A stretch of 46,870 bases of DNA from an uncultured Candidatus Saccharibacteria bacterium (GTDB lineage Bacteria; Patescibacteriota; Minisyncoccia; Phycocordibacterales; UBA2100). The translations under genes were made by a program, and so were the position numbers. Each line of letters opens with the position of its first letter. Positions within the stretch are counted from its first letter, which is position 1. The notes beneath the pieces were generated by a model. It was not told the origin of the DNA. It did not search any database and was given only the letters and a program-made list of their open reading frames with translations. Location: contig CAZPQI010000003.1 of the NCBI GenBank assembly GCA_964589005.1, positions 1-46,870 of the forward strand, written 5' to 3'. Of this stretch, positions 1 through 46,870 are shown piece after piece.

Positions 1-263
1 TTGAAATTACCATTAAAGTGATTCCAAGGTATTGAACCATTGCGGTTTGTTGACTTCCGATACTCTTTTAGGTACTATGCTCGCACCTGAGAGCAGGTTT
101 GAAACATGCTCAGGAAGAGGCGGACAATTCATGGTGTAAGTAGGATTACACAACACAGATACAAACAAAGTTTGTACGGCATGAATAGCCTCTTTATACG
201 AGGTTATATTTTGAATGAGGAACAGAGATTTATGAAATAAATCGACAATTCTCAAGCTGAGTA

Positions 264-318
264 ACCCCAGTGAAATCGGCTTCGCCGTTTTTGCTGGAGG
301 CAAAAAATTTCACGGGGT
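264..318. repeat. REP-like foldback hairpin (CCCC-GTGAAAT...ATTTCACGGGG) upstream of rpsN
   Basis: Imperfect inverted repeat accccagtgaaat / atttcacggggt enclosing small internal hairpins. Confidence 0.5.
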
Positions 319-359
319 GTAACATTTTGTAACTCACTCCGTTCACAACAAAAAGTAAT

Positions 360-545
360 ATGGCAAAGAAATCAATGATCGCACGAGCGAATAAGACACC
401 GAAATTCAAATCTCGGGTCATTCGACGTTGTTTCAAATGTGGACGTCCGCGAGGATATATGCGCGACTTTGACTTGTGCCGAATTTGCTTTCGAGAAGAA
501 GCTCTTGAAGGTCACATTCCCGGAATAAAAAAATCCTCATGGTAA
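360..545 (+). CDS. rpsN: 30S ribosomal protein S14, zinc-binding type (61 aa)
   Basis: MAKKSMIA...[10 protein letters not shown]...LCRICFRE...GIKKSSW, two CxxC motifs; spc operon position. Confidence 0.97.
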
Positions 546-934
546 GCGACCCAATAGGAGACTTTATAGTGCGTTTAGTAAATGCAGGAGCTGTAAAACA
601 CGACAGTGTCTCTTTGCCACACTCAAATATGAAAATGGCAGTAGCCAAGGTTCTTAAAGAGTCAGGTTTCGTAAAGAATGTTGAGAAACAAGGAAAGAAA
701 ATACGTAAAACTATCCACGTAGATCTTTTGTACAAAGCAGATGGAACGCACAAAATTGAATCAGTAAAGCGTATTTCAAAACCAGGACGGCGTGTGTACA
801 AGTCGGTTGATGAAATTTTCCCTGTTCGCTATGGCAAAGGACTTCTCGTGCTTTCTACTCCGAAAGGAATTTTAACAGGCGCTCAAGCACGTAAAGAAAA
901 AGTGGGTGGCGAAGCACTTTTCGAGATTTATTAA
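539..934 (+). CDS. rpsH: 30S ribosomal protein S8
   Basis: [29 protein letters not shown] motifs. Confidence 0.97.
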
Positions 935-948
935 TCCCAAAAAGAAAT

Positions 949-994
949 CCTAAGCACCGAACCTAAACCCTAACACCTAAAACCTAATCCCTAA
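949..994 (+). repeat. Degenerate heptamer tandem repeat (CCTAANN)
   Basis: cctaagc accgaa cctaaac cctaaca cctaaaa cctaatc ccta between rpsH and rplF. Confidence 0.7.
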
Positions 995-1000
995 AAATAT

Positions 1001-1537
1001 ATGAGCAGAATTGGAAAACAACCTATCGCGATACCTTCTGGTACTGAAGTACATGTTTCAGAAGGTGTTTTGACTGTAAAAGGAAAAGGGGGTGAATTAA
1101 AAAAAGAACTCCACGCAGATGTTGCAGTTGAGGTTAATAGATCTGAGGTAGTCGTAACACCAACTAACGAAACACGCCAAGCTCAAGCATTGTGGGGCAC
1201 ATTCGCATCACATGTACGCAATATGGTTGCTGGAGTTAACGAGCCGTATGAAAAGAAACTTTCTGTTGAGGGTGTTGGATACCGAGTTGCTTTAGAGGGA
1301 AAGAAATTGGTGTTAAATGTAGGATTTTCACACCAAGTTGAAGTTGCCGTACCTGAGGGAGTCGAGGTTGTGGTTGAAAAGAACGAAATTAGCATAAAGG
1401 GGGCGAACAAAGAAGCTGTTGGCCAGTTTGCTGCTAATGTTCGTGCGGTAAAGAAGCCTGAACCGTATAAGGGCAAGGGTATTCGCTACTCTGACGAAAT
1501 TGTTCGACGTAAAGAAGGTAAACGCGCAACTGCCTAA
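1001..1537 (+). CDS. rplF: 50S ribosomal protein L6
   Basis: MSRIGKQPI, GVGYR, PEPYKGKGIRY. Confidence 0.98.
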   Translation: MSRIGKQPIAIPSGTEVHVSEGVLTVKGKGGELKKELHADVAVEVNRSEVVVTPTNETRQAQALWGTFASHVRNMVAGVNEPYEKKLSVEGVGYRVALEGKKLVLNVGFSHQVEVAVPEGVEVVVEKNEISIKGANKEAVGQFAANVRAVKKPEPYKGKGIRYSDEIVRRKEGKRATA

Positions 1538-1554
1538 CACCTAACACCTAAATT

Positions 1555-1899
1555 ATGGACACTAAAGAAAAAACACTCCGAAGAACTAGAAGAAGAAATC
1601 GCGTACGTGCGAAGGTTTCAGGTACTGCAGTACGACCACGTCTTTCGGTTTTTCGCTCTAATACGCAGATTACGGCGCAACTAATAGATGACGAGGCCAA
1701 TACAACTATATGTTCGGTAACTACTGCAAAACGAAAAGGTACGCCACGTGAGCGTAGTATTGAAGCAGGAATTGCTATAGCTGAGCTAGCTAAGGGAAAA
1801 AAAGTAGTCGAAGTAGTGTTTGACCGAGGTGGGTATTTATACACAGGTAATATAAAGGCTTTTGCAGATGCAGTTCGTGGTGCAGGGTTGAAATTTTAA
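1555..1899 (+). CDS. rplR: 50S ribosomal protein L18
   Basis: RPRLSVFRSN, VVFDRGGYLYTG. Confidence 0.97.
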   Translation: MDTKEKTLRRTRRRNRVRAKVSGTAVRPRLSVFRSNTQITAQLIDDEANTTICSVTTAKRKGTPRERSIEAGIAIAELAKGKKVVEVVFDRGGYLYTGNIKAFADAVRGAGLKF

Positions 1900-1902
1900 G
1901 AT

Positions 1903-2538
1903 ATGACAGAAGAAACCAAACAAAATACACAAAAAGACCTGCCTGAGCAGGCAAAAGAAACATCAGCAACTGCTACTGAAGCAAAGACTGCTGATAAAAC
2001 TACATCGGGCGCTGTGAAAACAGATGCTGGTACTAATACTGCGCCCCGAACGCGAACTGCTCGACGACCAAGTCGACGACCACAACGGGGAGAGCGTCGT
2101 GATCGTGCACCAGAATTTGACCAAAAAATAATTGGTATTCGTCGAGTTACGCGTGTTATGGCAGGAGGTCGCCGATTTAGTTTTTCAGTGGCCATGGTTA
2201 TTGGTGACAAAAAAGGACGTGTAGGTGTAGGTGTTGGAAAAGCAGGAGACACTGCATTAGCGATAGAAAAGGCAATTCGCAACGCTAAGAAAAATATGAT
2301 TACTATAAAGCGTACTGATACAAATAGTATTGCGCACAATACAGAAGCAAAATATGGCTCAACCGAAATACAAATTCGTCCTTCGCAAGGGCGTGGATTG
2401 GTTGCGGGGGCATCTGTACGAACTGTGCTTGAACTGGGGGGCGTTACTGACGTTACTTCAAAGATATTATCGAGAAGCAAGAATAAAACAAATATTGCGC
2501 GAGCTGCAATTCATGCACTTCTTAAACTCAATACATAG
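1903..2538 (+). CDS. rpsE: 30S ribosomal protein S5 with low-complexity N-terminal extension
   Basis: RRVTRVMAGGRRFSFS, GRVGVGVGKA. Confidence 0.97.
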   Translation: MTEETKQNTQKDLPEQAKETSATATEAKTADKTTSGAVKTDAGTNTAPRTRTARRPSRRPQRGERRDRAPEFDQKIIGIRRVTRVMAGGRRFSFSVAMVIGDKKGRVGVGVGKAGDTALAIEKAIRNAKKNMITIKRTDTNSIAHNTEAKYGSTEIQIRPSQGRGLVAGASVRTVLELGGVTDVTSKILSRSKNKTNIARAAIHALLKLNT

Positions 2539-2542
2539 GCTT

Positions 2543-2998
2543 ATGACAGGACTACATTCACTCACAAAAAATAAATCACAAAAGGTAAAGCGACGAGTTG
2601 GTCGTGGTGGTAAACGCGGAAAAACTAGTGGCCATGGTCACAAGGGGCAAAAGCAACATGGCGGTCACGGTATCCGTCCTGAAATGAGAGATATAATTAA
2701 GAAACTACCTAAGCTTCGCGGACACGGAAAAAATCGTGCACGAACAGTCAATAGTTCAAAGGTTGCGCATACTCCAGTAAATCTTTCTCAGTTAGAGGAG
2801 GGATGCAAAGACGGAGAAACCGTAACTCCTGCGCTTCTTGTGGAGAAAAAGATAGTTTCAAATCGCGCAGGTCGTGCACCTAAAATAAAGATTCTTGGTA
2901 CAGGAGTGTTGAAAAAGAAACTGATTATTGAAAAATGTGCAATTTCAGAATCTGCAAAAGTAGCTATCGAAAAAGCAGGAGGTAGCGTGAAGGTATAA
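2543..2998 (+). CDS. rplO: 50S ribosomal protein L15 (start corrected to ATG 2543)
   Basis: RRVGRGGKRGKTSGHGHKGQK, KILGTG, IEKAGG; directly follows the rpsE stop. Confidence 0.95.
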   Translation: MTGLHSLTKNKSQKVKRRVGRGGKRGKTSGHGHKGQKQHGGHGIRPEMRDIIKKLPKLRGHGKNRARTVNSSKVAHTPVNLSQLEEGCKDGETVTPALLVEKKIVSNRAGRAPKIKILGTGVLKKKLIIEKCAISESAKVAIEKAGGSVKV

Positions 2999-3009
2999 TA
3001 TCAATATTT

Positions 3010-4284
3010 ATGATTGAAACTTTCTTTCAAAAACTAAAACTAGTAGCTAAAGATGCGACACTACGCAAGCGTATTGCATTTATACTCGTGGCACTGATAA
3101 TGTTCCGTATTTTAGCTACTATTCCTATTCCAGGCGTTGATGTGCTACGGCTCGAGCAATTCTTTTCAAACAATCAATTCTTAGGTCTGTTAAATATTTT
3201 CTCCGGCGGCGGCCTTTCGAATCTTTCTATTGTGATGCTCGGCGTCGGCCCCTTTATTACTGCGTCAATTATTATGCAGTTGATGACAGTTCTTTCTCCG
3301 CGTATGAAGGCTATTTATCAAGATGAGGGTGAGGCAGGACGCGCTAAATTTACACAGTGGTCGCGTTATCTTACGGTTCCACTTGCATTTATGCAGGCTT
3401 TTGCGTTTCTTTCTCTTCTGCAACAAAACGGGATTGTTCCCTCACTTGAGTTTGGGGCGATGATGACGAACGTACTTGTCATAGCATCTGGTTCTATATT
3501 ATTGATGTGGATTGGTGAATTGGTTACCGAATTTGGCATTGGAAACGGTGTTTCGCTTTTGATTTTTGCAGGTATTGTTGCTAGTTTGCCAAGTGCACTG
3601 AGTCAGCTGGCATTTACTTTTGACATATCGCAACTTCCTTTGTACTTAGGATTCTTGATTGCAACACTTGCAGTTATTGCTGGAGTTGTATTTATAACCG
3701 AAGCCGAGCGCCCTATTCCTATTACCTATGCTCGGCAAACTCGAGGATCGAAACAATCTGGCGGTATATCGACATACTTACCATTGCGAGTAAACCAAGC
3801 AGGTGTGATTCCAATTATTTTTGCATTATCAATTCTTTTGTTCCCACAAGTATTGGCGTCGTTTTTAATCAATAGCGAATTAGCATTAGTATCGAACGTC
3901 GCTAACTCAATAGTAAATGGTCTTTCAAATCAATGGATTTACGGAAGTTTGTATTTCCTCATGGTATTTTTCTTCACGTATTTTTACACCGCTATTACGT
4001 TTGATCCAAAACGAATTGCAGACAACTTACAAAAAAGTGGAGCATTTATTCCCGGAGTACGCCCAGGAGCGCATACGTCCGAGCACGTAGGAAACATCCT
4101 TACACGTATTACACTTGTTGGTGCACTCTTTTTAGGGCTTATAGCGGTACTTCCGGTTATCATGCAGGGACTTACCGGAATCGCCACTCTTACCATAGGT
4201 GGAACAGCGCTACTGATTGCAGTATCGGTGGTACTTGATGTTGTTAAGAAGGTTGAGGCACAAATTTCCATCCGCGAGTATTAG
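3010..4284 (+). CDS. secY: Preprotein translocase SecY
   Basis: LGVGPFITASIIMQL, GIGNGVSLLIFAGI, FIPGVRPG, GGTALLIAVSV. Confidence 0.98.
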   Translation: MIETFFQKLKLVAKDATLRKRIAFILVALIMFRILATIPIPGVDVLRLEQFFSNNQFLGLLNIFSGGGLSNLSIVMLGVGPFITASIIMQLMTVLSPRMKAIYQDEGEAGRAKFTQWSRYLTVPLAFMQAFAFLSLLQQNGIVPSLEFGAMMTNVLVIASGSILLMWIGELVTEFGIGNGVSLLIFAGIVASLPSALSQLAFTFDISQLPLYLGFLIATLAVIAGVVFITEAERPIPITYARQTRGSKQSGGISTYLPLRVNQAGVIPIIFALSILLFPQVLASFLINSELALVSNVANSIVNGLSNQWIYGSLYFLMVFFFTYFYTAITFDPKRIADNLQKSGAFIPGVRPGAHTSEHVGNILTRITLVGALFLGLIAVLPVIMQGLTGIATLTIGGTALLIAVSVVLDVVKKVEAQISIREY

Positions 4285-4369
4285 AACCCCTAGTAGTTAG
4301 TAGAGAGAATGGACTCGGTCTGTGTACAGGGCGCGGAGTCTTTTTTTGAATACAAGTTATACTAAGGGC

Positions 4370-5953
4370 ATGTTCGTTAAGCACTACTCTGGCATTTCAC
4401 TAAAGCTTCTTGTAGTGGGCTCTTTTTTTATTGCAAGCGTCACGTTTGCTGCAGTGGAAGTATTCGAAACTTCTGAAGTAAATATTATTTATGCGGCAAA
4501 TCCTAGTGCTCCCTACGGAATCAATGCTACTAAACAAGCGCAGCCATTTCAATACATATTATTGCATCATACTGGAGGCAACGTTTCTCTTGAGAGTGCT
4601 GTGCGGTATGGTCAGACAGTCGATAAAGTTCGCGGAGGTTCGTTTGGGTATCATTTTTATATCGGACCAAACGGACGTATTGCACAAGGTGCGCCACTTT
4701 CTCGACGCACGAATCATGTAAAATCACGAGCTTTTCGACGAGGTCCACTAGGGTTACAAAATTTTAATGCTATTGGTGTCTCAGTTGTGAGTTCGGGCTC
4801 ATACACTGGCGCTCAAGTTGAAAGTCTTACCAAAATTGTACGCGCGCTACAAAAAACGTACGACATACCAAATGAACGTATTTTCGGTCACGGAGAAGTC
4901 CAATCTAATAGAGGTAACGAAATGAAGACTGTCGCTGAATTTTTACGAGGATCACAATATCAAGGACAAAGTGTCCAAGACTTGATTGATAGCGGAGTAT
5001 TAAATGCAACAACCGCCAGTGGGAACAACTCATTTTTGGGACGTTTTAGTAGTTTCTTAGGAATTTCTAATAACAACAACTCGGTAAACAGAAACATTAT
5101 TCCGGAAGTTCCTACAAATTTTGGACGAAATAATTCTATTCTAAATAGTTTTTTTGGAGTTCCTCAAACAACACAGAGTCCGTATTGTTTAACACAAACT
5201 CCTTCCGCTAATTCATTGCAAAATACAATAGGGAGCTCACTTATAAGTAGTTTTTTTGGAGTCCCGCCAACACAACAAAATCTTGGCTGTTTACCACAGA
5301 TTTCTTCTTTTGCGTCGGGGAGTGGTGGTGCACCTAACTCCTCTTCAGGAAATTCTTCGGAGAATTCTAAAAAAGATGATACAGATGGAATTAATAAGTT
5401 TAGTTTGGACTCTGCCGTCGATTCGTTAATTAGCACGCAACCAACTTCAAATACATCAATCAAAAATGCAACGCCTACACTTTTGTGCTTACCTGATCCA
5501 GTGAGTGCGGGAGAGGACGCAATTATCATGTGGGCGTGCCGCGATGGGGCATATACAACACAAGGAGAGAATTTTGACACGGGCGAAAAGATGATTGGGT
5601 CAACAATAGTTTCGCCAAATGAGGATACCCTATACTCGGTTACGTGCATTAACAAAGAAGAGGCAGAGAATACTTCGGCGAGCTGTGAAATTAATGTAGC
5701 AAATCCAGCGCTAGCGCTTGTAACGACACCTACTTCGGTTAAACGCGGCGAGAAAGTTTCGATTACTTGGAGGACGAACGACATAAAATCGTGTGCACTT
5801 ACTTCGAAGGCGTTTCCTTCGTTTGAAAAAAATGGAATAGAAGGAGAAGTGGTATCTCCGAGACTCACTACACATACTGTATTTACACTATCATGCGAGA
5901 CGGACACTGGACAACTAGAGGAGAAAAAAGTAAGTGTATTTGTGCAGCAGTAG
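4370..5953 (+). CDS. Secreted N-acetylmuramoyl-L-alanine amidase (Amidase_2/PGRP-like) with S/N-rich linker and Cys-containing Ig-like C-terminal domains
   Basis: Signal-peptide-like N-terminus; ILLHHTGG, GYHFYI, RTNHVK, AIGVSV, IFGHGEV motifs; start at ATG 4370 just after TATACT. Confidence 0.75.
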   Translation: MFVKHYSGISLKLLVVGSFFIASVTFAAVEVFETSEVNIIYAANPSAPYGINATKQAQPFQYILLHHTGGNVSLESAVRYGQTVDKVRGGSFGYHFYIGPNGRIAQGAPLSRRTNHVKSRAFRRGPLGLQNFNAIGVSVVSSGSYTGAQVESLTKIVRALQKTYDIPNERIFGHGEVQSNRGNEMKTVAEFLRGSQYQGQSVQDLIDSGVLNATTASGNNSFLGRFSSFLGISNNNNSVNRNIIPEVPTNFGRNNSILNSFFGVPQTTQSPYCLTQTPSANSLQNTIGSSLISSFFGVPPTQQNLGCLPQISSFASGSGGAPNSSSGNSSENSKKDDTDGINKFSLDSAVDSLISTQPTSNTSIKNATPTLLCLPDPVSAGEDAIIMWACRDGAYTTQGENFDTGEKMIGSTIVSPNEDTLYSVTCINKEEAENTSASCEINVANPALALVTTPTSVKRGEKVSITWRTNDIKSCALTSKAFPSFEKNGIEGEVVSPRLTTHTVFTLSCETDTGQLEEKKVSVFVQQ

Positions 5954-5976
5954 AAACTTTTTGCTACACTCTCTTC

Positions 5977-6567
5977 ATGCCACATAAGAAACAAATAGTC
6001 GTCATCGCGGGTCCAACAGCCAGCGGAGAGAGTACCTTTACGCATGAACTTATAGACGGGTATGATAATTTTGTAAAATTAGTTTCGGCTACGACACGCA
6101 AGCCGCGCATGAACGAAAAAAACGAAGTCGATTATTACTTTTTAAGCAAGGAGGATTTTTTTGAGAAGGTGCATGAGGGAAATATTATTGAACACACGTA
6201 CGTAGAGAACAGAGATGCGTACTACGGCACGTATAAACCAGATCTAGATGAAAAACTCTTGAAAGGCTTGAATATTGTCGCTAATACTGACCCAAAAGGT
6301 GCAAAATTTTATAAAGAAAATTATGGGGCAACAACAATTTTTCTTAAACCGAAATCGATGGCAGTTATAGAAGATAGGCTACGGCGTCGTGATCCTGATA
6401 TCACCGAGGAAGAAGTACAGAACCGTCTTATCAGTGCCGAGCGTGAAATTCGTGATGCCGATCATAAATTTGATCATGTAGTGTGGAATACTGATGGAGG
6501 ATTTGTGGAAACATTGTTTGAAGTGATTGAGATATTGAAGAAAGAGGGGTATGAAATTAGTAGTTAG
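5977..6567 (+). CDS. Guanylate kinase-like protein with degenerate P-loop (GPTASGES)
   Basis: VSATTRKPR.NE.NEVDYYFLS, YYGT GMP-binding motifs; Walker A Lys replaced by Glu. Confidence 0.85.
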   Translation: MPHKKQIVVIAGPTASGESTFTHELIDGYDNFVKLVSATTRKPRMNEKNEVDYYFLSKEDFFEKVHEGNIIEHTYVENRDAYYGTYKPDLDEKLLKGLNIVANTDPKGAKFYKENYGATTIFLKPKSMAVIEDRLRRRDPDITEEEVQNRLISAEREIRDADHKFDHVVWNTDGGFVETLFEVIEILKKEGYEISS

Positions 6568-6588
6568 GTATTAGGGTTTAGGGGTTAG
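6564..6588 (-). repeat. Heptamer tandem repeat (TTAGGNN)
   Basis: ttaggta ttagggt ttagggg ttag between the two gmk genes. Confidence 0.65.
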
Positions 6589-6607
6589 TAAAACAGAATT
6601 AAAGAAT

Positions 6608-7192
6608 ATGAATGATACGAAAAAAAAAGTCGTGGTTTTATCCGGTCCGAGTGGTAGTGGAAAAAACAGCGTGCTACAAGCCGTAATAGATAGATGTAAA
6701 AACTGTGTACGTTTGGTTACCGCTACTACCCGAGCTATTCGTGACAATGAAAAGCACGGAGAAGATCATTATTTCTTGAGCAAAGACGAATTTCTTACAG
6801 GAATAAAAGACGGTACGATACCAGAATATTGGCATGCAGTTGAAACAGATCGTTATTATGGGACGTATCTTCCTGATCTCGAAGAGAAGTTTTCAGAAGG
6901 AAAAATTGTAGTGACAGAAGTGCAAATTGAGGGCATGAAGTTCATGAGGAAAGAGTTTGGAGCGCTAAGTATTTTTGTTACAGCAGAATCACTCGAAGAA
7001 CTCGAGGTTCGTATCCGTAAGCGCCAACCAGATATATCCGAAGAAGAAATTCAGGAACGTTTACAGCAGGCGGAGAAAGAAATTAATGAATACGCAAAAG
7101 AGTACGACTACACATTAGTTAACAAGCATGGAAAACTGGAAGAAACAATTAGTGAAGTAATGGACATTTTACGTAAAGAACAGTATCTTTAG
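6608..7192 (+). CDS. gmk: Guanylate kinase
   Basis: LSGPSGSGKNS, TTRAIRDNEKHGEDHYF, YYGT. Confidence 0.9.
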   Translation: MNDTKKKVVVLSGPSGSGKNSVLQAVIDRCKNCVRLVTATTRAIRDNEKHGEDHYFLSKDEFLTGIKDGTIPEYWHAVETDRYYGTYLPDLEEKFSEGKIVVTEVQIEGMKFMRKEFGALSIFVTAESLEELEVRIRKRQPDISEEEIQERLQQAEKEINEYAKEYDYTLVNKHGKLEETISEVMDILRKEQYL

Positions 7193-7337
7193 TCAATAAT
7201 TTACAAATTTGGCACATTTTGAATGAAGCAAAGAGCGCAAGCGACTATGCTGAATTTATGTCCCAATTCTTTCATTTACAAAAGAAAGAATTGCTGGACC
7301 GTTGTAGAACTGCATACAAATTTGTAAATATTGAATA
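7190..7337. mobile_element. MITE-like foldback insertion: about 19-bp inverted arms around a 107-nt core
   Basis: tcaataatttacaaatttg (7193-7211) / caaatttgtaaatattga (7317-7334); core ends TTGGCACATTT and TAGAACTGCAT are shared with the insertion in tmRNA. Confidence 0.65.
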
Positions 7338-7359
7338 TTTAATAAACAACATCAAGCAA

Positions 7360-7956
7360 ATGAGCGAACAACAACCACTTTCAGTAATATTTTTTGGAAT
7401 ACAAGGAGCCGGTAAGGGAACGCAAGCAAAGCTTTTGCGGGACTATCTCGATGAGCATACTAATTCGGATACTCTGTATCTAGAAACGGGGCAGTTGCTT
7501 CGGGATTTTATGGCAAAAGAAGGCCATACACAAAAATTGGTGAATGAAACAATTTCTAATGGTGATTTGCTACCTTCATTTATGCCAGTGTATGTACTTG
7601 GTCGCGAAATGGTAAAGGGTTTTTCAGGTAATGAGCATCTTATTTTCGATGGTGCGACGCGACGTGCAAACCAAACGGTTATGCTTGATAGTATGTTGCG
7701 TTTTTATAAGAGGGATCCGTATCACTTGGTTTTAATTGGGCTTTCGGAAGAGTCTGCGATGGAGCGATTAAAAGAGAGAGGGCGATCAGACGACACTGAA
7801 GAAAAAATTAAAAAAAGAATTGCGTGGTCAAAAGAGCATATGGATTCAGTGATGAAGCAATTTGAAGGGTTCGATTGTTCAATACATAGTATAGATGGTG
7901 AGCCATCTATCGAAGAAATTCACAAAGATATTTTGGAAAAACTAAATTTAGCATGA
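7360..7956 (+). CDS. adk: Adenylate kinase / NMP kinase, short LID (start corrected to ATG 7360)
   Basis: FFGIQGAGKGTQA, IFDG.TR...Q, RGRSDD; position upstream of map. Confidence 0.88.
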   Translation: MSEQQPLSVIFFGIQGAGKGTQAKLLRDYLDEHTNSDTLYLETGQLLRDFMAKEGHTQKLVNETISNGDLLPSFMPVYVLGREMVKGFSGNEHLIFDGATRRANQTVMLDSMLRFYKRDPYHLVLIGLSEESAMERLKERGRSDDTEEKIKKRIAWSKEHMDSVMKQFEGFDCSIHSIDGEPSIEEIHKDILEKLNLA

Positions 7957-8705
7957 TAATTCGTACAGAAAAAGATAGAGAAGTACTACGCGAAGGGGGA
8001 AGGCGTTTGGCGACGGTATTACAAAAAGTTTCAAAAAAATGTGTACCAGGAGTTACTCCTAAAGAACTTGACGCGTATGCGCAAGAATTGATTGCAGAAT
8101 ACGGCGATAAGGCTTCGTTTTTAGGTTTTGGAAAACCGCCGTTTCCTGCGGCACTGTGTATTTCAGTGAATGCAGGTATTGTGCATGGAATTCCAGATGA
8201 TTATACTCTGCAACAAGGAGATTTAGTTACTTTAGATGGAGGTATTTGGCACGAAGAATTGTGTACGGACTCTGCAGTTACGGTGAGCGTTGGACACATT
8301 TCAAAAGAAGACGAAAAGCTAGTGCGCGCAACACAAGAAGCACTCGCTGCACAAATTGAAGTTGCAATTACGGGGAATACCATCGGTGATCTTGGTCATG
8401 CTGCTGAAAGTGTTGCTAAAAAATATGGCTATGGATATCCTAAAGAACTCGGTGGCCATGGTGTTGGACTTGGCGTACACGAAAAACCTTTTGTATTTAA
8501 TTATGGGAAAAAAGGCCAGGGAGAGATTTTAAAAAAAGATATGGTATTAGCACTTGAGCCGATGTTCACCGCAGGTAGTGGTACATTAAAACTGGCAAAC
8601 GATGGATGGACATACGAAACTGTTGATGGGTCACGAAGCGCGCATTGCGAACACACTGTTATAGTTGGAGAAACCGAAGCAGAAGTACTTACACGAACGG
8701 TATGA
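7953..8705 (+). CDS. map: Methionine aminopeptidase type I
   Basis: CISVN..IVHGIP, DSAVT, GHGVG..VHE.P, ALEPM, SAHCEHT. Confidence 0.97.
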   Translation: MIIRTEKDREVLREGGRRLATVLQKVSKKCVPGVTPKELDAYAQELIAEYGDKASFLGFGKPPFPAALCISVNAGIVHGIPDDYTLQQGDLVTLDGGIWHEELCTDSAVTVSVGHISKEDEKLVRATQEALAAQIEVAITGNTIGDLGHAAESVAKKYGYGYPKELGGHGVGLGVHEKPFVFNYGKKGQGEILKKDMVLALEPMFTAGSGTLKLANDGWTYETVDGSRSAHCEHTVIVGETEAEVLTRTV

Positions 8706-9235
8706 TAAAAATAGTTGTAGCATCAAAGAATCCTGTGAAAATAGACGCCGCAGAGCAAGCATTTCAGAGAATGTTCAGAAATGAGAATCTTGAAGTGGCA
8801 GGCGTGAGTGTTTCGTCGGGCGTTTCCGAACAACCAATGACCGATGAGGAGACCTATATAGGGGCAACGAATCGTGCGAATAACGCCTACGATAATAAAA
8901 ACGATGCAGACTATTGGGTTGGTATTGAGGGAGGCCTAGAGGAAAAAAATGATGAAATTGAAGCGTTTGCGTGGATAGTCGTGCGTTCAAGAGACGGCAA
9001 ATATGGGAAAGGGCGAACTTCTACATTCTTTCTTCCAAAAAAGATCGTTGAATTTATACGGCAGGGAAAAGAACTAGGTGATGCGATTGATGTAGTGTTT
9101 AAAGAAGATAATTCGAAACAAAAACAGGGAGCCATTGGCTTGTTGACCGACAATAATATTGATAGAACCAAATATTATGTTGAACCTATCATTATCGCTT
9201 TGATACCATTCAAGAACCCTGAGTTATACTTCTAA
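8702..9235 (+). CDS. yjjX: Inosine/xanthosine triphosphatase (YjjX, DUF84)
   Basis: VASKNPVK, SGVSEQPM, GATNRA, GIEGG, ELG, GAIGLLT. Confidence 0.9.
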   Translation: MIKIVVASKNPVKIDAAEQAFQRMFRNENLEVAGVSVSSGVSEQPMTDEETYIGATNRANNAYDNKNDADYWVGIEGGLEEKNDEIEAFAWIVVRSRDGKYGKGRTSTFFLPKKIVEFIRQGKELGDAIDVVFKEDNSKQKQGAIGLLTDNNIDRTKYYVEPIIIALIPFKNPELYF

Positions 9236-9270
9236 AATTCTGGTTACTGGTATAAAAGTATCTAGCCTCT

Positions 9271-9310
9271 CCTATCCCCTAAACCCTAAGATCTATACCC
9301 TAAACCCTAC
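9271..9310 (+). repeat. Heptamer tandem repeat (CCTANNN)
   Basis: cctatcc cctaaac cctaaga tctatac cctaaac cctac. Confidence 0.7.
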
Positions 9311-9333
9311 GTTTGCGTTGGTATACTACATAC

Positions 9334-12291
9334 ATGCCTAGACTTGAGGGAACTACACCTGAAGCAAATTCAGATGATGCCGTTGAGCGTTTTCGTACAC
9401 CCGAAGAAGAGCTTGTATATTTACGTGAGCGTGTGCGTATAAAAGAGAGCGAGTTAGAAACACATAAAACAGATTTTGAGCGCAACCGTTTGGCCAAGCG
9501 CGAAATTACTCACTACCAAGACACACCAACTCACGATGTTTTGCACGAAACATATAAAATGTCGGAGGAAAGTATTGTAAAAGAAACATTACGACTGGAA
9601 CCTGAAGAACATGATGTTCAGATAGACGAACTTCTTGGGATGGTGAAAGAACGAGGTATTAAAAATACACTTGCGGTGGTGAGCAAGATGGGAAGCGCAC
9701 ACCTGGAAGACGATTTACATCGAGCATTAGTGCAATACGTGGCAGAAGGCTTTCCTACTACGAGTATTAGAAAAGGTTCAGAGGTGTGTAAAGCTCTACA
9801 CATGGTGTTGTATGAAGTTTCGTTACCTTCACAAACAGTTGAAGACAAGAACGCTTCTTCTCAAGGTCAGGATTTAGAAAAACTCCTTGCGGCTATGGAG
9901 CAATTTTATGCAGGATTATTGAGTGTTGTGGGAACGGGACGCCCTAAAAAGAAAGAAGTATTCTCGGTTGAGATTGCGGTTCAACAAGGAAGCGAAGAGG
10001 CGGTGTTTTATGTTTCGGTTCCAGGAAAGAAAAGTGAATTATTTAAAAAACACCTTATTTCCATTTTTCCGAATGCAATAGTAGAAGAAATGCGTGGTGA
10101 CTATAACATTTTTAATTATGGTGGAGTACACGCCGGTGCGTATGGTGTTTTAGAACGAAGCCCCGCGTATCCTCTAAAAGATTACAAAACGCTCACTCAC
10201 GATCCTTTAAATATAATATTATCTTCATTCAGTAAGCTGCGTAAGCATAAGGAAGGGGCGGCGATTCAGTTCGTAATCGGCGATAACGGCGATATATATA
10301 ATCAACAATATAAAAAGGTATTGGATCATCTTCGCGACGGGAAAAAGGTGAGTACAGCCATTAGGCACGGAACGTCACCGTTTATGGAAGCCATAGAAGC
10401 AACGGGGTCTTCTTTTGTGGATGCAATTTTTAACAAAAAACCAGATGTACATAAAGAAAAAGTAGTTGACCAACTGATGCTCGAAACCATTGAGAAAAAA
10501 ATTCATCATCGTATCGTGCCAGTAAATATTCGCATACTTGCCTCAGCCGAGGACGAAGAACGGGCTGAGGATATTATCGATATGATAGATTCAACGTTTA
10601 ATCAGTTTCAAGAGGCGCAGGGAAATGCGCTTGGATTTGTTAAACAGCACGGAGGAGCATTACGGAAATTTATTCACGCGTTCACCTTTAGAACACTTAA
10701 TGTGGAAAAAGCACAACCTCTTTCACTCTCAGAGCTCACCGGAATGTATCACTTAACTGGCCAAGGAGTTTCGACTTCGCGCGAACTTAAGCAATCGCGC
10801 TCGAAGCAAGTCGCTGCGCCTTTGGAGGTTTCGTCTGATGATGATTTGACTGAGCAAGATACTGTTCGTAGTGCGGTAGGGAATGTGTCAGCACCTTCTT
10901 TAGCTACACACACAACACTGGAAACACATGAGCCTTCAAAGCGCAAAGGAATTATTCTTGGAAAAAATACATTTGGAGGGTCGGATACGTTAGTAAATTT
11001 TTTGCCAGAAGATAGAATGCGACATTTCTACGAGATAGGACAAACAGGAACAGGAAAAACAGGATTAATCATGAACATGATTATCCAAGATATAAAAAAC
11101 GGGGAGGGGTGTTGCTATATAGATCCGCACGGCTCTGACATTGTAGACATTTTAGCTGCGGTACCACCCGAACGCTACGATGATGTAATCTACTTCGATC
11201 CAGCGTATGCACAAAGACCAATGGGACTCAACATAATGGAATTTAACCCAGAGTTTCCTGAACAAAAAACATTTGTGGTGAACGAAATCTTCAGTATTTT
11301 TGAGAAACTTTTCTTAGCAAAATCTCCTGAGTCACTTGGTCCGATGTTTGAGCAATACTTTAGAAATGCGGCGATGCTCGTGCTAGAAGGAATGCCCGTT
11401 GGGACTGCCACAATGGCTGATATTCCACGCGTACTCGCAAATACGGAGTTTAGGCGTACGTGTCTTGCGAACTCCAAAAACCAAATAGTAAATCAGTTCT
11501 GGCAAGAGATCGCCGAAAAAGCAGGTGGTGATGCGTCTCTTGAGAATATCGTACCCTATATAACTGCAAAAACCGATATTTTCTTGAGTAACGACACGAT
11601 GCGTCCAATTATTGCGCAACCCAAGTCGGCATTTAATTTTCGCGATATTATGGATAGTAAGAAAATCTTGTTGGTGAATTTATCGAAGGGGCGACTGGGT
11701 GATTTGAATTCTGAACTCCTTGGTTTAATAATTGTGGGGAAGTTTTTGCAAGCTGCACTTTCAAGAGTGGATGCGGTCGCAGACGGTGGGCAGGGCATCT
11801 CTGATTTTTATCTTTACATCGACGAATTTCAAAACTTTACGACTCCATCGATTGCCACTATTTTTTCAGAGGCACGTAAATATAGATTGTCTCTAAATGT
11901 GGCGCATCAGTTTATCGCACAACTTGATGACAATATTCGCGATGCTGTGTTTGGTAACGTCGGTACGAAATGTGTGTTCCGCGTGGGTAACGAAGATGCA
12001 GAATTTTTAGAGAAACAATTCCAACCTGAATTTTCTGCGAGTGATATTGTAGGATTAGACAACCGAAATGCGTATGTATCACTTTTGGTTAACGGTAAAC
12101 CGGTGCGCCCATTCAATATGCGAACCATTGATTTGGATCCGGTAGATATGACCAAAGTTGAGCCACTCAAACAAATGTCGTATGAAAAATATGGGCGACC
12201 ACTTGCGGAAGTAAATGCTGAAATCGCCGCGAAATACGCAAAGCCTACGCCACCACCGCAACCTGCCGATCCATTTGCTCCACGAGTGTAG
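9334..12291 (+). CDS. VirD4/TraG/TrwB-like (type IV coupling, HerA-related) ATPase of CPR type
   Basis: DRMRHFYEIGQTGTGKT (Walker A), IDPHG, LYIDEFQNF (Walker B), SEARKYRLSLNVAHQ, VFGNVGT. Confidence 0.88.
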   Translation: MPRLEGTTPEANSDDAVERFRTPEEELVYLRERVRIKESELETHKTDFERNRLAKREITHYQDTPTHDVLHETYKMSEESIVKETLRLEPEEHDVQIDELLGMVKERGIKNTLAVVSKMGSAHLEDDLHRALVQYVAEGFPTTSIRKGSEVCKALHMVLYEVSLPSQTVEDKNASSQGQDLEKLLAAMEQFYAGLLSVVGTGRPKKKEVFSVEIAVQQGSEEAVFYVSVPGKKSELFKKHLISIFPNAIVEEMRGDYNIFNYGGVHAGAYGVLERSPAYPLKDYKTLTHDPLNIILSSFSKLRKHKEGAAIQFVIGDNGDIYNQQYKKVLDHLRDGKKVSTAIRHGTSPFMEAIEATGSSFVDAIFNKKPDVHKEKVVDQLMLETIEKKIHHRIVPVNIRILASAEDEERAEDIIDMIDSTFNQFQEAQGNALGFVKQHGGALRKFIHAFTFRTLNVEKAQPLSLSELTGMYHLTGQGVSTSRELKQSRSKQVAAPLEVSSDDDLTEQDTVRSAVGNVSAPSLATHTTLETHEPSKRKGIILGKNTFGGSDTLVNFLPEDRMRHFYEIGQTGTGKTGLIMNMIIQDIKNGEGCCYIDPHGSDIVDILAAVPPERYDDVIYFDPAYAQRPMGLNIMEFNPEFPEQKTFVVNEIFSIFEKLFLAKSPESLGPMFEQYFRNAAMLVLEGMPVGTATMADIPRVLANTEFRRTCLANSKNQIVNQFWQEIAEKAGGDASLENIVPYITAKTDIFLSNDTMRPIIAQPKSAFNFRDIMDSKKILLVNLSKGRLGDLNSELLGLIIVGKFLQAALSRVDAVADGGQGISDFYLYIDEFQNFTTPSIATIFSEARKYRLSLNVAHQFIAQLDDNIRDAVFGNVGTKCVFRVGNEDAEFLEKQFQPEFSASDIVGLDNRNAYVSLLVNGKPVRPFNMRTIDLDPVDMTKVEPLKQMSYEKYGRPLAEVNAEIAAKYAKPTPPPQPADPFAPRV

Positions 12292-12360
12292 AGCTATTAT
12301 AAGACAGTTTGATGTGGTAAAGTTGCGCTATAAAAATTTAGTAATTCGTAATAATTGCAT

Positions 12361-12963
12361 ATGACAAACATAAAAGAACGAACTCTCGTGATGATTAAGC
12401 CCGATGGTGTGCAACGGTCACTAATTGGAGAGGTGATAAAACGCTACGAACAAGTTGGCCTGAAACTTGTAGGTATGAAAATAGTAGTACCAACTGCTCA
12501 GCGTGTAGAGGATCATTATATGGTGAATCCTGACTTCAAAACAAACGTAGGGACTAAAACAATTGAATCATATAAAAAGAAAGGAGAGACTCCTCCAACC
12601 GAGAATCCTGAAGAGCAGGGCGAGTTTGTACTCGATGGTCTAAAGAAATATATGGTTAGTGGCCCTGTGGTTGTGATGTGCTGGGAGGGTGTGCATGCAA
12701 TTGAAGTAATTCGAAAAATCACAGGAGGTACTGAACCGCGAACTTCAGACGTAGGAACAATTCGTGGTGACTATGTGCTCGATTCATATCAATTAGCTGA
12801 TACCGACAAACGCGCAGTGCGGAATTTAATCCATGCATCAGGAGATGCGACAGAGGCTGAAAAAGAAATTGCGTTGTGGTTTGCTGCTGACGAACTTGTT
12901 GATTATCGTTTGGTGCAAGAACAGATACTGTACGATGTAAACCTCGACGGCATTCTTGAATAG
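12361..12963 (+). CDS. ndk: Nucleoside-diphosphate kinase
   Basis: ERTLVMIKPDGVQR, GPVVVMCWEG, GTIRGD, NLIHAS. Confidence 0.95.
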   Translation: MTNIKERTLVMIKPDGVQRSLIGEVIKRYEQVGLKLVGMKIVVPTAQRVEDHYMVNPDFKTNVGTKTIESYKKKGETPPTENPEEQGEFVLDGLKKYMVSGPVVVMCWEGVHAIEVIRKITGGTEPRTSDVGTIRGDYVLDSYQLADTDKRAVRNLIHASGDATEAEKEIALWFAADELVDYRLVQEQILYDVNLDGILE

Positions 12964-13029
12964 CTTGAATAGTGCAGCATACAATGTTTAGTGTGCGCAT
13001 TTCGTACAGTGGTGCTATAATAATTTATA

Positions 13030-13138
13030 GCCGTCGGGCTAACTGCTTATTTGTTTCTAAAGGGAGACTGAATCGTATTATGACCGTGGTTATAGTTCTG
13101 AAGTCACCCACCTGGAATTGACCAGGGAAGCCCACGGC
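13030..13138 (+). ncRNA. Short 6S (SsrS)-like RNA
   Basis: Extended -10 (TGCTATAAT) immediately upstream; terminal stem GCCGTCGGGCT/AGCCCACGGC; GGGAG and GTCACCCACCTG motifs reminiscent of Gram-positive 6S RNA; followed by a terminator. Confidence 0.55.
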
Positions 13139-13140
13139 AC

Positions 13141-13172
13141 ATAAAAACCCACTACTTGTAGTGGGTTTTTAT
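13141..13172. terminator. Bidirectional-type intrinsic terminator
   Basis: ataaaaacccactac-tt-gtagtgggtttttat. Confidence 0.8.
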
Positions 13173-13206
13173 GTGTGCGCATTTAGTCGTGGTAATATTG
13201 ACGGTA

Positions 13207-14574
13207 ATGGCAAACAAACAATCAAAACTTACATTTCATGGTGGCGCTGGCACAGTTACCGGTGCTAACTTTTTATTTGAGACGGGAAACAAAAAAATTC
13301 TCATTGACTGTGGCATGTTACAAGGCTTTAAAGGACGAAAAAGTAATTATGAGGATTTTCCGTATGATCCTGCGACTATCGATATTCTTTTTATTACACA
13401 CGCGCACGCCGACCACATAGGGCGTGTACCAAAGTTAGTTAAAGACGGATTTCGCGGAATTATTTATTCAACTGATGCAACTCGTGCGTTAACCGAAGTC
13501 ATGTTTGCAGATGCGGTGCGTATTTTGGCGCGCGAAGCGCGCCAGCGAGGTTTGGATCCCCTATACGAAACGAAAGATATAGAACAGACTCTTGAACTAT
13601 GGCAGACACAAGAGTATCACGAAGATTTTTCAATTGGCGATGATGTTACCGTACGGTTTTTAGATGCAGGGCATATTTTGGGAGCTGTAATGGTTGAGTT
13701 TGAGCGCGGTGGTGTAAAATTTGTCGCCACTGGTGACTTAGGAAATTCACCAGCACCACTTTTAAAAGACACCGACACACTTAGTGGTGTTAATTATATT
13801 CTTATGGAAAGTGTGTATGGCGACCGCGTACACGAAAACCGCGACGACAGAGTTGCGCTATTACGTGATGCGCTTATCGATACACAAAAAAATAAAAGAA
13901 CACTTTTAATCCCATCGTTTGCTATGCAACGCACGCAATTATTGTTGTACGAAATAAATAAAATGATTGAATCAGGCGAAGTACCTGAGATGCCAGTGTA
14001 TCTTGATTCGCCGTTAGCGAGTAAAGTTACCGACGTGTATAAAGAATACACGCACCTACTTAATGAACGTGTGCAAAAAGAAATTGCTGCAGGAGATGAC
14101 ATTTTTAAATTTCCAAATTTTAAAATTATTGACGACGCAAAAGAATCGCAAGCTATTCTTAATGCACCGTCACCTAAAGTAATCATTGCAGGTTCAGGTA
14201 TGTCGGTGGGGGGTCGTGTACTTATGCATGAAAAACGTCTTTTGGGCGACATCAACACGACAATCTTGTTTGTAGGATATCAGGGCGTAGGTACTCTTGG
14301 TCGTCGCATTCAAGATGGAGAAAAAACGGTAACCATTGAAAAAAAGAAAGTCCGTGTACGAGCGCGTAAAGCAACTATTAGAGGTTTCTCGGCACACAAA
14401 GATCGTGATGGGCTTATTTCGGTAGTGGAAAGTACCGCTGATTCACTGAAGGAGGTATTTGTAGCAATGGGCGAGCCGAAGTCGTCTTTATTTTTAGTAC
14501 AACGACTTCGAGACTTTTTAGGAGTTAATGCACAGGCACCAGAAGCAGGAGATTCAGTGACCATAGACTTCTAA
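13207..14574 (+). CDS. MBL-fold beta-CASP ribonuclease (YSH1-like)
   Basis: LIDCG, THAHADHIG, AGHILG, TGDLG, MESVYGDR, FSAHKD. Confidence 0.92.
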   Translation: MANKQSKLTFHGGAGTVTGANFLFETGNKKILIDCGMLQGFKGRKSNYEDFPYDPATIDILFITHAHADHIGRVPKLVKDGFRGIIYSTDATRALTEVMFADAVRILAREARQRGLDPLYETKDIEQTLELWQTQEYHEDFSIGDDVTVRFLDAGHILGAVMVEFERGGVKFVATGDLGNSPAPLLKDTDTLSGVNYILMESVYGDRVHENRDDRVALLRDALIDTQKNKRTLLIPSFAMQRTQLLLYEINKMIESGEVPEMPVYLDSPLASKVTDVYKEYTHLLNERVQKEIAAGDDIFKFPNFKIIDDAKESQAILNAPSPKVIIAGSGMSVGGRVLMHEKRLLGDINTTILFVGYQGVGTLGRRIQDGEKTVTIEKKKVRVRARKATIRGFSAHKDRDGLISVVESTADSLKEVFVAMGEPKSSLFLVQRLRDFLGVNAQAPEAGDSVTIDF

Positions 14575-14596
14575 GTATGCAGATGGTTAAAAATAT

Positions 14597-15499
14597 ATGA
14601 AAACAAAGCCGTCTACCATTATGCTCATGAGTGCACTGGTTTTTTTGTCAGGGGCACTTTCGTTGAATCTGTTAAGTAAGTCCGCATTGGAATCCAAAGT
14701 TGTAATTCTTGAGGGAGATTTACAACAGCAACAAGTGTTTGCTGTCGACTATCAAGATTCGATAGCACAACAGGAGCAGCAAATTGAATCGTATAAAGAA
14801 TTTATCAAAGTTTTGCGAGAGCAATCAAGTGCGTCTGCATACGATTTTTCTAAGATGCGAAGCTTAATAGAGGAGGCAACACAAAATGTTGCAGACATCA
14901 GAAAGCTTGAAGAAGCTGACAAGCAGCTTTTAGCGAAGTATTCGAAAGTCTCTTTTTTGAATGAACATTACGAACCTGACAGGTTGGCGTATATTCCGAG
15001 TGAAATTGTTTCCTCAGAGAGCAACCTGCAAGTAAAAACACAAGTCCAGCCCTTTGTGGTGGCGATGTTCGCGGCTATGGAGCAGGAAGGACTCGCACCC
15101 CGTGTTATTTCTGCGTATCGCTCATTTGGGTATCAGGGTACATTAAAGAGTAATTACACAGTGACGTATGGAACCAATGCTGCAAACCAATTTTCAGCTG
15201 ACCAAGGGTATTCAGAGCATCAGTTGGGTACTACAGTAGATATTGTGAATGCGACGATAGGATCTGACATGAGTATGTTTGACGCAACAGATGAGTATCA
15301 GTGGTTATTGGATAACGCTCATATATACGGTTTTACACTCTCGTATCCAACGAGCAATAGCTATTATAAATTTGAACCATGGCATTGGAGGTTTGTTGGT
15401 GTAGCGTTGGCAACGAATTTATACGAGCAAGGAAAATATTTTTATGATTTACCACAGCGAGATATCGATTCGTATCGGCTAAAGATGTTTGATAATTAG
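14597..15499 (+). CDS. Membrane-anchored D,D-carboxypeptidase, peptidase M15B (VanY-like), with coiled-coil stalk
   Basis: ISAYRS, SADQGYSEHQLGTTVD, EPWHWRFVG; N-terminal TM segment. Confidence 0.9.
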   Translation: MKTKPSTIMLMSALVFLSGALSLNLLSKSALESKVVILEGDLQQQQVFAVDYQDSIAQQEQQIESYKEFIKVLREQSSASAYDFSKMRSLIEEATQNVADIRKLEEADKQLLAKYSKVSFLNEHYEPDRLAYIPSEIVSSESNLQVKTQVQPFVVAMFAAMEQEGLAPRVISAYRSFGYQGTLKSNYTVTYGTNAANQFSADQGYSEHQLGTTVDIVNATIGSDMSMFDATDEYQWLLDNAHIYGFTLSYPTSNSYYKFEPWHWRFVGVALATNLYEQGKYFYDLPQRDIDSYRLKMFDN

Positions 15500-15519
15500 A
15501 ACTGACATAGCTAGTTTCT

Positions 15520-15553
15520 AAAAAAACACCCGACTCGCGTCGGGTGTTTTTTT
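15520..15553. terminator. Bidirectional intrinsic terminator
   Basis: aaaaaaacacccgac-tcgc-gtcgggtgttttttt between convergent genes. Confidence 0.85.
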
Positions 15554-15559
15554 GTTTTC

Positions 15560-15904
15560 TTATTTTACCCTTTCAACAATTCGTTTGAATGTTTCAGGTT
15601 GTTCGTGAGCGATTTCTGATAGAACTTTACGGTCAAGCGACACATTTTTCTTGGTAAGGGTATCAATAAATTTGCTGTATGTAGTTCCCAAGGGTCGAAG
15701 TGCAGCGTTAAGCTTTACTGTCCAAAGTCGACGGAAGTCGCCTTTTTTGCGACGTCGGTGAGCGAATGCGTGGTTACCAGCGTGCGCGATAGCCTCGCGT
15801 GCTTGACGCTCTTTGGTTGAACGACCAAAGTTGTAACCTTTTACGCGCTTTAATACATTGCGACGTGTTTTTAGTGATGTTGTTCCTCTCTTAACTCTAG
15901 CCAT
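15560..15904 (-). CDS. rplT: 50S ribosomal protein L20
   Basis: MARVKRG, RRRKKGDFRRLW, YSKFI, LDRKVL. Confidence 0.97.
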   Translation of the reverse strand: MARVKRGTTSLKTRRNVLKRVKGYNFGRSTKERQAREAIAHAGNHAFAHRRRKKGDFRRLWTVKLNAALRPLGTTYSKFIDTLTKKNVSLDRKVLSEIAHEQPETFKRIVERVK

Positions 15905-15997
15905 GATAATTTAATTATTGAAGTAAGTTTTAATCGCCTGTCCCGTAGCCACATGAAGTTAAGCGGAATGTGTGGTACTGGGATGCCATACAATTTA

Positions 15998-16183
15998 TTA
16001 TTTACCTGGAAGATAACGCCCCCGGTTTTTGTTTGTCATTTTAAGAATGGTAGTGCGCTTTTTAGCTCGGCGTTCGTTTCCAGATTCTTTTGCATTAAAA
16101 TGGTTTTGCCCAGGTTTACGCGCAATTATTTTCCCGTTTTTGGTAACCCGAAGGCGTTTTGAATATGATTTATTTGTCTTCAT
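15998..16183 (-). CDS. rpmI: 50S ribosomal protein L35
   Basis: MKTNKSYSKRLRVTKNGK; located between infC and rplT. Confidence 0.92.
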   Translation of the reverse strand: MKTNKSYSKRLRVTKNGKIIARKPGQNHFNAKESGNERRAKKRTTILKMTNKNRGRYLPGK

Positions 16184-16763
16184 CTTTTTCTTTTGACTTC
16201 TTTTCCGAAGTATCTCGGCTTTGTTTTCCGCCAGATTTATCTGCCTCGATAACCACTGACAACCCCTTGGGGCTTTTCTTTATTGCGTCGGCTATTTTAT
16301 ATGACTCAGGAATGATTGCAAGGAATCTTTCAAGTCTTTCCTTAAGAAAGGAAAATTCCATATATTTATAGCGCCCCCATAAGAAAAGATCTATTTTTGC
16401 TCGGTGTCCTTGTTTCAGCCATTCACCAACTTTTTTTGCCTTTCTGGTCAAGTCGCCTTCGCTCGTTCCAATTTTAACTTGAGCTACTTTTGTTTCTGTA
16501 ACGTGCGATTTAGCTTTGATTTCTTTCTCTTTCTTTTTTAAATCGTACTTGTACTTTCCGTAGTCGGTAATTCTAGCAACCGGCGGACGGGCTTTAGGCG
16601 AAACCTCAATAAGATCGAGGCCAAGCTCTTGTGCCTTTGCGAAAGCGTCTTTGGTGGACATAATCCCAAGGTTTTCACCCTCATGACCAACAACACGTAC
16701 TTCAGGTACGCGGATACTTTCATTAATTCGTACTTCGTCGTGCATTATTTTTGGGACTTTCAA
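16170..16763 (-). CDS. infC: Translation initiation factor IF-3 (start codon uncertain)
   Basis: RINESIRVPEVRVV, GLDLIEVSP.ARPPVARITDYGKYKY. Confidence 0.95.
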   Translation of the reverse strand: MKVPKIMHDEVRINESIRVPEVRVVGHEGENLGIMSTKDAFAKAQELGLDLIEVSPKARPPVARITDYGKYKYDLKKKEKEIKAKSHVTETKVAQVKIGTSEGDLTRKAKKVGEWLKQGHRAKIDLFLWGRYKYMEFSFLKERLERFLAIIPESYKIADAIKKSPKGLSVVIEADKSGGKQSRDTSEKKSKEKDEDK

Positions 16764-16906
16764 TTGTAAAACTTAATTCTACTGCAACTCCGCCACACTG
16801 TGTGCTGAACACTCAAGCTCGTTTTGGGTAGCAAAGCTACGATAAAACTCGCTTGTGAGCACATCACTTTGTGTTGCGAAGTTTCGTAACGAACTCGTTT
16901 TACAAT
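16763..16906. other. Nested foldback structure in the infC leader
   Basis: attgtaaaac/gttttacaat 10-bp inverted repeat enclosing gcaac/gttgc, tgtgct/agcaca, caagc/gcttg and tagc-aaa-gcta stems. Confidence 0.5.
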
Positions 16907-17071
16907 CCAAAGTAAGAAACGCCCTTACAAGATTGGACGTGAAATGACTATACCACGCGTGATAAAAGCTCGCAATAGAGTGTGGCTTTGCTAACTAGCT
17001 AGAAAGTAAGGGATTTGCTCCAGTAAAAAAGTGTTTTGGTGAATATAATTTGCTACACTAAGCGCGATATT

Positions 17072-18181
17072 ATGAATTACACCGAGAAAGGAACAAAACT
17101 ACTTGCACAAGCTGGAATTACTGTCAATGGCGATAAGCCTTGGGATGTGCAAATTAAGAACGATAAAACGTTTAAGCGAGTATTTTTGGGTGGAAGTATC
17201 GCAATCGGCGAGAGCTATATGGATGGGTGGTGGGATGTAGACGATTTAGCTACTTTTATCGAAAAAACTCATCGCGCTCACATCAATGGCGCGTTTACAC
17301 GTGCGGGGTTGATATTTCATGTTCTTAAAAGTCGCTTGTTCAATCTTCAAACTCTTCGGTTGTCACTAAAGGTTGGTATAGAACATTACGATATAGGAAA
17401 TAGTTTATATAAAGCAATGCTCGGCGAGCGCATGATTTATACTTGTGGCTATTGGAAAAATGCACAGACACTTGTGCAGGCTCAGGAAGCTAAATTAAAT
17501 TTAGTGTGTAAAAAAATTGGTTTAAAAAAAGGAGATAGAGTTCTTGATATAGGAGGTGGGTGGGGAGGCTTCGCAAAATTTGCAGCAGAAAAATATGGTG
17601 CCGAGGTAGTTGCTATTACTATTTCAGAAGAACAAGCAAAACTCGGGAGGGAACTAACAGAGGGTTTAAATGTTGAAATTCGAGTTCAAGATTATCGGGA
17701 AGTTGATGAAAAGTTTGATCACATTGTTTCGTTGGGAATGTTTGAGCACGTTGGTTATTTGAATTATAGAACATACATGCGCAAAGTTAGAAGCTTGTTG
17801 AAAGATGATGGTTTGTTTTTGTTGCATACCATTGGTGGTAATAAGTCGGTGTTTGCAACAAATCCATGGATTGATAAATATATTTTTCCAAACGGCATGT
17901 TGCCATCTATTACACAAATTGGAAGGTCAATAGAAAACTTATTTGTGATGGAGGACTGGCACAACTTTGGCTCCGACTATGATAGAACACTTATGAGTTG
18001 GTATGAAAATTTTGATGCGCACTGGAGCGATCTTCAGGGCGATTATGATGAGCGGTTTTACCGTATGTGGAAGTTTTATTTACTCTCTGCCGCCGCAGGA
18101 TTTCGTGCACGACAAAGCCAATTATGGCAAGTTGTTCTTTCTAAGAACGGAATGAGTGGAGGCTACGAGTCTATTCGGTAG
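17072..18181 (+). CDS. cfa: Cyclopropane-fatty-acyl-phospholipid synthase
   Basis: GESYMDGWW, HYDIGN, MIYTCGYW, VLDIGGGWG, SLGMFEHVG, KYIFPNG, RMWKFYL. Confidence 0.95.
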   Translation: MNYTEKGTKLLAQAGITVNGDKPWDVQIKNDKTFKRVFLGGSIAIGESYMDGWWDVDDLATFIEKTHRAHINGAFTRAGLIFHVLKSRLFNLQTLRLSLKVGIEHYDIGNSLYKAMLGERMIYTCGYWKNAQTLVQAQEAKLNLVCKKIGLKKGDRVLDIGGGWGGFAKFAAEKYGAEVVAITISEEQAKLGRELTEGLNVEIRVQDYREVDEKFDHIVSLGMFEHVGYLNYRTYMRKVRSLLKDDGLFLLHTIGGNKSVFATNPWIDKYIFPNGMLPSITQIGRSIENLFVMEDWHNFGSDYDRTLMSWYENFDAHWSDLQGDYDERFYRMWKFYLLSAAAGFRARQSQLWQVVLSKNGMSGGYESIR

Positions 18182-18205
18182 AATTGTTGGGCAAACTAGG
18201 TTTTG

Positions 18206-19255
18206 TTACCCATATTTCTTCAAATCTTTTGCATAATCGTGTTCAAATAGTTGCCACATAGAGAGGAAGAAGGCGGTAATAACAGGACCGATAATAATTC
18301 CTGCGATACCAAATAATGAGAGCCCTCCCAAAACAGAAAGTAGAATTAGTACATCAGACATGGCAGTTTCTTTAGACACGAGTATTGGGCGCAAGATGTT
18401 ATCTATAAGACTAATAAGAGTAGCGCCAATAATGAGAACGACAACTCCTTGCCATGTACTTCCTGTTGCCAGCAAAAGCAATCCAGTAGGAAGCCAAACT
18501 ATTGCTGGGCCTACAGCGGGGATAAGGGCAAATAGTGCCATAACAAACGCCCACAAAGCCGCGCTCTCTATACCAACGGCCATAAACAATATGCCACCAA
18601 TACCACCTTGCACGAGTGCGATTGCGAAAGTTCCCTTAAACATTGCGTGTACTATTGATACGAATCTTTTGAACAGCATCTTTTCTTTTGCATCACCTAG
18701 AGGTAGTACTTGCATAATTCGCTTACCGATACTTTTTCCGTCGCGCAATGTAAAAAAGAGAATATAGAGCGTTAACAGGGTCGCTATGATGGTTCCTGCT
18801 GTTGCGCGCCCAATATCAAGCGCATAGACTCCAATTTTTGCACTAAAGTTTTGTGCCAGAGAAACAATTTCGTTTTGTAGGCTGTATGTATCAATACCAA
18901 ATTGTTTTAAAGGTACTAGTAGCGACTCTAATTGAGCAAGAAAGTTAATTGAAGCTAGATCTCCTTGCGAAAGGCTCACGTACAGTGAAATTGCTTCGCG
19001 TGTAACTAATGTACCAATAAAATATATAGGAATAAGCACAACAGTAAGTATCAAAAGCATTGTTAGAAGCGCTGAAAGTGAGGCGCGTTTTTTAGTGTAT
19101 ATATAAATCGACTGATGCACTGGGTGAAAAAGAATTGCAAGTACTACGGCCCAGAAAATAGGCATGATGTAACCGCTAATAAGCCAGCCAAAAAGCGCTG
19201 TAGCCGTAATAAGTAGGAGAAAAAAGAAACCCACTTGGAGTGTTTTAAATTGCAT
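18206..19255 (-). CDS. AI-2E family transporter
   Basis: Multiple TM segments; LIPAVG, DNILRP, GIIIGP motifs. Confidence 0.9.
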   Translation of the reverse strand: MQFKTLQVGFFFLLLITATALFGWLISGYIMPIFWAVVLAILFHPVHQSIYIYTKKRASLSALLTMLLILTVVLIPIYFIGTLVTREAISLYVSLSQGDLASINFLAQLESLLVPLKQFGIDTYSLQNEIVSLAQNFSAKIGVYALDIGRATAGTIIATLLTLYILFFTLRDGKSIGKRIMQVLPLGDAKEKMLFKRFVSIVHAMFKGTFAIALVQGGIGGILFMAVGIESAALWAFVMALFALIPAVGPAIVWLPTGLLLLATGSTWQGVVVLIIGATLISLIDNILRPILVSKETAMSDVLILLSVLGGLSLFGIAGIIIGPVITAFFLSMWQLFEHDYAKDLKKYG

Positions 19256-19398
19256 ACGTTCAGTATACCCATCGCCCTCTTTACTGTCACGCACGTCTTT
19301 GTACTATCTTGTAAGTAATGGTATGGAGGTGCGTCTTAAGCAGGAAGCGCGCGACAAATGCGTTATAATATTTTATACATAAAGTTAAACATATTGAT

Positions 19399-20511
19399 AT
19401 GCAAAAACTAAAAGAACTAATTTTTAATTTTGATTGGTCGCTCAAGTCGATCATTAAACTCGCGGTGGCATCGATTGTAATTGTAGTTGCTATCGCTATT
19501 GTGCTAGGTGTACTAAGTAGCGTCGCTAGAAACATTTTCGGGTACAGTGGAGGAAGTGATTATGATCGTTATGGTAACGAATCCAGTTTTGTACAAGAAT
19601 TTGTTGGTGGTATAGGAGGTTCGTTTGGTTTTGAAGGTGTCTCGAACTCTAAGGCAGGTTTTGCAACACGAGGACTTGCGGTATCACAAGACAGCGCATT
19701 ATCTGAACCTAGTTTTCTTCCACCTGTCTTTCCTGACGAAGGGGGAGGTGATGCGGAAGACTACGAACGACGCAACTACAACGCTCGCTACGAAACTCGG
19801 CGCTTCGAAGAAACCTGTACAGCAATTAGCGACCTTAAGCCTCTTGAGTATGTTGTGTTTAATAATTCCAGCAAGAGCGAAAACTGGTGTAACTACGCAT
19901 TTCGTGTGGAGGTTGAGTATGAGGACGATATCGTTGCGAAACTTAAAGCGTTGGATCCCCGTGATTTCAACATAAATACAAGCACTATTGAGCGAAGTAT
20001 TGAATACAGCGATAGCGAACTGGTGATGCAAAAGCGACGCTTAGCTTCGACGCAAGAAACTCTTAATCAAGCAGAAATTGCATTTAATAGCCTTATTGCT
20101 CGCGCAACGCGTGAAGGGGATACCAAAACTCTTTCGGAGGTTATAAATAATAAGATTTCAACTATTGATCGCCTCACACAGCAACTTTTAAACACACAAG
20201 AGCGTATTGATCGGCTCAGCAAAGGTCGCGGCGATCAGCTTGAACAAATAGAATATGCAAACTTTAACGTTTCTGTTTCGAAAACTACGTTCCTAGATGG
20301 ACAACGTTTTGCAGATGAGTGGAAAGAAAGAACACAGCAACTTTTCCTTAAGGTAAATGCTACGTTACTTGCGCTTACAGTAGGGCTTATATCATTTGCA
20401 CTTAGTGCTATCGAATTCATTGTGTTTGCAGCAATTGCCGTTGTGGGAGTCACTATTTTTGCAAAAGCTATGTGGGTAGTGGTAAAGCGAATCTGGCGCT
20501 GGAGACGTTAA
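19399..20511 (+). CDS. DUF4349-like membrane-anchored coiled-coil protein
   Basis: N- and C-terminal TM segments, central coiled coil, 'IEYANFNVSV' segment typical of the family. Confidence 0.6.
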   Translation: MQKLKELIFNFDWSLKSIIKLAVASIVIVVAIAIVLGVLSSVARNIFGYSGGSDYDRYGNESSFVQEFVGGIGGSFGFEGVSNSKAGFATRGLAVSQDSALSEPSFLPPVFPDEGGGDAEDYERRNYNARYETRRFEETCTAISDLKPLEYVVFNNSSKSENWCNYAFRVEVEYEDDIVAKLKALDPRDFNINTSTIERSIEYSDSELVMQKRRLASTQETLNQAEIAFNSLIARATREGDTKTLSEVINNKISTIDRLTQQLLNTQERIDRLSKGRGDQLEQIEYANFNVSVSKTTFLDGQRFADEWKERTQQLFLKVNATLLALTVGLISFALSAIEFIVFAAIAVVGVTIFAKAMWVVVKRIWRWRR

Positions 20512-20526
20512 AAGTTGATATACGAA

Positions 20527-21252
20527 CTAATCAACATCTGCAGTAGTGGTCGAGTCGCCACTATCTACTTTCTGCGAGCGAAATATTTTTTTGTACATCG
20601 TTGGTGCAAGTGCAAGTGCTCCTAGTAATGTAAATGCAAAAAGTATATTGAGAGAGAGAACGTCTTTTACGCTTTCCAGAGATGCAATTTGCTGACCTGC
20701 AAATGCGTACGCAAATGATCCAGGTAAGATACCGAGCGATGTTACCCATACAAACGTACGCAGTGGTATACGCGTAAGACCCGAAAGGAGGTTAACCAGA
20801 AAGAAAGGGAATACTGGAATAAAACGCAGTGTGAATAAATATGAGACGGCATTCTTTTCCATTTCTTCATTAACAGATGCTAGTTGGGTGGCATACTTTT
20901 CCTGCAAGGTGACGCCAAGAACAAAACGCGCTGCAAGAAACGAAAGAGTTGCGCCAAGAGTTGCCCCAACGTTTGTAAGTAGTGTTCCTAGCACCGCACC
21001 AAACAATGCTCCTGATGTAAGCGTGAGTATAGTAGCTCCAGGAATAGAAAAACCTATAACGATGACGTATACAATGATAAAAATGAGCCCCGAGAGTATT
21101 GGGTAGAGAGCAGTGTAATTTTTAAGGGCAACGATGGCGTCTTGGACTGAGGTTAGAGAAAGGTACTCATCAACACCGATTAGCTTTGCTACAATGAATG
21201 TACCGATAAATAGTATGACGATGCTTATTTTAAAAAAAGTAGTGCGGGACAT
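20527..21252 (-). CDS. TVP38/TMEM64 (VTT/DedA superfamily) membrane protein
   Basis: IPGATILTLTSGALFG, GATLSFLAAR, LRFIPVFPF.LVN. Confidence 0.9.
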   Translation of the reverse strand: MSRTTFFKISIVILFIGTFIVAKLIGVDEYLSLTSVQDAIVALKNYTALYPILSGLIFIIVYVIVIGFSIPGATILTLTSGALFGAVLGTLLTNVGATLGATLSFLAARFVLGVTLQEKYATQLASVNEEMEKNAVSYLFTLRFIPVFPFFLVNLLSGLTRIPLRTFVWVTSLGILPGSFAYAFAGQQIASLESVKDVLSLNILFAFTLLGALALAPTMYKKIFRSQKVDSGDSTTTADVD

Positions 21253-21321
21253 AACAAGTATTTTGGATATTAACAATTAGCATGTATGCTAGCATGAATA
21301 TATGAGCATACACACATACAT

Positions 21322-21891
21322 ATGAACAACATTCACATTATTCAATATACATGGGCAGGATCGTGGGGACCTTTTAAAATAAGCGTTCAATGTGGAGAGT
21401 GCGGTCTTACCGAAGGTATTATTCGTGATGTTCTAGAAAACGAATTCACCGATGAACCAATTACATTCGAAACAAAAGAATGGTTGCCAAACTGGTGGCG
21501 CGTAATTTTTAAGGGTGGGTGGCACGCTCCTATAGTTACACTCAACGGACGCGTTATCGCACAGGGGGCGGTAATTGACAGGGGGTTACTTGCCGCACGT
21601 ATTCGCGAAGCACTTGTGCATGTTGCCGAACCAACGGGAACAGTTATGTTTTCAAAAGAGGGTTGTTCACATTGCACGCGTGGGAAGGAATTGCTTGAAG
21701 GTGCTGGTATAGCATACAAAACACGTAACGTTGTAACTGACCCTCTAGCTGCAAAACAAATGTTTGTAGCTGCAAAAAGACATATCGGAAATACTACTCC
21801 AGTGACACTTCCTCAGATTTGGATTGACGGAGTGTACGTTGGTGGCACTAAAGAACTCGAAGAATATTTAAAGAAAGCACCTACACACTAG
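21322..21891 (+). CDS. Two-domain thioredoxin-like/glutaredoxin protein
   Basis: CGEC and CSHC motifs, TLPQIWIDGVYVGG. Confidence 0.8.
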   Translation: MNNIHIIQYTWAGSWGPFKISVQCGECGLTEGIIRDVLENEFTDEPITFETKEWLPNWWRVIFKGGWHAPIVTLNGRVIAQGAVIDRGLLAARIREALVHVAEPTGTVMFSKEGCSHCTRGKELLEGAGIAYKTRNVVTDPLAAKQMFVAAKRHIGNTTPVTLPQIWIDGVYVGGTKELEEYLKKAPTH

Positions 21892-21925
21892 GTTGAGGCG
21901 TTCTAGTTCTCTCTTACGTCACGTA

Positions 21926-22693
21926 TTACTTGTATTCGTTGCGTAGCGGAGCGCTTTTCACAATTTCCAATATTTCGTCATCATCGTCAGTAATAGTAAA
22001 GAGGTCGAAGTCTTCGGCAGAAACAGTTTCAAATTTTTCAAGAAGCAATTCTCGGCAGAGGTTTATTATTGGATCCCAATAGTCTTTTCCAACCAAGATA
22101 ATAGGAACTTTTGGCATTTTGTTTGTTTGCACAAGCGTGACTAATTCAAAAAATTCGTCGAGTGTCCCAAATCCTCCAGGGAAGTAGAGGTACACCTCGG
22201 CAGAAAAGAACATAGTGACTTTTCGTGTATAGAAATAGTGGAAATTTACTCCATGCGTAACATACGGGTTAATGATTTGCTCCATTGGAAGTTCGATATT
22301 GAAACCAACAGACGAACCGCACGTTTCTTTTGCGCCGTGGTTTCCAGCTTGCATAATACCTGGTCCGCCACCAGTCACTACAGTGAATCCTTCCTTGCAA
22401 ATACGCTCACTAATCCCTTTTGCTTTTTGGTAGTATGGATGCTCTTCAGGGAAACGTGCTGAGCCGAAAAAAGTTACCGATTTAGGAAATTTTCGTATGG
22501 CATGGAATCCATTAAGTAGTTCCACTTCTGCGCGCGCGGCGCGCGCATGAAGCTCTTCTTCAATATCAGTATCCATCTTATGTGGGCCCGTTAATGATGC
22601 TTCGGGTACGTTTATAGTTTTTTTGTTTGGGTCGTGCTGAATTTCAAACTCATGTGCGTGTTTCCCAAGCGGATGTTTTTCTTCTTCTGTCAT
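21926..22693 (-). CDS. LOG family (TIGR00730) nucleotide phosphoribohydrolase
   Basis: VTFFGSAR, TGGGPGIM, PGGFGTLDE. Confidence 0.92.
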   Translation of the reverse strand: MTEEEKHPLGKHAHEFEIQHDPNKKTINVPEASLTGPHKMDTDIEEELHARAARAEVELLNGFHAIRKFPKSVTFFGSARFPEEHPYYQKAKGISERICKEGFTVVTGGGPGIMQAGNHGAKETCGSSVGFNIELPMEQIINPYVTHGVNFHYFYTRKVTMFFSAEVYLYFPGGFGTLDEFFELVTLVQTNKMPKVPIILVGKDYWDPIINLCRELLLEKFETVSAEDFDLFTITDDDDEILEIVKSAPLRNEYK

Positions 22694-22747
22694 AATCGTG
22701 CATTATACATGTAAATTTAAAATTGGTGGAAGAATTCCTAAAATATG

Positions 22748-22785
22748 AAAATGGTTGCCTTTCTACGTAGAAAGGCAACCATTTT
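22748..22785. repeat. Perfect 38-bp loop-less palindrome
   Basis: aaaatggttgcctttctac|gtagaaaggcaaccatttt. Confidence 0.9.
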
Positions 22786-22805
22786 TTATGTGTGCATCGG
22801 CAATT

Positions 22806-23168
22806 TCAGCCTTTGGATTTATAGAGTTCTTCAGCACATGCCTCTGCAACACTTCTTGTCGCTGACACATTTCCCGAAAATTTAGGCCAGGTGCCTTTTT
22901 CGATAAGTGAAGTTCGGTTCCAACCTGAGCTCTCCTTTTTTAGGGCGGCCAGATTTTCATCGTAATTTTTGGCAGCTCTGAACCTTTTGACGCAAACGGG
23001 AGTCAGTGCTTGTGTTACCGCGGTTCTTGCTGTTTTTTCTGCAAGACTCTTGGCACCGCCAGCGGTATACCAATCACCCCACATGAAACCGAGCGCGGCA
23101 GCTCCAACGCCACCAAATAATACAGCAACGATTACGTTTCCAGTCGTAAAAGATCTTTTCTCAGCCAT
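22806..23168 (-). CDS. Hypothetical membrane-anchored protein
   Basis: ATG 23168 preceded by an AGGAGA SD; N-terminal TM segment, two Cys. Confidence 0.7.
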   Translation of the reverse strand: MAEKRSFTTGNVIVAVLFGGVGAAALGFMWGDWYTAGGAKSLAEKTARTAVTQALTPVCVKRFRAAKNYDENLAALKKESSGWNRTSLIEKGTWPKFSGNVSATRSVAEACAEELYKSKG

Positions 23169-23284
23169 GAGAAATCTCCTGTTGTTTAGCGAGAGGAATC
23201 CCTCACCTTCTAAAATGAGTGTGACATAGAAAAGAGCCCTGCGCCATTGAAATGACACTTTTGGCGTGTGGTATAGTGTTTTGA

Positions 23285-23839
23285 ATGAGTGTCGAGGATA
23301 CACAGAAAATACAAGAAATACTTTCGTTTTGGTTTGAAGAAGTGACCTCGAAACAGAAGTTTGTAAAAGACCCTGAGTTTGACGCGCTAGTAAGCGAGAA
23401 GTTTAAAGATGTCTACTGGGAAATAGTACGTGGTGAAACCAAAGATTGGAGAAAGACACCCGAAGGGCGACTTGCAGAAGTTATTGTACTCGATCAGTTT
23501 GCGCGCAACATGTTTCGTGATGAGGCACAGTGTTTTTCGGGAGATGTTTTGGCACTAAAGCTTGCGAAAGAAGCAGTATCGGTAGGAGATGATAAAAAGG
23601 TGCTAGAAGAACAGAGAGTATTTTTCTATATGCCGTATATGCACAGCGAGTCGAAAGAAATCCACAAAAAAGCATTAAAGATTTTCACTGAATATGGGAA
23701 CGAGAATAATTTAAAATACGAAATATCACATAAAAAAATCATTGATCGTTTCGGTCGCTATCCACATCGAAACGAATTACTAGGACGCGAATCTACACCC
23801 GAAGAGATAGAATTTTTGAAAGAACACTCGGGGTTTTAA
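23285..23839 (+). CDS. DUF924 family protein
   Basis: ILSFWF, IVLDQFARNMFR, FFYMPYMHSE, RFGRYPHRN. Confidence 0.92.
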   Translation: MSVEDTQKIQEILSFWFEEVTSKQKFVKDPEFDALVSEKFKDVYWEIVRGETKDWRKTPEGRLAEVIVLDQFARNMFRDEAQCFSGDVLALKLAKEAVSVGDDKKVLEEQRVFFYMPYMHSESKEIHKKALKIFTEYGNENNLKYEISHKKIIDRFGRYPHRNELLGRESTPEEIEFLKEHSGF

Positions 23840-23889
23840 ATATAAAAAAAGACCACTGGCGAACCATATGGTCTTTTTTACAGATTGTC

Positions 23890-24171
23890 TTAAAGCCTAA
23901 AGTAGATTGTTGAGATGACGGTTATAAAAGTTACGACAGCTGCTGCAAAGTTACTCAACATAAGAGGTGAACTTCTTAGGAAAAATCCATGCGCGCTAAA
24001 TCCTGTCTGTATGAAGAAAAGAATTACAAGGGTGAAAACTGATATTCCCTCAGTAACATTTGTTTCCCAGATCTTCAACAACTGTGGAACCATAAAAAAA
24101 GGGTTTACAATTCCTACAATCCAAATAATGCGTTCCCAACAAATCTTTTCTGCAATTTGCTCACGGGTCAT
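23890..24171 (-). CDS. SemiSWEET/PQ-loop small transporter
   Basis: 93 aa with about 3 TM segments, VPQLLKIW...TEGIS. Confidence 0.75.
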   Translation of the reverse strand: MTREQIAEKICWERIIWIVGIVNPFFMVPQLLKIWETNVTEGISVFTLVILFFIQTGFSAHGFFLRSSPLMLSNFAAAVVTFITVISTIYFRL

Positions 24172-24270
24172 TAATACGTCCTTCTGTTAGATAGCCTATA
24201 AGAATTGATACTATGTATACGCCATAAAGTCAATTTCTCGCAATGGTTCAATAGCTTGGCAACACTCAAG

Positions 24271-24298
24271 TACAACAGACAGTTAACTGTCTGTTGTA
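24271..24298. repeat. Perfect 28-bp loop-less palindrome, TA-bounded, centre CAGTT|AACTG
   Basis: tacaacagacagtt|aactgtctgttgta. Confidence 0.9.
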
Positions 24299-24336
24299 TG
24301 ACTGAACATACATAATGTTGGGGAAGAATCAAAAGG

Positions 24337-24383
24337 CTACGCCCGAGGAATTAGAGTTTTTGAAGGAATACTCTAGATTTTAA
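24337..24383 (+). pseudogene. Displaced, diverged copy of the DUF924 gene 3' end
   Basis: Encodes TPEELEFLKEYSRF* versus TPEEIEFLKEHSGF* at 23793-23839. Confidence 0.75.
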
Positions 24384-24386
24384 AAA

Positions 24387-24434
24387 ATAATTAAATGGGT
24401 ATTTAAATGTACATTTAAATACCCATTTAATTAT
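24387..24434. repeat. Perfect 48-bp loop-less palindrome
   Basis: ataattaaatgggtatttaaatgt|acatttaaatacccatttaattat. Confidence 0.9.
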
Positions 24435-24454
24435 GCATGATATAGTAAACGTAT

Positions 24455-24628
24455 ATGGGCAGACGTTCTCTTAAAGAAAGAAATACTCGTAAACTGAGTA
24501 AACGTGACTCAAGCTACGTACTTACACTGCCAATTGAATTCATTCGTGAATTAAAATGGCGCAACAAGCAAAAGTTAGTGGTTGAAAAGAAAGGGAAGAC
24601 ACTGATAATTAAAGATTGGGAGAAGTAA
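24455..24628 (+). CDS. AbrB/MazE/SpoVT-like small DNA-binding protein (57 aa, not in ORF track)
   Basis: MGRRSLKERNTRKLSKRDSSYVLTLPIEFIRELKWRNKQKLVVEKKGKTLIIKDWEK: swapped-hairpin pattern S-x-x-x-T-L-P. Confidence 0.75.
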   Translation: MGRRSLKERNTRKLSKRDSSYVLTLPIEFIRELKWRNKQKLVVEKKGKTLIIKDWEK

Positions 24629-24674
24629 CGTGAAGGTTAATACGCTACACACGACCTGTGGAGAACTCGAATGG

Positions 24675-24694
24675 ACTAGAATGTATTTTCTAGT
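24675..24694. promoter_or_regulatory. Candidate operator for the adjacent LexA-like repressor
   Basis: ACTAGAA-N6-TTCTAGT dyad about 50 nt upstream of the start codon. Confidence 0.45.
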
Positions 24695-24742
24695 ATTATA
24701 TATGTAATTAGAAAGTTTGTAGTAATTACACAATACACAAGT

Positions 24743-25408
24743 ATGAATATCACAAAAAAACAGCACGCGGTACTCGACTATGTTCGAGCGCATATTGAAG
24801 AAAAAAGTTATTCGCCATCACTTGATGACATACGAAAGAATTTTAAATTTGCATCAGTTTCTACTGCGCATCACTATGTTACGAAGCTAAAGGAGGCGGG
24901 GTACATAGAGTGTGACGAAGGACGCTCACGTGCAATTAAAATTGTTACCGAGGAACTTCAGGACGGTTCGATTCTCAGCCCGATGGTTGTGGACAGCATC
25001 GCCATCCCCATTGTGGGAGCCGCTAACTGTGGCGCTGCGAGCCTTTTGGCAGAAGGAGAGGTAGAAGGGTATGTAAAAGTAACACGGTCACTCTTGCGCA
25101 GGCGTGATAATGTTTTTGCCGTGCAAGCCGAAGGAGATTCTATGAATCTCGCTAGTATCGACGGGAAGAATATTGAAGAAGGTGACTATGTGTTGATAGA
25201 TTTTCAAAATATTGATCCAAAAGATGGCGATTATGTACTCTCGGTTATCGACGGATGTGCAAACTTAAAGAAGTTTTACAATGACCCAAAGACTGGAACA
25301 ATTGCACTTATACCAGAATCAGACAACAAGGCGCACAAGCCAATCTTTATTTCGAGTGAAGACGACTTTATGATAAATGGTAAAATTATTGCGGTTATAA
25401 AGAAGTAA
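24743..25408 (+). CDS. lexA: LexA-family repressor (winged HTH + S24 peptidase)
   Basis: ITKKQ..VLDY...YSPSLDDI...FASVSTAHHYV..L...GYI; ANCG cleavage site; GDSM serine and NLKK lysine. Confidence 0.85.
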   Translation: MNITKKQHAVLDYVRAHIEEKSYSPSLDDIRKNFKFASVSTAHHYVTKLKEAGYIECDEGRSRAIKIVTEELQDGSILSPMVVDSIAIPIVGAANCGAASLLAEGEVEGYVKVTRSLLRRRDNVFAVQAEGDSMNLASIDGKNIEEGDYVLIDFQNIDPKDGDYVLSVIDGCANLKKFYNDPKTGTIALIPESDNKAHKPIFISSEDDFMINGKIIAVIKK

Positions 25409-25418
25409 GTGAATTCAT

Positions 25419-25967
25419 ATGACAGTAATTAACTTTTCAGGACACGAAATAAATAATAAGACAGTACCTGCTCTGATGGGTGTAATATCCAATGAAATTA
25501 ACGATGGCGTAGAAGAAATAACTTTAGCGTTTTCTTCACCAGGTGGTCAGGTTACTGAAGGTATCGCATTATATAACTTCTTGAAAGGTGTGCCGGCGAA
25601 ACTAACTGTGCATAATATAGGACAAGTTGATTCGATAGCGAACGTTATTTTTATGGCTGGCGACGAACGGTTAGCTGTCCCAACGAGTTCTTTTTTCTTT
25701 CACGATGTTGGTATAACCGTTAACGGTAACATTAGACTCATTGAGGAGAATCTTAACGAACAACTCTCTATAATCAGGAGAGATCGCAAGAAGATTATTG
25801 ACGTCATGACTGCCGACTCTGACATTTCCGAGAAGCGATTGAATGAATTGTTTTTGCATAGTGAATCAATTACACCACAAGAAGCTAAAGATAATGACAT
25901 TATACATGATATTAGGGCATTTGTGATACCTAAGGGAGAAAAAATACTAACTCTGAATTTTCAATAG
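25419..25967 (+). CDS. ClpP-like (S14) peptidase, accessory type
   Basis: FSSPGGQV..GIALYN, VDSIANVIFMAG, FFFH. Confidence 0.8.
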   Translation: MTVINFSGHEINNKTVPALMGVISNEINDGVEEITLAFSSPGGQVTEGIALYNFLKGVPAKLTVHNIGQVDSIANVIFMAGDERLAVPTSSFFFHDVGITVNGNIRLIEENLNEQLSIIRRDRKKIIDVMTADSDISEKRLNELFLHSESITPQEAKDNDIIHDIRAFVIPKGEKILTLNFQ

Positions 25968-26015
25968 GATGCTACGAATTGATGGTTTGTGTTGTGGTTG
26001 ACAACACTTTCTCTT

Positions 26016-26045
26016 AGGTGGGGGCTTTTCACCACAAGTTGCTAA
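26016..26045 (-). repeat. Partial direct repeat of the tmRNA-linked element end (att-like)
   Basis: aggtgggggcttttcaccacaagttgctaa matches 27801-27830 at 29/30. Confidence 0.85.
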
Positions 26046-26092
26046 TAGAACCAGTGGTTGAAAGAGTGTATTTATAGGAGTAGAGTAATTAT

Positions 26093-26380
26093 ATGGAAAT
26101 TATAATTGCAATAATTGCCACATGGATATTGCTACATTTTTATGTGTATGACCACAAATCCCAGATTAAACGTTTATGGAAAGAGATTTTCAAATATGCT
26201 CATGAAATTGGCAAATTCAAAAAAATGGAAGAAGAACACGGGAGTATCATGGAGGCTCCAGATTTTCTTATACGAAGGAAGGATAGGACAGGAAAATTAA
26301 TTAATGCTTTATTAGATTATCACTATTCAGACTCGGAAGAGGAGGAAGATTTGGAGTATATAAATGGTAATTCATATTAA
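26093..26380 (+). CDS. Hypothetical protein with N-terminal TM segment
   Basis: 95-aa ORF with AGGAG upstream, AT-rich. Confidence 0.6.
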   Translation: MEIIIAIIATWILLHFYVYDHKSQIKRLWKEIFKYAHEIGKFKKMEEEHGSIMEAPDFLIRRKDRTGKLINALLDYHYSDSEEEEDLEYINGNSY

Positions 26381-26513
26381 ATTAAGTAATGAGCTGGCTT
26401 AAAGAAAACTAGATTCAAACCTAATAAACTTAACTCAACTTTGAAAACTTGAATTAAATCAATTTTTTCAAATAAATGTTGTTAGTAGAGTTATATAGGG
26501 GTATATTCATTAC

Positions 26514-27746
26514 ATGAGAAGTAAACTGTTTACAAAGAAAGGGTTTGTTTCTGTCCTGGTTTTAACGCTGATGATTCCTCAGGCAGTCTTTGCTGCTTGG
26601 TGGAACCCTTTTAGTTGGGAAATGTTTGCTTGGCTGCCGTGGGCCACTGAACAAGTGATTCAAATTGAGAAGAATCCAGGTATGTCGATTCTGATCCCAG
26701 AAGCAGAAGCTGATTTAGATACCATGTCCGAGCTGGCACAAATTCGAGAGGAATTGGCAAAAGAAAGAGCTGCTCGACTTAGTCTTGAGCAAAAGGTGAA
26801 CGCAAGAGGAGCTATTCAGACAGAAGCACCAAGGCAGGTTGCGACTCAAAAGCCCAAAACAAGCTCTAAGAAGGACGATGATAAGTCTAAGGTATTTAGC
26901 ACACCAAGTGGAGCGTTAATTGACGCAGATGGAAATGTTATTTCAGGCTCTGAAAAAGACACTGAAGATATAGTTGTAAAGACAGGAGTGCTTACAGGCG
27001 AAGAAGTATATGCCCGCGTTGCGCCTTCCGTTGTGCTTGTAGAGTCGTCTGCTGGACACGGCTCAGGCTTCTTGGTGGAAGGAGGTAAATACACGATGAC
27101 TAATGCGCATGTAGTGGGTAATGATGAGTTCGTCAGATTGACGCTTCAAGATGGTTCTAGATTTGACGCACCAGTTTTAGGTAAAAATGAATCAGCAGAT
27201 ATTGCTTTAGTTTTTAACCTTTACCAAACCAGTAAATCTGTCTCATATGGAGGCACAGATGTATATAGTTTAGGCACTGGTGCCACGGTTTTTGCGTTAG
27301 GGTATCCTGAAACTTTGACCAAAAACATTACTTTTACTCAGGGAATAGTTTCTGCGAATCGCCAGGAGTGGATGGGGCGTTCTTCCATTCAAACAGACGC
27401 TCTCATTCATAAAGGTAATAGCGGTGGGCCTTTGGTAAATAACAAAGGGGAAGTAGTTGGAATTAATACTTGGGCTTTATTGGGTGGAGGTAGTGGTCTG
27501 GGGTTTGCAATTCCTATAGACTATGCGGTCTCTTGGATACCATCGTTGACGCAATACGGACAAAGTCGATATGAAGTGTATCCAATAGGGAGCACTCTGA
27601 CTATGAAAAAAAGCGTTCGTGACCGCTTCGCACAGAACCCTCAGTTGTCATGTGGGAAGTTATTCCAATTCGCAGAAGAAAATGTAAAGTTATGCGATTT
27701 GTATCGCGACTATGGGAATGACTACGACTGGAATTTTGTTGATTAG
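26514..27746 (+). CDS. Secreted trypsin-like (S1C/HtrA-like, no PDZ) serine protease
   Basis: Signal peptide followed by AWWNPFSW; triad TNAHV, ADIAL, GNSGG. Confidence 0.88.
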   Translation: MRSKLFTKKGFVSVLVLTLMIPQAVFAAWWNPFSWEMFAWLPWATEQVIQIEKNPGMSILIPEAEADLDTMSELAQIREELAKERAARLSLEQKVNARGAIQTEAPRQVATQKPKTSSKKDDDKSKVFSTPSGALIDADGNVISGSEKDTEDIVVKTGVLTGEEVYARVAPSVVLVESSAGHGSGFLVEGGKYTMTNAHVVGNDEFVRLTLQDGSRFDAPVLGKNESADIALVFNLYQTSKSVSYGGTDVYSLGTGATVFALGYPETLTKNITFTQGIVSANRQEWMGRSSIQTDALIHKGNSGGPLVNNKGEVVGINTWALLGGGSGLGFAIPIDYAVSWIPSLTQYGQSRYEVYPIGSTLTMKKSVRDRFAQNPQLSCGKLFQFAEENVKLCDLYRDYGNDYDWNFVD

Positions 27747-27752
27747 TTAATC

Positions 27753-27791
27753 AAATAAAAGACCGCCTTAAAAGCAGGCGGTCTTTTATTT
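27753..27791. terminator. Bidirectional intrinsic terminator
   Basis: aaataaaagaccgcct...aggcggtcttttattt. Confidence 0.85.
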
Positions 27792-27796
27792 ACATT

Positions 27797-27925
27797 GTGG
27801 AGGTGGGGACTTTTCACCACAAGTTGCTAAGTATAATTTTCGTCCTTCGGACTCAATTTTACTAAGCACTCCTGGTCTGGACTCAGCCCTTCATCGTGCT
27901 TAGGCACGCGGGCTTCCGGCTGTTC
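27797..27925 (-). repeat. tmRNA/tRNA-linked structured element ending in a second tmRNA-like 3' end (CCCCACCTCCAC)
   Basis: 27809-27870 is 56/62 identical (reverse complement) to 34199-34260; both copies carry CCAGACCAG upstream. Confidence 0.8.
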
Positions 27926-27947
27926 AATTCCTACATATTCTTTAAAT

Positions 27948-27994
27948 ATGCAAAATGCACCCTCGCCTAAAGCGGCTGGGTGCATTTTGAATAT
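27948..27994 (-). terminator. Hairpin/terminator downstream of tmRNA
   Basis: caaaatgcaccc...gggtgcattttg inverted repeat. Confidence 0.65.
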
Positions 27995-27996
27995 TG

Positions 27997-28510
27997 TGGA
28001 GATGGCGGGAATTGAACCCGCGTCCATGAAAGTCTGCAAGAATGCGTCTACAAAGTGTAGTTTACTCTAAGTTTAAATATAGTGTGTAAAGAGTAAACAA
28101 AACCACACCATTAGGAGTTGCACAGTTGGCACATTTCGTTGTTACTTCACAAAAAATGTCATTACGCCATATTATAATATGACTCAATCCATTTTTTGCT
28201 CGTGCCTAGAACTGCATCCAACTGTGCAACTCCTAAATATATCGATTTCCTTAATTTAAATAACGAAGCGGATCAAGAACGTTATCGATTTCGAAAGTTT
28301 GACACCGCGTTTGCTCTATCGAACGTCAGGCAAGGCGATGGTCGCTTAGGCGGTTACGCGTAAGCGAAGCCGAAATCCTTCATCTGTAAAGGTGAGAGAA
28401 CTCCGCGTGTAAGTTTATTTACACTTATGGTTTGAGTATTTTTTAAGGAAGTATACTCACTTCCACTTTGCACATAAACACAGGGCTTCCTGTCGAATCT
28501 AGTCACCCCC
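27997..28510 (-). ncRNA. ssrA: tmRNA, 514 nt including a 126-nt insertion; tag (A)VNKLTRGVLSPLQMKDFGFAYA*
   Basis: 5' GGGGGTGACTAGATTCGAC; 3' GGACGCGGGTTCAATTCCCGCCATCTCCA with G3.U70; tag ORF 28422-28354 after ATAAGT; adjacent to smpB. Confidence 0.93.
28111..28236. mobile_element. MITE-like foldback insertion inside tmRNA (perfect 19-bp inverted arms)
   Basis: ttaggagttgcacagttgg / ccaactgtgcaactcctaa; core motifs shared with 7190-7337. Confidence 0.75.
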
Positions 28511-28563
28511 CACTTTCAATCTACAAGTAGATTGAAAGTGGGGAACGGCTATGAGCACAAATA

Positions 28564-29007
28564 TTATTTACTTTTCATTTCTCGCTCAATCGAGATTTTC
28601 GTCTGGCGCTCTTTAATTTTTTCGCGTTTATCTTTTTGTTTTTTACCTCGCGCGAGTGCGAACGAAAGCTTCAATACGCTTCCTTTATTATACAACGAAA
28701 TAGGTACTATTGTCAATCCTTTGGCCGAATCCGTTCCTTCGAGCTCCAGTAATTCTTTTTTAGAAAGTAATAAACGGCGTACTCGTTCAGGGTCATACGA
28801 ATTCGGAGTATTTTCGGGTTGATACGGCTCAATGGTAGCGCCTACAAGGTATGCTTCACCGCCACGCACTAAAACGCGCGCGCCAACTAGACTACCGCGT
28901 TTTGCTCGAATCGACTTAACTTCGATGCCCAAAAGTTCAATTCCTGCTTCAAATTCCTTAAGAAACTGAAAGTCGAAACGAGCTCGTTTATTTTGTATAA
29001 GTGCCAT
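28564..29007 (-). CDS. smpB: SsrA-binding protein
   Basis: NKRARFDF, EAGIELLGIEVKSIR, RRLLL.KKE, LARGKK..DKRE.IK. Confidence 0.97.
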   Translation of the reverse strand: MALIQNKRARFDFQFLKEFEAGIELLGIEVKSIRAKRGSLVGARVLVRGGEAYLVGATIEPYQPENTPNSYDPERVRRLLLSKKELLELEGTDSAKGLTIVPISLYNKGSVLKLSFALARGKKQKDKREKIKERQTKISIEREMKSK

Positions 29008-29063
29008 ACAGAAACTTTAACATAAAGAGATATATGTACACATTCGTTTTCAGATTTCCCTAA

Positions 29064-29089
29064 AAGTGTAGCGATTAATCGCTACACTT
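29064..29089. repeat. Perfect 26-bp loop-less palindrome, centre TT|AA
   Basis: aagtgtagcgatt|aatcgctacactt with imperfect outer extension atttcc/ggaaat. Confidence 0.88.
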
Positions 29090-29134
29090 CTGAAGGAAAT
29101 ATGAGCACAGAGTTTTGATGATATTGACTGGAGT

Positions 29135-30019
29135 CTATTTTTCAACTTGTTTTGCAAGTGCTAGGGCGCCCTCTTTGCTCAGAGCAAACGCCATTGTTCG
29201 TGATGCATGGCAGAACTTTGCATCCGCGACACCACTAACTTTTTGAAATTCTTCATCAGCCAAGCTCGCCCACTCTTTTGGAAACAGAACTCGTGTTTTG
29301 AATTCTCGTGGACGTATTCGCATGGCCTGCGCTCTCCACGAGCCAATGTCCTTGTCGTAGGGCACTATGACCACACTAAAAGGAGTATCGCTTGGGAATA
29401 AACGTGACGGAACCAGAGTTTCAAACACTGGTATAGTGCCGGTATAAGATTCAATTGCATTTTGTATTAACTTTCGTGCTTCAACATCGCCACGAGCTTG
29501 TGCAATCGCTCGCTCTATAATTCCTTTTGCAAAAGCAACGGCATTAGGAAAGTAAGTATCATGGTGTGACTCTTTGCCCCACGGAGCACGAAACGCTTGC
29601 ACTAAATTATCGATGGTTGTTGGACGTAATGTTTTATGTTCAGGGTTCGATTTATACGAATGAGAGTTATTGTCAATAGCATCGATATCTTGCACAAGTT
29701 GTTCGTCAACGAATTTTGCCACTTCTTCGTTGCCCGTGACGTCTACGCCTACATGTTTCCATATCAAACCAAACGCAGCATATGGAATTCCGTTTTCCCG
29801 TACGGGACTTCCGATTTGGTGGTGGTCGAATCGTTTTGCTTCGGGATCATATATACCACCCACATCAAGTACCCAATCTGCCTTGCGTATAATATCTTCG
29901 TCGCGAGTACGGATTATCTCGATATTGTTTTTGCCAAGAGCTAATTCTAAGGTGGCGACGGCGAAAGTATCGTCAGCGTGAAATTCGCCACTGTGCGCAG
30001 CAACTACTATTTTTTTCAT
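29135..30019 (-). CDS. MYG1 family (UPF0160) exonuclease
   Basis: HSGEFHADD, DVGG.YDP...RFDHHQ, AAFGLIWKH, FCH. Confidence 0.92.
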   Translation of the reverse strand: MKKIVVAAHSGEFHADDTFAVATLELALGKNNIEIIRTRDEDIIRKADWVLDVGGIYDPEAKRFDHHQIGSPVRENGIPYAAFGLIWKHVGVDVTGNEEVAKFVDEQLVQDIDAIDNNSHSYKSNPEHKTLRPTTIDNLVQAFRAPWGKESHHDTYFPNAVAFAKGIIERAIAQARGDVEARKLIQNAIESYTGTIPVFETLVPSRLFPSDTPFSVVIVPYDKDIGSWRAQAMRIRPREFKTRVLFPKEWASLADEEFQKVSGVADAKFCHASRTMAFALSKEGALALAKQVEK

Positions 30020-30057
30020 AGACTTACTATATCCGTCTTCACAATTTCAAACAAGGT

Positions 30058-30099
30058 TTACGTTAAACTATGTCAGTTAACTGACATAGTTTAACGTAA
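30058..30099. repeat. Perfect 42-bp loop-less palindrome, centre CAGTT|AACTG
   Basis: ttacgttaaactatgtcagtt|aactgacatagtttaacgtaa. Confidence 0.9.
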
Positions 30100-30125
30100 C
30101 AGTGATAAGTTTCGTCGTAATAGTC

Positions 30126-30160
30126 CCTACAACCTACTGCCTACTCCCTACAACCTAAAA
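30126..30160 (+). repeat. Heptamer tandem repeat (CCTACNN)
   Basis: cctacaa cctactg cctactc cctacaa cctaaaa. Confidence 0.7.
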
Positions 30161-30201
30161 CAGTGCATCCTTGACAAACTTGTGTTACAGTGTCGGCCTA
30201 T

Positions 30202-32226
30202 ATGAAAGGACAACAAAAGCCCTCAAAGAAAGGCGCAAAGAAGAATATTAAGAAAGGAAAGAAGCTGTCGACCTTAGAAACTATGGCGCAAATTCCGAAG
30301 GGCAACTTCTTGGTGCAACTTTTAATTACGTTTATAGTTTTTGGTCTCCTACTTTCTGCATACTCCTCAATCGCTAGTTTCTTTGTAGAAGAAGAGCGCG
30401 TGTCACTTTCGCAGCTTGCGATTGATATTAATTCTGGAATCGTGAGTGAAGTAAAGGTAAGCGGTGAAAATCTTAAAGTTACCTACCCAGTACCAACTCA
30501 GGAAACGCCTGAAGTACAGCCAGCATCAACAACAGCTACAGAAACAGAGCCAGAAGAAATAGTTAAAAAGTCTAAAAAAGAGTCGGAAGCTTCTCTTACA
30601 GAGACACTTGTAAACTACGGAGTAACTGCCGAAGCTCTTGCTGCAGTTAGTATTACAATCGCTGATCCTAGTGGTTTTCGTTACTGGTTTGGAACATTGG
30701 CACCACTTTTTATTCCGATTATTCTTATCCTGATTATCATTTGGTATTTATCTAGACAAATGAAAGGTGGTGGGGGTATGCAGGCGTTTACATTTGGGCA
30801 AAGTAAGGCTCGTATGATTAGCCCCGACGATAAGACACAGAAAGTTTTATTTAAAGATGTTTCGGGAGCAAAAGAAGCCAAAGATGAGCTACTAGAAATT
30901 GTAGACTTCTTAAAAAATCCTAAAAAGTTCATACAAATTGGTGCAACTATCCCTAAGGGGGTAATGCTTATGGGTCAGCCTGGGACAGGAAAGACACTGC
31001 TTGCTCGTGCTGTGGCAGGAGAGGCAAATGTGCCGTTCTTCACTATTTCAGGTTCTGAATTTGTGGAAATGTTTGTGGGAGTCGGGGCATCGCGTGTACG
31101 TGATTTATTTAAAATGGCAAAAAAGATTGCACCAGCGATTATTTTCATCGATGAAATTGACGCAGTAGGGCGCGTGCGTGGTACAGGAGTAGGGGGTGGA
31201 AACGACGAGCGTGAACAAACACTCAACCAAATTCTAGTTGAGATGGATGGGTTTGAGCCAAACGAAAAAGTAATTATTATGGCGGCAACTAATCGCCCTG
31301 ATGTACTTGACCCCGCATTGCTACGCCCAGGGCGATTTGACCGACGCGTTACTATCGATTTACCAGACCGAGAAGGACGCGAAGGAATTCTTACTATCCA
31401 TTCCCGCAAGAAACCACTAGGAGCAGACGTAGATTTGAAAGTTATTGCAGAGCGAACTCCTGGATTCTCGGGAGCTGACCTTGCAAGTTTGATGAACGAA
31501 GCGGCAATTCTTGCAGCTCGAGAAGAGCGTAAGGAAGTTACACAATATGACCTTGTTCGCTCAATCGAAAAGGTAATGCTTGGTCCTGAGCGGAAAAGCC
31601 ATGTGTTGAACAAAAAAGAAAAAGAAATTACTGCATATCATGAGGCAGGACACGCGATTATTGCATCTATTTTGCCGTACTCAGACCCAGTTCACAAAAT
31701 ATCTATCATTAGCCGTGGGCGTGCTGCGGGATACATGCTTAAGTTGCCGTTTGAGGATCGCAGGATGCAATCGAAGAAAGAATTTCTTGACGACATTGCC
31801 GTTTCTCTTGGTGGGTACATTGCAGAAAAAATGATGTTTGACGATGTCACTACTGGGCCTTCAAACGATTTACAAGTTTCTACGAATTTGGCACGCAACA
31901 TGGTAACGCGCTGGGGCATGTCGGATAAATTAGGAACTATCGCACTTGCTGGAGATAATGGAAAAACTTTGTTTGGTTCAGGAGTAAATGGACACGAATC
32001 TTCAGAAAAAGTACAGAGTGAAATCGACTCAGAAGTGAAAAGTATTATGGATAACGCATTCGAAGTGGCAACTAAAATAATTACAGAGAATAAGATTGCT
32101 TTCGTTGCAATTGCCAAAAGACTTATTGAAAAAGAATCAATTGAACGTCCAGAGTTTGAAGATATACTACGCGAGCACAACATAGTGGTGAAGAAAAAAG
32201 AGGATATTGAACACGCTGGGGTATAA
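30202..32226 (+). CDS. ftsH: ATP-dependent zinc metalloprotease FtsH
   Basis: 2 TM segments, [29 protein letters not shown]. Confidence 0.98.
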
Positions 32227-32235
32227 TCAACTCTA

Positions 32236-33168
32236 ATGGGGAAAGGAATAGAAGGGCATCCACAGAAATCAGAAAACACTGCCTCCGCGCACGAACTTTT
32301 TGATGCTTTAGTTGCAGGTGACTTGAAAGCAGCGCAAAAACTAGAAAACGAAGTGAAAGATACCATTGACACCCACTGGGCTGAGCGTGTGTATCCTTTA
32401 CGCGACGAAATAAGCGAATTTGTTTCTGAATTAGGTACACACTTCAATGACGCTGGGGAACAGCAACGAGTTATCGAAGCATTGCGTTTAATGTTTGACG
32501 TTCACGTTGATCAAAAAAATCGTATCGATGGCACGTCGGTCGTGTCACATACTCTTGCTGTAGGATATGGTGTTCTTCGCAACTACCCAACGGCAACTTC
32601 AGATGAAGTTATTGCTGCCCTCCTGCATGATTCTATTGAAGATAGACCAACGCTACTTGCCAAAATGGGGAGGGATGTTGATCTTGCAAAAGCGGACGAA
32701 GGTTTCTTGCGGAGTGAGGCGCGCGCGTTTATACAACAGCGTTTTGGCGACAGAGTGGCGAATCTTGTACATGGTTTAACTAGTCCATTGCCGTATCCGC
32801 ATGACGACGATCTCGACTACGAGGCGCCAACGTCATCTTCCGTCGATATCTACCGTGAGTACATGCATAGCTTGCTTGCAAGTGGAGACTCAGGACTTAT
32901 TGCCATCAAGTGGGAAGATGCAAGACAGAATTTACCACTCGATAATCTAGAAAAAAATCTAGTAAAAAGTGGTAATGGGCAGGAAGTTGGGGAGACTACA
33001 AAAAAATCTGAGTCGTTGCGCCGAAAGTATGGTCCTGTATTGAAGCATGAGTGGCTGTCGTTTTGGCGTGACATAGTGGACACGGAACACTCCTTATATG
33101 CACAGCGTGAAGAATCGTTGACATTTATTGAACATTTATTACGAACAGATTATAAAGAAAAAGACTAA
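32236..33168 (+). CDS. HD-domain protein, RelA/SpoT hydrolase (SAH/Mesh1)-like, diverged
   Basis: H.DQ.NR.DG...VSH, AALLHDSIED, FGDRVA.LV.GLT, IK..D...NL. Confidence 0.7.
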   Translation: MGKGIEGHPQKSENTASAHELFDALVAGDLKAAQKLENEVKDTIDTHWAERVYPLRDEISEFVSELGTHFNDAGEQQRVIEALRLMFDVHVDQKNRIDGTSVVSHTLAVGYGVLRNYPTATSDEVIAALLHDSIEDRPTLLAKMGRDVDLAKADEGFLRSEARAFIQQRFGDRVANLVHGLTSPLPYPHDDDLDYEAPTSSSVDIYREYMHSLLASGDSGLIAIKWEDARQNLPLDNLEKNLVKSGNGQEVGETTKKSESLRRKYGPVLKHEWLSFWRDIVDTEHSLYAQREESLTFIEHLLRTDYKEKD

Positions 33169-33269
33169 AAGTTATATTTTTTAGATGTCAAAGAGCTTGA
33201 GATTTACGATCAATTTTTAAAGTCGAACATATGATATAATTAAATAACAGAGTGTTCACATGTTCATTT

Positions 33270-33932
33270 ATGGCTAAAAGAAAGGAAAAAGAACTTGCGT
33301 TAAAGTTGAGAGAGCAGGGTAAAACCTATTCTGAAATAAAAGAACGCATATCTGTAAGCAAGGGCACATTGAGTCTGTGGTTACGTGATAAACCACTTTC
33401 TTCTGAGCGTATGCGAGAAGTGCGGGATAATAGTCAGAAACGAATTGAAAACTATCGCAACACCTGTAGGAAAAGAAGAGAAAAAATTTTGTCACATGCT
33501 TACGGAGTAGCTGAACAAGATATTGGAGATCTTTCTAAACGTGATATTTTTATTGCTGGTTTGTTTCTATATTGGGGAGAAGGCTCCAAGCAGGATCATG
33601 CAGAGATTGGACTTTCAAATACTGATCCAGCAGTACTTAAATTTTTCTTGAAATGGCTAGATGTGTTATCTGTACCAAAAGATAAATTACGTATCCGTCT
33701 GCAATTGTATTCCGACATGGATATTGAAAAAGAAAAGCAGTATTGGTCTTATGAATTGGAGATACCAAAGAGTCAGTTTCGTAAACCGTATATTAAGAAG
33801 TCTAAGCTTTCTAACGTGACACATAGACGAGGAGGCTTTGGACACGGAACATGTGTAATTTTATACGGCAGTAGAGAAGTTAACGATTATGTATTACAAA
33901 GCATGGAGTACTTACGTAAAACAGTTGAATAA
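33270..33932 (+). CDS. tRNA-adjacent HTH + LAGLIDADG-like protein
   Basis: N-terminal HTH (LREQGKTYSEI...VSKGTLSLWL); IAGLFLYWGEGSK, LSNTDP..LKFF..WL. Confidence 0.7.
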   Translation: MAKRKEKELALKLREQGKTYSEIKERISVSKGTLSLWLRDKPLSSERMREVRDNSQKRIENYRNTCRKRREKILSHAYGVAEQDIGDLSKRDIFIAGLFLYWGEGSKQDHAEIGLSNTDPAVLKFFLKWLDVLSVPKDKLRIRLQLYSDMDIEKEKQYWSYELEIPKSQFRKPYIKKSKLSNVTHRRGGFGHGTCVILYGSREVNDYVLQSMEYLRKTVE

Positions 33933-33967
33933 GTATAATATGTGACGTACGATGCAACGTATATTTT

Positions 33968-34042
33968 CCGCCTATAGCTCAATTGGTCAGAGCATCTAGC
34001 TTATATCTAGAAGGTTTCTTGGTTCGAGTCCAAGTGGGCGGA
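33968..34042 (+). tRNA. tRNA-Ile (anticodon TAT)
   Basis: Acceptor CCGCCTA/TGGGCGG-A, D arm GCTC/GAGC, anticodon arm TCTAG-CTTATAT-CTAGA, T arm CTTGG-TTCGAGT-CCAAG. Confidence 0.9.
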
Positions 34043-34052
34043 CAGCGTTAAG

Positions 34053-34079
34053 AAAAACGAGCACTACTGGCTCGTTTTT
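34053..34079 (+). terminator. Terminator after tRNA
   Basis: aaaaacgagc...gctcgttttt. Confidence 0.75.
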
Positions 34080-34089
34080 TAGCTGTCCG

Positions 34090-34260
34090 AGGCGGAGCCA
34101 TGTCTGATTGAATTGAAGACAGGCGAACCCAGACCAGCACCCCGATGAGTACTTCCTATTCTACTAATTTGTTGCCACTCATAAGTAAACAGGGGCGAAG
34201 TGCTTAGTAGAATTGAGTGCGCAGCACTAAAATTATACTTAGCAACTTGTGGTGACAAGT
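34090..34260 (+). repeat. tRNA-linked structured element (second copy)
   Basis: CCAGACCAG (34129-34137), a 61-nt hairpin insert, then a 62-nt block matching 27809-27870. Confidence 0.8.
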
Positions 34261-34411
34261 TAAGGAAACTTGTATGAACCGTATATACGGTGTAGTGTCT
34301 GTGTAGATACAATTGTGTGTTAAGCGAACCTCGCATGATGCGAGCCATTTGCGCTATCAGAAAGAAGGGCTGTCATATAGGCGGTTACGGCTGCCTCGGC
34401 GGTTTAAAGTT

Positions 34412-35035
34412 ATGGATGGAATGCTTCTTAGGAAAACTGTTGCATTACGAGAAGGAATTAAAAAAGGAAAGCTTAACCCAGTTTGGGTTGAGTCGATGCT
34501 TCAGCAGGTTGTTGAAGATAATAGGTCGGCTGATTTTTTACTCCGGTCCGTTTGGCGAACACTTAAACGTCCGAGTCTTAAGGAGATTGGTATTCTTCTT
34601 GAGCGAACAATTGAAGGGTACCAGAGAGGTTTTGAAACCAATCTGAGAGAGCGCTTAAACTCAATGAATTGGAACGATGGTCCAGATGAGATTGATCTTT
34701 GTATCGTAACAATGAAAAATCTCTTTCTTTGTCGCAGAGAGCATCCTCTTGAAAAAGAAGGGCTTGTTATTAAGCATGCGCTTGATCAGAGTTTGAAATT
34801 TTGTCCAGATTGGGTTGTACCAGCATTGGTTTTGCATGCTGAAAAAACGTGCCCAAAACCAGAAGATGAAAACGAGCATTTTCAATTCAATCTATGTCTT
34901 GCGACAGATGAGCAAGCTGGCGACGGGTTTGGAGTGTTCTTCCGACGCGAATGGTATATGCACAGCAGAGATACACAACATAATGTATCTTGGTCGAGTA
35001 ATATTAAGTGGCTATTCGTGAAACCAAGACTGTAG
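34412..35035 (+). CDS. Hypothetical protein
   Basis: Long ORF, likely start ATG 34412; no recognisable motif; followed by a terminator hairpin. Confidence 0.6.
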   Translation: MDGMLLRKTVALREGIKKGKLNPVWVESMLQQVVEDNRSADFLLRSVWRTLKRPSLKEIGILLERTIEGYQRGFETNLRERLNSMNWNDGPDEIDLCIVTMKNLFLCRREHPLEKEGLVIKHALDQSLKFCPDWVVPALVLHAEKTCPKPEDENEHFQFNLCLATDEQAGDGFGVFFRREWYMHSRDTQHNVSWSSNIKWLFVKPRL

Positions 35036-35182
35036 TTCATTATAGTTACAAAAACGCCATAACGCCCCAGAATCACTGGGGCGTTATTTTTTATACACAC
35101 GACACATGAATATAAGATATTTTTATACTATGCTGTAAGTATCAAGCAGAAACTTCGTCTTCTGTATGTATACGCAATTTTT

Positions 35183-37633
35183 ATGATTAAAAAAATATTT
35201 ACATTCGGTGCTCTTGTAGCGGTTATTTTGGTTGGTGTGCAGGTTCAACGAACCGAGGCTCTTTCGTGTGCTCAGCCAGAGCCTAATAATAGTTTTATTG
35301 CAAATGGAGGGATGATTTTCGTTGGTTCAGTAACCAGTAATGTTTCTATCGGTACAGCTTTCGTGGTTAGCAATTCTGTGGACAAACGGAAGGTTACATT
35401 TAACGTGGAGCGAGTCTGGAGTAATTCGACGATTGCAACACCGTTTAGTGTTGTTGATAATGTTCCTCCTGTTGGAGGTCCTCCATTCGGTGATGAACGA
35501 GATCCGTGGGGTTTCCGTGACACATTTAAAGTTGGAAAACGTTACATTGTTTATGCCGAAATACAGGATGGTGAGTATCTTGTAAACATAGGAGCGTGTG
35601 CATCTTCGCGTGTAGCGTCATCACAGGTTATCGCAAACCTTACTGTAGAGTTAGGACAAGGATATGTACCTAAGCAGACGGTTACGAAACCACCAACAAC
35701 AGGGGGAACGTTTACTAGTGGCTTACTTGCACAAATTCAGAGCCTACTTACATTAGTGTCTTCTTTGCAGCAACAGTTGGCAAATATTGAAAATAATACA
35801 GTAGTGAATGATTTTGGGTCTTGTGTTGCCAAGACAGGAATTGTGCTCGAATCGTATCCACGACAGTGTATATATAATAGTCAAACATTCGTAGAAGTTA
35901 TTAAGAACACACAACCACCACCTCCAACATTTTCTTGTCCAACGCTATCGCAAAATTTATGGCAGGGAGTGAAGGGGCCCAGTGTTGCATCATTACAGCA
36001 ATTCTTGCTCTCTGCAGGTACATATACCTATCCTGAAATTACTGGGTATTATGGACCCGCAACACAGCAGGCGGTTGAAAAATGGCAGGCGCAAAATGGT
36101 GTAGTGAGTTTTGGAACTCCTAACACAACAGGATATGGAGTGGTGGGGCCCGCAACACGTGCGGCGATTTCACGAGTGTGTGGTGGAGTGATTACAACAC
36201 CCATTACTCCCATTACACCTACTACTCCTACGGTGTGTACGCTTGAATACGCACCTGTGTGTGGACAAAAGCAGGTGCAATGCTTCACGACGCCGTGTAA
36301 TCCAATACAAACTACATACTCGAATACGTGCCAACTCAAAGCATCGGGTGCACAGTATCTCCACGAAGGACAGTGTCGTACTGGTATCCCGCCAATTTCT
36401 GGAAACCCTGTTATTCAAGGATTTACTGGACCTACTACATTACGCATAGATGAAACAGGTATTTGGAAGATTAGGGCAAGCGATCCGCAAAACGGACCAC
36501 TGAGTTACAAAATAGATTGGGGCGAAAGGAAATATAAAAGCGCATTTGACTCAATTACTGCTTTGGCTAATTACGGGTTTGTACAAAATGCAACATTTAC
36601 GCATACCTATAAGTTTGTCGGTGAGTACATCGTTAGTGTAACCGTGCGCGATAACCAAGGGTTAACAGCTAAGACTACTATTACTGTGTCTGTTACCACT
36701 GATGAGGCCGAAATAGGTTTTGATATTTCTCCGACAACTGGCACGGCTCCTCTAGCTATCACTGCCACAGCAACGCTTCCTCCTCGATCGGGATACGATC
36801 TAGTAGAAATATGCGGACCGATAAATATTGGAACCATATATTGGGGAGACGGCACCCAAAGCCAACCTACTCGTTTAGGATGCAGTAGCCAAAGAATAGT
36901 CACATTGGTGCATACGTATCAAAGTGGCGGTACGTACCCAGTTTCATTTTTGGGAACTGATGGAACGACGTATTCTAAAACGTTAGTTGTAGGCAATGCC
37001 CTAGTTAGTGATCCTGCTTCCGCGTCATGTGTAAGTAGTGGTGTAACATATAGCGAAGGTTCCAAAAGAGAGTGTATTGATAGAGAAAATGATGGTTCTG
37101 TTGAATGTGTATCAGATGCGTCGTATGCATGTCGTGCGGGAGCGTGGCAAATAGAAGGAGATGTGGGAGGGCGAGTTTGTACCTCAGGTACCAATTATGG
37201 TGGTGGTTACTACGAACAGTGTATAACACCCAACGACACGTTGAGTGTCTTTCAGCCGTCAGGAGGATTTTATAATTTCGGCGACGAGATTAATGTCAGA
37301 TGGTCAACAAATATATCAGACACGAATTCAGGAATGTATCTCGTACTCGAAGATTCGGTAACGGGTACGCGGTTTACTTCTACAAAAGTAAATAAATCAG
37401 ATGGGCAAGCAACAATAAATGTAGGAAGTAGTTGCAACTTCTTCTTTTCAGACGGTATTGATGGCGCGTGTACAGTACTCAGAAACAATATTTCTAACGG
37501 AGGTCTCCGCTATCGTATTAAGGCGGTAATCTATTCTCCCAAAAATGCTTGCTTTGGATTCTGCGCTCCAGGAAGCACTACTACCACTGAAACTATAATA
37601 GAATCGTATTCACTCCCATTCACGATTAGCTAA
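35183..37633 (+). CDS. Secreted multidomain surface protein: TIMP/CbiN-like N-domain, peptidoglycan-binding domain, Kazal-like, PKD repeats
   Basis: Signal peptide (ALSC); VASLQQFL...ITGYYGPATQQAV..WQ...GVVGPATR; CTLEYAPVCG...TYSNTC; DWGE/YWGDG...HTY. Confidence 0.85.
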   Translation: MIKKIFTFGALVAVILVGVQVQRTEALSCAQPEPNNSFIANGGMIFVGSVTSNVSIGTAFVVSNSVDKRKVTFNVERVWSNSTIATPFSVVDNVPPVGGPPFGDERDPWGFRDTFKVGKRYIVYAEIQDGEYLVNIGACASSRVASSQVIANLTVELGQGYVPKQTVTKPPTTGGTFTSGLLAQIQSLLTLVSSLQQQLANIENNTVVNDFGSCVAKTGIVLESYPRQCIYNSQTFVEVIKNTQPPPPTFSCPTLSQNLWQGVKGPSVASLQQFLLSAGTYTYPEITGYYGPATQQAVEKWQAQNGVVSFGTPNTTGYGVVGPATRAAISRVCGGVITTPITPITPTTPTVCTLEYAPVCGQKQVQCFTTPCNPIQTTYSNTCQLKASGAQYLHEGQCRTGIPPISGNPVIQGFTGPTTLRIDETGIWKIRASDPQNGPLSYKIDWGERKYKSAFDSITALANYGFVQNATFTHTYKFVGEYIVSVTVRDNQGLTAKTTITVSVTTDEAEIGFDISPTTGTAPLAITATATLPPRSGYDLVEICGPINIGTIYWGDGTQSQPTRLGCSSQRIVTLVHTYQSGGTYPVSFLGTDGTTYSKTLVVGNALVSDPASASCVSSGVTYSEGSKRECIDRENDGSVECVSDASYACRAGAWQIEGDVGGRVCTSGTNYGGGYYEQCITPNDTLSVFQPSGGFYNFGDEINVRWSTNISDTNSGMYLVLEDSVTGTRFTSTKVNKSDGQATINVGSSCNFFFSDGIDGACTVLRNNISNGGLRYRIKAVIYSPKNACFGFCAPGSTTTTETIIESYSLPFTIS

Positions 37634-37694
37634 AAATTAGACATATCCCCGTATGTACTTTGTAGGTCGAGGTCTCAGCGTATATTATGAAGAC

Positions 37695-39527
37695 ATGAAA
37701 GGCTCTAAAGCGTTTTTGGTGTTCGCACTTGCGACAGTTATAGTCGCGAGTACTCCTTTTACAGTGCAGGCACAAACGGCTGAACAATTACGTTCTCAAA
37801 TTTCTCAAATACTTGCGGAAATTTATGCACTTCGTGCACAACTGCAACCAGGAATAGTTTCGCCGAATATTCCTGTAGTTCCTCTTGTTACTCAGGTGAC
37901 GCCACCTACTTTAGTTACGCCACGTATAAACTACAATGGTAATCAGTTGGCTTTTCAGTATCAACGTTGCCCTAATGCGCAATTTAATCTTGAACGCGGC
38001 GACCGCGATCGCAATGTTGGCGGAGAAGTCACGGCGATACAGCAATTTCTTGCACAAGATTCTCGTTTGTATCCCGAGGGAGATGTTACGGGGTACTTTG
38101 GACCTGCAACCGAGCGCGCAATTCAGCGTTTTCAAGAGCGTCACGGTATTGTTTCCGCAGGAGACTATCAGTCAACTGGGTATGGACGGGTAGGACCACA
38201 AACACGATGGGCTATTAAAAATTCATGTGGAGTCGCAGGAACTAATTCATTTAGTATATCGCCGACGGCAGGGTTGGCACCCTTACAAATTTCTGCAACA
38301 TTTGAATTTCGTGGTTCGTCTTGTACTTCGTACCAACTTGATTGGGGAGATGGCAGTGCACCATTAGCACAACAAGCAGTAAGTCCTGCAAATTGCTCGA
38401 ACGACACTGTGCGCAAGCAAGCGACACATACGTACACAAGCGCAGGAGTATATGCGCCTACACTTCGTATTGGTAAAGGTTCAGTCTATGCAATTCCTAT
38501 CGTGGGACGAGCAAATATAACTGTACAAGGTGTAGGAAGTGGAACTGCGTCACAAGCGTCTCTTGTTGTGTCACCTGCACAAGGTAATAATGTTCCACTG
38601 GTTGTGCAGGCTACATTGCGCTCGAATACTCCTTCGTCGTGTACATCGTATGAGTTGGATTGGGGCGACGGTACGCAACCTATTCGAAGAGAAGCAAGTG
38701 GATTTGGATGTACAGTACTCGATTCTTTCACACAGCAATTTACTCACACCTATCAAAATGTGGGAGTGTATAAACTGCGAGCACGAGCTGGACGGGGTCA
38801 AATTCCAGGTCTTGCTGTTATAAATCAGCTTGTCACTGTTGGGACAGGCACTGCAGGTACATTTCCAACGAATGCAGGGTGTTTTGTACAACCAAGTAAT
38901 AACGGTATTTTTGGCGCCGCACAGGCACGTATTCTTTTTGGAGGTTCACTTTGTGATGGGCAACTTACGTACAATGTTGATTGGGGAGATGGAACAGTGA
39001 GCCCATCTCAAATATGTGCAGATCAAAACGCGCACTACGAACAATTAATACACACATACAGTATTCCTGGTACCTACACCGCACGACTCAACCAGTTGCA
39101 TCCCAATGCGCGTTTTGCTGAACAAACATGCTCTGTTGTTATTTCCAGTAGGGGATCTGCCGCTCCAGGAATTATAATTCCTACGCGTGATTCGATTAAT
39201 TGGACAAAAGATCAAAGCTCGCGCACCGTCGAATTTACGGCACTCATTAACGCAACTCGAGAATGTAACGGTGGTTTATACACTATTTACTTTGGAGATG
39301 GAAGCGATTCCCTACAACCGTATCCTGCAGATGCATGTCAGCTTTTCACTCGTACGGTGAGTCATACATACGCTCGGGATGGTTTATACACAGCACTTTT
39401 GCTCAAAGACGGCATTGTTGTAGACCAAGCTGCGCTGCGAATTACTAGACCAACCAGCGCTGCGCAACAAAATCTCGCGTCAGCATTTTCGGCGATTAAG
39501 AGTTTAATTCAAGTTATTTTTAAATAA
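37695..39527 (+). CDS. Secreted peptidoglycan-binding + 4x PKD-like repeat protein
   Basis: VTAIQQFL...VTGYFGPATERAIQRFQ...GRVGPQTR; four (D/Y)(W/F)GDG...HTY repeats. Confidence 0.85.
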   Translation: MKGSKAFLVFALATVIVASTPFTVQAQTAEQLRSQISQILAEIYALRAQLQPGIVSPNIPVVPLVTQVTPPTLVTPRINYNGNQLAFQYQRCPNAQFNLERGDRDRNVGGEVTAIQQFLAQDSRLYPEGDVTGYFGPATERAIQRFQERHGIVSAGDYQSTGYGRVGPQTRWAIKNSCGVAGTNSFSISPTAGLAPLQISATFEFRGSSCTSYQLDWGDGSAPLAQQAVSPANCSNDTVRKQATHTYTSAGVYAPTLRIGKGSVYAIPIVGRANITVQGVGSGTASQASLVVSPAQGNNVPLVVQATLRSNTPSSCTSYELDWGDGTQPIRREASGFGCTVLDSFTQQFTHTYQNVGVYKLRARAGRGQIPGLAVINQLVTVGTGTAGTFPTNAGCFVQPSNNGIFGAAQARILFGGSLCDGQLTYNVDWGDGTVSPSQICADQNAHYEQLIHTYSIPGTYTARLNQLHPNARFAEQTCSVVISSRGSAAPGIIIPTRDSINWTKDQSSRTVEFTALINATRECNGGLYTIYFGDGSDSLQPYPADACQLFTRTVSHTYARDGLYTALLLKDGIVVDQAALRITRPTSAAQQNLASAFSAIKSLIQVIFK

Positions 39528-39533
39528 TTTTTT

Positions 39534-41087
39534 ATGTACGCACGAATTACAGTCACGTTGTTGGTTCTAGCAGTAGTAGCTACTCCTAGTATTTCGCGCG
39601 CTGTTTTTGATAACAATCAAGTGTTACAACAAATTGCTCAACTTTTAGCACGCGTACAGATATTACAAGCGCAATTACAGAAAATTGAAGGACGGCAAGC
39701 TGCAGGGCCAGTCCAAATTGTTTCAATAGGAGGGAGTGCGCCTACTCTTGCGGGTGGAGCGTGTTTGAGTATTTCGCGCACGCTTAGGCGAGGTTCTGAA
39801 AGTAACGATGTGACAAAATTACAGCAATTTCTTACTACTACAGGTGACTATACCTATGGAGAAATAACGGGATATTATGGCTCGGTAACTGAAGCGGCGG
39901 TACGAAGATGGCAAGCAAAAACTGGTTTGGTTTCAGGAGGGTCTCCTGCGACGACAGGGTATGGGGTTGTTGGGCCACAAACTCGTAGTGCAATGAGTGC
40001 CCGTTGCACTGGAGCGGCTAGTAATGCTGCGGTTGCGAGAGATTTAGTGGTTACACCAACACGAGGCCCACTGCCGTTACAAGTGACCGCAACATTTTCA
40101 CTAAATAGTTCTTCATGCTCCTCATATTCTCTTGATTGGGGCGACGGTACACAGCCACTTTTGTTTGATGCGGCAGGTGCTAACGCATGCACAAAAGACA
40201 TAGTACATAAACGCGCAACACATACATATCGAGTGCCGGGGGTACATAGAATTACTTTTAAAGCAGGGCGCGGGTCAGTTGCATTTGCGAGGATTGTTTC
40301 TCAGATTGATGTTTCAGTGGGTGACACGGCGCCAGCAGGATTTTCACTTAGTCCCACCTCTGGTTCTGTTCCGTTAGCAACGAGCATTACATTTCCAGTG
40401 TTAAGTTCAAGTTGTACATCATACGAAGCAGATTGGGGAGACGGTGCGGTGGATAGACGCGAAGCATCAAGTTTTATAAATTGTTCACAAGATTCTGGAA
40501 CGGAATCGCTCACGCATGTGTACGAAAATGCGGGTAGCTATACAGTACAGTTTAAAACAGGGCGGGCACCGCTTGCTCAATTACCTATAAACGAACAGTG
40601 GAGTGTACTTGTTAGAGATGACATTGTTGCGGGATCAACAGTATTTATTTCACCAACGTCGGGTATAGCTCCACTCACCGTTAGTGTAGATATGTTTGGG
40701 TTTGGAGAAGCGTGTACATCGTATTCTCTTGACTGGGGAGATTCATCATCGTTACAAGAGTATCAGGCGACTGAATCGGAATGTAGTGGAGCACAATTCA
40801 AAAAAACATTTACCCATACGTATATTGCCGCTGGTAATTATTCAATCAAAACAAAAGTGGGGAGCCAAGATACACTGCGCAACTTACCTTTAAGCACGCA
40901 AACAGTTGTAGTCGGAGCAATCACTACGGATGTACTGTGTGCATCAAGTACACCGGTGTGTGGTGAGGTAACATCTTCATGTCCATCAGGGTATACGTGT
41001 TCGCCAATTTATAAAACGTATTCAAATCGATGTGATCTAGATAACCAAGGTGCCCGTTACATCAACGACGGTCAATGCAATTTGTAG
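39534..41087 (+). CDS. Secreted peptidoglycan-binding + 3x PKD-like + Kazal-like protein
   Basis: LRRGSESNDVTKLQQFL...ITGYYGSVT; three CxSYxxDWGD repeats; PVCG...TYSNRC. Confidence 0.85.
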   Translation: MYARITVTLLVLAVVATPSISRAVFDNNQVLQQIAQLLARVQILQAQLQKIEGRQAAGPVQIVSIGGSAPTLAGGACLSISRTLRRGSESNDVTKLQQFLTTTGDYTYGEITGYYGSVTEAAVRRWQAKTGLVSGGSPATTGYGVVGPQTRSAMSARCTGAASNAAVARDLVVTPTRGPLPLQVTATFSLNSSSCSSYSLDWGDGTQPLLFDAAGANACTKDIVHKRATHTYRVPGVHRITFKAGRGSVAFARIVSQIDVSVGDTAPAGFSLSPTSGSVPLATSITFPVLSSSCTSYEADWGDGAVDRREASSFINCSQDSGTESLTHVYENAGSYTVQFKTGRAPLAQLPINEQWSVLVRDDIVAGSTVFISPTSGIAPLTVSVDMFGFGEACTSYSLDWGDSSSLQEYQATESECSGAQFKKTFTHTYIAAGNYSIKTKVGSQDTLRNLPLSTQTVVVGAITTDVLCASSTPVCGEVTSSCPSGYTCSPIYKTYSNRCDLDNQGARYINDGQCNL

Positions 41088-41119
41088 AAACCAGAGAACC
41101 ACATGTTAGAATGAAAATA

Positions 41120-44100
41120 ATGAAAAAGAACCTCGTTTGTGCAAGCACTCATAAGAAACTTTCGGCATCCGCTCTAGCAATCTTTGTGCTTGGTATACTT
41201 CTCACTCCAACTCTCACTTCAGCTAATTCTCACGACTTCGTTGCAGAAATCAATCGTCGTGCAGCAGAGTTGGCACAACAAAAGAAAGTGCAACCTGCAA
41301 CAAAGACTACAAAACTCACCACAACACCAATTACTCAAACCTACACCCCGAAACGCAATCCTCTAACCCTCACCATAGGTAGTAAAGGAACACGAGTTAG
41401 CGAACTCCAACGCTTCCTTACTCAAACTGGAGACTTCACGTACCCAACAATCACTGGATACTTTGGTTCAGTAACAGCAACAGCAGTAAAGAAGTACCAA
41501 TGTAGGTTAAACATAGTGTGTAGTGGAACTCCAACAACCACAGGATATGGACAGTTAGGTCCTTCGACTAGGAGAGCTGTGACAGAACGACGTGGAATCT
41601 CAAATATTACACAAGCTCCAACCACACAAACAACGACCACACAACAACCTGCGGCTACTACAGAATTCACTCTTACCAGAAACCTGTACATAGGGACACG
41701 AGGAAACGACGTTACTAAACTACAAACATTTCTAAAAACAACAGGAGACTTCACCTACCCAGAGATTACTGGATACTATGGGAATGTCACAGCTCAAGCG
41801 GTGCAGAGATACCAATGTAGAGAGATGAGCATTTGCGGTGGAACAGCGAACTCCAATGGATATGGAGTCGTAGGGCCGATGACACGCACGGCGTTTCGAA
41901 CTGTGCGAACACAGATAAGTGGGGGTAGTCGAATAGGACCGACAGCCGTTGCGCCACGATCACCAGCTGTCAAGCCAATATTACCGGCTACGAAACAAAC
42001 ATCTGGTACTACTTCTGGCGGCGTCTCGTCATCAGCGCCCGCACCAATAGTCGTTCCGTCATCATCAACACCACCACCAGTGACATACGCATGGAACACA
42101 AGCTCATGGAACTCTTGCTCAAACAACTCACAATCAAGAACAGTCACGTGTAAAGGAAGTGACAGCAACACATATTCAGACTCTAAATGTACAAACACCA
42201 AACCAACAACATCAAACACATGTGTATCAACGCCAGTAACTCAAACATCGATAAACAAGGCGTGCTCTATTAACGGAAAAGACATAACAGATGGAACAAA
42301 CACAATTGCATATCAAACAAGCTCAGTAGACTATGGAAGTATTTGCACGTCACAAACAAGAACATGTACCAACGGTACTCTATCAGGAGCGTACACATAC
42401 GACTCGTGTTCAGTTGCTACACCAAGCTCTTGTGTATTAAATGGTACAACAGTGACACACGGACAATCTACAACTGCATATCAAACAAGTTCGGTTTCGT
42501 TTGGCAACACTTGTACACGTCAAACAAGAACATGTACAAACGGAACACTGTCAGGAACATACACCAACAGCTCTTGCTCAGTAGGAGATGCACAAGCCTG
42601 CTCATTCAACGGACAAACAATTGCACACAACACAACAGCGACCGCTTACCAAAGCGAGTCGGTGCCATTCGGAGGAACATGTGCACCGCAAACACGAACA
42701 TGTTCAAACAGCACGTTATCTGGTTCATATCAGTATGGTAGCTGTTTGGTAGATAATCCACCACCTCCAGTTATACAGCCTACACCACCGCCTCAAAATC
42801 AATCATGTACCTTTAACAACCAAACTGTTATATCTGGTAGTTCTGTAACTGCGTATCTGTCAAGTTCGGTTTCTTATGGACAAAGTTGTCAAAGCCAGAC
42901 CAGGAGTTGTAGTAATGGAGTGCTGGGTGGAAGTTATGAGCTTGCTGAGTGTAGTGTGGGGGAGCAACAAAAAGGTGTGCGCGTAGGAGCCTACTACTCA
43001 CCGTGGTATGTGAGTTACGATAAAGATTATTATGTAGTTAATAATAATCCAGACTTACCAAAATCTAAAGAAATGACATTGTTCAGGGCCTTAAAGCTAG
43101 GAAAAAGACAAGCCCTACTAACAGATGAAGGTGCAAAAGCTGGTACATTTCGATCTTGTGAAAACCCTAATCCTTTTTCTAATATATGGTGCGATCAGTT
43201 GCCTAACCTATCAAAGATCGTTGCATATCCGAGAGACAACGTTTCGGTTAATGGTCAGGAAGTGTACTTACCAATAAATACTGATGAACTTAAAACCATA
43301 TATGGAGACTTATCACTAGATGTGAATGATCCAAATTTTGAACCAACGGGCACAAACTCTACATGGAAGAGATTTAAAGGAATCTTGACTCTAAAGAAAT
43401 TCTGGATGACCAAATTAAACCAGCCGTATTTTTCAGTGTTTCTTCCTGATTCCTACAGTGTATTTCCAGAACCAAAGGTAAATTCAAAGTTGAGATATTC
43501 CCAAGCAGAATTGGCAAGTACTGTAAATTTACAAAAAAAGCTCGCTCATGATTATGGAATCGATTACTTCACACTTGAGTGGTATTGGGGATATGATTCC
43601 AGTAATCAGTACAAGGAGGTAGAAAATAAAACAGCGCCGATAGATACATTTTTTAATACTCCTCAGTATGAAGATTTTACAATGTCTATTATGTGGATAG
43701 TTCAAAATAGAGGTAAGGTGCTGGGGCTTTTTGATACTCCACATGAACAAGACACTAGTTCTGAGGCAATGAGTGCTATGTGTGGGAGATTAAGTGGATA
43801 CATAAATAGTGATCAATATACAAACTTTGATGGTAACCCGGTTTTATTTGTGCAAGGATTTGAACAACTTAGGATAGGTTCGACTGATACTCAAATCATA
43901 AATGGCTTTAATGTATTTAAGCAGTGTATTTTATCCCAGACAGGTAAAAATATTACTCTTGCAGCAAATGGAAATGGTATATCCAATAAACCTCAATATA
44001 GTAATTTGCTCAGGGATGCAGGATTTAAATACATAGTAGGGCAAGGTCCTGAGTGGGGAGCTACACCAAATTATGTAGATTATGGGCAAAATCTAATCTC

Positions 44101-44533
44101 ACATTTAAATGGAATTCAATCTTCTTTTAGCTCTCTTCAAGTGATACCAGCGATATATCAGGCGCATCATCCAGAAGATGTTGCAAAAAATGGTAGCGGG
44201 CGGTATAGACAAAACAACGAATTGAGTGCACTCGACGCAAACAGTAAACGCATGTTGTCTCCAGGAAGAGATGTCGTCAATGGTACTACTCCTCAAAGAT
44301 TTAAATCAAACTTTAATAAAGTGTATCAAATAGCCGATAATAAAGTTCGATTCAGTGGTAATGATGCACCAATATTGGTGTATACATGGAACAATTGGCT
44401 TGAGGGTACTACGCTAGAACCGGAGGAATTCTTTCAGTGTGGGTATTTGGACTCTATTCTTGCGATAAAAAAACAATTTAATGGAGAGTCATATACCCCT
44501 AGTGAGCAATGTCCACCATATGTTTTGCGTTAA
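41120..44533 (+). CDS. Large secreted protein: 2x peptidoglycan-binding, TSP1-like, 4x Cys-rich repeats, C-terminal GH99/WbsX-like glycoside hydrolase domain
   Basis: Two 'V..LQ.FL..TGDFTYP.ITGY.G..T..AV..YQ' domains; WNTSSWNSCS...QSRTVTC; 4x C..NG.T...TAY.S.SV.FG..C..QTRTC.NG.LSG.Y; VGAYYSPWY, YGIDYF..EWYW, YTWNNWLEGTTLEP. Confidence 0.82.
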   Translation: MKKNLVCASTHKKLSASALAIFVLGILLTPTLTSANSHDFVAEINRRAAELAQQKKVQPATKTTKLTTTPITQTYTPKRNPLTLTIGSKGTRVSELQRFLTQTGDFTYPTITGYFGSVTATAVKKYQCRLNIVCSGTPTTTGYGQLGPSTRRAVTERRGISNITQAPTTQTTTTQQPAATTEFTLTRNLYIGTRGNDVTKLQTFLKTTGDFTYPEITGYYGNVTAQAVQRYQCREMSICGGTANSNGYGVVGPMTRTAFRTVRTQISGGSRIGPTAVAPRSPAVKPILPATKQTSGTTSGGVSSSAPAPIVVPSSSTPPPVTYAWNTSSWNSCSNNSQSRTVTCKGSDSNTYSDSKCTNTKPTTSNTCVSTPVTQTSINKACSINGKDITDGTNTIAYQTSSVDYGSICTSQTRTCTNGTLSGAYTYDSCSVATPSSCVLNGTTVTHGQSTTAYQTSSVSFGNTCTRQTRTCTNGTLSGTYTNSSCSVGDAQACSFNGQTIAHNTTATAYQSESVPFGGTCAPQTRTCSNSTLSGSYQYGSCLVDNPPPPVIQPTPPPQNQSCTFNNQTVISGSSVTAYLSSSVSYGQSCQSQTRSCSNGVLGGSYELAECSVGEQQKGVRVGAYYSPWYVSYDKDYYVVNNNPDLPKSKEMTLFRALKLGKRQALLTDEGAKAGTFRSCENPNPFSNIWCDQLPNLSKIVAYPRDNVSVNGQEVYLPINTDELKTIYGDLSLDVNDPNFEPTGTNSTWKRFKGILTLKKFWMTKLNQPYFSVFLPDSYSVFPEPKVNSKLRYSQAELASTVNLQKKLAHDYGIDYFTLEWYWGYDSSNQYKEVENKTAPIDTFFNTPQYEDFTMSIMWIVQNRGKVLGLFDTPHEQDTSSEAMSAMCGRLSGYINSDQYTNFDGNPVLFVQGFEQLRIGSTDTQIINGFNVFKQCILSQTGKNITLAANGNGISNKPQYSNLLRDAGFKYIVGQGPEWGATPNYVDYGQNLISHLNGIQSSFSSLQVIPAIYQAHHPEDVAKNGSGRYRQNNELSALDANSKRMLSPGRDVVNGTTPQRFKSNFNKVYQIADNKVRFSGNDAPILVYTWNNWLEGTTLEPEEFFQCGYLDSILAIKKQFNGESYTPSEQCPPYVLR

Positions 44534-44643
44534 ATAAAAATAGCGCGATAGTACTAAAATTGAATAGGTAAATGGATTGCAATAAAAAAATCAAAAATCA
44601 TTTTCGATAGACACCAGCGTAAATTGCGCCACCGAAGTGCAAT

Positions 44644-44800
44644 GTGTTAGCTATTCCATATGCAATCCACTCAGTCGTGACTCTATTCGTTTCGCGATTT
44701 GAGGATTTTTTTCAAGCATGGGGTCGCTTTCGATAAGTTTTTTCGCTTCGTTGCGTGCTGCTTCAACCATCTTTAAATTTTGCATGGCCTCCATACCGAG
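44644..44800 (-). pseudogene. Displaced, diverged duplicate of the recG 3' end (157 nt)
   Basis: Colinear with 45452-45608; mostly synonymous differences (DPMLEKNPQ vs DPVLKNNPQ). Confidence 0.92.
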
Positions 44801-44827
44801 ATTGGCAAAGTAAAAAATAATTGTGCC

Positions 44828-44847
44828 TGTAGCACGAATGTGCTACA
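44828..44847. promoter_or_regulatory. Operator palindrome overlapping the -10 of the TA operon
   Basis: tgtagcac-gaat-gtgctaca overlapping TGCTACAAT. Confidence 0.7.
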
Positions 44848-44860
44848 ATGGTAAACAATC

Positions 44861-45148
44861 ATGAGAAACACTACCGCAAAAGCAAAAGATGCCTATATTC
44901 ACGCTCGCGTTGATAAACAAGTGAAAGAAAGGGCACAAAAAGTTCTCGGCAACGTCGGTATGAGTACCACTGATGCAATTAATTTGCTACTACATCAAAT
45001 AATATTCCACAAAGGACTTCCCTTTGATGTGCGGATGCCGAATAAAGATACTCGAGTAGCAATCAAAGAGACTCGGGCTGGCGGTGGGAAACTACATACA
45101 GGGCGGACAAAAGATATATTTCAGGAAATACTAGAATCTGACGAATAG
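44861..45148 (+). CDS. RelB/DinJ family antitoxin
   Basis: IHARVD..VKE.A..VL...GMSTTDAINL.L.QI....GLPFDV..PN..T..AI.E. Confidence 0.92.
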   Translation: MRNTTAKAKDAYIHARVDKQVKERAQKVLGNVGMSTTDAINLLLHQIIFHKGLPFDVRMPNKDTRVAIKETRAGGGKLHTGRTKDIFQEILESDE

Positions 45149-45153
45149 TGGGT

Positions 45154-45423
45154 ATGAAAAAAGTGCGTACCGCAAGCAAGTTTCGTCGTGATTTCAAACT
45201 TGCAAAAAAGCGCGGACGCGATATAGATATTCTCACTGAAGTCGTGGAATTGTTGCGCGAGGGGGAAATTCTCAATGAGATGTGGAAAGATCATGGCCTC
45301 AGGGGTGATTGGATCGGTTCTCGGGAGTGTCATTTGACCCCTGATTGGATGTTGATATACGAGATTGCCGAAGATGAAATTATTTTGCAACGAACTGGAT
45401 CACATTCGGATTTGTTTGGATAG
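45154..45423 (+). CDS. YafQ family mRNA interferase toxin
   Basis: FRRDFK, KDHGLRGDWIGSRECHLTPDWMLIY, RTGSHSDLF. Confidence 0.93.
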   Translation: MKKVRTASKFRRDFKLAKKRGRDIDILTEVVELLREGEILNEMWKDHGLRGDWIGSRECHLTPDWMLIYEIAEDEIILQRTGSHSDLFG

Positions 45424-45458
45424 GGCATTGCCTGCTTAGGTTAGCTGCAAGGTGTTAG

Positions 45459-46870
45459 CTACTCCATATGCAATCCACTCAGTCGCGATTCGATTCGTTT
45501 CGCAATTTGTGGATTATTTTTAAGCACAGGGTCGCTTTCGATAAGTTTTTTGGCTTCGTTGCGAGCGGCTTCAACCATTTTTAAATTTTGCATAGCTTCC
45601 ATACCGAGGTCTGAAACTCCCCATTGGCTTGTGCCGATAAGTTGGCCGGCGCCACGCAGTTTTAAATCTGCTTCCGCAAGTGAAAAGCCATCTGAGTTTT
45701 TTTCAAGTGCTCGTATTCTTGCGAGTGAACTTTTTGTTTTAGTATCAGAAAAAAGATAGCAATATGTTTGAAAACTCGCACGTTGTACACGCCCGCGAAG
45801 TTGATGCAATTGTGAAAGTCCAAAGCGCTCAGATCCTTCGATAATTATCATAGTTGCATTCGGAACGTTTACCCCAACTTCAACGACTGAGGTAGCAACA
45901 AGAATGTCAGTATGTCCCTCCTCAAAAGAGTTCATCGCTTCTTCTTTTTCTTTTGGGGTCATCTTTCCGTGTAAAATTTCAACGGAGTACTTTTTAAATG
46001 GCCCGTCCTGCAAACGTTTTGCTTCGGCGCGTACGGACTTCACTCGCAGTGCGAGCGCCTTATTTGGATCAGGTTCGTCGATACGTGGACAAATTACGTA
46101 CGCTTGCCGCCCATTTAATAGTTCACTACGCACGGCGGTGTATACCTCGTCGCGTTTTGATGGCGTGACAACTTTTGTGACGATTTCTTTTCGTCCTGCA
46201 GGTTTTTCATCAAGAATTGAAAGGTCGAGGTCACCATAGATGGTAAGTGCGAGTGTCCGTGGAATAGGAGTTGCTGTCATTGAAAGCAAATGTGGAGAAG
46301 ACTTGTCTTTCTGTGCTAGTTTTTTACGCTGGTTTGTTCCAAAGCGATGTTGCTCATCGATAATCACGTACGATAAGTTTTCGAACACTACATTCTTCGA
46401 AATTAGCGCGTGTGTTCCCACCACAATAGGAATTTCGCCATTCGCGACCCATTTCGAGAGTTGTGCGCGGGAAATCTTTGTTGCCTCTTTAGGGTTAACT
46501 TTGGAGGGAAATTTTTGACAGCCACTTCCGGTAATAAGGCCAATAGGAATAGGGGAATGCTCGAATGCTTCAATAAGCCCTGCAAATTGTTGCTTGGCAA
46601 GTATTTCAGTTGGCACCATATAGGCAACTTGCGGTTTCGCGTACTTCTTTCCTTCAATGTGTCCGCGAGCTATTGCGTACATAGTTGCTGCTGCAACGGT
46701 AGTTTTTCCTGAGCCCACGTCACCTTCAAGTAAGCGCGACATGGGGTAGGATTTTTTAAAATCAGCAACGATGTCTTGAGTTGATTTTATTTGTGCGTCG
46801 GTCGGCGTGTAGGGAAGTGCGTCCATGTAACTTTTAAGTGCTTCTTCGTTGGCGTCTACATAAGGAGCCT
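45459..46870 (-). CDS. recG: ATP-dependent DNA helicase RecG (5' part lies beyond the window)
   Basis: RLLEGDVGSGKT, IIDEQHRFG, MTATPIPRTL, ERFGLSQLHQLRGRV, DL.LRG.G. Confidence 0.96.
   Translation of the reverse strand, partial: APYVDANEEALKSYMDALPYTPTDAQIKSTQDIVADFKKSYPMSRLLEGDVGSGKTTVAAATMYAIARGHIEGKKYAKPQVAYMVPTEILAKQQFAGLIEAFEHSPIPIGLITGSGCQKFPSKVNPKEATKISRAQLSKWVANGEIPIVVGTHALISKNVVFENLSYVIIDEQHRFGTNQRKKLAQKDKSSPHLLSMTATPIPRTLALTIYGDLDLSILDEKPAGRKEIVTKVVTPSKRDEVYTAVRSELLNGRQAYVICPRIDEPDPNKALALRVKSVRAEAKRLQDGPFKKYSVEILHGKMTPKEKEEAMNSFEEGHTDILVATSVVEVGVNVPNATMIIIEGSERFGLSQLHQLRGRVQRASFQTYCYLFSDTKTKSSLARIRALEKNSDGFSLAEADLKLRGAGQLIGTSQWGVSDLGMEAMQNLKMVEAARNEAKKLIESDPVLKNNPQIAKRIESRLSGLHME

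Follow-up and report, generated by a model that had tools for sequence, protein, structure and literature searches.

The window analysed here is a 46,870-nt contig stretch from an 821-kb genome (labelled G000), and it contains two foldback sequences, one between gmk and adk and the other inside the tmRNA gene (Table 1). The ORF at 6608-7192 is gmk (Pfam Guanylate_kin, E 3.8e-34). The host of the second foldback is a tmRNA gene, as the first-pass annotation had it, and its match to RF00023 carries 148 inserted nt at a place that spans 16 positions in the model. Copy 2 runs antisense to this host. The gene is 517 nt long because of the ~130-nt insert, which is also why ARAGORN fails to call it. 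An Rfam scan of the window matched only the tmRNA and one tRNA, with no family for the hairpin.

Table 1. Parts of the two hairpin copies and their host genes in the window, with the basis of each assignment.
Feature	Position	Strand	Basis
Full family-A hairpin element (copy 2)	28108..28239	+	covariance model R1, 114.8 bits, E 2.5e-24
Left arm of helix P1, copy 2	28111..28127	+	perfect complement of 28220-28236
~92-nt conserved core, copy 2 (helices P2-P5, pyrimidine-rich internal loops)	28128..28219	+	nhmmer, model positions 1-91; covariation
Right arm of helix P1, copy 2	28220..28236	+	pairs with 28111..28127
tmRNA gene, 517 nt	27994..28510	-	Rfam RF00023, 100.2 bits
gmk stop codon TAG, directly 5' of copy 1 left arm	7190..7192	+	ORF 6608-7192
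Left arm of P1, copy 1	7193..7210	+	pairs with 7318-7334
Family-A core, 5' remnant (GGCACATTT), copy 1	7211..7219	+	R1 aligns copy 1 ends only
Nested family-B repeat (two hairpins)	7220..7299	+	blastn and nhmmer
Remaining family-A core, copy 1: CGTTGT fused directly to AGAACTGCATAC	7300..7317	+	read against A consensus GGCACATTTCGTTGT...AGAACTGCAT
Right arm of P1, copy 1	7318..7334	+	pairs with 7193-7210

Both copies carry the boundary motifs TTGGCACATTT (7209-7219 and 28126-28136) and TAGAACTGCAT (7305-7315 and 28207-28217). The first-pass annotation was right that these motifs are shared in the same order, but its count of two copies was too low, there being at least 44. Within the window the pattern GGCACATT-N(60-90)-TAGAACTGC has 2 matches, compared to 0.00 expected (100 shuffles). 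The arms of copy 1 pair with one indel, and those of copy 2 are paired at 17/17 positions, or at 19/19 when the adjoining GG/CC is counted. As RNA, copy 2 folds into one rod on the + strand (-43.5 kcal/mol, z -7.2); the - strand reaches -58.6 kcal/mol (z -9.0).

A search of the whole genome for further copies with their own inverted arms, which the first-pass annotation had called for, was positive. The exact motif pattern found 5 copies, and an iterated nhmmer profile found 43 loci of what we call family A, the gmk-adk copy being additional; a covariance model recovers the same 43. They are scattered over 24 contigs (hand count) and do not form arrays. The highest core identity between any two copies is 0.87, and no near-identical pair was found in the genome. 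Decayed, tandem and nested-insert copies also occur. Among close relatives, 19 of 41 have family A (7 of 10 within the same genus). In an order-wide sample it is present in 47 of 151 genomes, spread over 40 of 132 genera, with copy numbers there taken among the matches listed (at most 22 per genome). Within one genus, copy number ranges from 0 to 46.

The hairpins of the window match no Rfam 15 family at the gathering score, and five further copies searched against Rfam 15 at E up to 1 gave chance-level matches only. Among titles and abstracts on ERIC and stop codons, Patescibacteria REP, candidate phyla radiation (CPR) MITEs and Parcubacteria structured RNA, we found no published description of family A. 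The main texts of two 2026 preprints on non-coding mining name neither Patescibacteria nor CPR; their supplements might list such a cluster.

The family-A unit is ~130 nt long and forms a single rod, in which the boundary motifs flank the ~92-nt core. What the first-pass annotation called arms is the outermost, basal helix, P1, which is mostly 16-19 bp long and almost free in sequence. The boundary motifs are conserved and lengthen P1 by a few pairs. Further in, the rod has conserved internal loops rich in pyrimidines, an A-run that pairs with a T-run and an apical GTAT/ATAC hairpin; the loop sequences are kept across the order. P1 is 16-21 bp long in 28 of 43 copies; some have a poor P1, of 9 bp or less in 8 of 43.

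RNAalifold applied to 39 copies returned a single rod, in which 33 of the 35 pairs have double changes. Across 78 copies from G000 and its relatives, in an alignment that was fitted to the covariance model, 89.5% of cells are paired, compared to 59.0% when shuffled and 33-45% with the partner slid, and the covariation score is 0.756 versus 0.208. Double changes occur there at 34 of the 35 pairs, and at every one of the 15 P1 pairs. Mean identity is 0.39 in the arms versus 0.57 in the core, which upholds the earlier description of the layout as the reverse of a MITE, with a variable terminal helix and a conserved interior. It had also been said that the arms are completely different. They do differ by locus, yet they have a weak positional consensus: at least 11 of 15 arm positions match in 10 of 741 pairs, compared to 4.2 in column shuffles, of which 9/500 reach 10. 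At the same gene end the arms differ across species and pairing is retained. The diversity of the arms is compensatory change in a helix. Arms may diverge because pairing alone matters: a single change would be compensated under selection, or template switching would copy it to the other side of the palindrome.

The two window copies had been credited with a common conserved core. Only the boundary motifs align between them, and the interior of copy 1 is a nested family-B repeat. The R1 match to copy 1 covers only its two ends (26.5 bits, E 1.5e-4; 88 nt vs 73 in the model). Family B has 9-10 copies in the genome by blastn and nhmmer (window match 7219-7315, E 6e-26), and it is also nested in a full family-A copy at C36:3670. 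Because CGTTGT is joined straight to AGAACTGCATAC in copy 1, the A interior has been deleted. The gmk-adk copy is a family-A member with a deletion and a second small repeat, B, nested inside it. We suggest that the A copy decayed, losing its interior, and that B arrived later.

Family A is closely tied to the ends of genes. A same-strand upstream ORF of at least 60 aa accompanies 34 of 44 copies. For 28 of the 34, the distance from stop codon to core is 12-26 nt, which puts the stop at the base of P1. The gap between stop codon and P1 is 0-3 nt although a spacer of 20-60 nt is available. Just one copy has no neighbouring ORF other than a convergent one, giving an orientation of 34 to 1, and copies in relatives follow an ORF likewise (10/13 and 17/20). 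The stop codon is TAG in 18 of the 34 element-associated genes versus 156 of 508 genome-wide. By eye, GTAG or GTAA stands before or at the start of P1 in ~16 of 39 copies, its TAG usually paired with CTA and used as the stop codon. Replication direction was rejected as the source of the orientation: copies flip within contigs along with the genes, and in the complete genomes G008 and G170 it is inseparable from gene orientation.

A Pfam family could be assigned to 26 of the 34 upstream genes, which are mostly core genes. They include EF-Tu (tuf), MreB, HU (hupA), S7 (rpsG), L11 (rplK), L7/L12 (rplL), S9, GyrB, RNase III (rnc), GreA, class II RNR, SSB (ssb), ATP synthase beta (atpD), RpoD, DnaN, MraZ, FtsW and PilC (twice), and the genes adjoining copies are syntenic housekeeping genes. 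The same gene ends are occupied across genera and families: the element follows S7 in G000, G008, G003 and G029; rnc in G000, G008 and G003; RNR in G000, G003, G017, G024 and G023; atpE in G003, G014, G019 and G022; and both atpD and rplL in G000 and G003.

Other sites are filled in one lineage and empty in its relatives. The tmRNAs of five same-genus genomes are without both arms and without the core, and relatives' tmRNAs measure 372-392 nt, compared to 517 nt in the window. The tuf-rpsJ spacer is 27-75 nt long in five relatives versus ~185 nt in G000. One of 80 metagenomic tuf loci has a family-A copy, ~415 nt past the tuf end (judged from its place after rpsJ); the closest of the 80 is 92% identical, not nearer than the genus relatives. 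The tmRNA and tuf copies are specific to the G000 lineage, and the whole unit, arms included, varies as present or absent between species. The first-pass view of a multi-copy non-coding element with locus-specific arms that entered new sites over evolution is borne out by these lineage-specific copies.

To place the borders of the unit, we used the post-stop flanks of the sister genome G008 at 24 of the 34 loci. Ten loci were left out: two without a tblastn match, three with the element in G008 too, two cut by sequence-piece ends, one with too short a flank, one with a weak 41% match (gmk) and one with 44 extra codons. The left arm is no closer to the G008 flank than in permuted pairings (summed matches 119 versus a null of 113 +/- 5.9, P 0.18), so the left arm as native target sequence is unsupported across these loci. 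The same flank does match the DNA after the right arm, with a local score of 239 versus 182 +/- 9.8, and 0/500 permutations reach 239. Clear junctions between element and flank were seen against G008 behind the genes ahead of C2:20033 and C2:5006, and behind mraZ, HU and gyrB. Family A sits between the stop codon of the gene and its native 3' flank, which resumes after the right arm.

From the tmRNA empty sites and the flank tests it follows that the arms arrive with the element. The arms therefore appear, by these comparisons, to be neither pre-existing palindromes nor inverted duplications of the target. This goes against both origins that the first-pass annotation had offered, insertion at the apex of existing palindromes and inverted duplication of the target by insertion or excision. 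It had also described the ends as TA-bounded; TA stands on both sides in only ~1/3 of copies (by eye), which leaves a TA target duplication doubtful. No consistent target-site duplication was found for family A, the tmRNA and G008 junctions being too diverged to define one.

A mobilising enzyme was sought on several lines. None of the 43 copies has any ORF between the motifs, where the first-pass annotation had suggested looking for a transposase, and among Y1, TnpB and IS110 no autonomous relative with the same ends plus a transposase was found. TnpB (PF07282) and IS110 (PF01548) have no match in G000, G007, G008 or G020, and one sub-threshold match each in G013. The G000 genome has four Y1 (HUH) genes. 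Within the genus, Y1 occurs in 6 of 7 genomes with at least 3 copies versus 0 of 4 with 0-1 copies, these genomes being related. Order-wide there is no association, with Y1 in 31 of 47 element-positive versus 60 of 104 element-negative genomes (hand count), and G045, G112, G084, G164 and G052 have no Y1 match despite high copy number. Furthermore, the Y1 genes are flanked by their own perfect short palindromes, unrelated to family A. On these two grounds Y1/RAYT was rejected as the mobilising enzyme. Because we found no mobility enzyme, no duplication and no near-identical pair, we infer the past mobility of family A from presence and absence between diverged species.

Taken together, we consider it fairly probable that both window foldbacks belong to one old, order-wide family of ~130-nt imperfect hairpins that was anciently mobile and has been retained at 3' ends.

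The features of the rod that bear on a role in transcripts are mixed. As in intrinsic (bidirectional) terminators, an A-run and a T-run (each of at least 4) surround a central hairpin in 27 of 43 cores, and by eye ~9 copies show a long, perfect stem at the centre. Stems of family A are not GC-rich, and a simple terminator scan, tried on two copies, did not call the central hairpin. Of 25 such gene ends, 8 carry a plain terminator in the sister genome; in G000 a terminator past the element is kept at 2 of the 25 in a scan of ~80-90 nt, plus gyrB in a longer scan. Unlike terminators or RNase III/stability hairpins, family A has ~90 nt of conserved sequence, an outer clamp helix, a repeated unit and a history of presence and absence. 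Rho-dependent termination through the C-rich, G-poor loops was also considered and rejected, as the Rho RNA-binding domain (Rho_RNA_bind) was not found in 5/5 genomes searched. Several copies lie within operons, where a strong terminator would be harmful.

The two strands of the element are not equivalent. On the sense strand G-U is not preferred: of 2698 cells, 79 are G-U, 102 are A-C and 182 are other mismatches. Folding is better on the opposite strand in 73 of 78 copies when RNA parameters are used, and in all 78 when DNA parameters are used. This combination is not expected of a simple sense-RNA element.

We propose that the element entered sites as small mobile DNA and that, co-transcribed with the upstream gene, it yields a long 3' or intercistronic hairpin. 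The effect of this hairpin on the upstream gene could be the reason for its retention. It might act as an attenuator or terminator and also as a barrier or processing site (for RNase III or 3' exonucleases), and so would adjust the output of the upstream gene, whose product is usually the more abundant, in a lineage without detected Rho. The element follows several genes whose product is needed in excess of the next gene's (atpE, atpD, rplL, mraZ and dnaN). Read as punctuation, the fixed-length P1 (~17-19 bp) may be a ruler from the stop codon to the conserved pyrimidine-rich loops, and a putative protein would recognise the loops and, at the stop codon, cut or terminate the transcript. More broadly, it is a tentative and somewhat unlikely suggestion that family A is either a new class of cis-element of Rho-less ultra-small bacteria or a bottom-strand ssDNA mobility or recombination site, which spreads and persists at gene ends beyond genera.

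Among the alternatives, the most durable is that family A is purely selfish DNA, a MITE- or REP-like hairpin whose placement and orientation at stop codons reflect only what insertions a gene-dense genome tolerates. Copy number ranging so widely within one genus, the antisense copy inside tmRNA and the decayed, tandem and nested-insert copies are what such DNA would produce. The TAG stop codons have a parallel as well, GTAG-tagged REP ends being described as those that, for the ORFs beside them, 'often provide the ... stop codon (TAG)' (PMC3733652). Tolerance fits poorly with the same gene ends being filled in different genera and families, with diverged copies that keep their structure and with order-wide conservation of the loop sequences. 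Nor does it readily account for a P1 that begins so near the stop codon despite the spacer, or for the strict orientation. We therefore regard this explanation as unlikely.

The strand asymmetry would fit a hairpin that works as single-stranded DNA, the bottom strand being a strand-specific site of recombination, priming or transposition like attC or the ends of HUH elements. The bottom strand is the more stable one in every copy by DNA parameters, Watson-Crick pairing is maintained with no preference for G-U, and the genome has Y1 (HUH) genes. Integron attC sites are imperfect palindromes, comparable in size to family A, that follow ORFs in fixed orientation, with structure more conserved than sequence and one strand that folds better. 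Family A likewise follows ORFs directly in fixed orientation and has one strand that folds better. Unlike attC, it forms no cassette arrays, its copies being dispersed, and its upstream genes are core and syntenic housekeeping genes, not cassettes. Core-site triplets lie at the outer ends of attC, whereas the outer ends of family A are variable and its conserved motifs internal. Since Y1 does not track the element, the palindromes beside Y1 genes are unrelated to it, and TnpB and IS110 were not found in G000, we hold a single-stranded DNA site to be quite improbable.

Less probable still is an antisense RNA, encoded or targeted by each copy, with the more stable strand as the transcript and the arms specifying their own gene end. 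The antisense strand does fold better in most copies, and the arms are locus-specific and span the stop codon. One promoter-like match lies within copy 2, though on the sense strand; the antisense side yielded no conserved promoter. Being paired with each other, the arms are unavailable as guides. Moreover, a cis-antisense transcript would be complementary whatever the arms, so that their specificity explains nothing. Least credible of all is the first-pass model of a small core entering the apex of unrelated palindromes or duplicating its target in inverted form, which has on its side the near-perfect own arms that abut the conserved interior in every copy, a 9-nt run common to the C19:5329 left arm and the G008 post-stop flank, a tuf left arm that resembles the G001 flank (by eye) and the perfect short palindromes beside Y1 genes, but which is largely refuted by the empty tmRNA sites, by the sister flanks, by the positional consensus of the arms and by their variation between species with pairing kept.

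About 1/3 of the order's sampled genomes have this ~130-nt structured element, which stands behind tuf and behind genes for ribosomal proteins, ATP synthase, RNase III and replication, and no Rho was found in five genomes; this makes it a candidate major signal of mRNA ends or of operon tuning. Bacteria of the candidate phyla radiation are not culturable alone, and to our knowledge their gene expression signals are almost unstudied. The hypervariable basal stem with its conserved interior offers a natural test of how palindromes are kept up, by selection or by template-switch correction. As a marker, family A helps the annotation of gene ends and explains missed tmRNA calls.

Several known repeats share part of this description. 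The hairpin MITEs ERIC (of Yersinia and enterobacteria) and NEMIS/Correia (of Neisseria) adjoin coding regions and are co-transcribed, and their long RNA hairpins alter mRNA stability, according to two reports (PMC3733652, PMC1590033). Like them, family A is multi-copy, non-coding and of similar size (~100-155 bp in their case). They have conserved terminal inverted repeats of 15-30 bp, whereas in family A variability is greatest in the terminal helix and conservation lies in the interior; unlike them, it is also held at the same gene ends across genera. ERIC and NEMIS/Correia insertions carry a TA duplication. NEMIS RNA is reportedly processed by RNase III, and a 2005 study is said to have found that ERICs at or beside stop codons favour one orientation. 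With MITEs, family A has in common that it is small, non-coding and multi-copy with insertion polymorphism (43 loci; tmRNA, tuf and other gene ends), and it has no conserved terminal inverted repeats of 15-30 bp.

REP/BIME sequences are found behind genes, chiefly where the flanking ORFs are co-directional or convergent, and are believed to work at the RNA level; family A is also downstream. REPs are 20-40 bp long with a conserved stem, whereas family A is ~130 nt with a variable one and, unlike REP/RAYT, it does not co-occur with Y1. Rickettsia palindromic elements are small palindromic repeats that invade compact genomes, including structural RNA genes. Hairpin elements of sponge mitochondria are likewise small palindromic repeats in compact genomes, as described in one report (PMC2800124). 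Unlike both, family A is anchored at stop codons and oriented. The Rickettsia and mitochondrial repeats lie in genes and intergenic DNA, and we know of no reported stop-codon anchoring or orientation rule for them. Even if it were merely selfish, family A would still show small repeats invading the essential RNA genes of minimal genomes.

Family A, the ~130-nt hairpin element to which both foldbacks belong, is a conserved, covarying rod that is anchored on stop codons, oriented with the upstream gene and held at orthologous sites, and it is present or absent as a whole unit. The two 11-nt boundary motifs that led to it occur in the same order in both foldbacks, each within its own inverted arms, and their combined pattern has two matches in the window, where 100 shuffles predict 0.00. 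The first-pass annotation counted two copies with a conserved core. Their interiors fail to align, and copies are far more numerous: the exact pattern occurs five times in the 821-kb assembly (G000), with different arms each time, and an nhmmer profile, seeded with four cores and put through four iterations, detects 43 copies at E 1e-3 or better. A covariance model, R1, built from 39 of these recovers the same 43 loci, along with four weak echoes on the opposite strand.

RNAalifold, given 39 copies with 20-nt flanks, returns a single rod of 35 pairs, with compensatory double changes in 33. The rod comprises the arms (P1, 15 pairs plus 2), short helices adjoining the boundary motifs, a stretch in which an A-run pairs with a T-run, and a GTAT/ATAC hairpin at the apex; by eye, P1 continues into the motifs by three more pairs, GCA/TGC switching to GTA/TAC. 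Across 78 copies from G000 and its relatives, in an alignment fitted to the model and so biased in favour of structure, 89.5% of cells pair (59.0% when shuffled, 33-45% if the partners are slid), double changes appear in 34 of the 35 pairs and the covariation score is 0.756 versus 0.208. Of the 43 copies in G000, 28 have a P1 of 16-21 bp, seven one of 11-14 bp and eight one of 9 bp or less. The arms had been described as unrelated; they are indeed hypervariable, yet their mean identity is 0.39 (core, 0.57) and nearly identical arms turn up more often than in column shuffles (10 of 741 pairs; the shuffles give 4.2, and 9 of 500 get as far as 10). Arm and core similarity correlate weakly (Mantel r 0.14; 29 of 2000 permutations). 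Tandem family-A pairs also occur, one of them after rpsG, and the second copy's P1 is usually poor or missing.

The gmk-adk element, of which R1 matches only the ends (26.5 bits), retains P1 and GGCACATTT, followed by CGTTGT fused straight onto AGAACTGCATAC; the remainder of the A core is deleted, and a repeat of a second family, B, lies within. Family B has 9-10 copies of ~80-85 nt in G000 and none in the sister species, G008. It folds as two hairpins, the first with a GNRA-type loop and the second showing compensatory changes. Twice it sits inside a family-A element (here and in a complete A on contig C36), close to the same A motif. Neither family has a match in Rfam.

Of 44 copies, 34 lie downstream of a same-strand ORF (≥60 aa), and for 28 of these the stop falls 12-26 nt ahead of the core, at the base of P1; five copies have a convergent ORF on the other side, four of them with a same-strand ORF as well. 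By hand count these stops are TAG in 18 of 34, TAA in 14 and TGA in 2; genome-wide, 508 long open frames end in TAG 156, TAA 291 and TGA 61 times. Pfam families could be assigned to 26 of the 34 upstream proteins, which include EF-Tu, MreB, HU, S7, L11, L7/L12, S9, GyrB, RNase III, GreA, RNR, SSB, ATP synthase beta, RpoD, DnaN, MraZ, FtsW, PilC (twice), YebC and guanylate kinase. In two sets of copies from relatives, 10 of 13 and 17 of 20 likewise follow an ORF. Where the same gene end is occupied in several species, the arms differ in sequence and their pairing is preserved.

Coordinates and gene-end occupancy of the features discussed (C-numbers give contig:position)
Feature	Genome	Position	Strand	Remark
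Arms, gmk-adk element	window	7193-7210 with 7318-7334		
Arms, tmRNA element	window	28111-28127 with 28220-28236		
First 11-nt motif	window	7209-7219 = 28126-28136		
Second 11-nt motif	window	7305-7315 = 28207-28217		
Family-B repeat	window	7220-7299		80 nt, between GGCACATTT and CGTTGT of gmk-adk element
Family-B copies	G000	C13:13037, C14:8949, C36:3670, C29:6720, C5:8216, C17:5725, C2:30531, C1:99111, C25:8189		
Tandem family-A pairs	G000	C6:33069-32862, C5:32167-32894		
Tandem family-A pair	G006	C16:9695-9943		
Tandem family-A pair	G005	C11:2226-2456		
tmRNA gene	window	27994-28510	minus	RF00023, 100.2 bits
tRNA-Ile, anticodon TAT	window	33968-34043	+	ARAGORN
Y1 (HUH) transposase-like genes	G000	C18:16754-17490, C9:9929-10642, C5:1838-2551, C1:18713		
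Solo Y1-gene palindromes	G000	C1:101264, C1:108577, C18:568		
Element after rpsG (S7)	G000, G008, G003, G029			
Element after rnc	G000, G008, G003			
Element after RNR	G000, G003, G017, G024, G023			
Element after atpE	G003, G014, G019, G022			
Element after atpD	G000, G003			
Element after rplL	G000, G003			
Element after M23 peptidase	G000, G008			

Among close relatives, R1 matches in 19 of 41 genomes (7 of 10 in the genus, 16 of 24 in the family), with 0-19 copies each versus 46 matches in G000. Across an evenly drawn sample of the order, with 22 candidates scored per genome so that copy counts are lower bounds, it matches in 47 of 151 genomes and 40 of 132 genera. The closest two copies in G000 have a core identity of only 0.87, so no burst has occurred recently.

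The first-pass annotation proposed that a small core inserts at the apex of unrelated palindromes, or that insertion or excision creates an inverted duplication. Neither the empty tmRNA sites nor the gene ends of G008 bear out arms derived from the target. The tmRNA has a 148-nt insert against 16 positions of the RF00023 model, whereas the tmRNAs of five same-genus genomes (372-392 nt), alignable on both sides of the site, lack both arms and core. For the gene ends, orthologues of the 34 upstream genes were located by tblastn in the complete G008 genome (35 separate pieces), and 24 loci at which G008 is free of the element were usable. The left arm in G000, taken as the first 14 nt past the stop, resembles the G008 post-stop flank no better than permuted pairs do (119 versus 113 ± 5.9, P 0.18); that flank instead resembles G000 DNA beyond the right arm (239 versus 182 ± 9.8; 0 of 500 permutations). 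Junctions are plain against G008 after mraZ and the genes preceding C2:20033 and C2:5006, and HU and gyrB retain a native terminator downstream of the element. The tuf-rpsJ spacer measures ~185 nt in G000 versus 27-75 nt in five relatives, and only 1 of 80 metagenomic tuf loci has any copy, ~415 nt past the tuf end and, judging from its place, after rpsJ. Against this, the C19:5329 copy shares a 9-nt run with the G008 flank, and the left arm at tuf looks by eye like the flank in G001, another relative; the relatives are also too far diverged for exact junctions or a target duplication to be pinned down. Judged from these sequence comparisons, the arms of family A are not target sequence.

Within the tmRNA, the insert falls in the 3' pseudoknot region, where it interrupts a helix on one strand and leaves the partner strand intact; in the Rfam alignment the tRNA-like domain and tag reading frame also look intact. 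ARAGORN called no tmRNA at this locus, apparently because of the 130-nt insert.

Co-transcribed with the upstream gene, family A would form a 3' or intercistronic hairpin that could attenuate read-through and protect or process the upstream message. Consistent with this role, the upstream genes mostly encode products required in excess over the next gene, and an A-run and T-run of at least four flank the central hairpin in 27 of 43 cores. Of 25 such gene ends, 8 have a plain terminator in G008, and in G000 only 2 still have one beyond the element (~80-90 nt scanned), plus gyrB on a longer scan. No Rho RNA-binding domain was found in any of the five genomes of the group searched. The continuous duplex of ~22 bp with conserved loops would suit RNase III, whose own gene bears the element in three species. 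Counting against the role, G-U pairs are not preferred on the sense strand (79 G-U and 102 A-C of 2698 cells), and in the two copies put through a simple terminator scan the central hairpin was not called. Folding favours the opposite strand in 73 of 78 copies under RNA parameters and in all 78 under DNA parameters; on the sense strand the loops are 67% pyrimidine and the core is 16% G. This strand asymmetry is conserved, and with it a DNA-level or an antisense reading stays in play.

The G008 terminators themselves are very regular: some tens of bases downstream of the stop come an A-tract, a GC hairpin and a T-tract. They stand where G000 has family A at HU (L171), gyrB (L145), rplK (L166), rplL (L164), rpoD (L147) and rpsI (L154).

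Among known elements, hairpin MITEs (ERIC, NEMIS) and REPs come closest; passages in PMC3733652 and PMC1590033 describe them as co-transcribed hairpins adjoining genes, and a passage in the former has GTAG REPs donating TAG stop codons. Unlike hairpin MITEs, family A has no conserved terminal repeats, and unlike REPs it has neither short conserved palindromes nor a RAYT link. We found no description of it in literature searches or in the text of recent preprints.

Mobility we infer only from presence and absence, and among Y1, TnpB and IS110 no mobilising enzyme emerged. TnpB and IS110 were not found in G000, and of the genomes searched only one (G013) gave matches, below threshold. Y1 genes were rejected as the mobilising enzyme: 31 of 47 genomes with the element carry one, as do 60 of 104 without it, and the Y1 genes are flanked by palindromes of their own. 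The four in G000 encode 217-226 aa with HUH and YxxxNP-type motifs intact; each is bracketed either by a perfect palindrome specific to it, present on both sides, or by a terminal inverted repeat of 16 bp, and a few solo copies of these palindromes lie elsewhere. By sequence, this is a RAYT/IS200-like arrangement with a separate hairpin per paralogue. In the window ARAGORN also calls a tRNA-Ile with anticodon TAT, an uncommon means of reading AUA in bacteria.

What the first reader, a model, noticed from the sequence alone, without database searches (positions are those of the whole stretch)
27797..27925. Conserved hairpin element behind both tmRNA and tRNA-Ile, with covarying GNA-triloop hairpin (ssDNA-type site)
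Seen: a 62-nt block just downstream of the tmRNA terminator (27870-27809, minus strand) is 56/62 identical to 34199-34260 downstream of tRNA-Ile, in the same orientation relative to the RNA gene. It folds as a bulged stem (AGTGCTTAGT.AAATT / AATT.TACTTAGCAACT) capped by GTCC-GAA-GGAC versus GTGC-GCA-GCAC, which is a compensatory C-G to G-C change with a retained C-GNA-G triloop. Both copies also share CCAGACCAG upstream. Established: C(GNA)G mini-hairpins are exceptionally stable in single-stranded DNA, and bulged ssDNA stems serve as recombination sites (integron attC, HUH substrates). Inference: an unannotated tRNA-linked recombination site or ncRNA.
Basis: partly seen in the sequence, partly recalled or inferred. 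Interest (0 to 1): 0.75.

Follow-up and report, generated by a model that had tools for sequence, protein, structure and literature searches.

The report
Structured insertion elements behind tRNA genes
The shared hairpin is the conserved heart of a small, protein-free, folded DNA element that sits just behind most tRNA genes (and the tmRNA gene) of this tiny-genome bacterium and many of its relatives, each copy framed by a backwards and a forwards copy of that tRNA's own tail, which looks like an undescribed kind of tRNA-targeting insertion.

Summary
In detail: 27809-27870(-) and 34199-34260(+) are 56/62 identical, co-oriented with tmRNA and tRNA-Ile(UAU), and fold as described. The block is the most conserved arm of a 115-135-nt core present about 26-28 times in this 821-kb Patescibacteria (CPR) genome, nearly always about 50 nt behind a tRNA/tmRNA gene.

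The layout is tRNA, terminator hairpin, inverted copy of the tRNA's T-loop/T-stem (X'), core, direct copy of the tRNA 3' end from the T-loop (X), second terminator.

- **Structure:** in 107 copies, 90.8% of cells pair and 24 of 26 pairs show double changes.
- **Spread:** a covariance model finds it in 31 of 41 genomes of the order and 48 of 151 of the class. Copy number runs from 0 to 28 within one genus.
- **Mobility signs:** cores at different tRNAs of one genome can differ by only 2-6%, while X', X and usually the first hairpin are locus-specific. Empty orthologous sites and tandem stacks exist.
- **Known machinery:** no Rfam family, dedicated integrase, TnpB, IS110 enzyme or reverse transcriptase tracks it. 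RAYT-like Y1 enzymes track it only loosely.

Best reading (about 0.55): an undescribed, non-autonomous insertion element acting in single-stranded form. Main rival: a tRNA-specific structured RNA. No paper was found. Earlier notes of this scan describe the same kind of element in other CPR genomes.

The parts
27994..28510 (-). tmRNA gene (ssrA), downstream of smpB (28564-29007, -)
   Evidence: Rfam RF00023, 100.2 bits; SmpB by Pfam; 5' end read
27952..27988 (.). hp1: first terminator-type hairpin with A-run and T-run arms, directly after the tmRNA 3' end
   Evidence: Read; terminator-like site found by the scan on the + strand at 27964-27982
27922..27931 (-). X': inverted copy of the tmRNA T-loop/T-stem 3' strand; ends exactly at the complement of T54
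   Evidence: 10 of 10 nt complementary, at +66 to +75; in G008 the same segment follows that genome's different T-loop
27816..27921 (-). Core of the element: variable hairpin P2 (about 27885-27915), helix P4 (5' strand 27873-27876, 3' strand 27816-27819) enclosing the long bulged hairpin P3
   Evidence: Covariance-model hit 27787-27942, 123.2 bits; structure counts; single-sequence fold agrees
27809..27870 (-).
27797..27815 (-). X: distal, partly diverged direct copy of the tmRNA 3' end. It resembles the tmRNA 3' end of element-free relatives and pairs better with this tmRNA's 5' end than the working 3' end does
27757..27786 (.). hp2: second terminator hairpin behind the distal copy
   Evidence: Terminator-like site at 27777-27763 (-); read
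33968..34043 (+). tRNA-Ile (anticodon UAU)
   Evidence: ARAGORN; Rfam tRNA, 65 bits
34044..34089 (+). hp1 of the tRNA-Ile copy: a long hairpin whose last bases (34085-34089) are complementary to the last bases of the tRNA, so X' is short in this sub-type
   Evidence: Read; the same hp1 type follows other tRNAs and occurs in G005
34090..34255 (+). Core, sub-type B (different 5' arm). It carries a nested insert of about 60 nt at about 34138-34197 that also occurs in four other cores of the genome
   Evidence: partial covariance-model hit on L002
34199..34260 (+).
34255..34269 (+). Distal direct repeat of the tRNA end plus the first bases of its trailer
   Evidence: Read; the orthologous filled versus empty site in G006 and G008 shows the same duplication of the trailer
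26016..26045 (-). Solo remnant: the last 16 nt of a core plus a tmRNA-3'-end copy, 29 of 30 identical to 27801-27830. The two repeats bracket a 1.75-kb two-gene block
   Evidence: a variant contig without the block appears in run X3 (table 7)

Best explanation
The block is the recognition hairpin of a small (115-135 nt core), protein-free, non-autonomous insertion element that homes to the 3' part of tRNA and tmRNA genes.

**What an insertion leaves (shown).** The tRNA stays intact with a terminator (hp1). Behind it lie an inverted copy of the tRNA from the T-loop onward (X'), the core, a direct copy of the tRNA 3' end starting at the same T-loop position (X, often with trailer and terminator), and the original terminator (hp2). 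The core therefore sits as the loop of a stem whose two arms are copied from the target.

**What seems to move (shown).** The core travels or is copied between different tRNA loci. The arms are made from, or converted to, the local tRNA. The distal copy can be used again, which gives tandem stacks and, in this window, a bracketed gene block.

**How it works (inferred).** I infer that the element works as single-stranded DNA. Hairpin P3, with its bulged A, TxT mismatch and frequent C(GNA)G cap, and the covarying helix P4 at its foot would be what an enzyme or the replication machinery reads. Insertion would run through strand switching at the conserved T-loop letters (TTCGA and its complement), which form both junctions, with fold-back at the terminator hairpin making X'. 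The enzyme, if there is one, is unidentified.
For: - **Linkage:** 21 of 26 nhmmer hits in G000 lie directly behind a tRNA or tmRNA on the same strand. Of 107 covariance-model hits in 88 loci, 92 have one within 400 nt (median 48 nt), covering 36 anticodons plus tmRNA.
- **Target copies:** 18 of 34 G000 genes with enough flank have a direct copy scoring at least 20. X' follows each tRNA's own T-loop variant.
- **Precise junctions:** the direct repeat starts at one T-loop position in 52 of 57 cases and the inverted repeat in 54 of 63. Repeat spans vary from 5 to 109 nt and from 5 to 28 nt. Direct repeats run on into trailer and terminator, so DNA was copied, not mature tRNA.
- **Core moves alone:** the nearest core lies at a different tRNA in 91 of 92 cases, 35 of them in the same genome, with distances down to 0.02. 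Near-identity starts right after X' and stops right before X.
- **Filled and empty sites:** tRNA-Ile(UAU) in G006 versus G008 shows hp2 is the original terminator and the trailer is duplicated. tmRNA is filled in G000, G008 and G025 and empty in G001, G002 and G004.
- **Patchiness:** 0 to 28 copies within one genus.
- **Stacking:** tandem units occur in G037, G025 and G005.
- **Conserved structure:** 90.8% of cells paired and 24 of 26 pairs with double changes.
- **DNA-type features:** C(GNA)G cap in 53 of 107 against 8.9 expected; bulged A in 101 of 107.
- **Transcription:** no promoter-like site in the tmRNA copy, which is bracketed by terminator-like hairpins.
Against: - No mobilising enzyme was found. 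There is one tyrosine recombinase per genome whatever the copy number.
- RAYT-like Y1 genes co-occur only loosely: both 20, element only 11, Y1 only 3, neither 7. They are missing from element-rich G010, G025 and G024, and they are flanked by unrelated palindromes.
- Near-identical cores at different tRNAs could arise by gene conversion among old elements rather than by new insertions.
- Empty sites could be precise deletions between the direct repeats, so the direction of change is not shown.
- The strand test is ambiguous: GT/TG 66 against AC/CA 101, with 67 of the latter at three pairs. Both strands fold.
- The origin of X' is inferred only.
- In one pair (G025) hp1 and the flank behind X are also homologous while X' and X differ. 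A core-only unit does not explain this.
Confidence: 0.55

Rival explanations
1. A family of tRNA-specific structured RNAs. Read-through from the tRNA gene, or an unseen promoter, gives an RNA whose 5' end is antisense to the T-loop and T-stem. Its 3' end repeats the tRNA's 3' 20 nt, and a conserved three-way-junction scaffold joins the two. The RNA would act on its cognate tRNA, or mimic its acceptor end, in processing, repair, quality control or decoy roles. Core similarity within a genome would come from concerted evolution.
For: There is strong covariation in a 3-way-junction fold. The element is co-oriented with the tRNA in 92 of 107 cases. X' and X are matched to each tRNA. Many distal copies are perfect over 19 nt. 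The distal copy is followed by its own terminator, as the tRNA is. The core is conserved across a whole class.
Against: A terminator lies between tRNA and element, and no promoter-like site was found. Direct repeats extend into trailer and terminator, which an RNA guide would not need. X and X' decay in about a third of copies. Copy number runs from 0 to 28 within one genus. Copies occur behind a protein gene and in tandem stacks. The apical loops are GNA triloops rather than the GNRA or UNCG loops usual in RNAs (what is usual is recalled).
Confidence: 0.27
2. Ordinary scars of integrase-mediated islands or prophages at tRNA genes. On this view the direct repeats are attL/attR, and the core is what is left of elements that decayed or were deleted.
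For: Direct repeats of the tRNA 3' end starting in the T-loop are the classic signature of tyrosine integrases that use the T-arm (recalled: Williams 2002, not read here). Tandem accretion occurs. A gene block is bracketed by tmRNA-end repeats in this window.
Against: One conserved structured core of 115-135 nt recurs behind 36 anticodon types plus tmRNA and across a class. Random decay would not produce that. There is only one tyrosine recombinase per genome. The inverted copy X' is not part of att architecture. Cores 2-6% apart sit at different tRNAs.
Confidence: 0.08
3. A host-kept DNA or transcript structure with a passive role, such as a reinforced terminator or insulator behind highly transcribed tRNA genes. 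It would be spread and homogenised by recombination between tRNA loci.
For: The element is always placed between two terminator hairpins in a tightly packed genome. The stem-loop architecture is conserved.
Against: Sequence-specific conserved details (bulged A, TxT mismatch, the ACTTAGT arms) exceed what a terminator needs. Many relatives manage without it. A passive role does not explain the target-derived arms.
Confidence: 0.07

Closest known systems
tRNA-targeting integrative elements using the T-loop-to-3'-end att class, and their integrase-less derivatives (CIMEs)
   Same: Sits at the 3' end of tRNA and tmRNA genes. The gene is kept intact. The direct repeat of the 3' end begins in the T-loop. 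Stacks form in tandem, and the distal repeat is re-used.
   Different: The whole unit is 130-250 nt and gene-less. One conserved folded core serves 36 anticodon types plus tmRNA. There is an additional inverted copy of the target. Repeat length is variable. No integrase was found beyond one Xer-like gene per genome.
REP/REPIN sequences with RAYT (Y1 HUH) enzymes, and IS200/IS605-type ends
   Same: A multi-copy, intergenic, terminator-adjacent, imperfect hairpin with conserved bulge and mismatch. A short covarying helix at the hairpin foot recalls guide/cleavage-site pairing (recalled from IS608 work). RAYT-like genes are present in 23 of 41 genomes.
   Different: Insertion is specific to tRNA genes. 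The direct and inverted repeats are long and target-derived, in place of a constant 4-5-nt target without duplication. The RAYT-like genes are flanked by other palindromes and are missing from several element-rich genomes.
Integron attC sites and the folded attP of CTX-type ssDNA phages
   Same: A conserved structure with a variable sequence, extrahelical bases and a variable apical part. A hairpin whose stem imitates the double-stranded target would explain X:X'.
   Different: No integron integrase, attI or R-box-like arms. The target is a tRNA gene, not attI or dif. Most units carry no cassette gene.
MITEs (Correia, ERIC, RPE and similar)
   Same: Small, non-coding, repeated, structured and patchy between relatives.
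   Different: No constant terminal inverted repeats and no fixed short target duplication. Here the 'inverted repeat' is copied from each target.

Membership tests
Any Rfam 15 RNA family (including ribozymes, group I/II introns, 6S, tRNA-like) | Match to a curated covariance model | tested here: not met
   Only tmRNA and tRNA reach the gathering score in the window. No family hits the element at E<=1 in 10 element loci or at E<=0.1 in 4 further loci.
Integrase att sites at tRNA genes / CIME | Direct repeat of the tRNA 3' end flanking the insert | tested here: met
Integrase att sites at tRNA genes / CIME | A cognate tyrosine (or serine) integrase in the element or genome | tested here: not met
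   PF00589 gives one hit per genome in most of 39 of 41 genomes, independent of copy number. Serine recombinases were not searched.
REP/REPIN-RAYT | RAYT gene present and flanked by the same repeat | tested here: not met
   Four RAYT-like paralogues are below the NCBIfam cut-off. Their flanks carry other palindromes and no element copy. Co-occurrence is 20/11/3/7.
IS200/IS605-type ends (PATE) | Constant short target at the left flank, no target duplication | tested here: not met
   Left flanks differ between loci. Direct repeats span 5-109 nt.
IS200/IS605-type ends (PATE) | Sub-terminal imperfect hairpin with a guide/cleavage-site helix at its foot | tested here: inconclusive
   P3 plus the covarying P4 have this shape. 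No cleavage data exist.
TnpB/IscB omega-RNA | TnpB-type nuclease in the genome | tested here: not met
   PF07282 is over the cut-off in 1 of 41 genomes, and not in G000.
IS110 bridge RNA | DEDD IS110 recombinase | tested here: not met
   PF01548 is over the cut-off in 0 of 41 genomes.
Retroelement (retron, group II, DGR, SINE-like) | Reverse transcriptase co-occurring; target copy from mature tRNA (CCA) | tested here: not met
   PF00078 hits 11 of 41 genomes and none of the element-rich G005, G006, G008, G009 and G010. Distal copies continue into the gene's trailer rather than CCA.
Integron attC | Extrahelical bases and a variable apical structure | tested here: met
   Bulged A in 101 of 107, TxT mismatch, apical part 5-53 nt long.
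Integron attC | Integron integrase plus attI, with cassette arrays | tested here: not met
   One Xer-like recombinase per genome. Most units are gene-less.
MITE of a DDE transposon | Constant terminal inverted repeats and a fixed short target duplication | tested here: not met
   The arms are tRNA-specific and repeat length is variable. DDE transposases were not searched.

The most novel reading that the evidence does not exclude
The elements may be a genome-wide set of programmable, tRNA-specific nucleic-acid guides. Each core would carry one arm complementary to and one arm identical with the T-loop-to-3'-end of its tRNA, so it could address both strands of the tRNA gene or the tRNA itself.

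Two versions fit. In one, the core directs its own enzyme-poor, template-copying insertion, which would be a new transposition principle in which the target writes the element's ends. In the other, it serves the cell as a per-tRNA guide RNA system for 3'-end repair or surveillance.
Probability: 0.15. Interest if true: 0.95.

Novelty: categorically new. Interest (0 to 1): 0.85.

Why it matters
tRNA genes are the classic landing sites of mobile DNA, but the known users are kilobase-sized elements with their own integrases. Here a folded unit of about 120 nt without any gene occupies most tRNA genes and the tmRNA gene of many ultra-small bacteria. It keeps every gene intact and carries ends written from the target itself.

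If it is mobile, it points to an unknown insertion mechanism, possibly based on single strands or replication. That mechanism would be aimed at one of the most conserved sequences in biology, the T-loop. If it is an RNA, it would be the first per-tRNA set of guide-like RNAs in bacteria.

Either way it explains much of the 'orphan' intergenic DNA and many assembly breaks at tRNA genes in Patescibacteria genomes. The distal copies also seem to act as places where accessory genes are gained and lost.

Tried and rejected
- **Rfam:** gathering search on the window and E-value searches on 14 loci gave nothing for the element.
- **Expression:** no RNA holder was listed for the window, so expression could not be examined.
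- **Read laying:** only contigs of three DNA runs from one study were available. Joints 27820>28013 (one contig, side 21), 34103>34199 (two runs, side 22) and 27866>27882 are too short-sided to tell variants from paralogues or other strains, so they were not used. Only the loose end at 27801 in X3 was used, and only for a passing note.
- **Enzyme candidates by co-occurrence:** tyrosine recombinase, TnpB, reverse transcriptase and IS110 do not track the element. The Y1/RAYT-like family tracks it weakly, and its flanks hold other palindromes.
- **Strand from wobble pairs:** ambiguous.
- **Empty versus filled sites with conserved flanks inside the genus:** flanking genes are too diverged for DNA matching. 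Only the tRNA-Ile pair G006/G008 and the tmRNA sites were usable.
- **Ideas considered and dropped:**
  - Group-I-like trans-splicing: the core is too small and a terminator lies in the way.
  - Primer-binding-site or retro-copying of mature tRNA: no CCA and no reverse transcriptase.
  - Fold-back from the original terminator: hp2, not hp1, is orthologous to the empty-site terminator.
  - Hairpin-capped break giving a true palindrome: the hp1 and hp2 loops are direct, not inverted, in G005.
- **Repeat near tRNA-Ser genes:** about 400 nt between two tRNA-Ser genes and their elements had no Rfam match and was not pursued.
- **Literature:** searches found no description (listings and abstract starts only).

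Full report
**Observation.** The two stretches are as described. 27809-27870 on the minus strand and 34199-34260 on the plus strand are 56/62 identical. The first lies behind the tmRNA gene (27994-28510, minus; Rfam). The second lies behind tRNA-Ile(UAU) (33968-34043, plus). Each is on the strand of its RNA gene. The bulged stem and the two caps (GAA closed by C-G on a GTCC/GGAC stem, GCA on a GTGC/GCAC stem) can be read and come out of single-sequence folding. Z-scores are -3.5 and -5.7 as DNA, but the complementary strands fold nearly as well. The shared CCAGACCAG upstream is real.

**What the block belongs to.** A search of the window's own genome (821 kb, 46 contigs, about 94% complete) gave ten matches to the block. 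All that could be placed lay behind tRNA genes found by ARAGORN (37 tRNAs). I printed 400 nt behind every tRNA and the tmRNA, which showed a common layout:
- the tRNA;
- a terminator-type hairpin with A-rich and T-rich arms (hp1);
- a segment complementary to the tRNA's T-loop and T-stem 3' strand (X');
- a conserved core;
- a direct copy of the tRNA from the T-loop to the discriminator (X);
- a second terminator hairpin (hp2).

Of the 34 genes with enough flank, 18 have a direct copy scoring at least 20, six of them perfect over 19 nt. The inverted copies end in the complement of that tRNA's own T-loop. A profile of 17 copies finds 26 in the genome. Of these, 21 lie directly behind a tRNA or the tmRNA. 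One lies at a contig start that continues the contig end carrying tRNA-Trp. Two lie behind tRNA-Ser-type 3'-end copies with about 400 nt of another repeat in between. One lies at a contig start, and one behind a protein gene. The tRNA-Ile copy belongs to a sub-type (B) with a different 5' arm and a conserved hp1 that starts right at the tRNA end. It also carries a nested insert of about 60 nt seen in four other cores.

**Structure.** On 16 paralogues I set out five helices:
- H1, formed by X' with X;
- a 3-bp helix closing the variable hairpin P2;
- the P2 base;
- P4, a 4-bp helix that encloses P3;

In this set 88% of cells pair and 17 of 26 pairs show changes on both sides. None of 500 shuffles reaches these values, and slid controls give 23-39% pairing. 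On 107 hits from 88 loci of 31 genomes the figures are 90.8% paired and 24 of 26 pairs with double changes, again 0 of 500. That alignment was fitted to the model, which favours the structure. H1 covaries trivially, because both arms derive from the tRNA.

Three details are conserved in P3. The TxT mismatch is T in 99 and 96 of 107 copies on its two sides. The bulged A is present in 101 of 107. A C(GNA)G cap occurs in 53 of 107 against 8.9 in shuffles. Wobble counts do not decide the strand. GT/TG total 66 and AC/CA total 101, but 67 of the AC/CA cells sit at three pairs.

**Distribution.** The covariance model R1 finds the element in 31 of 41 genomes of the same order. Within the window's genus the counts are 28, 1, 0, 3, 0, 12, 21, 15, 22, 16 and 15. 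In a sample of the class it appears in 48 of 151 genomes, under stricter filters and with only 19 candidates scored per genome. Of the 107 hits, 92 have a same-strand tRNA or tmRNA within 400 nt upstream (median 48 nt). These cover 36 anticodons plus tmRNA. About half of the 15 others lie at contig or locus ends.

**Signs of insertion.**
1. *Precise junctions.* Among 86 copies with a tRNA at most 120 nt upstream, the direct repeat starts at the same T-loop position in 52 of the 57 with at least 10 matches. The inverted repeat does so in 54 of 63. Their far ends vary, with spans of 5-109 nt and 5-28 nt.
2. *DNA was copied.* The direct repeat often runs on into the trailer and even the whole hp1, for example in G005 Tyr and Trp and in G010 Thr. 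So DNA, not mature tRNA, was the source.
3. *Core similarity crosses tRNAs.* With X' and X excluded, the nearest relative of a core sits at a different tRNA in 91 of 92 cases. In 35 cases it is in the same genome, at distances down to 0.02-0.06. Alignment of such pairs shows near-identity beginning right after X' and ending right before X. X', X and mostly hp1 are locus-specific. In the G025 pair, hp1 and the flank behind X are also alike while X' and X differ.
4. *Filled and empty sites.* For tRNA-Ile(UAU), G008 has tRNA, trailer and terminator. G006 has the same terminator behind an inserted hp1, X' and core, with the 13-nt trailer duplicated. For tmRNA, G001, G002 and G004 have no element, while G000, G008 and G025 do. 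In G000 the distal copy resembles the 3' end of the element-free relatives. It also pairs with the tmRNA 5' end with one wobble fewer than the working 3' end.
5. *Stacks.* Two units in a row follow tRNA-Asp in G037, tRNA-Tyr and tmRNA in G025, and Asp and Trp in G005. This means the distal copy can serve as a target again.

**Who moves it?**
- Tyrosine recombinases occur once per genome in most of 39 of 41 genomes, regardless of copy number.
- TnpB is over the cut-off in 1 of 41 genomes.
- The IS110 enzyme is over the cut-off in 0 of 41.
- Reverse transcriptase occurs in 11 of 41 and is missing from five element-rich genomes.
- Y1 HUH proteins of the RAYT type are best matched by NF047646, below its cut-off. 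They occur in 23 of 41 genomes. The cross-table is both 20, element only 11, Y1 only 3, neither 7 (my count; the genomes are related, so no test is given). Element-rich G010, G025 and G024 lack them. In G000, two of the four Y1 genes are flanked on both sides by their own perfect palindrome, and none has a copy of the element beside it.

So no enzyme is identified. Serine recombinases and DDE transposases were not searched.

**Transcription.** No promoter-like site was found in the tmRNA copy. Terminator-like hairpins lie on both sides of it. No RNA run holds the window, so expression is open.

**Reading.** The element is most likely an insertion element whose conserved, single-strand-folded core is what is recognised or copied, and whose arms are written from the target. 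The mechanism I commit to is strand switching at the conserved T-loop letters, which form both junctions, with fold-back at a terminator hairpin creating the inverted copy. That is inference. It fits the precise inner junctions, the variable outer ends, the lack of a dedicated enzyme, and the DNA-type triloops.

Several points remain unexplained:
- why the inverted copy stops at T54;
- the mosaic G025 pair;
- whether similarity of cores reflects jumps or gene conversion;
- whether empty sites are ancestral or deletions.

The main rival is a per-tRNA structured RNA with an antisense 5' arm and a tRNA-like 3' end. The structural conservation and the many perfect distal copies keep it alive. The terminators, the decay of arms in about a third of copies, the patchiness and the stacks speak against it.

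**Comparison with known systems.** The element shares the T-loop-anchored direct repeat and the stacking with integrase-driven islands at tRNA genes. It shares the imperfect, protein-site-like hairpin with REP/RAYT and IS200/IS605 ends and with attC sites. It fails defining features of each (see the membership table).

Rfam 15 has no model for it. Four full-text searches (listings and abstract starts only) found no description. Statements about integrase sublocation classes, IS608 guide pairing, CTX-type folded attP and the stability of GNA DNA triloops are recalled, not read here.

Earlier notes of this scan on other Patescibacteria genomes describe the same kind of element. They are unchecked AI notes and not independent evidence.

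**Verdict.** The finding is real and is the tip of a class-wide, apparently undescribed family. How it spreads and whether it is expressed remain open.

Noticed in passing
window 26016-26045 and 27801-27830, bracketing 26046-27800: A 30-nt direct repeat (29 of 30 identical; the last 16 nt of a core plus a tmRNA-3'-end copy) brackets a 1.75-kb block holding a 95-aa ORF without Pfam match and a trypsin-like peptidase gene. One contig of run X3 joins the flank left of 26016 directly to 27801, which is a variant without the block. Gene gain and loss seems to happen at the element's distal repeat.
   Followed up: partly
window about 34138-34197; also G000 C2:15364-15454, C10:21302-21447 (two copies), C14:17414-17522: A second, nested hairpin module of about 60 nt is inserted at one fixed place (between P4 and P3) in five cores of the genome. 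It looks like an insertion within the insertion element.
   Followed up: partly
G000 C11:16155-16520 and C28:3482-3850 (loci L012, L013); C19:17619-17879; C4:1-51: Two tRNA-Ser genes are followed by a shared repeat of about 400 nt or more, starting right at the tRNA end, before the usual hp1-X'-core-X unit. It has no Rfam match. Contigs break inside it.
   Followed up: partly
G000 C18:16777-17439, C9:9950-10627, C1:18717-19379, C5:1837-2547: Four diverged RAYT-like Y1 HUH genes of about 220 aa. The C18 and C9 genes are flanked on both sides by their own perfect palindrome of 27-29 bp, like miniature REP-RAYT or IS200-type units.
   Followed up: partly
G005 locus L112 (tRNA-Val GAC) and G006 locus L123 (tRNA-Ile UAU): Besides the T-loop-anchored repeats, these tRNAs carry a longer duplication of their 3' half, starting in the anticodon stem or loop, around short inserts. 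This is a second class of insertion scar at the same genes.
   Followed up: no
G000 C17:12362-12560 (tRNA-Pro UGG): A gene-less insert of about 55 nt with a different small hairpin is followed by a copy of the tRNA 3' end. That copy carries the sequence variant seen in the tRNA-Pro of G009 and G025, while the working 3' end differs by two bases. The distal copy looks ancestral and the working end imported.
   Followed up: no
window 33968-34043: This is a tRNA-Ile with a genomically encoded UAU anticodon, which is unusual in bacteria. It is also present in G005, G006, G008 and G009.
   Followed up: no
window 27994-28510: ARAGORN does not call this tmRNA, but Rfam does (100.2 bits over 517 nt, longer than the 374-position model), so it carries extra inserts.
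   Followed up: no
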